DNA of 64,000 bases from Candidatus Woesearchaeota archaeon (GCA_038874135.1 JAVZCZ010000001.1:128001-192000); one strand, 5' to 3'. Positions 1 through 64,000 are shown, counted from the first letter of the stretch. Notes: generated from the letters alone by a model not told the origin. Program-made: numbers and translations.

Positions 1-660
1 AGGGGACAACGATTGGCGGACAGTTTGGCTGGGGTGGCACTCGGCTGAAAGGATATCAGCCGAGCCCAAAGGTCGGCTCAACCGGGTCAGAAATCCGGTG
101 TGGAGTGCAAAGGCAAAAGCCGGCCTGACTGGATTCCCGACAAGGAAGAATCCAGGAGAGAAATCTGGGCTTAGCGAACCTCAATGTCCTCCTTGGTGGG
201 GGCTTGAGATGACCGAAAAGTTACTCCGGGGATAACAGAGTTGTCCCGCCCGAGAGTTCACATCGACGGCGGGGCTTGCTACATCGATGTCGGCTCTTCC
301 TATCCTGGCTGTGCAGAAGCAGCCAAGGGTGGGGGTGTTCACCCATTAAAAGGGATCGTGAGCTGGGTTCACAACGTTGCGAGACAGTTGGTTTAATATC
401 TACTGGGAATGCACTAGTGTCTGAGGGGAAGGACCATTTAGTACGAGAGGAACAATGGTTCGGCGCCTCTGGTCGACCGGTTATCCGACAGGGTAGGCCG
501 GGCAGCTACGCGCTAAGGGATAAGAGCTGAAAGCATCTAAGCTTGAAACCCGCCTCAAAAAGAGACACGGATGGGATACTCCTAGAAGAGGAGTTTGATG
601 GAACTGGGGTGTAAGTGCGAAGGTATACGACGCATTCAGCCCGCAGTCACCAATAATCCC
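1..660 (+). rRNA. rrl: 23S rRNA, 3' part (domains V-VI), archaeal; 5' end outside window, 3' end approximate
   Basis: P-loop CAGTTTGGCTGGGGTGG, PTC motifs GGGATAACAG and CGATGTCGGCTC, GAGCTGGGTT, sarcin-ricin loop AGTACGAGAGGAAC at 440-453, GCTGAAAGCATCTAAGC. No 5S follows. Confidence 0.97.
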
Positions 661-922
661 GCCTCTTATTTTGCTTCCTATGCATGGTTATCATTTTTTA
701 TTCTAAACTTATTGTTCAAAAAACACAATAATTAGAAAAAATAAAAATTAAAATTGGAAAAAAATATAAGTTCATAAAATAATTCTATTCTAAGGATTGT
801 TAGAATTATGCCGGTAAAATTTTGGTTTAGGAGTTTTTTTAGCAAAAATTGATTTTTTGGAAAAAAATATGATTATGATAAGAAAGTTAAATAACTTAAA
901 AGATGGAAATAAAAATTTTACT

Positions 923-1444
923 TTATTTTTTTAGTTCTTCTATTTTCTGTTTGTATTTTTCAGCTTCAAGCTTGTGCATCCACTTCGCTCTGCTGTACTC
1001 GTGTATTATGTTGTCCGGATTGCAATATCTGTCTCTTTCTGCTATGATTTCTTTTATTTTCTCGCTGTAAATCTCAGCTTTTTTGTTGTGGTAGTTGAAT
1101 GCTTTGGCATATACTGCTACTTTTTCTCTTAAAGGATAATCTTCTCTTTCTATTATTTTGATTGCTTTTTCAAACTGCCCAGCTTTTATGTATGCCTCTA
1201 CTGCCTTTTTGTATAAGCCCATATCTTCTGAGAGTTTGCCTATTTCATCATATTTGTCTTCTTTTTCAAGCTCTCTTACTACCCTGTTGTAGCCATTCCA
1301 AACCTTGGTTAAGGTGTCATTGTCAAGATAGAATATGCTGGTCTTTGCTATCCTTATCAGGTTTTGCTCTGCCTCTTTCAAATTCTTGGGAGACAGTATG
1401 CTCTCTATTATTTGATCCAAATCATTTTGGTTGTTCTCGTTCAT
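923..1444 (-). CDS. hypothetical helical-repeat (TPR-like) protein
   Basis: 173-aa ORF with SD GGTGA; repeats like GLYKKAVEAYIKAGQFEKAIKI. Confidence 0.6.
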   Translation of the reverse strand: MNENNQNDLDQIIESILSPKNLKEAEQNLIRIAKTSIFYLDNDTLTKVWNGYNRVVRELEKEDKYDEIGKLSEDMGLYKKAVEAYIKAGQFEKAIKIIEREDYPLREKVAVYAKAFNYHNKKAEIYSEKIKEIIAERDRYCNPDNIIHEYSRAKWMHKLEAEKYKQKIEELKK

Positions 1445-1646
1445 TTTATCACCTTCTAATTATTTGAGAATCTTCCGCTATACTAAACTTACTTATAAAG
1501 CTTTCTATATTATATACTACTTACAAATAGATAAAAAATCTTTTTGGTAAAAATCTTTTGTTTATAACTTCAATCTGTTTAAAAGTTTAAAGAAGGTTTA
1601 AATAAAACGCTGAATTTCATCATTCAGAATTTGGAGGTGTTTAAAA

Positions 1647-2414
1647 ATGGTTGAGGAAAATAAAGTATACTATATTTTAAGCCTGTTTGTTTTGGCTCTG
1701 ATCCTAGTAAGCGCGGTTTTGGTATTCAAGCTGGCAATGCAAAAACCGATAATCAACATAGAGAATAATCCTTCTCAGGAGGCAAACTCTATTACTGTAA
1801 CTGGAGAATCTGAAATAGAAGTGATGCCTGACAAAGCAGTAATCTATGTGAGTGTAGTAACTGAGAACATTACGGCTAAGGAGGCAAAGGATTCGGCAGC
1901 TGAAATATTTTCAAGAGTAAAATCCGCACTGATAAGAGCTGGAGTAAAACAGGATATGATTGAGAGCAGTTCATACTCCATAACTCCAATCTATGAGTGG
2001 AACGACATATTTAAGAGGAGCGACTTTAAAGGATACAGAGTTACCCACACAATGAAGATTACTACAACTGACATAGATAAAGCTGGCGACATAATAGATG
2101 CTGCTGTAAATGCCGGAGCGAATGAGGTTGAGCAAGTCTCATTTGAACTCTCTCCAGAACTTGAAAGAAAGGTTTATGCAGATGCGCTTGAAGATGCAGC
2201 AGCTCTGGCTAAGGCAAAGGCGTCCTCAATTGCAAACGCGCTTGGAGCTCAGCTTGGCAGCATAAAAACAGTTAGTGAGTCTAGCAGTTATTACTATCCA
2301 TATACTCCATATTATAGCAAGGCCATGGTGAGTGAAGGTGCAGCTTCAACCCAGATTGCCACTCAGAAGTTAAGGGTCACTGGAAGAGTCAGCGTCTCGT
2401 ATTATATAAAGTGA
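1647..2414 (+). CDS. SIMPL/DUF541 domain protein, N-terminal membrane anchor
   Basis: ITVTGESEIEVMPDKA, IIDAAVNAGANEV, AKAKASSIANALG motifs; SD GGAGGTG. Confidence 0.9.
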   Translation: MVEENKVYYILSLFVLALILVSAVLVFKLAMQKPIINIENNPSQEANSITVTGESEIEVMPDKAVIYVSVVTENITAKEAKDSAAEIFSRVKSALIRAGVKQDMIESSSYSITPIYEWNDIFKRSDFKGYRVTHTMKITTTDIDKAGDIIDAAVNAGANEVEQVSFELSPELERKVYADALEDAAALAKAKASSIANALGAQLGSIKTVSESSSYYYPYTPYYSKAMVSEGAASTQIATQKLRVTGRVSVSYYIK

Positions 2415-2497
2415 GTATAAAGTAAAGAAAAAATATTTTCAAATCTTTTTTCTCTTTTCATTCCCATTCTATGCTGTTGAAGTTGCACTAACTTTAT

Positions 2498-2872
2498 CTA
2501 TTTCTTCCAAAGCCCGTGCAGGTTGCAGTATGCTCTCGCCTGCAATTTCTCCTCTTTTACTTCAAACTCTGCTTCTGGCTCATCTCCTGGTTTTAGCATC
2601 TTTCTGAATGTTCGCTCTCCAGCAATTAGTTCTATCCATTCTATGTAGTGTTTTTCTTCCATCGGGTGGGGAGCTGAGCCTACCTTGACTCTTATTCCTG
2701 TTTTTGTTTTTTCTATTACTGGCACATGTTTTTCAAGCGAGGCTTCGGTAGTGTTCTCTTTTAAGAGTTGCATCGGCTGTCCGCAGCACACGAGAGTTCC
2801 CGCGCCGCTGTGTAAAACCTCAACTATGTTGCCGCATATGTTGCACTTGTAAACCTGCCTTTTTTCCGTCAT
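2498..2872 (-). CDS. dfx: desulfoferrodoxin (2Fe superoxide reductase)
   Basis: [39 protein letters not shown]. Confidence 0.96.
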
Positions 2873-2885
2873 AAAACCTCACCTC

Positions 2886-3470
2886 TTAAAACTCTTCACA
2901 CTTTAACTGGTAAAATGCCTTATCGTGTCCGCAGGAAGGACACTCTTTTGGCGGTTCTGTGCCATAATGGACATAGCCGCACTCTCGGCACACCCAATAT
3001 ACTGGCTTGTCCTTCTTGAAAACGGTTCCATTTTCTACATTTGATAGAAGCTTCTTGTACCTTTCTGCATGGTGCTGCTCTGCAACTGCTATTGCTCTTA
3101 TCCTAGCAGCGATCTCTGGAAAGCCCTCCTCTTCTGCAACCCTTGCAAACTCAGGGTAAAGCTTAGTGTATTCTTCCGTTTCTCCAGCAACTGCGGATTT
3201 CAGGTTTTCAAGAGTAGTTCCCCTAACTACGGGTATATCTGTCTCTATCCTTAGCATGCTTATCTCTTCTCCAGTTTTCTGTTTTAGAGAGAGCAGCATC
3301 TTTAGAAACCAGCTGGCGTGCTCCCTTTCATTTTCAGCAGTTATTGTAAAGATTTCAGCAATCTGTTCAAACCCCTCCTTTCTGGCAGTGCTTGCAAAGA
3401 AGGTGTACCTGTTTCTCGCCTGGCTCTCCCCAACAAAAGCCTTGGCAAGGTTTTCAACTGTTCTTTTCAT
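2886..3470 (-). CDS. rbr: rubrerythrin
   Basis: AFVGESQARNRY, ENEREHA, GETEEY, EQHH and C-terminal CRECG..CPSC. Confidence 0.96.
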   Translation of the reverse strand: MKRTVENLAKAFVGESQARNRYTFFASTARKEGFEQIAEIFTITAENEREHASWFLKMLLSLKQKTGEEISMLRIETDIPVVRGTTLENLKSAVAGETEEYTKLYPEFARVAEEEGFPEIAARIRAIAVAEQHHAERYKKLLSNVENGTVFKKDKPVYWVCRECGYVHYGTEPPKECPSCGHDKAFYQLKCEEF

Positions 3471-3534
3471 AAAATCACCTAAGTATTAAAAGAAGAAATG
3501 TTATAAATATGTTGTGGTATTGTCTGCTAATTAC

Positions 3535-4809
3535 TCACATCTTTACATTCTTCCAAGTTCTCAGGGCTACTGCCAATTCCTTATGATTGCGCGCGTATTC
3601 CTCTAAAGGATATCCCGACTGCACTGCAAATATTGCCTGCCTCATCGCAGTTGCTCCAGCAGTTGTGCCTTCAGGATGTCCATGTATTCCGCCGCCTGCC
3701 TGTATTATGATGTCTGTTCCGAGATTCTTTATAAGCGAGGGTATAACATTAGGGTATAAGCCGCCTGAACACACTGACAACACTGGTTTTATCCTGCCCC
3801 ACTCTTGTGACAATACTTCCTTTCTTTCCTTTATTTTCTTCTCTTCTATTTCTTCTTCAATCTCCCTGACATCTTCTGCGCTGCCTTCCATCTTTCCAAC
3901 TGCGGTTCCTATGTGTAGGGTGTCAACTCCTATAAGCCTGTAAGTCTTTGCCAGCGTGAGCATTGTTATGCCATGCTTGGGATTTCTAGTTATTGCAGCG
4001 TGCATCGCCCTGTGAGCGTGTATCGCTACGCCCAGGTCTAGGTTTCTCAAAGTTTGAAGTGCTGAGAATCCTGCTGTTACTACATCTACCATAACAAATT
4101 CTCCACCATGCTTCTTCACAAATTTTGCTCTGCGTATCATCTCATTGGTTTCAGCAGTCACATTCGCAAGGTATATCTTCTTTTCACCTGTTACCCTCTC
4201 AGCTTGGTCCCTTCTTTTCAAAGTTTCAGTTATCCTTTTTTCAAATGAGTTGAAAGACTGATTAGTTAGGTTTTCATCATCCTTAACTATGTCGCACCCT
4301 CCAACCCAGGCATTATAAGCAACCTGAGCGTGCATTAATGAATCTAACCCCACCTTGGGCTTAATAATTGTGCCGAGCAGAGGCCTGTTTAGCACTCTCA
4401 TTAGTTTTCTTATCTCATGCATTCCATACTTAGGTCCTGGAAATGAGTCCCTTAGGTATTCTGGAAATTTTATGTCGAGTAGTCTCAAGTTCTTAACAAG
4501 TTTCATTCCGAATATGTTGCCTGCAACGCTGCTATAAATCTGAGCCATGTTGCCAGGTTCAAAAAGCTCTCCAGGATAAGCAATCTTGGCTATGCCCCTC
4601 TTCCTGTCAATCTGGAAGATTCTGGGTCCAAGCCTTTCCGCTATCCTCTTGTCCATAGTTGCTACATCGGTCCAGGTGCCTATCGAGGACTCAGCAGCAA
4701 TTTCTTCGCAGGCCTTTTCAAATGTGATTTTTTTGTTTGGTTCTATGTAGAATTCGCAAACTAGATCATCTCTTGAAGGTTCATAGCCCAGATTTATGTA
4801 GCCACTCAT
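3535..4809 (-). CDS. rbcL: form III ribulose-bisphosphate carboxylase (RuBisCO)
   Basis: AAESSIGTW, GTIIKPKVGL, KDDENL, HAHRAMH, GKMEG, SGG, GGGIHGHP; ATG at 4809 behind SD GAGGTG. Confidence 0.96.
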   Translation of the reverse strand: MSGYINLGYEPSRDDLVCEFYIEPNKKITFEKACEEIAAESSIGTWTDVATMDKRIAERLGPRIFQIDRKRGIAKIAYPGELFEPGNMAQIYSSVAGNIFGMKLVKNLRLLDIKFPEYLRDSFPGPKYGMHEIRKLMRVLNRPLLGTIIKPKVGLDSLMHAQVAYNAWVGGCDIVKDDENLTNQSFNSFEKRITETLKRRDQAERVTGEKKIYLANVTAETNEMIRRAKFVKKHGGEFVMVDVVTAGFSALQTLRNLDLGVAIHAHRAMHAAITRNPKHGITMLTLAKTYRLIGVDTLHIGTAVGKMEGSAEDVREIEEEIEEKKIKERKEVLSQEWGRIKPVLSVCSGGLYPNVIPSLIKNLGTDIIIQAGGGIHGHPEGTTAGATAMRQAIFAVQSGYPLEEYARNHKELAVALRTWKNVKM

Positions 4810-4870
4810 AAACACACCTCTTTTTGAAAATTTAAAATGAAAATGAGAATATAAAGTTTTTGAAAAAATT

Positions 4871-5422
4871 TTACTTCTTAGCTCCTCGGGGTCCAGAGTA
4901 AAATATGTTGCTTATGTTGAAGTCGCCCGGCTTATAATTTCCAGTTCTAACCTCAGGAGTTGCTCCCTCTCCCCTCTTGCTTCCGCTGGATGGGATTATC
5001 CCCTGCTGGTTAGGCTGAACCTGCTGCTGTTGCTGGGGTGTGGAGGTCTGAGCCATCTGCTGTGCCTGTCTGGGCTGTGAGCTAAGCTGGTTGACTGCCG
5101 CTTCAATTTCTGAGATCTTCTTTTCAAACTTGTTTATCTCTCCTATCATCTCATTCATCTTTGACTGCAGCTGAAGGATAGCTTCGCCCTGCTGTCTAAG
5201 CTGCTGTTTAAGCTCTTTCAGCTCGTCAGGCTGCGGTGCCGGTTTTTCTTCCTGCTGCGCGGGCTGCTGCGAAATTGTAGTTTTTATATCGCCCTTAACT
5301 TGTATTGACCTTTCTGCCTGTCTTAAAGCGTCCTGTATGTCCGTCGCGAGTCCGTGTTTCATTAGCTCCTTGGCAAGTGCTTCAACCTTTTTTACCCTTT
5401 CAATGTCTGACAAATCTCTCAC
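4871..5422 (-). CDS. hypothetical coiled-coil, Gln-rich protein
   Basis: 183-aa ORF in ORF track; heptad region and Q-rich linker. Confidence 0.65.
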   Translation of the reverse strand: MRDLSDIERVKKVEALAKELMKHGLATDIQDALRQAERSIQVKGDIKTTISQQPAQQEEKPAPQPDELKELKQQLRQQGEAILQLQSKMNEMIGEINKFEKKISEIEAAVNQLSSQPRQAQQMAQTSTPQQQQQVQPNQQGIIPSSGSKRGEGATPEVRTGNYKPGDFNISNIFYSGPRGAKK

Positions 5423-5474
5423 CTGTACGATTCAAATATTTTTTTAGCGTAGAAGAGTAGAAGAGCATCTCTTT

Positions 5475-5855
5475 TTAAGCTTTCTCTTTTTTGTCCTGTG
5501 AATTCTCTTCTTGCTGATTTTGTGTGTTTTCACTCTGCTGATTATTTTTTGAGTTTTGTTCAGCAAGTTTCTGCTCTTCATTCTTTATCAAAACGTCCAT
5601 AAGCTTTCTTAGGGTTATTGTTGATTCAGCTATGTTGTATTCGGGAGTTTCTGCCTTTCTCGCTATATCTTCAGGATTTTCTTCTATCTGGCTCGTATGC
5701 GTTGGTGATTTTTTCTGTCTTTCTATTATCTGAGCTGCAATCCTTCTAGACTCATCTACAGTGTAGCCTGGAATTGTTCTTCTCAGGGCTAGTGCCAAAT
5801 TTTCAATCTCCTCATCTTCGCTCTTGCACTCTTCCTTATGCTCTTCCTCAACCAT
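5475..5855 (-). CDS. hypothetical protein
   Basis: 126-aa ORF directly downstream of the ZPR1 gene. Confidence 0.6.
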   Translation of the reverse strand: MVEEEHKEECKSEDEEIENLALALRRTIPGYTVDESRRIAAQIIERQKKSPTHTSQIEENPEDIARKAETPEYNIAESTITLRKLMDVLIKNEEQKLAEQNSKNNQQSENTQNQQEENSQDKKEKA

Positions 5856-5863
5856 ATTTTACC

Positions 5864-6454
5864 CTACTTTTTTAGCTTCTCCACAGTTGCCTTTTCAGAG
5901 ATTATTGCAGAATTTCCTGTTGGGTCTTCAATTATTATCTTCAATTTTTCTCTTCCCCAAAGAGTCCTGTCAATCTTTTTGATTAGATTCTTTGCTTTTT
6001 CCCTATTTTCCTCATCTTCGTCATTCTCCCTTATTGACTGCAACACATCCCTGAACTTTGTAAGAAGCCCTTCAACATTTGTTACGAAGCCCTCTGCAAA
6101 CTCTCCAGGTTCAAGATTTCCAACATAAGGAATTTTTACCATACCTGAGGAGGAGCGCACTACTCTTACCTTAAGATCATTTTCTGATGAGACCTCAAAA
6201 GTGTATCTTAAAGGACCTTTATTCTCAATCACTTCCACATCCGACTTTTTGAACTCGCAGCTTGAGCATTTCATTGAGAATATTGAAACTGGCCCGAAGT
6301 ATGGTATTTCAGTGTCTTCTTCTCTGAGAGTGAGCGTGTTTTTTCCGCAAACCGGGCAGGTTTGCCCAGTCATTTCAACCGGCTCTCTGAGAATTTCCTG
6401 CTGGTAATCCTTCTCATTTTCTTTTTCCAACTCAGAATCTTTTATTTTTCGCAT
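5864..6454 (-). CDS. ZPR1-type zinc finger protein
   Basis: CPVCG..EIPYFG..CSSC, VVRSS, GFVTNVEG, IIEDPTGNSAI. Confidence 0.93.
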   Translation of the reverse strand: MRKIKDSELEKENEKDYQQEILREPVEMTGQTCPVCGKNTLTLREEDTEIPYFGPVSIFSMKCSSCEFKKSDVEVIENKGPLRYTFEVSSENDLKVRVVRSSSGMVKIPYVGNLEPGEFAEGFVTNVEGLLTKFRDVLQSIRENDEDEENREKAKNLIKKIDRTLWGREKLKIIIEDPTGNSAIISEKATVEKLKK

Positions 6455-6544
6455 GTTTCAGGATTAATCTGCGCTGTATAAAAATATTTTGTTTTGGTAG
6501 GGCAAAAGATTAATAACCCTGAAGCACTTCTTTAAATATTTGAC

Positions 6545-7273
6545 ATGGAGCTTACCCTCTTGATAGTGTTGATGTCTGCGTTGGCGCCAGTTCTCGGCTC
6601 ATTCATAGGCATTTTGTTCTACCCTTCTAAAAGTTTGACTGCTGACATGCTCGCATTTGCAGCTGGAATAATGCTTGGAATATCCTTTCTGGAGTTGATT
6701 CCTTTCTCCCTACAAATTTCGGGATTGATAATATGCGTGCTCGGCTTTCTAGTAGGCTCGCTTTTGATGTACCTGCTAGACAGAATTCTTCCTCACATTC
6801 ATCCAGAGTTAAGTTCTAATGAGCCTGGGAAGCAGCTGAAAAAAACAGCACTATTCTTGATAATAGGAATCTTCCTGCACAACTTTCCTGAAGGGATGGC
6901 GATAGCCGTTGGGAGTGTTGCCGGGGTAAGAATCAGCCTGGCAGTTGCTGTTGGAATTGCTATTCACAACATCCCAGAGGGAATATGCACCTCGGCTCCG
7001 TACTACTATTGTACAAAGAAGCGCCTTAAATCCTTTCTGCTCTCCTCAATCACAGCAATTCCTGTAGTTTTAGGATTCCTGACGGGAAGGTTGTTATATT
7101 CTCTAGATTTGAGCGCATTATCCAGTTTTATAGCTTCCCTCACAGCAGGTTTTATGATATACATCTCTGCGGATCAGCTCATTCCAAGCGCGTTTAATCT
7201 TTCTTATAGGCACGACACGATATTCTCTTTTATAGGCGGAATTGTGCTAGTGCTACTTCTGATGACAATTTAA
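6545..7273 (+). CDS. ZIP family divalent metal transporter (ZupT-like)
   Basis: AFAAGIM, LHNFPEG, IHNIPEG, multiple TM segments. Confidence 0.92.
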   Translation: MELTLLIVLMSALAPVLGSFIGILFYPSKSLTADMLAFAAGIMLGISFLELIPFSLQISGLIICVLGFLVGSLLMYLLDRILPHIHPELSSNEPGKQLKKTALFLIIGIFLHNFPEGMAIAVGSVAGVRISLAVAVGIAIHNIPEGICTSAPYYYCTKKRLKSFLLSSITAIPVVLGFLTGRLLYSLDLSALSSFIASLTAGFMIYISADQLIPSAFNLSYRHDTIFSFIGGIVLVLLLMTI

Positions 7274-7336
7274 GATTCTAAAACGGGAAAAGATTTTAAA
7301 AGCTAGGCTACGAACCTAAAATTCGGAGGTGAAATA

Positions 7337-7534
7337 ATGCCTGTTGTAAAGATTGAATCTTGGCCTCTTGACAAGGATAAGAAGCCGTGGCTCATAAAGA
7401 AGATAACTGACATCTTTGGCGAGATGGGCGTTCCTAAAGAGGCTGTTACTGTGATTATAAGCGAGGTTCCTCTTGAGAATTGGGGAAGTGGAGGGGAGCA
7501 GCACTCAGTCAAGTTTGGCAGAATGAAAATGTGA
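7337..7534 (+). CDS. 4-oxalocrotonate tautomerase family protein
   Basis: N-terminal catalytic Pro, V.VIISEVPLENWGSGG; SD GGAGGTGA. Confidence 0.9.
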   Translation: MPVVKIESWPLDKDKKPWLIKKITDIFGEMGVPKEAVTVIISEVPLENWGSGGEQHSVKFGRMKM

Positions 7535-7569
7535 AAGATTTTTAAAGAATTGCCGTATTCCATTTGCAG

Positions 7570-9459
7570 ATGATTAAGTTCAAGACAACTGCAGAGATAA
7601 AGGTTTCAGAAAGGATAATAGACCAGGTAATAGGTCAGGATGAGGCAGTTGAGATAATAAAGAAGGCTGCCAAGCAGAGGCGTCATGTTCTCCTCATTGG
7701 AGAGCCCGGCACTGGAAAATCAATGCTTGGGATGGCACTTGCAGAGATGCTTCCGAAGGAGAAGCTTGTGGATGTACTCGCATTCTACAATCCTAATGAT
7801 GAGAATCAGCCGCTGATAAGGACCGTTCCAGCAGGCAAGGGAAGGGAGATAGTTGCCAGGGCTCGTGCAGAGTCAATTCTGAGCTCAAGAAATCAGAACA
7901 TAATATACTGGATTCTAGCAATCTTGGCACTGATAGTTCCGTGGTGGGCTCGCGACTATTACAAATCAGACATAATCTTCGGCGCATTATTTATTGGTGG
8001 AATGCTCTTTCTTAGCAGCGTAATATTTGCGCTTAATTCCGGAATAAGGCAGAAGAACAATGTAGTAACGCCTCCTAAGGTTATTGTAGATAACTATGGT
8101 AGGAAGCATGCTCCATTTTATGACGCTACTGGAGCTCACGCCGGAGCTCTCCTGGGAGACGTGCTTCACGACCCTTTTCAAAGTGGAGGTCTAGGCACGC
8201 CTGCTCATGAGAGGGTAGTTGCCGGCATGATTCACAAGGCTCACATGGGAGTCCTCTTTATTGATGAGATTGCCACTCTTGAACCTGCAACCCAGCAGGA
8301 ACTCTTAACAGCACTTCAGGAGGGAAAGTACCCCATAACTGGTCAGTCTGAGAGAAGTGCTGGAGCCATGGTGCGAACAGAAATGGTGCCCTGCAACTTC
8401 ATCCTCGTTGCTGCGGGAAATGTTGATACCATAAAGCATATGCACCCTGCACTCCGTTCAAGAATTAGGGGCTATGGTTATGAGGTTTATATGCACGAAA
8501 CTATGAAGGACACTGAGGAAAATAGGGACAAGATTGTCAGATTTGTGGCTCAGGAGGTTAAAAAGGACAAGAGGATTCCCCATTTTACACGGGAAGCTGT
8601 TGAGCTGATAATAAACTATGCTCGCAAGATGGCTAACAGGAAGGGTCACCTGACCCTGCGCTTCAGAGAGCTCGGCGGCTTAGTCCGTGCAGCTGGCGAT
8701 GTAGCTATTGAGGAGGGTTCAAAGTATGTTGAGAAGAGGCACGTTTTGAAAGCCGCCACCTTTGCCAGGACTCTGGAGCAGCAGCTGGCTGACCACTATA
8801 TTGAAAGGAAGCGCGAGTATGAAGTAATAAGGGTTTCTGGAAAGCAGGTTGGAAGGGTTAATGGGCTGGCTGTCATTGGGGACGAAAACGCGTTCTCAGG
8901 AATAATTCTTCCGATAGAGGCAGAAGTAACTCCAGGTGGAAAGCAGAAGGAGTTTACTGCCACTGGAAAGCTTGGTGAGATTGCTAAGGAAGCTGTAATT
9001 AATGTTTCTGCAATTATAAAGAAATACTTTGGAGAGGATATTAAGAAGTATGACATCTTTATCCAGTTCCTTCAAACATATGAGGGTGTAGAGGGTGATA
9101 GTGCCAGCGTGGCAGTAGCGACTGCTGTGATAAGCGCTCTTAAAAAGGTGCCCGTGAAGCAGGACTACGCGATGACGGGCTCCCTCTCTGTCAGAGGAGA
9201 AGTTCTCCCGGTTGGAGGCGTTTCTGCCAAGGTTGAAGCGGCTATAGATGCAGGAATAAAACATGTCATAGTTCCAAGGTCAAACCTGCACGACATAGTA
9301 ATAAGCTCGGAGAAGCTCGCTAAGATAAAGCTGATACCTGTTAGCAATATTGTAGATGTTTTAAAAGAGGTTATTGACTGGAACGGCAAGAGTGATATAC
9401 TTCAAAGGATAATAGAGCTTAACGGCACCAATGCAGAGAATGTTTCTTCTGAAAAGTAG
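7570..9459 (+). CDS. lonB: ATP-dependent protease LonB (membrane-anchored)
   Basis: GEPGTGKS, two TM helices, LFIDEI, GDSAS Ser and GGVSAKVEAA Lys dyad; no intein. Confidence 0.96.
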   Translation: MIKFKTTAEIKVSERIIDQVIGQDEAVEIIKKAAKQRRHVLLIGEPGTGKSMLGMALAEMLPKEKLVDVLAFYNPNDENQPLIRTVPAGKGREIVARARAESILSSRNQNIIYWILAILALIVPWWARDYYKSDIIFGALFIGGMLFLSSVIFALNSGIRQKNNVVTPPKVIVDNYGRKHAPFYDATGAHAGALLGDVLHDPFQSGGLGTPAHERVVAGMIHKAHMGVLFIDEIATLEPATQQELLTALQEGKYPITGQSERSAGAMVRTEMVPCNFILVAAGNVDTIKHMHPALRSRIRGYGYEVYMHETMKDTEENRDKIVRFVAQEVKKDKRIPHFTREAVELIINYARKMANRKGHLTLRFRELGGLVRAAGDVAIEEGSKYVEKRHVLKAATFARTLEQQLADHYIERKREYEVIRVSGKQVGRVNGLAVIGDENAFSGIILPIEAEVTPGGKQKEFTATGKLGEIAKEAVINVSAIIKKYFGEDIKKYDIFIQFLQTYEGVEGDSASVAVATAVISALKKVPVKQDYAMTGSLSVRGEVLPVGGVSAKVEAAIDAGIKHVIVPRSNLHDIVISSEKLAKIKLIPVSNIVDVLKEVIDWNGKSDILQRIIELNGTNAENVSSEK

Positions 9460-9472
9460 GGCTTAGCAGGGC

Positions 9473-10021
9473 TTACCAGAGCTTCTTTGACTCCCATGGA
9501 TATTCAATCCAGCAGTTTGGAATCTTTCTTCCATAATAAATCTTTACGCAGTCTGGAAGAGTTCCGATTTTTGGCGCTTCTTTCATATAAGCAACCAGGA
9601 TTCTTAACTCTTTGGCTCCCAGTCCAAGTATGTATTTTGAAGCGGTCTCTAAGGTCTTTCTAGAATCGTCTATCTCGTCCATCATAAGAACCCTGGTGCC
9701 TTCAATCTTCTTCTCAAGCTCAGAGTCAAGCTTCTGAGTGATAAACGGCTCTTTTAGTCTCTGATTGTTCTCGTCATAGTAGGATATTCCTATCACATAG
9801 GCGGGCAGCTTCTTTTCTAGCTCTTCCTCAAATACTGCCTTTGCAATTCTCATAACGATTAGCCCGCCAGTGCTTATCCCGATAAGTACATCTGGCTTGT
9901 AGTCGTCCTTAAGGATTTTGGAACAGGCTCTCACAACGCAGATGTGCGTGTCCTCATAAGAAACCTTGAACTTTTCCTTGTCTTTTTTAACTTCGGAATT
10001 TTTAGAATTTGCGCGCTCCAT
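9473..10021 (-). CDS. type I phosphoribosyltransferase (purine salvage-like)
   Basis: IGISTGG, VLMMDEIDDSRKTL PRPP-binding loop, WIEYPWE. Confidence 0.85.
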   Translation of the reverse strand: MERANSKNSEVKKDKEKFKVSYEDTHICVVRACSKILKDDYKPDVLIGISTGGLIVMRIAKAVFEEELEKKLPAYVIGISYYDENNQRLKEPFITQKLDSELEKKIEGTRVLMMDEIDDSRKTLETASKYILGLGAKELRILVAYMKEAPKIGTLPDCVKIYYGRKIPNCWIEYPWESKKLW

Positions 10022-10083
10022 ATATTAGAAAAGCCCAACTGATTAATAAAGTTATCGCTAGAATTCACTCTCTAAACCTGTAA

Positions 10084-10872
10084 TTATCCAATATAGTTTA
10101 TGTCCCGCTGGCTCTTCTGCATCTTTCCTATAAGCTCTGGCTTAAGCTTGGGCTCCTTCTGTGGAAGGATTTTCAGCTGCCTATCTATTTCGCTTATGTT
10201 CCTGTCAATCTTCCGCATGTCTATTCCGAGTGTGAGCTTATCGTTGAGCACTTGAACTATCTTTCGCGCTCCTCTGACTCCGAGATACATGGGATTTGCG
10301 AATGTTTCTGCGAGAATTATCACAGCGTGGATTCCGTTCTTCTTGGCAATCCCAGGTATTAGCCCGGCTGCACCTATTATTGGACCTACAAATCCGAAAA
10401 GTTTTGACTGCATCTCAGTGCCTTTGACATATTTTGCAACTGTTGCCTTGTCAGTACCAGTGCAGTATATCTTCGGATGTTCAGGAGGTGCGGAAAGTCC
10501 TATTCCGCCTAGAGTGATTATCTCTGAACCTTCCATCCTTTTGAATAATTCTACAATTTCTTCAGCAAAGTGGTAGGATGCGGTCTCCTCAACCGGCTGG
10601 AAGTCCCCGGCAAGTATAAGGATGTCTCTCGGTCCTTTAACCTTTTTATAGTATAGGGACACGTGAGGAAGTTCTATTATGTTGCGCTCGTTTACAAATA
10701 CCGAGTTGGAAAACGTATCGGAGTAGATAGTGTAGAGCTTTTCAGGTTTTAGCTGTTCAACTATGAAGTCAGCAGCCAGCTTGCCAACATTTCCTATTCC
10801 CGGAAGCCCTTCAATCAGCACTGGACTTCTGAGCTTAGAAAGCTTTTTCTCCTGCACTATATCAAATTTCAT
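10084..10872 (-). CDS. PAC2 family proteasome assembly chaperone
   Basis: IEGLPGIGNVGKLA, GDFQP, ITLGG, IIGAAGL, C-terminal YIG. Confidence 0.92.
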   Translation of the reverse strand: MKFDIVQEKKLSKLRSPVLIEGLPGIGNVGKLAADFIVEQLKPEKLYTIYSDTFSNSVFVNERNIIELPHVSLYYKKVKGPRDILILAGDFQPVEETASYHFAEEIVELFKRMEGSEIITLGGIGLSAPPEHPKIYCTGTDKATVAKYVKGTEMQSKLFGFVGPIIGAAGLIPGIAKKNGIHAVIILAETFANPMYLGVRGARKIVQVLNDKLTLGIDMRKIDRNISEIDRQLKILPQKEPKLKPELIGKMQKSQRDINYIG

Positions 10873-10932
10873 GAGTATAAAGAGTTGAGCGGCTCTTTAA
10901 AAATGTTTTGAAAATGTTTTAGAAGAATATAG

Positions 10933-11006
10933 TGGGCCCAGGGGGATTCGAACCCCCGACCTAAAGATTAAGAGTCTTTCGCGCTACCAGGCTGCGCCAT
11001 GAGCCC
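10933..11006 (-). tRNA. tRNA-Lys(CTT)
   Basis: Cloverleaf on minus strand; anticodon arm AAAGA-CTCTTAA-TCTTT; T-loop GGTTCGAATCC; CCA not encoded. Confidence 0.96.
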
Positions 11007-11108
11007 TTCTTCCATTTCTGTGGAGATGAGAGCTATTTAAAAAGTTTTTGGATTGCAAGTAATAAAAAAAGTTAATTAAAAAAATAAAATGTGGTTGAAC
11101 TTTTAGGT

Positions 11109-11513
11109 TCAGAAGTCTTCAGAATCCTCTGAGGATTCAAAATCTTCTGAAGAATCGCTCTCCCCTTCTTCAAAGGATTCTTGCTCTTCTTCCTGGTGGG
11201 CTTCCTGCTTTGGAGCTTCAGGAGCTGCTGATGCTCCCACTACTTCTGCGAAGGCAAGCCTTCTCAGGACTCGTGTAATCCTGACCTTTACCCTCTGTCC
11301 TTCCTTTGTTCCGGGCACAAAGATTACGAAGCCATTCTTCTTTGCAAGCCCGTCTCCCTTTGCGGCAATTGCCTCTATTGTAACTTCTAGCTCTTCTCCT
11401 TCGCTAACTGGCGGGCTGGGCCTCTGTCCGCCGAAGTTTCCTCTGCCGCCAAATCTTCTTTCCCTATTTCCTTCAGGCTCATAGTTGTCTGAGCCATAAT
11501 TTCTATTTCTCAT
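11109..11513 (-). CDS. single-TRAM-domain RNA-binding protein with RG-rich N-terminus and acidic tail
   Basis: PPVSEGEELEVTIEAIAAKGDGLAKKNGFVIFVPG..AFAEVV; alternative GTG start at 11525. Confidence 0.9.
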   Translation of the reverse strand: MRNRNYGSDNYEPEGNRERRFGGRGNFGGQRPSPPVSEGEELEVTIEAIAAKGDGLAKKNGFVIFVPGTKEGQRVKVRITRVLRRLAFAEVVGASAAPEAPKQEAHQEEEQESFEEGESDSSEDFESSEDSEDF

Positions 11514-11654
11514 ATTCTTTTGCACCTTCTATCTAATTAGTTTTAGAAATCGGCTTTTTTGCCAATTTCCAATCTTAGCCGTCTGCGGCTAATAATTGGC
11601 AAGATTTAGTTAATAGTATTTAAAGGTTGCTAAAAAGTTTTGAATTTAAATGGA

Positions 11655-12017
11655 TTAAAGCATGTGCAGCCCGCCGGTTATCCTGTCAATCTTAGAAGTC
11701 CTATCAGGCCCTATTCCCACACAGGTCCTGGTTCCAGGTTCTAGAAAGGTTCTTCCAGCATCAGTTATTAGCGCTGCTGCGAGTCCTTGATTCTTTGCTA
11801 TTTCGTAGAATTGTAGAAGTTCTTTTTCGTCTTTAACTTTTAATACAACCTTTTTGGCTCCTGAGCTTCTCCACTCTTTAAGGATTGCTGCGTCTGATTT
11901 TAGTGCTGCTTCTAGAGAAGCGTGACTGACCTGGGCTGCGAGTTTGCCCTTAGGCATTTTAAGGTCTGTTCTTACTAGGATTACTTGCTTCAGTTCTGAT
12001 TTTTCTAAATCCTTCAT
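11655..12017 (-). CDS. pth2: peptidyl-tRNA hydrolase Pth2
   Basis: KQVILVRTDLKMPKGKLAAQVSHA, DAGRT, GIGP. Confidence 0.95.
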   Translation of the reverse strand: MKDLEKSELKQVILVRTDLKMPKGKLAAQVSHASLEAALKSDAAILKEWRSSGAKKVVLKVKDEKELLQFYEIAKNQGLAAALITDAGRTFLEPGTRTCVGIGPDRTSKIDRITGGLHML

Positions 12018-12081
12018 ATTTTAAAGAAGAATGTGTTATGATTATTAAAATTAACTAAAATGGATTGAAAAAGACACCTGT

Positions 12082-12471
12082 TCATTTTGTAAGCTTTCCC
12101 AGCATGTAACCAGCGAGGTATCCGAGTGCCGTTTCCAGAGCTGTTACGCCCGCACTTGCTCCCCCGACAATGGAAGTTCCGAGAGTCGCACCCGTAGCAG
12201 TTCTGGCTATCCTTTCAAGTTCTGATTCTGAACTGTTTGAGAGCGAGTTTGCAAGCACGCTCCCGGCAATTCCGCCTAATATTCCATACATGGCTCCAGA
12301 AATCACGGTAGGGCCATATTTGAGTGCGAAGTCAATCTCGCTTGGATTTATTGGAATTCCTTTCGCGTGGCAGAATCCCCTGTAAGCGCCTGCTCCCAAT
12401 GCAACTAGGTTTGTTACTGCCCAGCTAAACTGGTTTCCAATTGTTATTGAGATTTCATAATCGTCTTTCAT
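12082..12471 (-). CDS. hypothetical Gly/Ala-rich (glycine-zipper-like) membrane protein
   Basis: GxxxG-rich hydrophobic helices; SD GGGTGA. Confidence 0.6.
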   Translation of the reverse strand: MKDDYEISITIGNQFSWAVTNLVALGAGAYRGFCHAKGIPINPSEIDFALKYGPTVISGAMYGILGGIAGSVLANSLSNSSESELERIARTATGATLGTSIVGGASAGVTALETALGYLAGYMLGKLTK

Positions 12472-12562
12472 GACGCATCACCCAATTTTTAACTACTCTT
12501 TCATAACGACTATTTAAAGCTTTTGGGATAATTATTTAAAATATTGTAACATTCCATGTATT

Positions 12563-13195
12563 GTGAATGCACCCTTCATTGTGGAATTTGCAGGTCCTCC
12601 AAAGTCTGGAAAAACCACTATTCTTGAAAGGGTGAAATATCTTCTGCCATACTCTCTTACAATTCGTAACGAGGTCTCTTTCAATTCGCCTGTTGAGAAG
12701 AAAAAACCTTTAAAGTATCTTGAATGGTCTGCTAACGAGCTGATAAACCGTATAATAACTGATGAAGAAACTTCAAAGAAGCAGGTTGTAATTATTGACT
12801 GCGGAATAGCAAGTCAGCTGGCACTCCTGGACGCTTTTGAAAGAGGCGGTAGGGTTTCTGATTCTGAAAAGCACCTCTCAGAGCTTATAAGAAAGCATCT
12901 GCTGGCAAACCTTCCGAGAGAGCACCTCATAGTTTATGTGAGAATTCCATTTGAAGAAGAAGCTGCCAGAATAAAAAATTATAAGTTTCCCAAGGGCTCA
13001 ATAATGAACGAGCCCTTCCTAAAAATATTCAATGAGAGCTATGAAAGGGTTATTAGGGAGCTTTCAGAAAACTCGCTGATAAACATATTGAAAGTTGAAG
13101 GAACCGAAGACCCTGAAGAGAATGCTCAAATTGTTAATTCTGAAATCGTAAAAATTTTAAGAAATTTTAAGAGAAGATCAAACTATGAAGTTTAA
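12563..13195 (+). CDS. P-loop nucleoside/nucleotide kinase (dTMP kinase/dNK-like)
   Basis: IVEFAGPPKSGKTT Walker A, VVIIDCG. Confidence 0.7.
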   Translation: MNAPFIVEFAGPPKSGKTTILERVKYLLPYSLTIRNEVSFNSPVEKKKPLKYLEWSANELINRIITDEETSKKQVVIIDCGIASQLALLDAFERGGRVSDSEKHLSELIRKHLLANLPREHLIVYVRIPFEEEAARIKNYKFPKGSIMNEPFLKIFNESYERVIRELSENSLINILKVEGTEDPEENAQIVNSEIVKILRNFKRRSNYEV

Positions 13196-13197
13196 AG

Positions 13198-13271
13198 TGG
13201 GGCTGCCGTGATTTGAACACGGACCTCTAGGTCCCGAACCTAGGGTTCTAACCAAGTTATACTACAGCCCC
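13198..13271 (-). tRNA. tRNA-Pro(CGG)
   Basis: GGGGCTG acceptor stem, CTAGG-TTCGGGA-CCTAG anticodon arm, TTCAAAT T-loop; divergent from proS. Confidence 0.94.
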
Positions 13272-13367
13272 TTAGCATAAAAAGATTAGCAATTACTTTA
13301 AATATTTTTTTGAACTTTCCTCTTTTTGGGAAAAGTTTAAAAAATCATGAACTAAATCTCACTCCTT

Positions 13368-14834
13368 ATGAAGCAGAAAAGGGAAGAACCTCAGGAGTCA
13401 AACCTTGGGATAACTGTTAGCAAGGAGGATGACTTCTCTGAATGGTACAACCAGGCAGTTCTCAAAGCAGGTCTGGCTGACTACTCAGCAGTTAAGGGGT
13501 TCATGATAATAAGGCCTTTGGGCTATGCAATCTGGGAGAACATCCAGAAAAGGTTTGATGAGAGGATAAAGCGGCACGGTGTAAAAAATGCGTACTTCCC
13601 ACTTCTCATTCCCGAATCCTTTTTTAACAAGGAAAAGGAGCATGCTCAGGGTTTTTCACCAGAAGTTGCCTGGGTGCAGAATTCTGACGAAGAATCTGGG
13701 CAGAGGCTAGCAATAAGACCTACCTCAGAAACTATAATCTGTGACTCTTTCAAGAATTGGTTGAGAAGCTACAGGGACCTTCCAATAAGGGTTAATCAGT
13801 GGTGCAATGTTGTAAGGTGGGAGATTAAGATGACTAAGCTCTTCCTAAGAACTAGAGAGTTCCTCTGGCAGGAGGGGCACTGCATTTATGAGACGAGAGA
13901 AGAGGCTGAAAGAGAAACCATCCTATACCTTGATGAGTACAAGTTCCTTCTGGAAAACGAGCTTGCAATTCCCGTGATAACTGGCAGAAAGACTGAGAAT
14001 GAGAAGTTTGCAGGAGCTGTTTACACTCTAACTGCAGAAGCTTTAATGCCTGACGGCAAGGCGCTTCAAACTGCAACCTCGCACTATCTCGGTCAGGATT
14101 TTATGAGAGTTTTCGGAGTTGAGTTTGCTGGAAGGGACAAGCAGAAGCACACTCCACACTACATATCCTGGGGCATGAGCACGCGGCTGGTAGGCGCAGT
14201 AGTAATGGTGCACGGCGATAACAAGGGGCTGGTGTTGCCTCCCAGGATTGCACCAATACAGATAGTGATAGTGCCGATACTCTTCGGAGATGATCGGGAT
14301 TCCAAGGTTTTGAAGGAAGCAGAAAAATTAAGGAATAATCTCGTTCAGAATTTTTCAGTTGAGTTGGACTTGAGAGAGGGTTACAGCGCAGGCTGGAAGT
14401 TTAACGAGTGGGAGCTCAAGGGAGTTCCCCTCAGGATTGAGATAGGTCCAAAGGATTTAGAAAAGGGGTGCTGCGTATTCGTGAAGAGGAATACGGGCGA
14501 AAAGTTTGCTGTTGAACTTTCAAAGGCTCCTGAGAAGGCTGCAGAGGTCCTCTCAGCTGTTCAGAAGGAGATGTTTGAAAAGGCGAAGAGTTTCCTAAAC
14601 TCAAGCATTGTAAGGGTTTCAGATGTGAACGGGATAAGAGAGGCTGTTGAGGAGAAAAAGATGGCTGAGGCACCCCTCTGCTCCAATCCCGAGTGCGAGC
14701 TAAATATAAGAAAAGAAGTGGAAGGTGTGACTGCAAGGTGCATCCCATTTGATAAGAAGCCAGCCGAGGAGGAGAGGTGCATATCCTGCGGCAGGAGAGC
14801 TGAAAACATTGTCTATTTTTCAAAGAATTATTAA
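13368..14834 (+). CDS. proS: proline--tRNA ligase (archaeal/eukaryotic type)
   Basis: RPTSET, NQWCNVVRWE, FLRTREFLWQEGH, WELKGVPLRIEIGP, C-terminal Zn site and Tyr. Confidence 0.97.
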   Translation: MKQKREEPQESNLGITVSKEDDFSEWYNQAVLKAGLADYSAVKGFMIIRPLGYAIWENIQKRFDERIKRHGVKNAYFPLLIPESFFNKEKEHAQGFSPEVAWVQNSDEESGQRLAIRPTSETIICDSFKNWLRSYRDLPIRVNQWCNVVRWEIKMTKLFLRTREFLWQEGHCIYETREEAERETILYLDEYKFLLENELAIPVITGRKTENEKFAGAVYTLTAEALMPDGKALQTATSHYLGQDFMRVFGVEFAGRDKQKHTPHYISWGMSTRLVGAVVMVHGDNKGLVLPPRIAPIQIVIVPILFGDDRDSKVLKEAEKLRNNLVQNFSVELDLREGYSAGWKFNEWELKGVPLRIEIGPKDLEKGCCVFVKRNTGEKFAVELSKAPEKAAEVLSAVQKEMFEKAKSFLNSSIVRVSDVNGIREAVEEKKMAEAPLCSNPECELNIRKEVEGVTARCIPFDKKPAEEERCISCGRRAENIVYFSKNY

Positions 14835-14851
14835 AATGAGAGGGAACATGT

Positions 14852-15178
14852 ATGGATATTATATCTGAAGTGGTAGAAGGCAATGAGGATGTAATAATTA
14901 ACTCTTTCATCTCTAACAATGAACATGAGATTCTTAAGCTTGATAGGATTTCCTTCATGCTATTCCTTACACTTTCAGGAGCGCTTATAATTGGGCTTAA
15001 GCTTTTCTGGGCTGGATCAGCCACTCCACTCAGGATAATTGCCTCCCTAGCTTTCAGCGCTCTCATAATCCTTCTCGGAACAACTTCAATAGAAATGCTA
15101 AACTGGGCATCAGAGCATAAACAGCTAGCAGGACTCCTAACTTTTTGCCTGCTACTCATGTTATTAATAATCCTGTGA
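14852..15178 (+). CDS. small hypothetical membrane protein
   Basis: Three hydrophobic segments; lies between proS and the ECF S component. Confidence 0.5.
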   Translation: MDIISEVVEGNEDVIINSFISNNEHEILKLDRISFMLFLTLSGALIIGLKLFWAGSATPLRIIASLAFSALIILLGTTSIEMLNWASEHKQLAGLLTFCLLLMLLIIL

Positions 15179-15184
15179 CGCGAA

Positions 15185-15877
15185 ATGGAACAGCTTTTAA
15201 AGCTAAAACAGAAGGCGAGGCAAGAGAGCAAGCAGAGTGCACTGCTGAAAGCACAGCTGGCCATCTCAACTGTTCAGAAACAGATGCAAGTTCTGAAACT
15301 TAAAGAGTACATACTGATGGGAGGATTCATAGTGGGAGGCGCAGTTTTAAGAGCTCTCATGCAGCCGCTGCCAAGTGTGGAGCCGATAACATTTATAGCA
15401 CTATTAACGGGCTGGATGTTCGGCTCAAAAAAGGGGTTCATAGTCGGGGCTTCCTCACTCTACATATCAAACTTTCTATGCATAGGCGGGCAGGGCCCCT
15501 GGACTCCCTTTCAGGCTTTGGGCTTCGGGATTGCCGGCTTTCTAGGCGGGCTTCTGTCAAGGTTCAAGCTTAAAAGCGGCACAAGTAGCTTAAAGATGAA
15601 GGCGTTAATACTGCCTGCAATGCTCATAGCTGCAATATCAACAATAATCTACGAGATAATAATGAATGCTGCTTCAATTCCGATATGGGGCGTTGCAGCT
15701 TTTGTAACAGCGCTTCCATTCGGGCTGATACACCTAATCTCAAACCTCAGCTTCGCAGCCATGCTTCCCAAGGCAAGAAATTTTATAGATGAGAAGCTTG
15801 GATTTTCAGAGGTTCCAAGACTTCAGGAGATGCTTAATAAGCTTAAAGAGAAGCACGAAGAGATATTGAAGGTCTAA
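15185..15877 (+). CDS. ECF transporter S component (CbrT-like, possibly cobalamin)
   Basis: PSVEPIT..G..FG..GFIVG..SNF..GQGPWTPFQ. Confidence 0.8.
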   Translation: MEQLLKLKQKARQESKQSALLKAQLAISTVQKQMQVLKLKEYILMGGFIVGGAVLRALMQPLPSVEPITFIALLTGWMFGSKKGFIVGASSLYISNFLCIGGQGPWTPFQALGFGIAGFLGGLLSRFKLKSGTSSLKMKALILPAMLIAAISTIIYEIIMNAASIPIWGVAAFVTALPFGLIHLISNLSFAAMLPKARNFIDEKLGFSEVPRLQEMLNKLKEKHEEILKV

Positions 15878-16147
15878 TCACAGCTCAAATTCTTTTATGA
15901 AAGCAGTTATGGTCTCATATCTTTCCAGAAACCTGAATCCCTTATCTGTAAGGGACACTACTCTTCCATTCATTCCATCTATCTCTTGCAGAAACCCCTT
16001 TTTAACCAACATAACAAAATATTTACTGAACTGTCGTGAAGAGAGATTAGATTTTCTTAGAAGAGGCGTTGGTTTTATTGAATTATTATGTTCCAGAACA
16101 ACTTTTAGAATGTCTCTAATTATTTCTAAGCTGTCCCTCTTGGTCAT
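15878..16147 (-). CDS. stand-alone winged-helix transcriptional regulator
   Basis: KRDSLEIIRDIL..PTPLLRKSNLS..LTDKGFRFL. Confidence 0.88.
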   Translation of the reverse strand: MTKRDSLEIIRDILKVVLEHNNSIKPTPLLRKSNLSSRQFSKYFVMLVKKGFLQEIDGMNGRVVSLTDKGFRFLERYETITAFIKEFEL

Positions 16148-16151
16148 CTTT

Positions 16152-16838
16152 TTATCCGCCTATTTTTTTAAGGACTCTATAAAGAATAAGCATAAATAGC
16201 AGGATTGAAATGAGATAGATTAGCAGCTTATAAATGTTTAGTAATCTCGGAATTAAAATGTCGGTTATGTTGAGAATCCAGAATATTGATAAAAGCAGAT
16301 AGAGCAAGAAGAGGTTCCTTGATTTTTTCCCTCCTGTGGAGCTTCTGTACGCAAGGAATAGCGCATATAATATTACAGCTAATAATGTCAAGTTGATTAT
16401 GAATGGGAGCAATATGCTTCTTCCCAGCAGCGGGGTTAGCGCTATTCCTATTGCTAATATATTTAAGATTGCTAGGGCAAGCCTGTTAGAGTTCAACTTC
16501 TTCCACATTACGCTGTATAAAAGGAAGAATATTGCCATTGAGCTGAAATAGAGAAATATTGACAGCAGGATTATTCTCATCGTGACTGGAGAGAACTCCC
16601 ACACCTCCTTTACATTAAAAAGGAACAGAACAAGCCTTATTGAATAGCGGAAGAAGTATGAGATGGCAAAGAACAGGAAGGAAAGCCGAAAATATCGGAT
16701 GCCCTTGTAAGATGTAAGCCTTTCAAGATCATTAGTCGCAGTATATATCATAAGGCTGGATAGTATCAAGATAAAAGAGTATATCAGCTCAACTCCTATC
16801 CATCCTGAGAGGAAATCTTGCAAAAACGGCGGCGTCAT
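16152..16838 (-). CDS. polytopic membrane protein (putative 6-7TM sensor)
   Basis: About 7 hydrophobic segments, KGIRYFRLSFLFFAI; ends 4 nt before the wHTH start. Confidence 0.7.
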   Translation of the reverse strand: MTPPFLQDFLSGWIGVELIYSFILILSSLMIYTATNDLERLTSYKGIRYFRLSFLFFAISYFFRYSIRLVLFLFNVKEVWEFSPVTMRIILLSIFLYFSSMAIFFLLYSVMWKKLNSNRLALAILNILAIGIALTPLLGRSILLPFIINLTLLAVILYALFLAYRSSTGGKKSRNLFLLYLLLSIFWILNITDILIPRLLNIYKLLIYLISILLFMLILYRVLKKIGG

Positions 16839-16909
16839 TTTGATTCATCCCTGAATGCCAAGTATGTTTATAAAATTTTGGATAAAACAATTGTGTAACT
16901 TATAAGGAA

Positions 16910-16928
16910 AGTGGAACTATGATCCACT
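16910..16928. promoter_or_regulatory. candidate operator palindrome AGTGGA-N7-TCCACT upstream of the ABC operon TATA box
   Basis: Perfect 6-bp inverted repeat ending a few bp before TTTATAAATA in the divergent intergenic region. Confidence 0.5.
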
Positions 16929-16991
16929 CTATTTATAAATACTAAAAATTGACACTTCAAGAGCTCCATATAAAAGCGGAGAAAAATAGGT

Positions 16992-17705
16992 ATGGAAACT
17001 CTGATAAAGATTGAAAATGTTTGGAAGATGTATCAGATGGGAAGAACAGAGTCACTGGTAGTTCTGAAAGATGTAAATCTTGAAGTAGAAAAAAAAGAAT
17101 TTGTAGCAATAACCGGCCCTTCCGGTTCTGGAAAGAGCACCCTCATGCACTTGATGGGCGCTTTGGATAGGCCTTCCTGGGGAAGGGTTTACATTCAAAA
17201 AAGAGACATCTCTCGTCTTAGCGACAATCAGATTGCATACTTAAGAGCCCGCTCAATCGGATTCATATTTCAGGATTTCAACCTGATTCCAACCCTTAGC
17301 GCCTTAGAGAATGTGATGCTTCCAATGGAGATAGTGGATACGCCTGAGAGAACAGCAAGAGAAAGAGCTAAGGAACTTCTAAAAATTGTAGGGCTCGGCA
17401 ACAGATTGGGTCACAAGCCAACTGAGCTCTCAGGCGGGCAGCAGCAGATGGTGGCAATAGCGAGGGCCCTCGCTAATGATCCTCCGATAATCCTGGCAGA
17501 TGAGCCTACTGGGAATCTTGATTCAAAAACAGGCTTGTTCATAATGGACTTTCTTGAAAAGTTAAATGCGGAAAGCGGGAAAACTATAATTCTAGTGACT
17601 CACAATCTTAACTTGTTAGATTATGCTAATCGTGTAGTACAAATAAAAGATGGAGTTATTGAAAAGGATACCAAAAAAGGAAAGGAAGTGAGGAAAAATG
17701 AGTAA
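16992..17705 (+). CDS. ABC transporter ATP-binding protein (LolD/MacB family)
   Basis: [37 protein letters not shown]. Confidence 0.95.
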
Positions 17706-18801
17706 AAAATCAGGAATGAAAGCAATTTATGCGTTAGCTTTAGTTTTTCTTTTCGTATTGACAGCGGGCAAAGTTTTAGCAGCATCTTCTTCAGGCATTA
17801 ATGTTGCATATTCTTACTGCGTTTTGTCTGTGAATCTTGTGCAGCAGGATCCATATCCTGCAATTCCTGGAGAGTATGTGGACCTGCTCTTCCAGGTTTC
17901 AGGGGTGGATAATTCAAATTGTAACGGCACAAAGTTTATGGTTGTGCCTCAATATCCATTTTCTTCAGACACTAATGATACTGTGAGGATGCTCTCATCT
18001 TATGTGTATGTTCCTGGCGTAGCTGGAATTGCCTGGAACATTCCTTACAGGTTGCGAGTTGATAAGGACGCGGTAAGCGGAATGAACGAGATAACAGTTA
18101 AGTATGGGGACGGTAATGATTGGACTTCTTACATGACAAAAACATTCAATGTGAGCGTTACTGATTACAGGACATCTTTTGACGCAGTGGTTCAGGATGT
18201 AAGCGGGTCGCAGGTGTCAATAGCAATCGCGAATACTGGAGTGAATACTGCTAACGCTATGATAGTCAGAATTCCACCGCAAGAAAATTTTATGGTAGAA
18301 GGCCCGTCTAACGGACAGATGGTTGGAAACCTTGCAGGAGGGGACTATTCAGTTGTAAGCTTTTCAATAGTGCCAACTAATCTAGTTGGTTCCTATCAAA
18401 GGGATAGGAATGTTACAGGTGCTCAGCAACAATTAAACGGCACTACTCATCCGTTTCAAGCGAGGAATACCTCTCTAAAATTGCAGATTGATTATACTGA
18501 CGGGGTTGGGGTTAGAAGGACTTCTATTATTGCAATCCCGCTAAATCTTAACTCCTTCCTTACAAACTCAACTGGCTACATCACGAGAAATGCTTCAAGC
18601 CTTCGCAGCAGGTCTTCATCCTCAACAAGTGTTGCTTCAAAATGGTATTTCTGGGTTGGAATCATAGCAGTCATAGCATTGGGCACATTTTTCTATTATC
18701 ATAAGAAGAGGAAAAACTCGTGGTTTGAAAGCGAAGGTGAAGAGCCAGAGTGGGTAAAGAGGGAAAAGCTTAGGATGAAGACTAATAACAAAAAAGTGTA
18801 G
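17698..18801 (+). CDS. COG1361-type S-layer/Ig-like extracellular protein
   Basis: Signal peptide, QDPYPAIPGEYV, IANTG..VGNLAGGDYS, C-terminal TM plus basic tail. Confidence 0.8.
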   Translation: MSKKSGMKAIYALALVFLFVLTAGKVLAASSSGINVAYSYCVLSVNLVQQDPYPAIPGEYVDLLFQVSGVDNSNCNGTKFMVVPQYPFSSDTNDTVRMLSSYVYVPGVAGIAWNIPYRLRVDKDAVSGMNEITVKYGDGNDWTSYMTKTFNVSVTDYRTSFDAVVQDVSGSQVSIAIANTGVNTANAMIVRIPPQENFMVEGPSNGQMVGNLAGGDYSVVSFSIVPTNLVGSYQRDRNVTGAQQQLNGTTHPFQARNTSLKLQIDYTDGVGVRRTSIIAIPLNLNSFLTNSTGYITRNASSLRSRSSSSTSVASKWYFWVGIIAVIALGTFFYYHKKRKNSWFESEGEEPEWVKREKLRMKTNNKKV

Positions 18802-18811
18802 GGTAGGAAAG

Positions 18812-20092
18812 ATGAAGTTCAGAAAGTCCTTGCAGATGGCTTGGAATATGCTGCTGCACAGCCCTCTTAGGAGCTGGCTCACAATAATAGGGATAGTCAT
18901 AGGCATATCTTCAGTAGTTTCCATAATCTCTATGAGCATGGGCGCGCAGCAACAGCTCTCCTCCCGCCTTGGAAGCTTAGGTGCTGACATTCTGACCATA
19001 ACCCCTGGAAGACAGAGAGCCTCTGGAACCTCATTTAATATGAGGATTAGTCCTCCAGATCAGGGTGCAGAACGAAATTTTCCCTCTACGTTTGCTACAT
19101 CTTCAGTCACTAAGAATTTGACAGAGAGAGACATTTCTGCCATAAGGGGATTGCCCAATGTGAAGTATGTAATGGGCCAAATTTCTGGAAGGACGAATCT
19201 TACTTTTCTTGGAAATACTGCAAAGAACATTCAAGTAATCGGTGTGGAAACCTCTGTGTGGAAGGATATAACTACCTCAACTTTAAGCTCGGGTAGATAT
19301 CTTACAAATGGGGACTCCTCATCGGCAGTTATAGGAAGTCAAATTGCTAATTCAGTATTTGGAAAGGCGGTAACACTAAATAGCAAGATATATGTTGGGG
19401 GTAAGGCATTTACAGTTGTTGGCATACTGTCTGAAGGCTCAACAGTCTATATACCTATAGATAGTGCAAGGACAATAATTGAAGATAAGAACAACCCATA
19501 TTTTGACAGCATACTTGTAAAGATAGCTGACACCTCTCTCACAAATGACACCATCACCCAAATAACTAATAGATTGATGCTTACACACGGAATCCTTAAC
19601 CCGAACAAGATTGACTTCTCAATTTCCAACCCGGCTTCAATGCAACAGACAATACAATCTACTATGAGAACTATGACACTATTTTTAGGAGCGATAGCTG
19701 CCATCTCCCTCCTTGTAGGAGCAGTTGGAATTGCCAACACGATGTTCACATCTACCCTAGAAAAGATGCGGGAGATAGGAGTCCTAAAGGCGTTGGGTGC
19801 AAAAAACATTGACATCTTACTAATATTTCTGCTCAATTCGGCATTGATAGGACTAGTTGGGGGAATAGGAGGAGTAATACTGGGCTCTGCAGCATCAATA
19901 TTCATAAACGACTATGCAGGGATCAGCGCTGGCGGAAATGGAATGCTCAGATTTTTCGGAAGCTCAATAATAAGCTTGCCCTTAATACTTGGAGCAATTC
20001 TGATTGCAGTAGCGGTTGGAGTCATAGCAGGCGTGATACCAGCATACAGGGCGTCCAAGCTGGACCCTGTAGAGGCACTAAAATATGAGTAA
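18812..20092 (+). CDS. ABC transporter permease (MacB/FtsX family)
   Basis: RSWLTIIGIVIG, GIANTMFTS.LEK.REIGVLKALGA, PAYRASKLDPVEALKYE. Confidence 0.94.
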   Translation: MKFRKSLQMAWNMLLHSPLRSWLTIIGIVIGISSVVSIISMSMGAQQQLSSRLGSLGADILTITPGRQRASGTSFNMRISPPDQGAERNFPSTFATSSVTKNLTERDISAIRGLPNVKYVMGQISGRTNLTFLGNTAKNIQVIGVETSVWKDITTSTLSSGRYLTNGDSSSAVIGSQIANSVFGKAVTLNSKIYVGGKAFTVVGILSEGSTVYIPIDSARTIIEDKNNPYFDSILVKIADTSLTNDTITQITNRLMLTHGILNPNKIDFSISNPASMQQTIQSTMRTMTLFLGAIAAISLLVGAVGIANTMFTSTLEKMREIGVLKALGAKNIDILLIFLLNSALIGLVGGIGGVILGSAASIFINDYAGISAGGNGMLRFFGSSIISLPLILGAILIAVAVGVIAGVIPAYRASKLDPVEALKYE

Positions 20093-20245
20093 ATAGAATT
20101 TGGCTTTCCCACATAAAATCGCAACCTTTAAATAGGGGTTGCTGTATATCCTTATTCAGTATTAATTCTTGAAGGATTGCTGAGGTGCGAAGCTTCTGCA
20201 ATGAGAAGTTAAGGAGTAAAAACTGGATTGAAAGAGTGAGTTAAA

Positions 20246-20887
20246 ATGGAAAGTGAAAATGTTATCAAGACCGGAACCACCACTGTTGGAATAGTTTGTA
20301 AAGACGGGATAGTGCTTGCTGCTGATAAGCGCGCCACAGCGGGCTACCTTATTGCTAGCAAGAAGACGGAAAAGATTCACCAGATAAGTGAAAACATTGC
20401 AGTTACAATGGCTGGAACCGCATCTGACGCGCAGCTGCTAGTTAAGATTGCCAGAGCAGAGCTTAAGCTTAAGGCATTGAGAACTGGTCAGGAGATAAGT
20501 GTCAAGGAGGCTGCAAATCTAATCTCACGATTAGTATATGACAACATAAGAAAGTTTTCATCCATCCCCGGCATTTCACAGTTCATTCTTGCAGGTAAGG
20601 ACTCTAAGGGGTTCGGACTTTACGACCTGTTTCCAGATGGAACCATTGAAGAGTGTGAGGACTACATGGCTTCTGGCTCTGGAAGCGTAATGGCTTTCGG
20701 AGTGTTAGAGACACTGTACAGAAAGGGAATGAGCATTGATGAGGGTATAAAGCTGGCTGTGAAGTGCCTGAATGCTGCAATTCAGAGGGATATCGCTTCT
20801 GGAAGCGGCTTTGATGTGGTAACAATAACCAATGAGGGAGTTAAGAAGGTTTTGGAAAAAGACATAAACGCCATGATTCAAGCGTAG
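20246..20887 (+). CDS. psmB: proteasome subunit beta
   Basis: Propeptide ..KTG|TTTVG, AADKRAT, GSGS, RDIASG. Confidence 0.96.
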   Translation: MESENVIKTGTTTVGIVCKDGIVLAADKRATAGYLIASKKTEKIHQISENIAVTMAGTASDAQLLVKIARAELKLKALRTGQEISVKEAANLISRLVYDNIRKFSSIPGISQFILAGKDSKGFGLYDLFPDGTIEECEDYMASGSGSVMAFGVLETLYRKGMSIDEGIKLAVKCLNAAIQRDIASGSGFDVVTITNEGVKKVLEKDINAMIQA

Positions 20888-20926
20888 TTTTAAACTGAAA
20901 TTTTATTTTGGAGAGTGTGATTCTGA

Positions 20927-22837
20927 ATGATGGGAAGTAAGACCAAGATACTAAATGAGATACTTAAGATGCTCCCAGCTGAAAAGATAAGCGACGCTGG
21001 ATTTGAAGGGGCGAACATCGTTTTGTACACGAAGGACAGAGACTTCTTCCTGGACAACCAGGGGCTGATCAAAAATGTGGTAAATGATATTAAGAAGAGG
21101 GTTGAGCTGAGAGCTGATCCTGAAATTCTAATGGACCAGGATGGAACTCAGGAGTTCATAAGGCAGCTAATACCGGAAGAGGCAGAGCTTGGCAACATCC
21201 TCTTTGATGCTAAGAGGTCAATGGTTACTGTTGAGGTGGGAAAGCCGGGAGTGGCCATAGGAAAGGATGGAAGCACACTTAAAGAGATAAGGAACAAGAC
21301 GCTCTGGATTCCAATAATTAGAAGGAAGCCGGCCATTCAGTCCAACATCATAGACAGCATAAGGGGAATACTATACCAGCAGTCCGACTTTAGAAGGCGA
21401 TTCCTTAACGAGACGGGTCACAGGATTTATGACGGCTGGATTAGGGGCAAGCGTCAGGAGTGGGTTCGCGTATCATTCTTAGGAGCTGGAAGGCAGGTGG
21501 GGCGATCCTGCATATACCTTCAAACTCCAGAGTCCAGGATACTTCTAGACTGCGGGGTGGATGTTGCGGCTGAAAATTCAAACGCCTACCCTCATATTGA
21601 AGCGCCAGAACTTGAGATAGGCCAGCTGGACGCTGTCATACTCACACACGCCCACCTTGACCACTCCGGATTTATTCCATACCTTTTCAGGTACGGCTAC
21701 AGAGGCCCTGTCTACTGCACTGCTCCAACAAGAGACATTGCCGCACTGACTCTTCTGGACTATGTGAAGATTATGCGTTCCAGCGGAAAGGAAGCCATAT
21801 ACTCATCTGAGGATGTACAAGAGATGGTTAAGCACACAATAACATTAGAGTATGAAGAAGTTACAGACATAACGCCGGATGTCAGGATTACACTTTATAA
21901 TGCGGGTCACATTCTCGGAAGCGCCATGGTGCACCTGCACATTGGAAATGGACTTCACAACATGCTCTACACTGCTGACATGAAATATGCCAAGACTGAG
22001 CTGCTTGAAGCTGCAGAGACCAACTTTCCAAGACTTGAGAGCATGATAATAGAATCAACTTATGGAGGCAGCGACTATGTCATGCCTTCCAGGAAGGAGT
22101 GCGACGAGCTCTTCAAACGCCTCATAACTGAAACCATCGCTAATGGGGGCAAGATCCTAGTGCCCGTTCTTGGAACTGGAAGGGCTCAGGAGATAATGCT
22201 GACTGTGGAGCAGATGGTCCGCAAGGGTGAGATTCCACCAATCCCGGTGTTCGTAGATGGAATAGTGTGGGATATAACAGCAATACACACAGCCTACCCG
22301 GAATTCATGAACAGCACCGTGCGCAAGCAGATATTCAGAGATGACAACAACCCATTCCTTTCAGAAATATTCAAGCGGGTTGGTTCGGCTCAGGAGAGGA
22401 AGCAGGTATTTGAAGAGCAGGGCCCCTGCCTCATCCTTGCAACTTCAGGAATGCTTGTAGGAGGTCCTTCTGTTGAGTATTTAAGAAACCTGGCTGACAA
22501 TCCTAAAAACCTTCTAATCTTTGTTTCCTATCAGGGTCAGGGCTCTCTGGGAAGGCGCATACAGAATGGAGAGCGCGAATTCACAATGACTAACGAAGAT
22601 GGAAAACAGGAGCTGGTAAAGCTGAATATGAGGGTTGAAACCATTGAGGGCTTTTCAGGACACTCCAGCAGAAAGGAGCTTCTTAACTTCATTTACAAGT
22701 GTAATCCAAAGCCTAAGAAGGTTATAGTTCATCACGGAGAAAGCTCCAGATGCTTAGACCTTGCCAGCACCATACACAAGCAGTTCAGAATTGAGACGGC
22801 AGCTCCGAGAAATCTTGAAGTTGTTAGGCTTAAGTAG
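20927..22837 (+). CDS. fttA: beta-CASP ribonuclease aCPSF1 / termination factor FttA
   Basis: N-terminal KH domains, VGRSC, THAHLDH, AGHILGS, ESTYG, FSGHS, HGE. Confidence 0.96.
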   Translation: MMGSKTKILNEILKMLPAEKISDAGFEGANIVLYTKDRDFFLDNQGLIKNVVNDIKKRVELRADPEILMDQDGTQEFIRQLIPEEAELGNILFDAKRSMVTVEVGKPGVAIGKDGSTLKEIRNKTLWIPIIRRKPAIQSNIIDSIRGILYQQSDFRRRFLNETGHRIYDGWIRGKRQEWVRVSFLGAGRQVGRSCIYLQTPESRILLDCGVDVAAENSNAYPHIEAPELEIGQLDAVILTHAHLDHSGFIPYLFRYGYRGPVYCTAPTRDIAALTLLDYVKIMRSSGKEAIYSSEDVQEMVKHTITLEYEEVTDITPDVRITLYNAGHILGSAMVHLHIGNGLHNMLYTADMKYAKTELLEAAETNFPRLESMIIESTYGGSDYVMPSRKECDELFKRLITETIANGGKILVPVLGTGRAQEIMLTVEQMVRKGEIPPIPVFVDGIVWDITAIHTAYPEFMNSTVRKQIFRDDNNPFLSEIFKRVGSAQERKQVFEEQGPCLILATSGMLVGGPSVEYLRNLADNPKNLLIFVSYQGQGSLGRRIQNGEREFTMTNEDGKQELVKLNMRVETIEGFSGHSSRKELLNFIYKCNPKPKKVIVHHGESSRCLDLASTIHKQFRIETAAPRNLEVVRLK

Positions 22838-22838
22838 G

Positions 22839-23309
22839 CTAATTCTTTTTAGGCTTATCAGCAATGCAGCCCATGTGGTAGAGTGCTATCAGTTGAACAA
22901 CGATTGAGATTGCTATTATACTTAGACTGTACCTTTCAAAGAAGTTGAATGCAAAACCGGGAACTATCAAAGCGAGAATTCCCGTGCTGAGATATGCTCC
23001 GCATACTGGCGCACCTACAGTGCATGCCTGTAAAGCTCCAAAGCCGAAGATGGTAGCTATTATTCCCAATAGTGAAGCTCCGTTTCTTTTCGCAGAATAA
23101 ACCTTCTCCTTTACACTCCTCACAAAACAGGTTATTATTGAAGATGTTGTGATTATGAATAGTATAGCAATTATCCAATAATAGCCGTAGTAGACCTTCC
23201 TTGGAAGCAGAAGGCTTAATCCAATTGCAGATATTAGAAAAACGAACTTGCAGTAGTGGCTCTTCAGAACTCTAAATATGGGAACTCTGAATATTTTCTT
23301 ATCTTTCAA
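22839..23309 (-). CDS. hypothetical 4TM membrane protein with paired Cys
   Basis: Hydrophobic helices, ACTVGAPVCG; start codon uncertain. Confidence 0.6.
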   Translation of the reverse strand: MKDKKIFRVPIFRVLKSHYCKFVFLISAIGLSLLLPRKVYYGYYWIIAILFIITTSSIITCFVRSVKEKVYSAKRNGASLLGIIATIFGFGALQACTVGAPVCGAYLSTGILALIVPGFAFNFFERYSLSIIAISIVVQLIALYHMGCIADKPKKN

Positions 23310-23423
23310 ATTCTTACACCTTAAAAGATATTTGTGGAATCGGCTGTGAAAATTTAAAGTTTTTGATTTTGTAGATAAAGAGTTTCACAACCTTTAAATA
23401 AGACTCAGCTCTACAAGCCCGCT

Positions 23424-24089
23424 ATGAAGCTGGGAGCTCTATTTTCAGGCGGTAAAGATTCGTGTTATGCAATGCACCTCGCAGCAAGGCAGCATGAAAT
23501 AGTCTGCCTCATCTCAATACTTTCAAAGAGCTCTGAAAGCTACATGTTTCACACTCCAAACATAAATCTTGTCAAAAAACAGGCTGAAGCTTTAGGGCTC
23601 CCAATTTTAATGGAAGAAACGGAAGGGCAGAAGGAAGAAGAGCTTAAAGACCTTGAAAGGGCGCTGCTTAAAGCGAAAAGCGAGTATAGAATTGAAGGCA
23701 TAGTTTCAGGAGCTATTGCAAGCACCTATCAGAAGGAAAGGATTGAAAAGATCTGCAAGAGGTTAGGCTTAGAGTGCCTAAATCCCCTGTGGGGAGTTGA
23801 CCAGTTTGAACTTCTCAGAAGGCTGGTTTCTGAAAGGTTTGAAGTAATTATAGTCGGCGTATTTGCCATGGGCCTTGAAAGGTTTCTCGGAAGGAAGATT
23901 GACCAGAGCTTCATAAGAGAGATTGAATCAGTTTATGAAAAGCTCAGGATTAACCCTTCTGGAGAGGGCGGCGAGTATGAGAGTTTCGTGCTGAACGCTC
24001 CAATGTTTAAGCACCCATTGGAGATATTGAGCAGCGAAGAGGTTTCTGACAGGCATGGCGGCCGAACTCTAATCCTAAAATTAAAATAG
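23424..24089 (+). CDS. dph6: diphthine--ammonia ligase
   Basis: LFSGGKDS, SYMFH, GAIASTYQ, PLW, GEGGEYES. Confidence 0.94.
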   Translation: MKLGALFSGGKDSCYAMHLAARQHEIVCLISILSKSSESYMFHTPNINLVKKQAEALGLPILMEETEGQKEEELKDLERALLKAKSEYRIEGIVSGAIASTYQKERIEKICKRLGLECLNPLWGVDQFELLRRLVSERFEVIIVGVFAMGLERFLGRKIDQSFIREIESVYEKLRINPSGEGGEYESFVLNAPMFKHPLEILSSEEVSDRHGGRTLILKLK

Positions 24090-24099
24090 AAAAAATGAA

Positions 24100-24405
24100 T
24101 TACTTCTTGGATACTTTGGGCTCTTTGAATAGGTATTTTGCTATCAGGAATACTACGAATGCTATTATTATAAAGTTTATCACAGCTCCGAGGAATGCTC
24201 CCCAACGGAGAACTATTGGTCCAATCTTGAGAGTTGCTGTTTCCCAGCCTCCGTGCGGTATAAATGGTGTTAGTAGGGGCATTATTATGTTGCTTACAAG
24301 CGAATTTACAAGTGCAGTTACGGCAGCGCCCATGATGAAGGCAATTGCCAGCGGCAGTACCTTATATTCAGCAAGAAACTCTTTGAACTCCTTTATTATT
24401 CCCAT
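24100..24405 (-). CDS. mscL: large-conductance mechanosensitive channel family protein
   Basis: IKEFKEFL..LAIAFIMGAA..LVNSLV.NIIMP, GAFLGAVINFIIIA. Confidence 0.9.
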   Translation of the reverse strand: MGIIKEFKEFLAEYKVLPLAIAFIMGAAVTALVNSLVSNIIMPLLTPFIPHGGWETATLKIGPIVLRWGAFLGAVINFIIIAFVVFLIAKYLFKEPKVSKK

Positions 24406-24511
24406 TTTTTCACCTCGTAAGGGTTTCTGGATTCATTTTATGTTTTGGAGTTTAAAAATGTTTTTGAACTCTTCTTGCGATTGGGAAACTTCCTATCAAA
24501 AGTTTTAAATC

Positions 24512-25396
24512 TTGTTAGAATATTTTTTTCTCATGAGCCTTGCCGGCTTGTTGAAGGATGCTAAGATTGTTTTTAGAAGCACTTCCATATCAGACTTTTT
24601 AGTGCTTTCAGCACTTCCTCTTGTTATGTTCTGCCTCATGTTTGTGCCTGCAAGGATTTCAGATTTATTGAAGCTTAACCTGAATAGTCCCAAATGGTGG
24701 CAGTTCTTTACGAACTCCTTCTTCCATGCAGGTTGGAAACACTTCCTGTTTAACGCTTTGATGTATTTCTTAATCGTCATTCCATCATTCCTATTTTCAG
24801 CTTATTCTGGAAAGAAACATATTTATTACAAGATGTATGCTGCGGCATGTGGAGCTTATCCGATTGCTTCCCTGCTTGTTGGCTCCATCTCTTCACAATT
24901 CTATTTTAAAATTATGTTTCCAAAAACATACCTTATGAATGCTCATCAGGTTTCTGGTTCTTCAGGAATTGTTGCTTCACTTATGGGAATACTTCCTTTT
25001 GTCTTCCTTAGCAGGTATCATGCTGAGGTCAGTTTTAAGAATAAAATGTTCTTCCTCTCACTGCTCTACTGTGTAGCTATTTTTATTTTGATTTATGGAA
25101 GCGTGTCATATAAGGTTCTTTCTATAGTTGCATTTCTCATTGTTTTAATTATGCTCCTAAGCTCAACTGCCTATTTGAAAATTTTTTTGAAAAGCATCAG
25201 AAAGGATTTGAGAGCTAACAGATTTTTAGGCTTTTTATCCTTGCTGCTGCCGCTGTTTTTTATCGGCGCTCCATTTGCCTTATTCCCGAATTTAAACAAG
25301 TTAGCCAGTGAAGGAATGCTTGTAAATTTTGGAGGGCATTATTTCGGACTTATTCTCGGCATACTTGCAGGTTCAATAGTTTTTGAAACAATGTAA
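24512..25396 (+). CDS. rhomboid-family intramembrane serine protease
   Basis: WWQFFTNSFFHAGWKHFLFN, GSSG, GGHYFG; start uncertain (ATG 24533 possible). Confidence 0.8.
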   Translation: MLEYFFLMSLAGLLKDAKIVFRSTSISDFLVLSALPLVMFCLMFVPARISDLLKLNLNSPKWWQFFTNSFFHAGWKHFLFNALMYFLIVIPSFLFSAYSGKKHIYYKMYAAACGAYPIASLLVGSISSQFYFKIMFPKTYLMNAHQVSGSSGIVASLMGILPFVFLSRYHAEVSFKNKMFFLSLLYCVAIFILIYGSVSYKVLSIVAFLIVLIMLLSSTAYLKIFLKSIRKDLRANRFLGFLSLLLPLFFIGAPFALFPNLNKLASEGMLVNFGGHYFGLILGILAGSIVFETM

Positions 25397-25505
25397 ACAA
25401 AAAATGAATTATATACTCCAGTATAATAATCTTTAAAAAGGTTGTAACCACTATTGAATAAAAACTAATTAGGAACAATTAAAAGTTTTTAGGAGGGCGT
25501 TGGGC

Positions 25506-26864
25506 ATGAAGAGAAACCCATTAGTCTTATTGTCAATAGTACTTGTGCTGGCACTTATCAAGCCAGTGCTTGCAGCCTCAATTTCAGTGAGCACAAGTTC
25601 TATAACATTCGGCGGATCTGACGCGGAAAGAGACTCATACTACACTGCAACACTCACAATAACAAATACAGGCTCAGACAATGTTACTATCAATATAAAC
25701 CCCAGCGGGGTAAACAGCAGGTATCAGCTCTCAATACTGCCAAACCAGAGCATAACAATTCCAGGAAATAACAATCAGACCATTATCAACCTTCAAGCAT
25801 ACATACCCAAAAGTGAGGATTCTGCAAAGCATAAGATTGGAAACCTCATAATAAGCGGATCAGGAATCACATCTCAAACAGTAACACTTTACATGCAAGC
25901 GGTAAACAAGCTGGAAGTTTATGACATGGACATTGAAGTTGCCGGAAGCTCTCAGAATGTAGACTGCACCTATGACGGATGTTCTTACAGCGTAGATAAG
26001 AAAGCAGAACCCGGCTCATCATTAACCCTAACTATAAAGCTAAAAAACGATTTCACCAAAGATGAAAACATTGACATAAACGACATAGAAATAAACTCCT
26101 ACATTGAAAACATCAATAACGGAGACGACCTGTACCCCGACAGAGAGGTAGGCACATTCGACCTTGCACCTGAAAAGAAGGTAACAAAAGCTGTTACATT
26201 CACAATTCCAGAAAACGCTGAAGAAGATGAATACACTCTTGCAGTTGAGATAAGCGGAGAAGATGACAACGGTGCAGTGCACTCCTTCAAAGGAGAAATC
26301 TACTTTGAAGTAAAGAGGCCGTCCCACGCCATAGACATTGTTGAGATAAGTCCTTCCCAGCTTGAGGTTTCAAATTGCAGCAGGAGTGCCACGCTTGCTG
26401 TTAAGATTATCAACAGGGGAAGAAATGACGAGAAGCATGTTGCTGTTACGGCTGCAAATCAGCAGTTAGGAATAGGGCTAAAAAATGACCTGTCTCTAAA
26501 CTATGGGGAAAGCTATACGAATGTTTTCACGATAATCGCGCCGCAAAATGCAGTGCCCGGAACATACATGCTCACAATAAAGACATACTACGACTATGAC
26601 GAGCTGAGCAGCATCTCTTCCGTACCACTTGTAGTTAAGACATGCGCTCCGGAAGTTGTAACTCCTACGGAGCCAGAGCAGCCGGTGCAGAATCAGAGCC
26701 AGCAAGAAAGTGCGCCAGTAATAATACAGCCGCCCAGTGGAGCTGTTGCGGTTGCGCAGAAGGTACCATTCACTGAAACTACAACTTTTATGGTGCTGCT
26801 AGTAGTTGCAATAGTAGCTTTGCTAATACTGATCTTTGTGGTTATAGCGAAGCTGGTGAGGTAG
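25506..26864 (+). CDS. putative S-layer/surface protein with Ig-like domains
   Basis: Signal peptide, beta-rich domains with N-glycosylation sequons, Pro/Gln linker, C-terminal TM. Confidence 0.7.
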   Translation: MKRNPLVLLSIVLVLALIKPVLAASISVSTSSITFGGSDAERDSYYTATLTITNTGSDNVTININPSGVNSRYQLSILPNQSITIPGNNNQTIINLQAYIPKSEDSAKHKIGNLIISGSGITSQTVTLYMQAVNKLEVYDMDIEVAGSSQNVDCTYDGCSYSVDKKAEPGSSLTLTIKLKNDFTKDENIDINDIEINSYIENINNGDDLYPDREVGTFDLAPEKKVTKAVTFTIPENAEEDEYTLAVEISGEDDNGAVHSFKGEIYFEVKRPSHAIDIVEISPSQLEVSNCSRSATLAVKIINRGRNDEKHVAVTAANQQLGIGLKNDLSLNYGESYTNVFTIIAPQNAVPGTYMLTIKTYYDYDELSSISSVPLVVKTCAPEVVTPTEPEQPVQNQSQQESAPVIIQPPSGAVAVAQKVPFTETTTFMVLLVVAIVALLILIFVVIAKLVR

Positions 26865-27471
26865 AATCTTTATTTTTTAACACTTTTAATTTTTCAATTT
26901 CTCTATACAGCCTTTTTATTCTTTGAAAGTTTATTTCCATTCTCCTGTTAGCTTCCTCGCACAATTCCCTTACCCCTTCTTCACTAATTAAGAGGCTTCC
27001 ATTTTTTGAAACAATAGCGTTGATGCTTTCCGGGCTTTCTAGGGAGAGCATTATCCTATTTCCTGCTGAGATTATGCAGCTCCTCTTAAATCCTGAAGCG
27101 TTTCCAATCACGACCATCCTGTTTGCTGCTTCAAGGCTTCTTGCAGCTATGTGAATTATCATGTTCTCCTGCTTGAACCAGATTGGACTATGGCTGACTT
27201 TTTCTTTTAGCACTCTTAGCACTTCTTCTGCATTTACCTTTTCATGGCTTGTAAATATCCACTCCGCCTGGTCTTTCCTTTCAGATTTTCTTTCTATGAG
27301 CATTATCCTTCCAGAACAGGAGCTTGTTGTATAAAATTCTGGCATGCTGTTTATCATATCAATCAGCTGCCTTATCCTCTCATCTATCGCTCCTTTTTTT
27401 GAGTTGTCTCTTCGAGAGAGGGCATTCTTCTTGTGAAGTGCAAACTCCTTCTCTGGTATTTCACACTGCAT
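26842..27471 (-). CDS. taw3: tRNA wybutosine/wyosine methyltransferase Taw3
   Basis: KGAIDE..YTTSSCSGRI, W.F.SH, GFKRS. Confidence 0.92.
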   Translation of the reverse strand: MQCEIPEKEFALHKKNALSRRDNSKKGAIDERIRQLIDMINSMPEFYTTSSCSGRIMLIERKSERKDQAEWIFTSHEKVNAEEVLRVLKEKVSHSPIWFKQENMIIHIAARSLEAANRMVVIGNASGFKRSCIISAGNRIMLSLESPESINAIVSKNGSLLISEEGVRELCEEANRRMEINFQRIKRLYREIEKLKVLKNKDSTSPASL

Positions 27472-27511
27472 AGGAAGAAGAAGTGATGCGTCTTTAATAA
27501 ATTTTTTTAAA

Positions 27512-28327
27512 CTACTCAGCAGGTGTTTTTTTCTCCATTATCCTTTTCATCTGAGCCACAAAGTCTGAAGCTTCCTTAAGGTATTTTTCAAATTCAACGC
27601 CCGATATCTCCTTTATCTCCCTGCGGGCTATGCCTTTAGAGATGTTATAAAACTTTCTCATAGTTTCCACATATCTTCTGTCTAGTAGTCTTTTGGAGAC
27701 CATAGCTCTTTCCATAAGTTCGGGCACGTGCTCAGGACTTGCAGGTATTTCTCCAAGGTGCATAAGTGCTGCATGAGCAGAATCTATAACTGCCCAGTAT
27801 AGGTCCAGAGTTGCAGAGAGGAGATGGCCCTTTGCAGAGAATAGATTTCTAGGTGCCCTGCCGTAATAGGTGTATATTGCCTCGGGAGTTGGCCTTATTC
27901 TTCCAGTTTTTAGTAGGACCTGTAAGGGTTCAAAGAATCCTGAGTCCATAAGTGCAACTCCATCTCTGAGAATGTTTATGGCTATTGGGTCTCCTGCTCT
28001 GACATAGTCCCAGAAGCTTGTGAATTTTAGTGTGGTCACATGGATTCGGTTGCTCGTGTTGATTACTGTCTTTTCTGTTATGATGCGGTAAGCTTCCACC
28101 ATCTCGGGGGTTAGGTTTATTGTTATGTCATCCACTATTAGCAGTATGTCTATGTCTCCGTCTTTTTTTGCAGTTCCCCTAGCTGTGCTTCCGAAGAGCA
28201 CTATTGCCTTGAGTATTGTTCCGAACTCCTTGTATATGTTTTTGGCAAATGAGTAGGCTATGTCCAGTTCGTCTTTTGAGTAGAGCTCCTCGTTTGCTTT
28301 TTTCTTGTGCTCTATCTTAAACTCCAC
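27512..28327 (-). CDS. fused minimal nucleotidyltransferase-HEPN protein
   Basis: LFGSTARG..GDIDILLIVDD followed by HEPN-like helices (LYWAVIDSAHAAL). Confidence 0.8.
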   Translation of the reverse strand: MEFKIEHKKKANEELYSKDELDIAYSFAKNIYKEFGTILKAIVLFGSTARGTAKKDGDIDILLIVDDITINLTPEMVEAYRIITEKTVINTSNRIHVTTLKFTSFWDYVRAGDPIAINILRDGVALMDSGFFEPLQVLLKTGRIRPTPEAIYTYYGRAPRNLFSAKGHLLSATLDLYWAVIDSAHAALMHLGEIPASPEHVPELMERAMVSKRLLDRRYVETMRKFYNISKGIARREIKEISGVEFEKYLKEASDFVAQMKRIMEKKTPAE

Positions 28328-28421
28328 CTGAATCCCCTATGCAAACTATTTTAAAACGGTTATTAAATCTTTTTAACTATTGGAGAGTGGAAAGATTTAT
28401 ATAATCTGATTTCTTGAAACA

Positions 28422-28994
28422 TTGGCGTGCAAGATGGACCATTCTAATATTTCGGAAAGCCTGGTGCAGCTGATTAAAGACACGCCCGAAGCTGAAAGAG
28501 AAGCAGGACTTACAGCCTTGATATCCTTTTTTGACACGCACAAATCCAATCTTAACAATACTCTCAATGATACCTACCGCCAGATTCACGAATATTTTGA
28601 GCCCTTGGAAAATCATCTTGAAGAAACAGCACTATTTTCAAAAAATGAGAACGCTATTATTACAAGGATTAGACGCTTTGTTGTCAACTGCGCTGCAAGG
28701 CTGCTAATCAGGCGAAATATGGATGATTACCTACTTGAACAGATAAGTAAGTATGATAGGAAAAGCTCATCTTTTAAATCGCACTCTGAGAGGTTTGAAA
28801 AGGCATACTCCACACTAGAGAACTTAATTAGCTCAAAAGAGATTAGTATCAGTTCGGAATGCACGGAAAAATTGGAAGAGCTTATGAGAATATTTGGCGA
28901 AATTTCTGAGCTGGAAAGAAGGCTCAGCAGGGCTTCTGATCACATAAAAAATGTTTACCTAAAAGTTTATGAAACATTCTATGGAAAAAAATAA
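28422..28994 (+). CDS. hypothetical alpha-helical protein
   Basis: 190-aa ORF, TATA upstream; start uncertain. Confidence 0.55.
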   Translation: MACKMDHSNISESLVQLIKDTPEAEREAGLTALISFFDTHKSNLNNTLNDTYRQIHEYFEPLENHLEETALFSKNENAIITRIRRFVVNCAARLLIRRNMDDYLLEQISKYDRKSSSFKSHSERFEKAYSTLENLISSKEISISSECTEKLEELMRIFGEISELERRLSRASDHIKNVYLKVYETFYGKK

Positions 28995-29022
28995 ATTAGA
29001 AAAAAAGAGCACTAAAAACATT

Positions 29023-29070
29023 TCAGTTCTTCTTTTTCTTAGCCTTCTTAGCTGAGCTCTTACACGCCAT
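29023..29070 (-). CDS. candidate 15-aa Lys-rich microprotein MACKSSAKKAKKKKN
   Basis: ATG 7 nt after SD GAGGTG (29078-29083), TGA stop, then a T-tract on the minus strand; not in ORF track. Confidence 0.5.
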   Translation of the reverse strand: MACKSSAKKAKKKKN

Positions 29071-29118
29071 AGCTTAACACCTCAAAAATTTTTTTATACT
29101 AAATTAGTTTAAATATTT

Positions 29119-31638
29119 TTATCTCTCTATCAGCTCAGGCCCAGGATTCCAGCTGCTATTGTCGTTCAATATTTCTTTTATTATTTCAAAGGTTTCGGGG
29201 TGTACTGAGGGCTGGATCATTGTTGAGTGCAGGTCCCTCTTTATTGCACTGGTGCAGATTCCTCTTATCCGGTAATTTTTCGCGAATGGGAGCACTACAT
29301 TCTCAGCGATTATGACCCCGTCTCCGTCCTTGCCGTAAGTCTCGCACCCAACTGCAGATATCGTGTAGATTCTAGCATGTTTTGGAATGTTCTGAGGCGC
29401 GTTAAGCCTTTTGAGGAATATGCTATCCTTAGTCATGTCTTCGCACTCCTTCTTAGAGCCAAATATCGGGCACAGAGTTACAAGGGCTCCTTCTATACCA
29501 TAATTAGGAGTTCCTATAGTTACCAGCTTGTCCACACTTTCATCTCCGAAAATTGAGATATACTCCCTAGCAACTAAGCCTCCCATTGAGTGCGCGATTA
29601 TCACTACCTTGTCCGAGCCGGTTCTCCTTTTTACTTCTTCTACAATCTCTTTAAGGCGTATCGCATAGTTTTCTATGCTATCAGTTTTTCTAACCTCAAC
29701 TGCCTGCACTCCCAGGTTGTAGTAGGATATGTAGTAGTAGCTTGCCCTCACACTCACGGGATTGGGATTCCTTCCCCACTCGCCCTGGGGAATGTTCTCA
29801 TCCATGTTTATTAAGCCTGCATTTATGTAGCCGAGCTCCTCAAGTTTCTGCTGCATTGCAGAGAAGGAGTTTATTGTAAGCTCAGGAGAGTTTTTTTCAT
29901 AAGACAGGTGGCCGTGCAGCAGTATTATCGGGTATGGTTTTGAAGAGCATTCAGGGGATGGACAGCATCTGGAGCAGGTGTTGTTAGCGCAGCATAGCGG
30001 ATAAGTTTTGGACAGCGTGAGCTGCCAAGGAGTAAAGCTTATATTTAGGTTAGGAGCCCTGGCAATGGACAGGTTTTCTATTGCTAAATAATTTGGGTTT
30101 AACATAGAATTTTGTTGCAGTGATGCGCACTTTATCTTTGAAGCACTTTCAAATTCTGGCGTTGTGATTATCTTTGTGATTTCTGAGATGCCTTCCCAAG
30201 TCCATCCTTCTGGAAGTGAAAAATTTGAAATATTTTCGTAGGTGTAGATGAGTGGTTTAATTGTTTGGTATATTCCAAGTTCATTTGATTCTCTTGTCAT
30301 GTTTTCAAAAGCGTTCCATAAAGCATATTCGGAATATCTGCTGCTGGCATTCAGTACTTCTTCACTTATGTTTTGTGCTGAAATTTTTGATGTGGCGTTC
30401 TGATTGTGCTGTGTTATGAAATCCTGTATTGAGGTTATGTCTAAACATATCTTTTTAATAAGGTCCACTGATGAATTTTCAAATGCCCAGCTAAGTTGCG
30501 AAGGGTTTGATGTTTCGTAACCAAACTGGGAAGCGATTAGGTAGTTGTATCTGGCTTCAACGCTTAGCTTCAAAGCATCTTCTTTGACTGCACTCTGGAA
30601 TTGAGACATAAGTTCAGCGTATCTGCTCATCAGAGCCCACGATGTTAGGTTTAGCTCATTTATTGAAGAGTAATTCTTTCCAGAGATAATTAGGTAGTAT
30701 TCTGCTGATAGGTTTGAAAGCTTTGAAGCTTCTTCCTCAAGCGCGCTCCTGTTGAAAGATTCAGCGTAGGCTTCTATTTGCGGAATATCTTCGGCAAGAG
30801 CTCCCTTGAGAACTTCGGCAGTGTAAACGCTGAAATTGTAAGAGTTGAAGATTGAGCGCGCATATTCTGAGCAGGCTTGAGACTCATTAATGAGGGCTCC
30901 AACTTCCAGGTAAGCCTGCATTGCACTCCCTTCCGCCAAGTCCCAATCGTACGAGTCGTATGCTTTTACTGCTGCCTCAAGCTCTGCCTTTAAATTATCT
31001 GATAGGTTTTTATCGTAAGAAATTCTTTTTTGAAGCTCATTAAGCTCTATGCAATCTGCTGGGAGCACCTGGGTTAAAGAGTGAAGCACTGCTTGTGATT
31101 CTGAGAGTGCTTCATCGCAAGAGTTAATCTGAGCTGAAGCTGTACTCAGTATTGACTCTGTAAGGTTCTTTTTGGAGCTCTGATCATAAGATAATTCGTG
31201 ATTCACAGTTATTATTGCACTCTTAGTTCTAGGAATTCCTTCTGTAGGGCAGAACCACTCCTTAATGTTTGCGCAGCTGAGTTTAAATATAAATATTTCC
31301 TGCCCCTCATAATTCTTATTTATTGAGAGGGAGTATTCTCTCAAGAAAGACTGGGCGGAGATGTTTAACTTAGAGGCATCAATAATCCTGCCCGTGCCGA
31401 CCTCTTTTAAAGAGTACTCGCACTCTGTCCTGCAGAGCACAGGCTTTTTTACATAGTTATTCAAAGCTATTTTAAAGTTCTGACCGTTCTTAACATTTAA
31501 TGAGAGCGCAGTAGGCCTTATTTCCACTATTAAGTCTTCCGTTATGAGTGATTTAATCTTAAAAAAGGATAGTGTAAGAAGTATCAGCACTGCTGTGAGT
31601 ATTAAAACTTTAACTCCCCTAGCAATTTCTATCTTCAT
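29119..31638 (-). CDS. large membrane-anchored extracellular protein with C-terminal alpha/beta hydrolase (lipase/PGAP1-like)
   Basis: N-terminal TM, helical stalk, Cys-rich linker, PIILLHG, AHSMGG, GTPN, DGVI, LHS. Confidence 0.8.
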   Translation of the reverse strand: MKIEIARGVKVLILTAVLILLTLSFFKIKSLITEDLIVEIRPTALSLNVKNGQNFKIALNNYVKKPVLCRTECEYSLKEVGTGRIIDASKLNISAQSFLREYSLSINKNYEGQEIFIFKLSCANIKEWFCPTEGIPRTKSAIITVNHELSYDQSSKKNLTESILSTASAQINSCDEALSESQAVLHSLTQVLPADCIELNELQKRISYDKNLSDNLKAELEAAVKAYDSYDWDLAEGSAMQAYLEVGALINESQACSEYARSIFNSYNFSVYTAEVLKGALAEDIPQIEAYAESFNRSALEEEASKLSNLSAEYYLIISGKNYSSINELNLTSWALMSRYAELMSQFQSAVKEDALKLSVEARYNYLIASQFGYETSNPSQLSWAFENSSVDLIKKICLDITSIQDFITQHNQNATSKISAQNISEEVLNASSRYSEYALWNAFENMTRESNELGIYQTIKPLIYTYENISNFSLPEGWTWEGISEITKIITTPEFESASKIKCASLQQNSMLNPNYLAIENLSIARAPNLNISFTPWQLTLSKTYPLCCANNTCSRCCPSPECSSKPYPIILLHGHLSYEKNSPELTINSFSAMQQKLEELGYINAGLINMDENIPQGEWGRNPNPVSVRASYYYISYYNLGVQAVEVRKTDSIENYAIRLKEIVEEVKRRTGSDKVVIIAHSMGGLVAREYISIFGDESVDKLVTIGTPNYGIEGALVTLCPIFGSKKECEDMTKDSIFLKRLNAPQNIPKHARIYTISAVGCETYGKDGDGVIIAENVVLPFAKNYRIRGICTSAIKRDLHSTMIQPSVHPETFEIIKEILNDNSSWNPGPELIER

Positions 31639-31659
31639 CTTAATTCCCTTCCGAGGATG

Positions 31660-32166
31660 TTATACCTTTTTTAGCAGGAAGATTATGTCTCTGCCTTCAA
31701 CTATCTGTTTTTCAATTGTGAACCTTTTTGAAAGCTCTCTCTTCACAGTGCCCAGTGCTTTTGACCTTATAAGACAGCTCACTACTGCTAAGGATTTTGA
31801 AACCCTCCAAATCTCATGAACCGCTCTTGGGATGTCTGAGAAGTTGTGAATTGCGGTTACAGATATCACATAATCAAAGCTGCAATCCTGAAAGGGAAGC
31901 TGCTCAGCATAACCCCTTACCAGTTTTAAGTTTGGAAGGCGTGGCGCTTTTTCAAGCAGCTTAACGCTCGGATCAACTCCTGTTATGAAACACTTGAATA
32001 CCTCAGCTGAGTAGCACGGTCCGCATCCAACATCCAGAAGAGTTTCTCCCGGCTTGGGACTTATCATGCTTGAGATTATTCTGAACTTTCTGAGCTGCTC
32101 CTCTCTGTGAAGTTCAGGATAAGCTTCTGCAATTATGTCATAGTAGCTTTCAGGCTTTTCAAGCAT
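31660..32166 (-). CDS. class I SAM-dependent methyltransferase
   Basis: LLDVGCG, GVDPS, AEQLPFQDCSFD. Confidence 0.88.
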   Translation of the reverse strand: MLEKPESYYDIIAEAYPELHREEQLRKFRIISSMISPKPGETLLDVGCGPCYSAEVFKCFITGVDPSVKLLEKAPRLPNLKLVRGYAEQLPFQDCSFDYVISVTAIHNFSDIPRAVHEIWRVSKSLAVVSCLIRSKALGTVKRELSKRFTIEKQIVEGRDIIFLLKKV

Positions 32167-32167
32167 T

Positions 32168-32728
32168 TCAGATTGCCCTCCCAAGAAAGAGAATTACGAA
32201 TATTCCTGAAGTGTTCAGAACATAAGAGATTGCTGAGAATGTCCTTCCTGAAACCTCGCTGGCTGAAGCCAGAAGTGCCACGCCAATCTCGTCAGGAAGT
32301 GGAGAAGCTATTATTATTCCCGCAAGGATGGGCACTAAGAACTTTCTCGCCCAGGTCGGAACCCTGCTGATTATGTACTTTATTATCGCTTCATCCTTAA
32401 ACTTTTTAATCTCATCATCCAAAGTGTCTCTAACCAGGTAGAATATCAATAGGTCTCCTATTAGAGAACCCGCCCCTGCTATCAGCCCGGCAATTATGAT
32501 GTTCTGGCTCTTTGAGAGCAGCAGCAAGATTGCGGTAGCAGGAGCTGCTGTAAACCCATATGTGAATCCCATGCCAGCAATAAAAGTTCCGAGATAGCCT
32601 ACGCTCACAATTAAATTATGCACTTGAGGATTCATCCCACCTTTGAAGATTACATAAGCAAGGACGAATGTTAAGAGTAGAAGTGTTAGCTTAGGATATT
32701 TTATCCTAAACCTTATGAATTCGCTCAT
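32168..32728 (-). CDS. conserved hypothetical membrane protein
   Basis: GYLGTFIAG..GFTAAPA, IIASPLPDEIG. Confidence 0.7.
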   Translation of the reverse strand: MSEFIRFRIKYPKLTLLLLTFVLAYVIFKGGMNPQVHNLIVSVGYLGTFIAGMGFTYGFTAAPATAILLLLSKSQNIIIAGLIAGAGSLIGDLLIFYLVRDTLDDEIKKFKDEAIIKYIISRVPTWARKFLVPILAGIIIASPLPDEIGVALLASASEVSGRTFSAISYVLNTSGIFVILFLGRAI

Positions 32729-32807
32729 GAAATTTTAAGTTTATAGTGTTCTTTAAAAATTTTTTTGATTGAAAAGCTTATAAACTTGTGCGGTACACCT
32801 TCAAAGG

Positions 32808-34115
32808 ATGGAACAACCAACATTTTACCTGGAAAGCTACGGGTGTTCTGCCAATACGGCAAATGCAGAGATGATCTCAGGAATTCTGGAAAGTGCTGGA
32901 ATGCTCAGAGTGAGCAGTCCTGAGCACGCCTCTGTTATAATAATAAACACCTGCATAGTTAAGGCTCCAACAGAGCACAAGATGCAGAGGAGAATAAGTG
33001 AGATTTTAGCTCAGTTTCCTGAAAAAAAGCTAATAATTTCCGGCTGCATGCCCGATGCTGAAGGCAAAACTTTGAAGAAGATTGCTCCAAAAGCAATCCT
33101 GCTCGGAAGCCATCATGTGAAAAAGGTTTTAGAAGCTTTAACCAGAGGAAGAAGCTTCACAGGATACTCAGAAGAGGTAAAGCTGGGCCTTCCCAGGCAT
33201 CTTAGCAATCCTGCAATCTGCATAGTGCCGATTTCAGAAGGCTGTCTTGGAAACTGCTCGTACTGCATAGTTAAGCTTGCAAAGGGAAAGCTGCACTCCT
33301 ACCCGGTTAATGAGATTGTTAAAGAGGTAAAAAGTGGCCTCAGGGCTGGAGCGAGGGAGATCTGGATAACCTCGCAGGACAACCCAGCATACGGCAGAGA
33401 TCTAGCTGAGAAGAGTCAGCTTCCAATGCTCTTAGAAGAGGTTACATCAATTAGGGGAAAGTTCTGGGTGAGGGTTGGGATGATGAATCCTGACGGGATA
33501 CTTCCAGTGCTGGACAGCCTGATTTTAAGGTTTAGGTCTGAGAAGGTTTTCAAGTTCATACACATACCAGTCCAGTCGGGGAATGACGAAATTCTTAGAA
33601 GGATGAGACGCCGCTACTCTGTTGAGGACTTTAAGCACATAATTACAGAATTCAGAAGAAAGATTCCCAGGATAACAATATCAACAGACATAATCTGCGG
33701 CTTTCCCGGAGAGACAGAAGAGCAGTTTGAGGATTCCATAAACCTCATCAAGTGGCTTAGACCAGATGTCCTGAACATTTCAAGATTCTGGCCCATGCCG
33801 GGAACTGAAGCTGCTTCAATGAAAAACATTTTGAACGGCAACATCACTAAGCACAGGTCCCAAAAGCTTTCACGCATATTTGAAGGCATAGCCCTGGAAA
33901 AGAACAAGGCAGAGATTGGTTCTGAGTGCCCGGTCCTTGTGGATGAGCACATAAAAGAGAACCTCTATGTTGCGAGAACAGAATTTTACAAGCCAGTGTC
34001 TCTAAGGATTGACCGCAGAATGTTGGGACAGAAGAAAGTGTTGGGCAGCTTTGCAAGGGCCAGGATTACTGGAGCAACTTCTAACTCCCTGATTGGGGAG
34101 CTTGTTGAATATTAA
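32808..34115 (+). CDS. mtaB: tRNA t6A37 methylthiotransferase (MtaB/CDKAL1-like radical SAM)
   Basis: ESYGCSAN, INTC, GCLGNCSYC, HIPVQSG, TDIICGFPGET, C-terminal TRAM. Confidence 0.9.
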   Translation: MEQPTFYLESYGCSANTANAEMISGILESAGMLRVSSPEHASVIIINTCIVKAPTEHKMQRRISEILAQFPEKKLIISGCMPDAEGKTLKKIAPKAILLGSHHVKKVLEALTRGRSFTGYSEEVKLGLPRHLSNPAICIVPISEGCLGNCSYCIVKLAKGKLHSYPVNEIVKEVKSGLRAGAREIWITSQDNPAYGRDLAEKSQLPMLLEEVTSIRGKFWVRVGMMNPDGILPVLDSLILRFRSEKVFKFIHIPVQSGNDEILRRMRRRYSVEDFKHIITEFRRKIPRITISTDIICGFPGETEEQFEDSINLIKWLRPDVLNISRFWPMPGTEAASMKNILNGNITKHRSQKLSRIFEGIALEKNKAEIGSECPVLVDEHIKENLYVARTEFYKPVSLRIDRRMLGQKKVLGSFARARITGATSNSLIGELVEY

Positions 34116-34150
34116 GGATGGAAAGAGAATAGTAAATAAGAATAAGTAAC

Positions 34151-34480
34151 TCAGCTGAAAAGTTCAGCTATCATCTCATCCAGCTGTTTCTCCTCATCGC
34201 TCAGCGTTTTCATGTAGGGGAACAGTGCAACTATCAGGATTAACAGTCCCAACAAGACCATAAGGTTTAGGAAGGACTGGTTTATGTACCTATTCACAAA
34301 CCCTATGACTCCAGCCATTATGAATACGAAGTACATCATTATCCCCATGGCTAGCACCAGGGTTGCCCTGTTCCTTCTAAGCTTTGAAAGTTCAAGCTCA
34401 ATCATTATGGCTTCCTTCTCTGCATCAGAAATCTTACGCATGGCCAATGTTTTTATGCTCCGCCTAATCATTTTCCTCAC
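34151..34480 (-). CDS. small 2TM hypothetical protein
   Basis: Start overlaps the stop of the KaiC-like gene. Confidence 0.6.
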   Translation of the reverse strand: MRKMIRRSIKTLAMRKISDAEKEAIMIELELSKLRRNRATLVLAMGIMMYFVFIMAGVIGFVNRYINQSFLNLMVLLGLLILIVALFPYMKTLSDEEKQLDEMIAELFS

Positions 34481-35220
34481 CTGTACCTCTGCTCCTTTGA
34501 GAGCACAACTATCCCGGTATTTGTTATCTTAAAGGGTATCACGCCCTTCTCGTGATCCGTCCTACGCATCTTTATTATCCTGAGAGCCCTGTCGTTAGCT
34601 CCTCCAAGCCCAGCATAGTAGAGCGAAATCACACTGTCTGAGACGAACTCTTCAACTCCGAATCTTGAAAACGCGCTTCCTGAGTTTAGAGACGGCTCGC
34701 CCACTATCTCAGAAGTCAGCACTGAAGTGCACCTTAGCCTTTTAAGCTGCGCTGCGAATGAGTAGAGCTGCTTTCTCACCTCATACTCGTCCTCAAGTGC
34801 CATCCCGAAAACGCTTGTAGAATCAATCACTACCCTCTGAGCCCTGGTCTTTGTTATCTCCGAGATGAGCTGAGTTTGAAAGTCAGAAAGATCGTAAGGG
34901 TAGAAATAAACAAACTTGACCTTGCCTTCCGATTCATACTTCTCAAAATCCCAGCCGAAAGCCTTGGCATCTTCCTTAAGATCGGTCAAGTCCTCCTCCA
35001 TAGAGATGAAGAGTCCTATCTCGCCGCGCTTGATACCCTCATACAAGAACTGCATTGCAAATATTGTCTTACCAGTGCCTGCTCCTCCAGAAATGAGATT
35101 TACAGAGCCTCTGATGAAGCCGCCGCCCGTAATGGCATCCAGCCCCGGAATTCCCGTGCTCACCCTGGAAGAGTCCTTAGCCATCTTAGAACTAGTTGAA
35201 ACTGCCCTTTGCATTTCCAC
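34477..35220 (-). CDS. KaiC-like RecA-superfamily ATPase
   Basis: STGIPGLD..GG, GGAGTGKT, RVVIDS, GVEEFVSD, KMRRTDH. Confidence 0.9.
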   Translation of the reverse strand: MEMQRAVSTSSKMAKDSSRVSTGIPGLDAITGGGFIRGSVNLISGGAGTGKTIFAMQFLYEGIKRGEIGLFISMEEDLTDLKEDAKAFGWDFEKYESEGKVKFVYFYPYDLSDFQTQLISEITKTRAQRVVIDSTSVFGMALEDEYEVRKQLYSFAAQLKRLRCTSVLTSEIVGEPSLNSGSAFSRFGVEEFVSDSVISLYYAGLGGANDRALRIIKMRRTDHEKGVIPFKITNTGIVVLSKEQRYR

Positions 35221-35270
35221 ACCTCTTTTTTGAATGGCTTGCGCCTCTTACAATTTAATAAAGGCAGTAT

Positions 35271-35702
35271 TTAAATTTTTGCATCTGAGAACAAATCCTT
35301 AATGTGCCTGAGAAGAAAAGCCCTGTCCTGAGGCCAGTTCAGCTTCTCAATAGCTTCAGAAGCCGTTGCCCAGTGCGGGTCCGAATTTTCAGGATCCTTA
35401 GACTTTAAATCTTCCTTCTCACACCTGAAGGCAAACATGTGAATTCTCTTTCTCCTCCCTGAAAAACCGTCAGGCCTAACATATGAGCCGAGCTCTTTAA
35501 CCAGCTTGAGGTCCTTCCTCTCAATGCCTGTTTCCTCCTCAATCTCACGATAGGCCGCTTCCAGAGGGCTTTCACCACTTCTAATATGACCCTTGGGCAG
35601 GGAGAACCTTCCTGAGAGGTTTCTAACCAGGGCTATTCTACCCCTATTTATTATTACTCCACCAGCACTCTCCTCTTCAAACACTTCGCTTGCCATCTTC
35701 AA
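35271..35702 (-). CDS. NUDIX hydrolase
   Basis: LPKGHIRSGESPLEAAYREIEEETG Nudix box. Confidence 0.92.
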   Translation of the reverse strand: MKMASEVFEEESAGGVIINRGRIALVRNLSGRFSLPKGHIRSGESPLEAAYREIEEETGIERKDLKLVKELGSYVRPDGFSGRRKRIHMFAFRCEKEDLKSKDPENSDPHWATASEAIEKLNWPQDRAFLLRHIKDLFSDAKI

Positions 35703-35759
35703 ACTGAATTAGAAAAAGTCCTATTTAAATATTTTATGCCGCGCCTAAAAAGAAGTTTT

Positions 35760-36545
35760 TCAAACTCTCAACTCTTCAAGAATCCTCTTCATCTTCAGAG
35801 AGTCCTGCCAGGTTATGGGACTTTCAGAAATTATGGTAATGCTAACCCCGCTCTTCAAAACTGCTAAGAGCAGCTTACGAATCTCCTCCTCAGACATCAC
35901 CTTATGGTATCTCTCACCCTTAGAAGAGTATTCTATTCCTGAGAAGTGACTGTGAATGTTAGGCATTCCGACTAGCTTCTTAAGAACCTCATCATAATCT
36001 ACACTTCCATTTCTGGCAAGTATGTGAGCGAAGTCAACGCAGAAGGAGCAGCCGGTTTCCCTTCTAAGTCTTAAAAGCTCTTCAAGAGTTCCAAACTGGG
36101 AAGGCTTTCCCGTTGTTTCCGGAGCCAGCTCAGTCCTCCAGCCGTTCTCCTTCAGAGCGTCCTGCATAATATTAATCTCATCTTTAACAATCTCGTAACA
36201 CCGCTCAGCCCCAAGCCTGCCGTAGTATGCAGCGTGAAACACAACTGGCGAGGCTCCCATGAGAGAAGCAAGCTCTGCACTCCTGAGAATGCGCTCCCGA
36301 GAAGCCCTCGCCTTCTGTTTGTCCTCAGAAGCAAGATTTATGAAATATGGAGCGTGCACACTCAACCTGACACCAGTCTGCTTGGCAGCCTCAAAAATTT
36401 TAACAGCAGTCTCCCTCTGCATCTTAATACCGTGAGTGAACTCAACCTCCAAAGCAGAGAGGCCCATCCTCGCAACTGAGAAGACGCCATCCACAGTGGA
36501 AGCCTCAGGACTCCCAGCAGGGCCTAAGAGTATCCTGCCAGTCAT
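35760..36545 (-). CDS. nfo: endonuclease IV-like TIM-barrel protein
   Basis: GPAG, EVEF, HAPYFINL, FHAAYY, PETTGK..FG, DFAH, HFSGI, ESP. Confidence 0.85.
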   Translation of the reverse strand: MTGRILLGPAGSPEASTVDGVFSVARMGLSALEVEFTHGIKMQRETAVKIFEAAKQTGVRLSVHAPYFINLASEDKQKARASRERILRSAELASLMGASPVVFHAAYYGRLGAERCYEIVKDEINIMQDALKENGWRTELAPETTGKPSQFGTLEELLRLRRETGCSFCVDFAHILARNGSVDYDEVLKKLVGMPNIHSHFSGIEYSSKGERYHKVMSEEEIRKLLLAVLKSGVSITIISESPITWQDSLKMKRILEELRV

Positions 36546-37756
36546 AATTCCTCCACACTCACATTTCTCCTAACCAGGTGAGCCCTCGTAAACCCTTCCA
36601 GATAATGCTCAGCCAGCTTTGCCGAGATTATGCTCAGAATCACAACTATGAGGAAAACTGAAAGCATCTCGCGCATTCCGGGCATGGGATAAAATGAGAG
36701 CGCCAGCACAAGAGCCGCAGTAGCAGCCCCCTTCCTAAGCGAGAGCGCCACAAAAAGCTTCTCCCAGAAGTTCAAACCCTTAAGAGTAAGCTCAGCAGAG
36801 AGCAGCCTGACAGCAGCAACTATCAGAAATATTAAGAGAGACCTTAAAAGCAGGGAAATTGAGAATGAAACACTCCAAACTGAAAGCCCTGCAAGCAGAA
36901 AAACAACAAGCCTAATCGGAGTCTCCAGCTGGCTCATAAACTCAACAATGTGACCCTTACCCTTAACATAAACTAAAGAGAATATCAGAGCATAAACCAC
37001 CACGGCAACAATCCCGCTGCTGTTAATCCCCTGAGCAACAAAGTATGAAAGCAAAAGCCCAAGCAGGAGAACAGCAGGCGACAACAGTGGAGAGTACCGC
37101 TTCTTAAGAGCCTTAACAAAGATTATGCCGAAGAGTATAGCGCAGGAAGCCCCAATAGCCAGCTGCTGAAACACAAAAAAGAGATAAGCAGCCAGCCTTC
37201 CAGAATTAACAACACTTCCCAAAATGCTCCTCATCTCCAAAACTAGAAGGGGAAGCAGCATGAGAAATGGAGTGACAAGCACAGACTCACAAGAGAGAAC
37301 AGCAGAAGACAAGCTCCGCTCACGCCTAAAAAGCCTAGTAGCAAACTCCGAAGCGGTCTGAACAGAAAGCACAGAAAAAATCAGAGCAGCAAAAAAGTCA
37401 AAACCGAAAAGCAACACTGAAAAAGAAGAAACCACAAGTAGGCTCAAAACCAGAAAGAGAATGGAAAACCTCAAAACGCCACCCGAAAGGGAATCTCCCT
37501 CGCGAAGCTTAACAAGAAAAGCCGACTGAAAAAGAACCACAATAAAAGAGAGAGTGGCCACCGCCTCAGCAGCCGCCCTAGGAAAACTAACAACGCGAAC
37601 CCCCCCGTAAGAAAGCATAGAAAGAAATATTCCGAAAAGTATGAGAACAACCGCCCTTGGAAACCCCAAACGCCTACCAAGAGAGGCCCCTGCAGCAGCA
37701 GCCAAGCCGACAAGCAGAACACTCAAAACGTAGTAATACTCAATCAGCCAAACCAC
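36542..37756 (-). CDS. cation:proton antiporter (CPA1/NhaP-like, divergent)
   Basis: About 12 TM segments, ES, SGIVAV, RKGA..AAL motifs. Confidence 0.7.
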   Translation of the reverse strand: MVWLIEYYYVLSVLLVGLAAAAGASLGRRLGFPRAVVLILFGIFLSMLSYGGVRVVSFPRAAAEAVATLSFIVVLFQSAFLVKLREGDSLSGGVLRFSILFLVLSLLVVSSFSVLLFGFDFFAALIFSVLSVQTASEFATRLFRRERSLSSAVLSCESVLVTPFLMLLPLLVLEMRSILGSVVNSGRLAAYLFFVFQQLAIGASCAILFGIIFVKALKKRYSPLLSPAVLLLGLLLSYFVAQGINSSGIVAVVVYALIFSLVYVKGKGHIVEFMSQLETPIRLVVFLLAGLSVWSVSFSISLLLRSLLIFLIVAAVRLLSAELTLKGLNFWEKLFVALSLRKGAATAALVLALSFYPMPGMREMLSVFLIVVILSIISAKLAEHYLEGFTRAHLVRRNVSVEEL

Positions 37757-37865
37757 CCCTCTAACTGAAAGTTTCCAAAATCAAAATAAAACTTCAAGTA
37801 TTTAAAAGTATTGCGAAAATAAGAAAAACTTAAAAGCTAACCAAAAAATACTACAACCGGCAAAA

Positions 37866-39488
37866 ATGAGAGCGAAAGACTACTCAACCTGGACAAAAGA
37901 AGAGTTAATAAAAGAATTAGAGAAGTTCAAGAAGCAAAAGAAATACGGCATTGTTTGGGAAGACAAACCTGAACAAGTAGCATTAATGTGCAAGGAAAAG
38001 CTTCCCGTTCTCACAGAAGTCAAGGACAAAGAGATAATCACAGACCCTAACAAGCCAACAAACATACTAATTGAAGGAGACAACTACCACGCTCTTTCCG
38101 TATTGAATTACACCCACAAAGGAAAAATAGATGTCATCTACATTGACCCGCCGTACAATACAGGAAATGAAGGATTTATGTATAATGACAAGATAGTTGA
38201 TAAAGAAGACGCTTATAGACACTCAAAATGGCTCTCATTTATGGAAAAAAGACTTCGCCTGGCCAGAAACCTCTTGAGCGATAAAGGAGTTATCTTTATT
38301 TCTATTGATGATAATGAGGTAGCACAATTAAAGCTTTTATGTGATGAGATTTTTGGAGAGGAGAATTGCATAGGGATATTTGTTTGGAGAAAAAAAGCAG
38401 GAGCAGGAGCAGATTCAAAATTATTGTTTACTCAACACGAATATATCTTATTTTATTCGAAAAATATTAAGAATTTAGATAGATTTTTTGAACCTCTTAC
38501 AGAAAAACAAAAATCCGAATATAAAAATCCAGACAATGACCCACGGGGATTATGGGCTCCTACTGATTTGACTGCTCCTTCTTCGGATACAGATAATTCA
38601 AGATTATATGAGGTTGTGAGTCCAACAGGTAAAAAATGGTTAAGAAGATGGTCCTATACAAAAGAAAATATGAGAAAATTAATAGAACAAAATTTAGTTT
38701 GGTTTGGGAAAGATGGAAATGCGATGCCAAAAAGAAAGAGGTTTCTTTCTGAAAAACAAGGACTGGTTCCAAGGTCGTGGATTGATTTTGTTTTAACATC
38801 TGATGGTAAAAAGGATTTCGAGGATATTTTTGGAAAAGATAATCGATTATTTGAGTATCCCAAACCAACTTTATTAATTAAACATTTAATAAGAATCCCA
38901 AGCAAAAAGAATTCTATTATCCTTGACTTCTTTGCTGGCTCTGGTACCACAGGCCACGCTGTTTTAGAATTAAATAAAGAAGATGGCGGAAATAGGAAGT
39001 TTATTTTATGCACTAACAACGAAAACAACATATGCACAGATGTATGTTATCCGAGAATTGAGAAAGTAATTAAAGGATATAAGAATCTTAAAGGCGAAAA
39101 GGTTGAAGGTTTAGGCGGTAATTTAAAATATTTCAAAACTGACTTTGTAGATGCTAAACCAACAGATAAAAACAAGAAAAAATTAGTTGATGAATCTACA
39201 GAAATGCTTTGCTTGAAGGAAGATTGCTTTGATTTTGTTTTAGAAGGCCGTAACTTTAAGATTTTCAAGAACAACGAAGACAAGTACTTAGGCATAATTT
39301 ACGATGATGACGGAATTGAGCCGTTCAAGAAAGAAGCCAAAAAATTAAATAAGAAGTTTATTGTTTATGTTTTCTCTCTTGATGACAGCGCGCGAGAAGA
39401 AGAATTTGAAGATTTAGAAAATGTTGAGTTAAAGCCAATTCCAGCAGTTATACTTAATGTTTATAAAAGAATTTTTAGAGGGCTTTAA
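37866..39488 (+). CDS. mod: Type III restriction-modification methyltransferase (beta-class N6-adenine)
   Basis: LIEGDN, IYIDPPYNTG, FISIDDNE, YPKP, LDFFAGSGTT. Confidence 0.95.
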   Translation: MRAKDYSTWTKEELIKELEKFKKQKKYGIVWEDKPEQVALMCKEKLPVLTEVKDKEIITDPNKPTNILIEGDNYHALSVLNYTHKGKIDVIYIDPPYNTGNEGFMYNDKIVDKEDAYRHSKWLSFMEKRLRLARNLLSDKGVIFISIDDNEVAQLKLLCDEIFGEENCIGIFVWRKKAGAGADSKLLFTQHEYILFYSKNIKNLDRFFEPLTEKQKSEYKNPDNDPRGLWAPTDLTAPSSDTDNSRLYEVVSPTGKKWLRRWSYTKENMRKLIEQNLVWFGKDGNAMPKRKRFLSEKQGLVPRSWIDFVLTSDGKKDFEDIFGKDNRLFEYPKPTLLIKHLIRIPSKKNSIILDFFAGSGTTGHAVLELNKEDGGNRKFILCTNNENNICTDVCYPRIEKVIKGYKNLKGEKVEGLGGNLKYFKTDFVDAKPTDKNKKKLVDESTEMLCLKEDCFDFVLEGRNFKIFKNNEDKYLGIIYDDDGIEPFKKEAKKLNKKFIVYVFSLDDSAREEEFEDLENVELKPIPAVILNVYKRIFRGL

Positions 39489-39489
39489 T

Positions 39490-48758: not shown

Positions 48759-49082
48759 TCAAAGTTTTTCTGAAAGCTCCCCGTAGCCGTATTTCTTGAA
48801 GAATTCCTTCCACTTGGGAATAAGAGCGGAATGCTCTCTATAAGAAGATTCTTTAAGGTATTTAACGAAGCTTTCAGCTATCCTTATTGTTGTATCATCT
48901 CTCAGATGGTACGGCACACTCTTTTTAAGATAAGATGCCATTCCAGCGATGAGCTGGCTTTGTGAAGTGTACCTGCTGTACGGTCTGAGCTGGTTGTCCA
49001 GCGCTGCAAGTATCTCTTCCAGGTCTCTCTCGCTGAAATCTGGCTTCTGCTCCTTCCTTCTTATAAAGTCAAACATTTGCAT
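48759..49082 (-). CDS. hypothetical protein
   Basis: 107-aa ORF with upstream TATA and GAGG. Confidence 0.55.
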   Translation of the reverse strand: MQMFDFIRRKEQKPDFSERDLEEILAALDNQLRPYSRYTSQSQLIAGMASYLKKSVPYHLRDDTTIRIAESFVKYLKESSYREHSALIPKWKEFFKKYGYGELSEKL

Positions 49083-49204
49083 CGCCTCTCAATTTTTGAA
49101 ATGAAAAATTACAGAGATCAGTATATAAAGTTTTGGATTCATATTTTCTGAGCTTAAAAATGATAAAATTTATTAAACAGAGGCAATTCCAGGAGTGATT
49201 TGAC

Positions 49205-49290
49205 GCGGGGGTATCAAAGCCTGGTCAAATGAGCTAGGTTCAGGGCCTAGTCCCTTAGTGGGTTCGAGGGTTCAAATCCCTTCCCCCGCA
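49205..49290 (+). tRNA. tRNA-Leu(CAG)
   Basis: GCGGGGG acceptor, CTAGG-TTCAGGG-CCTAG anticodon arm, long variable arm, GGTTCAAATCC. Confidence 0.96.
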
Positions 49291-49387
49291 CTTAATTCTA
49301 AAAATTTTAATACTTTAAAGTAGTAAAAAAATCAAAAGTTTTATATACCAAAATATAATCCCTGTTTGATATGTGCAGGTGAAGGGT

Positions 49388-50287
49388 ATGGAAGAATACA
49401 GATCCCCTTTTATTATTAAAACACATATAAAAGCATTAGTGGAAGGAAACAAAGTATATTTTAATGTTGAGATACCTCGCAACGAAGAAGTGGTCTATTC
49501 TGAATCAGTAAGAAGCAGAAATTATATAAGGTGTGCTGAAGAGTTGGCTAAAAGAGTAACAGAGCTTCTTAATGGGCAGAGTACAAATCTTGATTCAGAA
49601 AAATGCCCCATATACTATGCTAAAGGCGGAGCTCTTCAGATAGATGGCAGCGGGAATGCAATACTAATAAAAGAGAATGATAAATTAACCTTTCCTAATT
49701 CTAAAATCCTAAAGGCAGAAGACATGTTGAATCCAGCAAAGATAATGTCAAGACCTGCCCTAGAAGATATTATCCTATTAGACAATGGAAATGTGCTAGT
49801 ACCGAAAGTGAAGGATGAAATTTATAATGATTTTATTGAAAGTACAGTGTTAAATGCTGTTAAGATGTTTGCTTCAGGAGGCATAATGAATCCTTACGGG
49901 ATTGAATATGCTAATGCTTTAGTATTATCAGATGATAGGAATATTGTCTCAGTAGCCATAAGATATACTGATGGAGAGATTAAGCTTGGAAGTACCCCTG
50001 CAATAGTTAATATAAACTCCGATAAATTTTTGATGGAGATGTACAGCATTCTGAAATACAAAGATGTTAATTTCAATAGTATAGTGCCGCAGAGGGTCTT
50101 CTGGGAAAAGCATAATCCAGAAAAGGATCAAGTATATATTGTTAACTTAGAAGAGCTCTATAACGCAAGCATAGGTGACAAGATTAAATTGGTGGAGAGC
50201 TACGGAAGTTACAAGCGTGATTTAATAGAGCTATATAATCCATCCGCTGAACTTAGAATAGTGCTAGATTTCCTCAAGTATTACTAA
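49388..50287 (+). CDS. hypothetical protein (AT-rich ORFan next to tRNA-Leu)
   Basis: About 300-aa ORF; no recognisable motif. Confidence 0.6.
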   Translation: MEEYRSPFIIKTHIKALVEGNKVYFNVEIPRNEEVVYSESVRSRNYIRCAEELAKRVTELLNGQSTNLDSEKCPIYYAKGGALQIDGSGNAILIKENDKLTFPNSKILKAEDMLNPAKIMSRPALEDIILLDNGNVLVPKVKDEIYNDFIESTVLNAVKMFASGGIMNPYGIEYANALVLSDDRNIVSVAIRYTDGEIKLGSTPAIVNINSDKFLMEMYSILKYKDVNFNSIVPQRVFWEKHNPEKDQVYIVNLEELYNASIGDKIKLVESYGSYKRDLIELYNPSAELRIVLDFLKYY

Positions 50288-50345
50288 TGCTTAGTCCCAA
50301 TTTTTTGCTGGAAAGATTTTTATTTTAAACAATACTCTGTTAGTT

Positions 50346-51290
50346 ATGCTTCCGCGAAGTATTTTCAAGAAGGGACTATTCTTAGCCCCAATGGCTCTCT
50401 ATTCTGATTATGGCTTGAGGAGATTATGCTTTGAATACGGGGCTGACTACACCTTTACCGAGATGATAAGTGCCCACACAATAGTTAGAAAGGATTTAGA
50501 AAAAATCAGGGAGCTTGACATTTTAGATGATGAGGTTCCAACTGGAATTCAAATATTAACCTTCAGCCCTGAAATGCTAAAGGGCGCGATAGAAAAAATT
50601 CAGCATAGCAAAATTTCTGAGAGGATTTCAAGCGTGTGCCTCAACTTGGGATGCCCAAATGTCAGGAACAACGGCGCTTTTCTTTTAAACAATTTGGAAT
50701 TAATAAGGAAACTCTTCATAGCGATGGAGACCTCTAAACTTCCGACCTCTGCAAAGATTAGGCTTGCAATAGATGAAAAGCACCTTCTAGAAAAACCATA
50801 CTTAAAGATTGCGGAATTAGCTGAAAAGCATTTGGACTTCTTAATAGTTCATGGAAGAACTCTCTCCCAAAGGTTCTCTGGAAGAGTAAATCTTGATGCT
50901 ATTCGGGAGATAAAAGAATCAGTTTCAATTCCAGTAGTGGGCAATGGCGACATAAAGAGCGGCATTGAAGCAGGGCACATGTTTAAAGAAACTGGATGCG
51001 ATGCAGTAATGATTGGAAGAGCAGCAATAAGAAAGCCGTTCATATTCAAAGAGATAAAGCACTACTTAAGAACAGGAAGTGAAATTAAAATTGACGAGAA
51101 GCAGGAGCTCCTTAAATGCGCTGTGAATTATCTAAATATGCAGAAGCAGGCTAACTTTTCAGCGTTTCAGACGAGAGTACACCTGCAAGCCCTTCTTAGG
51201 AGATTTAAGCAGCTTAACAGGCAGATCTCATTGGAGCGGACTGTTGAAGGGATGCGGACAGCGGTTCTGAAAGAGTATAACAAGCTTTGA
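50346..51290 (+). CDS. dus: tRNA-dihydrouridine synthase family protein
   Basis: LAPM, TEMI, LNLGCP, AKIR, VHGRT, GNGDI, MIGRAA. Confidence 0.92.
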   Translation: MLPRSIFKKGLFLAPMALYSDYGLRRLCFEYGADYTFTEMISAHTIVRKDLEKIRELDILDDEVPTGIQILTFSPEMLKGAIEKIQHSKISERISSVCLNLGCPNVRNNGAFLLNNLELIRKLFIAMETSKLPTSAKIRLAIDEKHLLEKPYLKIAELAEKHLDFLIVHGRTLSQRFSGRVNLDAIREIKESVSIPVVGNGDIKSGIEAGHMFKETGCDAVMIGRAAIRKPFIFKEIKHYLRTGSEIKIDEKQELLKCAVNYLNMQKQANFSAFQTRVHLQALLRRFKQLNRQISLERTVEGMRTAVLKEYNKL

Positions 51291-51472
51291 AAGAATTTTT
51301 AAAAGATATCTGAAGCACATTTAACAAAATATACGACAAATATACAAAAAAGAAATATTTATATATTAGTATACCTTTTATTGATAAAAGAGCCCTGCAG
51401 TCCCGAATACAAAAAGCCAAGTTAACTCCACACCTGCTATGTATTTGAGTCGAGAGAGGGGGAAGTCGCGAG

Positions 51473-51679
51473 ATGAAACAGATATCTAAAAAATCTGAAA
51501 GGTTTAATCAGGGGAGAGCTTCCTCAATAGAGGAATACCTCTCCCATTCTTCCCTCTCAAAAAAATTCTCAGCAGAAGAGCTAAACGAGCTAAAAGAGTT
51601 CCTAACCTCAGAATCCAACTATCACAGCTACCTCAAACAGGTGAGAGAAAACCTTCTAAAATACCAAAACAGAATTTAA
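51473..51679 (+). CDS. small hypothetical protein
   Basis: 68-aa ORF with G-rich upstream region. Confidence 0.45.
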   Translation: MKQISKKSERFNQGRASSIEEYLSHSSLSKKFSAEELNELKEFLTSESNYHSYLKQVRENLLKYQNRI

Positions 51680-51708
51680 CATTTTAAAAGCTGGAATAAG
51701 AAAAAAAG

Positions 51709-51782
51709 CGAGCCAGCGAGGATTTGAACCCCGATCATCCGGTCCGAAGCCGGACGCACTATCCAGGTTATGCTACTGGCCC
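51709..51782 (-). tRNA. tRNA-Arg(TCG)
   Basis: GGGCCAG acceptor, TCCGG-CTTCGGA-CCGGA anticodon arm, GGTTCAAATCC. Confidence 0.95.
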
Positions 51783-51860
51783 GCTAAACTTGCTGTTATG
51801 TGCATCCAATTATAAAACTTTTCCTCAGAATCAAAATTTAAGAAGAGAATGCATAAGGGA

Positions 51861-52436
51861 CTAGCGGGCTTCCTCTTTTGACTCCTTATGCTTAAGCTTA
51901 TTAAGGTACATTGCCCTGTCAGCTTCCCTGATCAATCTGCGGATCTGCTTGTTAGGGCCATACGCGCTGCCAATGGACACTTCGGGATTCAGCCCGTCTT
52001 CAGTGCGATAATTTTTAAGCTCATCTTGCAGAAGAGTTATCTTGTTCTCAATTGTGCACAATTCAACCTTGGGAAGCACAACTGCGAACTCGTCACCGCC
52101 TATCCTGGCAACTAGGTCTGTTTCTCTAAAATTATTTTTTAATGTTTGGCTTACACTTATTATTAGAATGTCTCCTGTAGTGTGACCATAGGTATCATTA
52201 ACATACTTCAAGTTATCTATATCCAGCATTATGAAGCTTACAGAATAATCAGCTCTGTCCTTTTCAATTCTCCTGATTTCGTTTTCATAATAAGCCCTGT
52301 TGTATAAGCCTGTGAGAGCATCGTGAATTGCTAGAAATTCTATCTCCTTAAATGCTGCAATTATTGCTACTTTCGCATCATTGGGGATGTCTTTTCTTTT
52401 TAGAATTTCTTCAAGTTTTCGGTAAATGCTTATCAT
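51861..52436 (-). CDS. GGDEF-domain diguanylate cyclase
   Basis: HDALTGLYNR, DIDNLKYVNDTYGH..GD, RETD I-site, ARIGGDEF, SIG, ADRAMY..K. Confidence 0.95.
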   Translation of the reverse strand: MISIYRKLEEILKRKDIPNDAKVAIIAAFKEIEFLAIHDALTGLYNRAYYENEIRRIEKDRADYSVSFIMLDIDNLKYVNDTYGHTTGDILIISVSQTLKNNFRETDLVARIGGDEFAVVLPKVELCTIENKITLLQDELKNYRTEDGLNPEVSIGSAYGPNKQIRRLIREADRAMYLNKLKHKESKEEAR

Positions 52437-52480
52437 TTTAAATTGAAATTAAAAAAGGTAAGTTTTGAATTTTTAGCTTC

Positions 52481-52762
52481 TTACTTTCTTACCAGTTTTA
52501 TCTCAATTGAGGACACTCTGACATCCTTTCCTTCTTTGTTTTTGAACTCCTCGCTTGAGATTTGGATGTCTCCAACCTTTGCCTGATCCTGAAGGAATCT
52601 CTTGCAGGCAACTTCTGCAATGTCCACTGCTCTGCTTATGAATTTTCCCCTGGCTTTTATTGTTATCTCGTTTGCGTTTTTTGTTGTGAACTGCATCACT
52701 ACTGCAGTCACATAGTTCATAAAGGGCTTGTTTCCCACAAAGATTGAGTTGTCCGCTGCCAT
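52481..52762 (-). CDS. albA: DNA/RNA-binding protein Alba
   Basis: IFVGNKPFMNYV, IKARGKFISRAVD, VSSIEI. Confidence 0.97.
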   Translation of the reverse strand: MAADNSIFVGNKPFMNYVTAVVMQFTTKNANEITIKARGKFISRAVDIAEVACKRFLQDQAKVGDIQISSEEFKNKEGKDVRVSSIEIKLVRK

Positions 52763-52797
52763 TTTTGCTTACCTCCGTTTAAATGTTTTTTTGCTTT

Positions 52798-52992
52798 TTA
52801 CTCTGCCTTTCGCTTAGCCAATCTTGTAACATATCCTGCTATTATGTTTCTTACCCTCTTTGAGGGCACAAAGTTTAGCTTCTCAGCCACTACCTTCTTA
52901 TTCTTCTCAAAATCTGTTGTCAGCTCGCTTCTATGCTTTTCAATGAGCTCCCTGCTTACCCTCTTGATCATGTTCGTCTTTATTCGTCCCAA
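52798..52992 (-). CDS. rps17e: 30S ribosomal protein eS17 (TTG start)
   Basis: GRIKT..IKR..DFEKNK..SKRVRNIIAGYVT; SD GGAGG. Confidence 0.96.
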   Translation of the reverse strand: MGRIKTNMIKRVSRELIEKHRSELTTDFEKNKKVVAEKLNFVPSKRVRNIIAGYVTRLAKRKAE

Positions 52993-53828
52993 TTCAAATC
53001 CCTCCCAAAGTTTTTGTGGTTGCTCCTTTGGAGTTTATAAAGCATATTTAAATGTTTCTAAATTAAATGTTTATAAAAATTTCATTCGGAAAATCAGAAA
53101 GATTAGAAGATTTGAAGAATTAAAAATTTTAAAATGTTTTTGAATGAATTTTTTAGGAGCAGTACTTACAGCTTAATTTTTCTTACTCAACTTTAATCAT
53201 AAATCTTTAAATAAGGATAAGTAGTTGTAAGCTTAAATTTACTAGCTTATTCTCACTTTTTTAGGATTAAGCTAGTGTTAGGCTTAGTTTAAGGAAAAAA
53301 TAGCGAATTCTCTCATAGTGCCTAAACATTTGAACATTTTTGTTAATTGCGCTTCTGGCTTTGTTAAGTTAAATTCTTTCAAACATTTTTTGTGTTATTT
53401 TTTATTGTGTTTTTTCTTTTTTTATTATTTTTATTATTTTTTATCTCTGTTTTCTCTCATTTTTTATTCTCAAAACTTTGGTAGGAGCAATTTTTCTAAG
53501 AATTTTAAAATTCAAAAAAAATAAATAATATTCTTTGATATATATAATTTATTAATAATATTTTAACAATATTATTATAAAACAATTATTAAGACAGATT
53601 TTTTAAAAAAGTTATATACAAATAATTTTAATTAAAAATTTATTTTTTTAATATTATTTTGTATAATATATTTATTTAAGGTAAATTTTGATAAAAATTT
53701 TTTAGCATAAATAAAAATTTTTAATTAAATTTGATATAGAAAAATATTTAAAGTCACACATTTTATTATCATTATTTAGTAGTAAAATATTGCAAATTAG
53801 GCTGTTTATTCGTGAGGGGGTGTTTTAA

Positions 53829-54029
53829 ATGCGTGGACAGGATTTTGAGAATAAAGTAAGATTTTCATTCGCAGTTGCAAAGCAGGATGTTGAAAACTTA
53901 AAGAACAGCGTTTCTGACTGGATACTATTCCTAGATGCAAATCAGAGAGAATTAAAAGAGAGAATAAGAGTGCTGGAAGCAAAAATGAGAATGCTTGAAA
54001 CAATGCAGAAGAGCACGCTTTTTGAATAG
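53829..54029 (+). CDS. small coiled-coil hypothetical protein
   Basis: SD-like GGGGGTG; heptad pattern; resembles the N-terminus of 57929-58492. Confidence 0.7.
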   Translation: MRGQDFENKVRFSFAVAKQDVENLKNSVSDWILFLDANQRELKERIRVLEAKMRMLETMQKSTLFE

Positions 54030-54153
54030 GTTAAATCTTTCTTAATCTTTTTCCTGTTTTTCTAATTTCTTTTTCTAATTTTAACATTTTAACCAGGCAT
54101 TTTTCTAACAAATTTAGGCATCTAAAGCCAAAAGCGAAAGATTTAAATATAAA

Positions 54154-54181
54154 AGTGCGTATAAGGTATATTATACGAATA
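54154..54181. other. dif-like Xer recombination site AGTGCGTATAA-GGTATA-TTATACGAATA
   Basis: 11-6-11 architecture, inverted CGTATAA arms, 20/28 identity to E. coli dif as recalled, ends 24 bp before xerA ATG. Confidence 0.8.
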
Positions 54182-54205
54182 TAATGGTTTGTAAGGCAGC
54201 TGAGC

Positions 54206-55045
54206 ATGAATGAGCAACTAATAAAGGACCTGGGACTTACCAAATTAGCAGCTGAATTAAAGCTGAGAGGCTTCAGCCCTCAGACAGTTAAAACATACCT
54301 ATTCCAGAATGCCAAGTTTCTGCTCTCAGCCAAGAAGAAAGTTGAAGAAGTAGACGAAGACGATATAAAAGGATATCTCGCAATGCTTATGGAACAAGGT
54401 GCATCTCCTAGGACAATAGGGCTCACAAAAGCAGCATTAAAGTTCTTTTATGACAACATACTGCAGAGAGGCATAGTAGAGTTTCCCACGCCCAAAATAA
54501 GAAGGACACTACCAGTTGTTTTATCACGGGAAGAAATAAAGCGCATGATTGAAAACGCACCTACTGAAAAGAGCAGAGTCATAATTGAGCTGCTTTATTC
54601 CTCAGGACTCCGCGTCTCGGAGTGTTCTGCATTAAAGCTTGCTGATTTAGAGATTCCCGAAAAAATTGGCTGGGTAAGAGGTGGCAAGGGCGGCAAAGAC
54701 AGGATGTTCATACTCTCAGAAAGACTCATAAAGGACTTAAAACACTACATTTACAAGGAAAAAATTAGAGATTGGCTCTTTCCAGGAAAGAACAATGAAC
54801 ACATAAGTGCCAGGGACATACAGCAAATTGTAAAGAGGTGCGCCATCAGGGCAGGAATCAAGAAAAAGGTCTCACCGCACACCTTAAGGCATAGTTTTGC
54901 CACACACCTACTTGAAAGTGGCACGGACATCAGAAAGATTCAGGAGCTCTTAGGCCACTCCAACTTGCAGACCACTCAGATATATACCAGTGTTAGCAAT
55001 GCTGAACTGATAAAAGTAAAGAGCCCTTTAGACATTCTTAAGTAA
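54206..55045 (+). CDS. xerA: tyrosine recombinase XerA
   Basis: LRGFSPQTVKTY, SSGLRVSE, GKGGKDR, HTLRHSFATHLLE, LLGHSNLQTTQIYT. Confidence 0.93.
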   Translation: MNEQLIKDLGLTKLAAELKLRGFSPQTVKTYLFQNAKFLLSAKKKVEEVDEDDIKGYLAMLMEQGASPRTIGLTKAALKFFYDNILQRGIVEFPTPKIRRTLPVVLSREEIKRMIENAPTEKSRVIIELLYSSGLRVSECSALKLADLEIPEKIGWVRGGKGGKDRMFILSERLIKDLKHYIYKEKIRDWLFPGKNNEHISARDIQQIVKRCAIRAGIKKKVSPHTLRHSFATHLLESGTDIRKIQELLGHSNLQTTQIYTSVSNAELIKVKSPLDILK

Positions 55046-55670
55046 ATTTCCGACGAGAAAATACTTTTTGTAGATTATGTTGTATTTAAGTTAAAGGTTT
55101 CATAGGAAGATTTTTAATTAAAATTTTTAATAATTAATAAAAATATTTAATTTTTTTATGCTAATAATATTTAATTTTTGATAAAATATTTTAATAATTT
55201 AAATCATTTAATTTGACACTTTTAAAATAATATGTCAATTATTCATTTTATAGTGATTAATTTAATTTTTTAATTAAAAGTGAGTAAATTTTGTGGGAGA
55301 TTTTTTTAAAAATTGCGTTTTAAGAGCGTGTATAAAAAAATTACCTTTTGAAGTTTATTCGTGAAAAGTGAGAGGAATCTGTGTAAGAAGAGCCGAATTG
55401 GTTGTAAGAAGGTTTTGAAAAAAGCGAGGGAGAGGAAATGTTAAGTGTCAGGCTGGTTTGTTTGCAATTTTTGGATAAGTCTTGTTTTTGTAGGAAAAAG
55501 GGTTAAAATGAAGGTATGTTTTGCCTGAGAATTGGAAATATCTCACAAGATTTTTGGGCACTATTATGAAAAGTGAGTTTTTGGCTGATTTTTATTTTAA
55601 GTTCTGTTATTTTTACTAGCACAAGATTTAAAAATAAGCGGGTATAATTTAAAAGAAAGGGGATGAAGGG

Positions 55671-55946
55671 TTGAAAATTACTTTCAGTCGTGTTGTAATG
55701 TGCGCGCTTCTTACAGCTTCCTTATTAATTCTCATTTTTGGTTGTTCTGAGAGAATAGTGAGGGTTGAAGAGAGAGACCGATGCGGAGTTGTAGGTGGAA
55801 TGCTCTTTCACACTATAAAGGATGAGGACGCGTGTAGGCAGGTATGCTATTCTGACTGCCTTGGCAGGAAGCTAATCCTAAAGGATGTAGAATTCGCATA
55901 TAATGTTTCCGAAGGGTGTAACAGCTGCGTTTGCCTTTGTAAGTAG
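55671..55946 (+). CDS. small Cys-rich secreted/lipoprotein
   Basis: Signal with LIFGC; CxxxCxxxC and CxxCxCxC motifs. Confidence 0.65.
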   Translation: MKITFSRVVMCALLTASLLILIFGCSERIVRVEERDRCGVVGGMLFHTIKDEDACRQVCYSDCLGRKLILKDVEFAYNVSEGCNSCVCLCK

Positions 55947-55964
55947 GAGAAAATGAGATAAAGC

Positions 55965-56240
55965 TTATTTTAGCTGTTTTATCTCTTCTGAGAATGACTC
56001 GTTTATCTTTTTTAAGCGTTTTGCAGCATCCACTAAAGCCTTTCTCGGGCTTTTCTTTCCATCTGTTTCAACAACAAATTCCGGAATTCCAATCAGCGGG
56101 TGCTTTATAGCGTATGCCGCGTACTTAACATGCTCGTCATTCCAGAGTTCTTCTCTAAGAGCGTTACAGAGGGTGTGGCCCTCGCCTAATAGTTCAAACT
56201 TGATTTTTGAATCATCTTCTTCCAGGACCTTGATTTCCAT
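55965..56240 (-). CDS. rpoL: DNA-directed RNA polymerase subunit L (Rpo11)
   Basis: GEGHTLCNALR..AAYAIKHPL..P.F. Confidence 0.95.
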   Translation of the reverse strand: MEIKVLEEDDSKIKFELLGEGHTLCNALREELWNDEHVKYAAYAIKHPLIGIPEFVVETDGKKSPRKALVDAAKRLKKINESFSEEIKQLK

Positions 56241-56354
56241 AATTATCACCGCGTTATTTTAAAGTTACAAACCGCGTGCCCTTTATAAAATTTTCCACAA
56301 TGAAAATTCGCAGAAGGAGATAAATTTTTATTCTCACAGATATTTGCTTATCGT

Positions 56355-56912
56355 ATGATTAGAAAAGAGGACAGGGAGAAGCTTCTTCAACTCGCGAGAA
56401 AATCAATTGAGGCAGAGCTTAGAGGAGACGTTTTGAAGGTTGATGACGAGATTATAAGAAAGTTTTCTGAACATAAAGGCGTATTTGTAACTTTGAAGGA
56501 GATGGGTGAGCTGCGCGGCTGCATAGGATATCCTGAGCCTGTGCTTCCCCTGTGGCAGGCAGTCAGCAGGGCTGCTGTGGCTGCTGCTTTTGAGGATCCA
56601 AGGTTTCCGCCGCTGCTTGAAGAGGAGCTTAAGGATGTAAAGATTGAGATTTCAGTATTGACTGTTCCGGAGCTTTTGGAAGTGAATAGCCCTTCTGAGT
56701 ATCTGAAGAGGATAAGAATTGGTAAAGACGGGCTCATATTGAGGTATAAGGGGTTTTCAGGACTTCTGCTGCCTCAGGTTGCTCCAGAGCAGGGCTGGAA
56801 TGTGGAGCAGTTTTTAGAAGGGCTTTGCGAGAAGGCGGGAGTTCCTCCCGGAACTTGGAAGCATCCCAGGTGTGAGATATACACATTTCAAGCAGAGGTT
56901 TTTGGCGAATAG
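56355..56912 (+). CDS. AMMECR1-domain protein (AmmeMemoRadiSam protein A)
   Basis: GVFVTL, LRGCIG, DPRF, EISVLT, LLPQVA, LCEKAG. Confidence 0.93.
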   Translation: MIRKEDREKLLQLARKSIEAELRGDVLKVDDEIIRKFSEHKGVFVTLKEMGELRGCIGYPEPVLPLWQAVSRAAVAAAFEDPRFPPLLEEELKDVKIEISVLTVPELLEVNSPSEYLKRIRIGKDGLILRYKGFSGLLLPQVAPEQGWNVEQFLEGLCEKAGVPPGTWKHPRCEIYTFQAEVFGE

Positions 56913-56928
56913 GAAATTTGATGGAATA

Positions 56929-57210
56929 TTACTTCGCCTTGTGCCCCAGCTTCGGCTTGTAATTCTTTCCATCTGCTATATCAGTTATCACATCTTTGAG
57001 CGAAGCCAGAGCCCAGATGCAGTTGAGGATGAGAAATGGATAGCTCTTTAGGTGTGAAGCGTATATCATCAGCATTATTGCCCCTGCTAAGTTGCTCAGG
57101 TCATATTTAAGCGAGGTGGAATTCCAGATTCCTTTCTGGTTGAGCAGGAATGCTATAAGTATTGTTGCCATTCCTAGAAATCCTATGATGTCAAATGCCA
57201 GCGTGCTCAT
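56929..57210 (-). CDS. small 3TM membrane protein (CBU_0592-like)
   Basis: IIGFLG..ILIAF..Y..NLAGA..YPFLILN.IW. Confidence 0.75.
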   Translation of the reverse strand: MSTLAFDIIGFLGMATILIAFLLNQKGIWNSTSLKYDLSNLAGAIMLMIYASHLKSYPFLILNCIWALASLKDVITDIADGKNYKPKLGHKAK

Positions 57211-57857
57211 GCCAATTCCTCCTTTTGAAGTTTCCAGATTCCAGCTTTGAACTTGTAAATTCTTTTCATGTGGTGGGGCATGCTCTTCTTTATTGGAAGT
57301 TCAATTATTATGTGCCCTGCTATTTTGAAGGAGTTGGCTTCTGTCAGCCTCTTTATAAAATTATTGGATTCTTCCTTGTGAATTGAATAGATTACTGGGG
57401 CTATCTTGAATGCTGTTTCAAGGAAGGTTCTGTCGGCGTGCCTGTTTTGAACTCCAAATGGGGGGTTCTGAACTACGCAGTCTGCACTTATATTGGCATC
57501 GCGTATGTCTGAGCATATTATTTCTGCCTTTTGGAAAATTTTAATTCCGGAGAGGCGCTCTGCGAGTTCAATGTTTTCCCTCAGTATTTTTAAGGCGTTT
57601 TGGTCTTTTTCTACGAAGATTACCCTTTCAGCTCCGAGAAGGAGTGCTCCTATTCCCAATATTCCAGTTCCACATCCGAGGTCTGCAACTATCTTACCTT
57701 TTATGTCAGAGTTCATGAATGCTTCCCAGAGCATTTCTGCTGCTGTTTCTGAATCTGTAGGGTATTGCTCCATATCTGCTCTTGGCTTTTCAAAGTGTGC
57801 AAGTTTTGAAAGTAGTATCGCCAGTCCCGATTTTGAGATTCTCATAAAAAATCCCAT
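57207..57857 (-). CDS. METTL5-like N6-adenine RNA methyltransferase
   Basis: EQYPT, DLGCGTG, NPPFG..HAD..FL, YSIH. Confidence 0.9.
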   Translation of the reverse strand: MGFFMRISKSGLAILLSKLAHFEKPRADMEQYPTDSETAAEMLWEAFMNSDIKGKIVADLGCGTGILGIGALLLGAERVIFVEKDQNALKILRENIELAERLSGIKIFQKAEIICSDIRDANISADCVVQNPPFGVQNRHADRTFLETAFKIAPVIYSIHKEESNNFIKRLTEANSFKIAGHIIIELPIKKSMPHHMKRIYKFKAGIWKLQKEELA

Positions 57858-57928
57858 GCTGAAAACTATTTTTTGAATTATATAAATGTTTTTAAATGGC
57901 TCGGTAATCTCAGGCTTGGGGGTTTAAG

Positions 57929-58492
57929 ATGTTGAGGCTTTTTAGTGCGGGCAGGGATTCTGAGTTTAAGAAGATAAAGGCGGCTTTTGACAAGCTTAAA
58001 AAGGAGATGGACGTTCACCTCAGCACTATAAATGATAACAGCATTGAGATTGAAGCAAACTACGAATACTTATGCAAGCTTGAGGAGAAGGTTGATAAGC
58101 TGAGTGAAAAAGTTGAGCAGCTTCAGCTTCTAATTGCTGAATCTTCTAAGAAGAAGACTTCAGAGTTCAGCGTGGAGCCTCTCAACTTGAGAGAGCAGGA
58201 GGTCTTCTTAGCATTATACCTTTCCGACGGATTTGTAAAGTATTCTAACATTGCCTCTCAGCTCGGGCTTCCGGAGCAGCTTGTCAAGAATTATGTTACT
58301 GCGCTTATAAGAAAGGGCGTTCCTGTTATAAAGAAGTATCAGAATGGTGAAACATTCATTATGCTTGATCCGGATTTCAAAAGGGCTCAAACTAGGGAGA
58401 ACATTCTCGGAATAAGTCAGGAGATGCTGAAAGAGTTCAAAAAGGGAATTCTTCCAGAGATTAGAGATGCTAAGGAAGGGTTGGATGAATAA
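57929..58492 (+). CDS. coiled-coil plus winged-helix hypothetical protein
   Basis: N-terminal heptads; LNLREQEVFLALY..IASQLGL..YVTALIRKGVPVIK. Confidence 0.75.
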   Translation: MLRLFSAGRDSEFKKIKAAFDKLKKEMDVHLSTINDNSIEIEANYEYLCKLEEKVDKLSEKVEQLQLLIAESSKKKTSEFSVEPLNLREQEVFLALYLSDGFVKYSNIASQLGLPEQLVKNYVTALIRKGVPVIKKYQNGETFIMLDPDFKRAQTRENILGISQEMLKEFKKGILPEIRDAKEGLDE

Positions 58493-58521
58493 AAGGTGAA
58501 TGAAAAAAGTGAATTAGAATT

Positions 58522-59508
58522 CTATGCGCTCCTCTTTATCTTAGCCTTCACCTCGCTTATGATTGAGCTGTCATCAGGGTCAAGATTGTACTTCTTTGCA
58601 AGGAATAGGGCTGTTAAATCTCCCAAGTGCACTGCTGAGAATGTGTTTGTGAGGTAGTCTCTTCCTTTAAGTATCAGGTTTGTTGTCTCGCAGGATTTTC
58701 TCATTGCCTCCTGCGCGAACTGCAAATGCTTCTCAGTTCTCTTGAATTCCGACTCGTCAGATATTATTACTGAGATAAACTCGTCAGTTTCCTTAAAGAA
58801 TGCCATTATCTCATTGTGAGTTGCTTCTGGGAATTGGTTGCAGAATGCGTGCACCTTTGCAATCTCGTTGAAGGAGTGCTTCCACCTAAGAGCAGCAGGG
58901 TAGTAGCGATAAGACGAATATATTATAGGAGTCTTAGATAGGAGCTTTTCTGAGAACTCTTCTGCCCTGTCTGCCATGCCAACCTGCCTAAGTGATTTGA
59001 TGATTCCCCTATAATCAATCTGGCCCTTTACTAATCCTGAGCTTATGAGGGTGTTTAGCATTGGAAAGAAGAGATAAGGTAGGGCTGTCTGCTGGTTAAG
59101 CTCTTGTGGTATTCTTATCACTGGAATTTTAGCTTCTGAGCACTCCTGTTCCACCTTTCCTCCGGAAGTTATTGCAACTGATTTTCCCGCCTTGACCCTT
59201 GCCTGTTTAAATGCTGAGATTGTCTCCTCCGTGTTGCCAGAGTAAGAAATTGCAAAAACGAGAGATTCTGCGTCAACAAATTCTGGCGCTGAATAGTCTC
59301 TTATTATGAGCACTTGGATTTTGGATTTTATTTCTAAAAGGTAGGATTTTAGAATTTCACCTGCCAGCGCAGAGGTGCCCATTCCAATTACAAATATCTT
59401 ATTTATGCTGTTTTTATTCAGTTCAAGCTGCATCCCAATCTGAGAAGCTTTTTCAATGTGTTCAGAAAACTTTCTTATTCCCTCTTCAACTGTTTCCATT
59501 TCTTCCAC
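58522..59508 (-). CDS. bifunctional phosphoglucose/phosphomannose isomerase-like SIS protein
   Basis: GMGTS, SYSGNTEET, TSGG, NEIAK..PEATHNE. Confidence 0.85.
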   Translation of the reverse strand: MEEMETVEEGIRKFSEHIEKASQIGMQLELNKNSINKIFVIGMGTSALAGEILKSYLLEIKSKIQVLIIRDYSAPEFVDAESLVFAISYSGNTEETISAFKQARVKAGKSVAITSGGKVEQECSEAKIPVIRIPQELNQQTALPYLFFPMLNTLISSGLVKGQIDYRGIIKSLRQVGMADRAEEFSEKLLSKTPIIYSSYRYYPAALRWKHSFNEIAKVHAFCNQFPEATHNEIMAFFKETDEFISVIISDESEFKRTEKHLQFAQEAMRKSCETTNLILKGRDYLTNTFSAVHLGDLTALFLAKKYNLDPDDSSIISEVKAKIKRSA

Positions 59509-59575
59509 CTTCTCCTATGATGTGTATGAAAGATTGTTCCGTATTAAAATCTTATTGAAAATTGGCAAGTTTAAT

Positions 59576-60316
59576 CTATTTTGTTCTGCCTTGGTTTTCA
59601 ACTTTTTCTATTGCCTTCTTAATCTCAGCTGAAGGTCCAAGGTAGTAATGCTTTTTCGGTTTTAGTTTTTCGTCTAATTCGTAGACCAGCGGGAAGCCTG
59701 TGGGAATGTTAACCTTCATAAGTGCCCTTCCACTTATCCCTTCTATAATCTTTATTATGGCTCTTATGCTGTTGCCATGGGCTACTATAAGTACATCGCC
59801 CTTCTTTAGTTCCGGCTTTATGCTATGATTCCAGCACTTTCTGACTCGCTTTACAGTGTCAGCCAGGCTCTCTCCAAGAGGCAGTTCTCTTTTTGGAACA
59901 TCGCTGTATTTGGGATCCCGCGCAGGGTTCATCCTGCTGCTTTTAGGGAGCAGCGGCGGCCTAACATTGTAGGCTCTTCTCCAGAGCAGGACCTGTCTTT
60001 CTCCATACCTGGCTGCCATTTCTGACTTGTTTAGGCCTTGCAGTGCTCCGTAGTGCCTCTCGTTTAGGCGCCAGCACTTAACAACTTTGAGTTTTAGATT
60101 GTTGTGCTTCTGGATTATCTTAAGCGTGTTGACTGCGCGTTTTAGCACTGAGGTGAATGCTATCCTGAAGTTGAATTTCTCTCTTGATAGGAGTTCAGCA
60201 GCTCTCTCCGCCTCTCTTATGCCTTCCCTGCTAAGGGGAGCGTCCAGCCATCCTGTAAACCTGTTCTGCTTATTATAAGTGCTCTCCCCGTGTCTTATTA
60301 GAACCAGTTTTGGCAT
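59576..60316 (-). CDS. gpmA: 2,3-bisphosphoglycerate-dependent phosphoglycerate mutase
   Basis: LIRHGES..NRFTGW, LNERHYGALQG, AHGNSIR, NIPTG. Confidence 0.96.
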   Translation of the reverse strand: MPKLVLIRHGESTYNKQNRFTGWLDAPLSREGIREAERAAELLSREKFNFRIAFTSVLKRAVNTLKIIQKHNNLKLKVVKCWRLNERHYGALQGLNKSEMAARYGERQVLLWRRAYNVRPPLLPKSSRMNPARDPKYSDVPKRELPLGESLADTVKRVRKCWNHSIKPELKKGDVLIVAHGNSIRAIIKIIEGISGRALMKVNIPTGFPLVYELDEKLKPKKHYYLGPSAEIKKAIEKVENQGRTK

Positions 60317-60351
60317 TTTCGTTGTGAGTGTTAAAAACTCTTTAAAATGAT

Positions 60352-60798
60352 TTATGCTTTTTTGTTTTGTTCTTTCTCTTCTTCTTTTTCCATCTTATTT
60401 TTAGAAAGAGCTCTTCCTATCCTGCCTATTCCTATAGTTTCGTGTGTCTTTTTAAGAATTTTCAGTAGGTATGCTGGAAGGGGCTCTCTCTCATTAACTG
60501 GCGTCTTCTTCTGTTTTCCAGAGATGTAAAGATGGGGTCCGTCCTGTTCCACATCTAGGTATTCCAGGTTGTTAATAACTATGTCTGTTCCCGGGATTAG
60601 GTAATAAACATCTAAGCCGCGGATTATCACCTTGTGCACTTTGAACTCTAAGAATTTGAATGGTATCTCTGCTGTAAGATGTGGATTGTTTTTTGTGCAT
60701 AGATTTATGAATATTGGAGCTGTTTCCAGAACTGCGTTGTCGTCGTGCTCTTTCTTTTCTTTTCTTCCCAGTATTGCGCTTCCGCAGTAATATCTCAT
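60352..60798 (-). CDS. hypothetical protein
   Basis: 148-aa ORF between eno and gpmA. Confidence 0.6.
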   Translation of the reverse strand: MRYYCGSAILGRKEKKEHDDNAVLETAPIFINLCTKNNPHLTAEIPFKFLEFKVHKVIIRGLDVYYLIPGTDIVINNLEYLDVEQDGPHLYISGKQKKTPVNEREPLPAYLLKILKKTHETIGIGRIGRALSKNKMEKEEEKEQNKKA

Positions 60799-60854
60799 TT
60801 TAAACTTTAAAATTCAGAATGGGTTTTTATTTTTTTCTATAAGTTAGCACTTTA

Positions 60855-62153
60855 TCAGAATTTTAAGGTCTGCCCGGCGTATCGCGCTTCGGAGCCAAGC
60901 TCTTCTTCTATTCTTAGGAGCTGATTGAATTTTGAAGTCCTTTCACTTCTGCAGGGCGCTCCAAGCTTTATCTGTCCGCAGCCCAGCGCTACTGACAGGT
61001 CTGCTATGAAGGGGTCTTCTGTTTCTCCGCTTCTATGGCTCACCATTACATTCCAGCCGTGCCTGAATGCCAGGGCAGCTGCTCTTAATGCCTCTGATAG
61101 TGTGCCAATCTGGTTTAATTTTAAGAGTAGCGCTGTGCAGCACTTCTTTCTTATTCCAATTTTTATTCTTGAAATATTTGTTACAAGGAGATCATCGCCT
61201 ACAACTTGGATGCTGTCTCCGTATTTTGCCCTTATTTTAGCTGTAAATCTTTTGAAAGCTTTGAAGTCGTCCTGATCAAAAGGGTCTTCAAATGATATTA
61301 TAGGGTAGCTATCTGCAAGGTTTAGGTAGTAGTCTATAAGTTCGTCTGCTTGGTACTCCCTTTCAAGCTTGTAGCTTCCTTCGGAGTAGAATTCTGAAGC
61401 CGCGCTGTCTATTGCCAGTTTCACTTTTTGTGAGTATCCAGATTCTGAAATTGCCGATTCAAGTATTGAGAGTGCTTCCTCTGCATTTGATATTGGAGGT
61501 GCAAATCCGCCCTCGTCGCCAACATTTACAGCTGCTCTTCCAAATTTGGATTCAAGCTTCTGTTTTAGGGTGTGGTAAACCTCTGAGACCATCTGCGCTG
61601 CTTCTGAGAAGCTGGACGCTCCGACTGGTACTATCATGAACTCCTGAATTTTAAGTTGTGATCCTGCATGTTTTCCACCATTTATCACATTTGAGAAAGG
61701 CACTGGCAGTAGAAGCTCTTTTTTTATTCCATTCTTTTGAGCGAGCTGGTGCAGGTAGCTGTAAAGGGGCTTGCCAGTTGAGAGTGCAGCTGCGCGGGCA
61801 GAAGCCATGCTCACGCCGAGTATTGAATTAGCTCCAAGGGCCGACTTATTTGAAGTGCCATCCATTTTTATCATAATGGAATCTATCTTTCTCTGAGCAT
61901 TGCAGCTCATTCCTACAAGCTTTGGAGCAATTTTTTCTCTTATGTTTGAAACTGCATTTAGAACTCCCCTGCCGTGGTATCTCTTGTCTTTGTCTCTGAG
62001 CTCCAGAGCTTCGTACTTTCCAGTAGATGCTCCGCTTGGAACAATCGCCCTTCCAATTCCTTTTTTTGTTGTAATGTCCACTTCCACAGTGGGGTTTCCC
62101 CTTGAGTCAAGAACCTCCCGCGCCTTTATAGAGACTATTTTTAATCCTGCCAT
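60855..62153 (-). CDS. eno: enolase
   Basis: DSRGNPTVEV, PSGASTG, GDEGGFAP, GDDL, SHRSGETED. Confidence 0.97.
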   Translation of the reverse strand: MAGLKIVSIKAREVLDSRGNPTVEVDITTKKGIGRAIVPSGASTGKYEALELRDKDKRYHGRGVLNAVSNIREKIAPKLVGMSCNAQRKIDSIMIKMDGTSNKSALGANSILGVSMASARAAALSTGKPLYSYLHQLAQKNGIKKELLLPVPFSNVINGGKHAGSQLKIQEFMIVPVGASSFSEAAQMVSEVYHTLKQKLESKFGRAAVNVGDEGGFAPPISNAEEALSILESAISESGYSQKVKLAIDSAASEFYSEGSYKLEREYQADELIDYYLNLADSYPIISFEDPFDQDDFKAFKRFTAKIRAKYGDSIQVVGDDLLVTNISRIKIGIRKKCCTALLLKLNQIGTLSEALRAAALAFRHGWNVMVSHRSGETEDPFIADLSVALGCGQIKLGAPCRSERTSKFNQLLRIEEELGSEARYAGQTLKF

Positions 62154-62256
62154 GTCTGATTCTTGGCTTGCAGTGATTATAAAACTTTCTATTCTCTTCA
62201 GATTTCTAGAAAAAGTTTATATAAGGAGAAGGCGTATATTCATTTAGGGGTTGGAT

Positions 62257-63090
62257 ATGAGGGGCACTTTTGTGATGGTAGACGGGCCTGATGCTTCTGG
62301 CAAGAGCGTTGTGATTGGCTCTTTGGAGTCCTGGGCGAGGTCTCGTGGTCTTAAACTGCTTAATCTAAATTATTATTATGAAGAGAAGCACTCCATTCCA
62401 TCCTTTGATGAGATTTACACTGCTGATGTGATAGTCTCTTCAGAGCCAAGCCCATTTTATGTTGGTCAGGCGTTGAGGGAAGAGATGCTCTCTCAGAGTG
62501 AAAGAAAGTATTCTGCAGTTTCGTTGGCACAGGCATTTGCGCTGGATAGGGAGATACTTTACAACAGGGTTATAATTCCTGCTTTGAAGGCAGGCAAGTT
62601 TGTATTTCAAGATAGGGGTGTCATAACCTCGTTAGTTTATCAGCCGGTTGAGAGCAAGATTTCCCTAGTGGATTTGATGCGCCTGCCTGGGAACAAGCTG
62701 GCGCTGGATTATGCTCCCGATCTTGTTATAGTAACTATTGCTTCTCCGGAGCAGATAATGCAGAGGATAGACAAGAGGACTAAGAAGTCAATATTTGACA
62801 ACCTCCTGTTTCAGAGGAAGATAGTTGAGCGCTATAATAGTGTCTGGCTTAAACAGCTTTTGGAAAATATGGGCTCAACTGTTAAGTACATAAATACAGA
62901 CTTTCCCAAAAGTGTGGAAGAGACGAGTAGGGAAGCTATCAATATTTGGGATGAGTTTTATAAAGGAAGAAGTGAGGGCAGGTTGCAGCTGAAACATGAT
63001 GGCAGAAATGTTCAGACAGACGGAGTAAGTGGTGCTTCTGAAGCCACAGATGGAAAAGATGCTAAGCTTTATGAATTTACTGAAAAGTAG
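62257..63090 (+). CDS. tmk: thymidylate kinase-like protein
   Basis: VDGPDASGKS, EP, FALDRE, QDRGVITSLVYQ, PDLV. Confidence 0.8.
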   Translation: MRGTFVMVDGPDASGKSVVIGSLESWARSRGLKLLNLNYYYEEKHSIPSFDEIYTADVIVSSEPSPFYVGQALREEMLSQSERKYSAVSLAQAFALDREILYNRVIIPALKAGKFVFQDRGVITSLVYQPVESKISLVDLMRLPGNKLALDYAPDLVIVTIASPEQIMQRIDKRTKKSIFDNLLFQRKIVERYNSVWLKQLLENMGSTVKYINTDFPKSVEETSREAINIWDEFYKGRSEGRLQLKHDGRNVQTDGVSGASEATDGKDAKLYEFTEK

Positions 63091-63318
63091 ATGGGGCACA
63101 TTTTACTTATTTAGGATGTTTTTATTTTAGAAATTTTTACGCTATCTGTCATATTATACCACACGCCTATCACACTATTACATATATCATATTATCTACT
63201 ATCCAGTTTATCTTTTGAAATGTTCCAATTTTTGTATTTTCTTTTAATATGTTTCTTATGCTTATTTTTTTTCACAATAAAATATTTAAATGAGTAGGGC
63301 AAGCAAAAAATGAAAATT

Positions 63319-63366
63319 TCCCTACATATAGGGTTTTTCATTCAATAAAAACACTATACGCAGTGT
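63319..63366. promoter_or_regulatory. tandem NrdR boxes (63319-63334 TCCCTACATATAGGGT; 63351-63366 ACACTATACGCAGTGT)
   Basis: Two 16-bp imperfect palindromes resembling the acaCwAtATaTwGtgt consensus, 32 bp start-to-start, downstream of TATA TTTAAAT (63285-63291). Confidence 0.8.
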
Positions 63367-63390
63367 TAAGTGTCACTGGAGAGTTTTAAA

Positions 63391-63849
63391 ATGAAATGCC
63401 CCTTTTGCGGCTATGAAAATACTAGCGTGCTGGAAACGAGAGACACTGATTCTGGAACGAGAAGGAGAAGAATCTGTGATAAGTGCAAACACAGGTTTAC
63501 AACTTATGAAAAGATTGAATCTTCTCCAATCTTAGTAATAAAAAAAGATGGAAGGCGGGAGCCATTCTCAAAAGAAAAACTTAGAAACGGAATTCTAAAA
63601 GCGTGCGAAAAACGCCCCGTCTCAATAGAACAGATAAATAACATATGCGAATCAATAGAGGCTAAGCTAATTGAAAAGGGTGAATCCGAAGTTAAGAGTA
63701 AGCAGATAGGAGACATGGCAATGGCCAAGCTAAAAAGCTTGGATAAGATTGCTTACATCAGATTTGCCTCAGTTTACAGAGATTTTGCTGACATAACCGA
63801 CTTTGAGGAAGAGTTGAAGAAGCTTATAAGAAAGAATGCTCAGAGGTGA
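63391..63849 (+). CDS. nrdR: transcriptional repressor NrdR
   Basis: MKCPFCG..VLETR..RRRRIC..C..RFTTYE, ATP cone VIKKDG, AYIRFASVYR. Confidence 0.97.
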   Translation: MKCPFCGYENTSVLETRDTDSGTRRRRICDKCKHRFTTYEKIESSPILVIKKDGRREPFSKEKLRNGILKACEKRPVSIEQINNICESIEAKLIEKGESEVKSKQIGDMAMAKLKSLDKIAYIRFASVYRDFADITDFEEELKKLIRKNAQR

Positions 63850-63857
63850 TTGGGGAA

Positions 63858-64000
63858 ATGAGTGAAAAAATAAAGCAGGTAATCAAGAGGGATGGACGGA
63901 TTGTGGACTTTGACAGAGAAAAAATTAAGCGGGCAATAATGATGTCCATGAGTGATATTGGAAGAGTGGATGAAAAGCTGGCTGAAAAGGCAACTGCCAA
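63858..64000 (+). CDS. ATP-cone protein, probably ribonucleotide reductase (5' fragment, truncated by window end)
   Basis: MSEKIKQVIKRDGRIVDFDREKIKRAI; SD GAGGTGA overlaps nrdR stop. Confidence 0.8.
   Translation, partial: MSEKIKQVIKRDGRIVDFDREKIKRAIMMSMSDIGRVDEKLAEKATA

What the first reader, a model, noticed from the sequence alone, without database searches (positions are those of the whole stretch)
51861..52436. Catalytically intact diguanylate cyclase embedded among core archaeal genes
Seen: all canonical DGC elements are present, namely the DALTGLYNR wide turn, metal-binding D in LDIDNLK, N/D guanine contacts (VNDTYGH..GD), the exact GGDEF and an RxxD inhibitory site (RETD) five residues upstream. 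A short helical N-terminus could dimerise, and there is no sensor domain. The gene lies co-directionally in rps17e-albA-GGDEF-tRNA-Arg, so it is not on an obvious mobile element or a bacterial contig. Known: c-di-GMP is a bacterial messenger for attachment and motility and is not an established archaeal signal. No EAL, HD-GYP, PilZ or MshEN partner is visible in this window. Inference: either an undescribed archaeal c-di-GMP circuit, for example controlling pili or host attachment, or a messenger made to manipulate a bacterial partner.
Basis: partly seen in the sequence, partly recalled or inferred. Interest (0 to 1): 0.85.

Follow-up and report, generated by a model that had tools for sequence, protein, structure and literature searches.

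The report
Orphan diguanylate cyclase in a Woesearchaeon
A tiny hot-spring DPANN archaeon carries a native, selection-maintained, sensor-less version of the bacterial enzyme that makes the messenger c-di-GMP, a kind of gene first described in archaea in 2026 and found here to be common in this group although the usual degrading enzymes and receptors are missing.

Summary
Window 51861-52436(-) encodes a 191-aa GGDEF protein (Pfam E 3e-39) with every catalytic and I-site residue. It lies between albA and tRNA-Arg on a closed 0.91-Mb Woesearchaeal chromosome that also carries archaeal 23S rRNA. An independent assembly from a second hot-spring sample reproduces the junctions, so it is not a chimera.

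It is not a singleton. The same rps17e-albA-GGDEF locus occurs in a sister genus, there as PAS-GGDEF followed by tRNA-Arg, and on a JGI contig. Two other families of the order have albA directly followed by tRNA-Arg. The gene was therefore inserted in the family ancestor, inherited vertically, and lost its PAS sensor. Selection is purifying (dN/dS about 0.19).

GGDEF genes occur in about 47% of sampled genomes of the order and phylum. In this genome I found no EAL, HD-GYP, PilZ or MshEN. Of 38 GGDEF-bearing relatives, 21 lack both canonical phosphodiesterases.

The kind is already published: Sidorov et al. 2026 (PMC13725321) report archaeal and DPANN GGDEF proteins with cyclase activity in bacterial hosts. 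This scan has noted such genes in at least 102 other genomes. The verdict is a new member of a known kind. Its value is as a clean "orphan cyclase" case, since receptors, turnover and function remain unknown.

The parts
51861..52436 (-). GGDEF diguanylate cyclase gene, 191 aa plus stop
   Evidence: PF00990 E 3.2e-39 and TIGR00254 E 4.3e-38. AF2 model pLDDT 95.5. Foldseek top hits are SiaD, DgcR, PleD, WspR and DgcB.
52326..52436 (-). N-terminal two-helix stalk, residues 1-37. It is a remnant of the PAS-GGDEF linker: 'KDIPNDAK' aligns with the PAS-end 'DIT.xK' motif of the longer relatives.
   Evidence: Alignment A2 and DSSP of the model. Its role in dimerisation is inferred.
51885..52331 (-). 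GGDEF catalytic domain, residues 36-184
   Evidence: Pfam envelope and residue-by-residue alignment to the active cyclases TpbB, DgcR and TM1788.
52086..52100 (-). Active-site motif G113-G-D-E-F117
   Evidence: Translation. G114 and E116 are invariant in 35 proteins of the order.
52116..52127 (-). I-site R104-E-T-D107 (RxxD), five residues before GGDEF
   Evidence: Translation. R104 is invariant in alignment A3 and D107 is at least 90% conserved.
52437..52480 (-). 44-nt albA-GGDEF spacer with an oligo-T run, A/T-rich TATA-like stretches and no Shine-Dalgarno sequence. Probably the gene's own archaeal promoter (inferred).
   Evidence: Sequence read directly. albA and rps17e have GGAGG-type sites and this gene has none.
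52481..52762 (-). albA, upstream core neighbour
   Evidence: PF01918 and NF003088. 81% identical to the albA at the syntenic locus in G003.
52798..52992 (-). rps17e, core neighbour
   Evidence: PF00833 and NF002242.
51708..51782 (-). tRNA-Arg(tcg), downstream neighbour. In other families of the order it directly follows albA.
   Evidence: ARAGORN and Rfam. Empty sites in G013 and G009.

Best explanation
This is a native, functional, minimal diguanylate cyclase of a hot-spring Woesearchaeon.

History. A PAS-GGDEF sensor cyclase was inserted between albA and tRNA-Arg in the ancestor of this family. Bacillota-, Nitrospirota- and Chloroflexota-type GGDEFs are the nearest outside relatives, and the donor is unresolved. 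The gene was then inherited vertically. In the lineage of this genus the PAS domain was deleted, leaving the linker helix plus the catalytic domain.

Proposed mechanism (inferred). Two copies pair through the N-terminal helices. Each GGDEF domain binds GTP with Mg2+ through D72, E116, N80, D89 and K77, and the pair condenses 2 GTP to c-di-GMP. The product binds the RxxD I-site (R104/D107) and caps its own level. With no sensor domain, output is set by transcription from the gene's own promoter or by an unknown protein partner, as SiaC does for SiaD.

Downstream. The genome has no EAL or HD-GYP. Removal must therefore rely on feedback inhibition, dilution or a non-canonical hydrolase, for which the 341-aa DHH-DHHA1 protein is a candidate. 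The signal is read by receptors of no known class.

Shown: gene identity, intact motifs and fold, archaeal provenance, family-level synteny, purifying selection, wide occurrence in the group, and no detected canonical partner.

Inferred: enzyme activity, dimerisation, feedback, the promoter, and everything downstream.
For: Family and motifs.

Fold: AF2 pLDDT 95.5. Foldseek E about 1e-13 to SiaD (7e6g), DgcR (6zxb), PleD, WspR and coiled-coil DgcB (6ttr).

Substrate specificity: D89 is Asp, not the Ser of Hypr cGAMP-forming GGDEFs (criterion quoted in PMC13725321).

Provenance:
- The genome is a single 909,956-bp contig, 99.4% complete.
- Archaeal LSU rRNA lies at window 1-673.
- An 86-kb contig in X1 has 0 differences, and an independent 50.9-kb contig in X2 (another sample and year) spans 50301-53300 with 4 SNPs.
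- Gene GC is 0.396 against 0.408 for the genome.

Inheritance:
- G003, same family but another genus, has rps17e-albA-[PAS-GGDEF, 323 aa]-tRNA-Arg(tcg).
- JGI contig L133 has integrase...rps17e-albA-GGDEF (184 aa, 62% identical).
- There are five further short-form ortholog clusters at 52-62% identity.
- With the three family genes held as one clade, the tree's log-likelihood is 16.7 higher than the free quick tree, p-AU 0.79.
- Empty sites, with albA directly followed by tRNA-Arg(tcg), occur in G013 and G009.

Selection: dN/dS is 0.19 between G000 and G001. Both SNPs inside the gene in X2 are synonymous (T82, P151).

Group-wide occurrence: 141 of 301 genomes of the order and 142 of 301 high-quality genomes of the phylum have a GGDEF.

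Precedent for activity: short GGDEF-only proteins from DPANN MAGs gave catalysis-dependent signals in a c-di-GMP riboswitch reporter (PMC13725321).
Against: No activity data exist for this protein. c-di-GMP has never been measured in an archaeal cell (PMC10249747; PMC13725321 used bacterial hosts only, and none of its seven cloned MAG proteins was consistent in all three assays).

Isolated GGDEF domains are often monomeric and weakly active, and loss of the PAS domain could have crippled activation.

No phosphodiesterase, PilZ or MshEN was found in the genome, so there is no visible circuit.

The GGDEF domain of G003 is more similar to Nitrospirota cyclases (up to 55% identity) than to this protein (41%). 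Either the short form evolved fast, or the locus was hit twice.

dS is near saturation (1.76), so the dN/dS value is rough. The same-genus ortholog has Glu in place of the nearly invariant G84.
Confidence: 0.68

Rival explanations
1. The protein is a catalytically crippled remnant. After the PAS sensor was lost it no longer forms productive dimers. It persists as a c-di-GMP- or GTP-binding protein through its I-site or A-site, or as a scaffold that acts by protein-protein contacts, and it makes little or no messenger.
For: There is no sensor or dimerisation domain beyond about 37 residues. No phosphodiesterase or receptor is found in the genome. PMC13725321 reports catalysis-independent phenotypes for several archaeal GGDEF proteins. 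The G001 ortholog has a G84E change.
Against: Every catalytic residue is kept in six short-form orthologs that have diverged to 52-62% identity, and dN/dS is about 0.19. A pure binding role would not require D72, N80, D89 and the GGDEF motif all to be retained. Stalk-plus-GGDEF enzymes such as DgcB, SiaD and GCN4-WspR are active cyclases (structures listed; activity from established knowledge).
Confidence: 0.17
2. The cyclase makes a different product, or serves a role other than housekeeping signalling. Examples are cGAMP or another dinucleotide, a defence signal, or a messenger delivered to the host or partner cell.
For: DPANN cells live attached to hosts. The genome also encodes a separate c-di-AMP cyclase, so dinucleotide signalling exists. 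No intracellular c-di-GMP receptor is recognisable.
Against: The guanine-specifying N80 and D89 are intact and the Hypr serine is absent. No defence-type effector or export gene is adjacent. The neighbours are albA, rps17e, a tRNA and Dus. There is no conserved operon partner in the orthologous loci.
Confidence: 0.1
3. The gene is an assembly artefact or bacterial contamination, or a recent bacterial transfer that is not yet integrated into the cell's biology.
For: GGDEF is typically bacterial. The nearest non-family relatives by identity are Bacillota and Chloroflexota proteins at 38-44%. The Woesearchaeal GGDEFs are interleaved with bacterial ones in the tree.
Against: The genome is a closed single contig carrying archaeal rRNA. 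An independent assembly from a second sample bridges both junctions. The locus is conserved in another genus and on a further metagenome contig. Composition is native. Selection is purifying.
Confidence: 0.02

Closest known systems
Archaeal GGDEF proteins of Sidorov, ... Romling 2026 (PMC13725321), in particular the short 'GGDEF-only' proteins from DPANN MAGs such as KHO53289.1 and KHO53915.1
   Same: These are archaeal (DPANN) proteins flanked by archaeal genes. They have an intact GG(D/E)EF motif and signature residues, little or no N-terminal domain, no Hypr serine, and models that match active bacterial cyclases.
   Different: This protein was not among those tested, and I could not compare sequences because the accessions are not retrievable here. 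This work adds a closed genome, a conserved core-gene locus with empty-site controls, a traceable PAS-loss history, a prevalence of about 47% where the paper says 'only occasionally', and a genome-wide lack of phosphodiesterases and receptors.
Bacterial stalk-plus-GGDEF cyclases: SiaD of P. aeruginosa (7e6g) and DgcB of Caulobacter (6ttr)
   Same: Both have a short N-terminal helical stalk directly followed by an I-site-bearing GGDEF domain. They are top Foldseek hits. NF038266 SiaD matches residues 30-181.
   Different: The scores are far below the SiaD equivalog cut-off (101.6 against 290 bits). No SiaABC-like partner genes are present. The stalk here is shorter, at about 37 residues, and is modelled as two helices.
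PleD and WspR, I-site-regulated response-regulator cyclases
   Same: They share the catalytic core, the RxxD product-inhibition site five residues before GGDEF, and the fold.
   Different: There is no REC domain, and no two-component partner was looked for or seen nearby.
PAS-GGDEF sensor cyclases, such as the G003 ortholog annotated at NCBI as 'sensor domain-containing diguanylate cyclase [Candidatus Woesearchaeota archaeon]' and the LOV-GGDEF structure 8c05
   Same: The G003 protein is the syntenic ortholog. The N-terminus of this protein aligns with the PAS-end motif and linker of those proteins.
   Different: The PAS domain, about 130 residues, is deleted here. Only 44 nt separate the gene from albA.

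Membership tests
GGDEF diguanylate cyclase (PF00990 / TIGR00254), catalytically competent class | Profile match above the curated cut-off | tested here: met
   134.7 bits against a cut-off of 23.8, and 130.7 against 37.4.
GGDEF diguanylate cyclase (PF00990 / TIGR00254), catalytically competent class | GG(D/E)EF active-site hairpin plus the metal-binding Asp (PleD D327 equivalent) | tested here: met
   G113-GDEF117 and D72. These are invariant or nearly invariant in the alignments. They align to TpbB, DgcR and TM1788.
GGDEF diguanylate cyclase (PF00990 / TIGR00254), catalytically competent class | Guanine-specific contacts (Asn and Asp; not the Ser of Hypr cGAMP synthases) | tested here: met
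   N80 and D89, both invariant in 35 relatives.
GGDEF diguanylate cyclase (PF00990 / TIGR00254), catalytically competent class | GGDEF (palm-like) fold | tested here: met
   pLDDT 95.5. 130 PDB matches at E <= 0.001, and the 50 listed are all GGDEF cyclase structures.
GGDEF diguanylate cyclase (PF00990 / TIGR00254), catalytically competent class | Allosteric I-site RxxD five residues upstream of GGDEF | tested here: met
   R104-ETD107.
GGDEF diguanylate cyclase (PF00990 / TIGR00254), catalytically competent class | Homodimerisation that brings two GTP-loaded domains together | tested here: inconclusive
   One homodimer prediction gave no verdict (see Tried and rejected). It needs SEC-MALS or crosslinking.
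GGDEF diguanylate cyclase (PF00990 / TIGR00254), catalytically competent class | Conversion of 2 GTP to c-di-GMP | not testable with these tools
   An enzyme assay is required.
Complete c-di-GMP signalling module (cyclase + phosphodiesterase + receptor) | EAL or HD-GYP phosphodiesterase in the same genome | tested here: not met
   PF00563 and PF13487 give no match in the 99.4%-complete single-contig genome, and the control genomes ring. The three HD proteins are YhaM-like, HDIG and HD_3 types.
Complete c-di-GMP signalling module (cyclase + phosphodiesterase + receptor) | Known receptor: PilZ, MshEN or a c-di-GMP riboswitch | tested here: not met
   PilZ and MshEN give no match. There is no MshEN motif in the six-frame translation. 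RF01786 gives none, with a valid control. RF01051 gives none, but its control rang nowhere, so that negative is unvalidated.
Archaeal (DPANN) GGDEF proteins as defined in PMC13725321 | Gene flanked on both sides by unambiguously archaeal genes | tested here: met
   rps17e, albA, tRNA-Arg, and archaeal LSU rRNA on the same contig.

The most novel reading that the evidence does not exclude
c-di-GMP is a mainstream messenger of Nanoarchaeia (Woesearchaeales and relatives) that runs on parts unlike the bacterial ones. In this reading, about half of the lineages keep GGDEF cyclases, most of them without EAL, HD-GYP, PilZ or MshEN. The signal would be read by a receptor class that has not been described. 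It would be removed by non-canonical enzymes, for example small DHH-DHHA1 proteins, one of which is translationally coupled to a PocR-GAF-GGDEF gene in a sister family. This closed 0.91-Mb genome, with one cyclase and about a thousand genes, would be the smallest search space in which to find those parts.
Probability: 0.35. Interest if true: 0.75.

Novelty: new member of a known kind. Interest (0 to 1): 0.5.

Why it matters
Until 2026, reviews stated that archaea lack c-di-GMP signalling (PMC10249747, PMC5847659). The first report of archaeal GGDEF cyclases (PMC13725321) leaves prevalence, origin, phosphodiesterases and receptors open.

This locus contributes four things.
- It is a contamination-proof example, on a closed genome with an independently assembled junction.
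- It has a dated history: insertion next to a tRNA in a family ancestor, then loss of the sensor domain.
- It comes with a prevalence figure of about 47% of Nanoarchaeia genomes sampled, which is not 'occasional'.
- It is a minimal test bed, with one cyclase, no canonical partner and about 900 kb to screen for new c-di-GMP receptors or hydrolases.

It does not show that the messenger is made or used.

Tried and rejected
1. Homodimer prediction (complex prediction, 2 copies, alignment A3). The result was no verdict (score 0.03, mark 0.42). It is not evidence either way.

2. RNA evidence. No RNA holder is listed among the sequencing runs, so expression is untested.

3. c-di-GMP-I riboswitch (RF01051) in the own genome and in 60 relatives. 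Nothing was found, but the control genomes did not ring either, so the negative is unvalidated.

4. Resolving a bacterial donor. The tree had 116 GGDEF domains and 165 columns. The Woesearchaeal sequences need at least 11 label changes, but well-supported branches force only 2, so the number and direction of transfers is unresolved.

5. Conserved operon partner of the short form. None was found. The downstream genes differ between orthologous loci (small ORFs, a GNAT and a radical-SAM gene in G001-type contigs; tRNA-Arg, a 68-aa ORF and Dus here).

6. The GGDEF-linked DHH-DHHA1 protein of G035 as a universal phosphodiesterase. Close orthologs occur only in 4 other genomes (G005, G041, G046, G031). 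G000 has only a 22%-identical paralog. It was rejected as a general partner and kept as a lead.

7. G002, same family, as a 'loss' case. It was rejected because albA is not found in that 89%-complete assembly either, so the locus is unassembled.

8. The integrase at 54206-55045 as a sign of a mobile element. It is a XerC/D-type recombinase that is also near the locus in L133. With no repeats or foreign composition seen, it was read as the housekeeping Xer recombinase. This was not tested further.

Full report
OBSERVATION. The ORF at window 51861-52436 on the minus strand encodes 191 residues. An in-frame stop lies four codons upstream of its ATG, and albA ends 44 nt upstream, so the protein cannot be longer. 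It matches Pfam GGDEF at E 3.2e-39 over profile positions 1-159 of 161, and TIGR00254 at 4.3e-38.
- the DALTGLYNR turn (residues 39-47)
- D72 in LDIDNLK
- N80 and D89 in VNDTYGHTTGD
- RETD (104-107), followed by five residues and then GGDEF (113-117)

In an alignment of 35 GGDEF proteins from the same archaeal order, D72, N80, H85, G88, D89, R111, G114, E116 and K180 are invariant, and R104, G113 and F117 are at least 90% conserved. HMMER aligns the protein residue for residue with solved, active cyclases (TpbB/YfiN 7a7e, DgcR 6zxm, TM1788 4urs). An AlphaFold2 model has mean pLDDT 95.5. It shows helices at residues 2-13 and 19-37 in front of a canonical GGDEF domain. Foldseek returns only diguanylate cyclases among the listed hits. 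The best are the stalk-plus-GGDEF enzymes SiaD (7e6g) and DgcR (6zxb), followed by PleD, WspR and coiled-coil DgcB.

PROVENANCE. The window is part of a single-contig genome of 909,956 bp that scores 99.4% complete and 0.24% contaminated. The window starts with the 3' end of an archaeal 23S rRNA. It carries archaeal core genes throughout: rps17e, albA, a wyosine-formation radical-SAM enzyme, LeuRS and enolase. Orthologs of the protein are labelled 'Candidatus Woesearchaeota archaeon' at NCBI, and the DNA occurs in hot-spring metagenomes. In run X1, the possible source sample, an 86-kb contig covers 50300-53300 with no difference. In run X2, a different sample and year, an independently assembled 50.9-kb contig covers 50301-53300 with four SNPs. 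Both junctions, albA-GGDEF and GGDEF-tRNA, are therefore reproduced. The gene's GC content (0.396) matches the genome's (0.408). Chimerism and contamination are excluded.

HISTORY OF THE LOCUS. The same-genus genome G001 has a 187-aa ortholog at 56-57% identity, at the start of a short contig. G003, from the same family but another genus, has rps17e, albA, a 323-aa PAS-GGDEF protein and tRNA-Arg(tcg) in the same order and orientation. A JGI metagenome contig (L133) has a Xer-type integrase, rps17e, albA and a 184-aa GGDEF protein at 62% identity. Five short-form ortholog clusters at 52-62% identity exist in public data.

In two other families of the order (G013 and G009), albA is followed directly by tRNA-Arg(tcg). 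These are empty sites. The GGDEF gene was therefore inserted between albA and the tRNA in the ancestor of this family and was then inherited vertically. G002, the only family member without a GGDEF hit, also lacks an albA hit, so its locus is simply not assembled.

In the domain tree the free search did not join G003 to the G000/G001 pair. When the three were held together, the log-likelihood was 16.7 units higher (p-AU 0.79). The N-terminus of the short form aligns with the end of the PAS domain and the linker of the longer relatives: 'KDIPNDAK' lines up against 'DITEKKK', 'DVTERKE' and 'DITRQKQ'. The 191-aa protein is thus a PAS-GGDEF cyclase that lost its sensor and kept the linker helix.

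One caveat applies. The GGDEF domain of G003 is up to 55% identical to Nitrospirota cyclases but only about 41% identical to this protein. Either the short form evolved quickly after the truncation, or, less likely, the site was hit twice.

SELECTION. Nei-Gojobori dN/dS between G000 and G001 is 0.19. With dS at 1.76 the comparison is near saturation, so the value is rough. The two SNPs inside the gene in the X2 population are both synonymous (T82 and P151). All catalytic residues survive in all short-form orthologs, with one exception: a G84E change in the G001 lineage.

HOW COMMON IS IT. GGDEF domains were found in the following samples:
- 38 of 61 relatives
- 141 of 301 genomes of the order, covering 113 of 216 genera
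- 142 of 301 high-quality genomes of the phylum sample, including other orders of the class; one family had 24 of 24 and another 0 of 12

Most of these are 300-650-aa proteins with PocR, GAF or PAS sensors. One has a REC domain and one a fused HD-GYP domain.

In a tree with 84 bacterial domains, the 32 Woesearchaeal domains fall into several groups. One is an exclusive 12-member PocR-GAF-GGDEF clade. The tree needs at least 11 label changes, but well-supported branches force only two, so the number of transfers is unresolved. The bacterial sample was chosen as nearest to the query and the scan was truncated.

This scan has already noted GGDEF genes in DPANN archaea 115 times, in at least 102 genomes.

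PARTNERS. In this genome there is one GGDEF gene and no match to EAL, HD_5 (HD-GYP), PilZ or MshEN, and the positive controls ring. No MshEN motif occurs in the six-frame translation. No c-di-GMP-II riboswitch is found. The c-di-GMP-I search is unvalidated because its control rang nowhere.

The three HD-domain proteins are a YhaM-like OB-HD nuclease, an HDIG protein and an HD_3 deoxynucleotidase-like protein. The genome also has three T2SSE-type secretion or pilus ATPases, a diadenylate cyclase and two DHH-DHHA1 proteins: a RecJ-like one of 362 aa and a small one of 341 aa.

Across the 61 relatives the counts are HD_5 in 22, EAL in 2-3, PilZ in 1 and MshEN in 0. Of the 38 GGDEF-bearing genomes, 17 also have HD_5 and 21 have neither HD_5 nor EAL. 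An 'orphan' cyclase is therefore the common condition in this order, not a peculiarity of this genome.

WHAT IS KNOWN. In 2018 the only accepted archaeal GGDEF was that of Methanocella, and others were suspected to be contamination (PMC5847659). A 2023 review still states that c-di-GMP has not been described in archaea (PMC10249747). In September 2026, Sidorov et al. (PMC13725321) reported GGDEF proteins in archaeal isolates and in 20 MAG proteins, mainly from DPANN, several of them 'GGDEF only'. They found intact motifs and catalysis-dependent signals for three of seven cloned proteins in a riboswitch reporter in E. coli. They state that prevalence, phosphodiesterases, receptors and origin are open questions, and that occurrence seems 'only occasional'. 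What this work adds is the locus history, the prevalence figure and the genome-wide lack of canonical partners.

MECHANISM (best reading, confidence about 0.68). I read the protein as a working minimal cyclase.
- It dimerises through the retained linker helices.
- It condenses two GTP to c-di-GMP.
- It limits itself through the RxxD I-site.
- It is controlled by transcription, or by an unknown partner as SiaC controls SiaD. The 44-nt spacer has an oligo-T run and A/T-rich TATA-like stretches and no Shine-Dalgarno sequence, unlike albA and rps17e.

Activity, dimerisation, feedback and all downstream steps are inferred.

The rivals are as follows:
- a crippled binding-only or scaffold remnant (0.17)
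- another product or an export or defence role (0.10)
- an artefact or a fresh transfer (0.02)

VERDICT. This is a new member of a recently described kind. Interest is moderate (0.5). It is a clean, closed-genome case of an orphan archaeal diguanylate cyclase and a good place to look for new c-di-GMP receptors and hydrolases.

Noticed in passing
L138 (G035:C1:238000-250000) 5392-8000, minus strand: In another family of the order, a 373-aa DHH-DHHA1 gene (6879-8000) overlaps by 25 nt the start of a 503-aa PocR-GAF-GGDEF gene (5392-6903), so the two are translationally coupled. A DHHA1 neighbour recurs at 5 GGDEF loci, and close orthologs occur in 4 other genomes (G005, G041, G046, G031). It is a candidate non-canonical c-di-GMP or pGpG hydrolase.
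   Followed up: partly
G000:C1:411553-411936 (outside the window; L144): The same genome encodes a diadenylate cyclase (DAC domain, E 7e-22, in a 443-aa open frame). This 0.91-Mb archaeon therefore has cyclases for both c-di-AMP and c-di-GMP.
   Followed up: no
window 1-673: The 3' end of an archaeal 23S rRNA (Rfam LSU_rRNA_archaea, 676 bits) lies at the window's start.
   Followed up: no
window 37866-41703: A DNA methylase (N6_N4_Mtase, 540 aa) and a ResIII/DEAD helicase (748 aa) are adjacent. They lie in a stretch of clearly lower GC (0.33 against 0.41 for the genome), which looks like an acquired type III-like restriction-modification island.
   Followed up: no
window 52993-54205: A 1.2-kb stretch between rps17e and the Xer-type recombinase gene has GC of only 0.24 and contains no ORF of 150 aa or more. 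Its content is unexplained.
   Followed up: no
L022 (G001:C35), L131, L132, L134: Contigs from four records (G001's own record and L134 may be the same assembly) all begin within about 170 nt upstream of the short GGDEF gene, so assemblies break repeatedly in the albA-GGDEF spacer or albA region. The G001-type orthologs also carry Glu in place of the nearly invariant G84 (YGH changed to YEH).
   Followed up: partly
L024 (G120:C3) 658-2529: One of the closest relatives in the order (41% identity) is a PAS-GGDEF-HD-GYP fusion of 624 aa. This is the same composite architecture reported for Methanocella GGDEF_MRE50.
   Followed up: no
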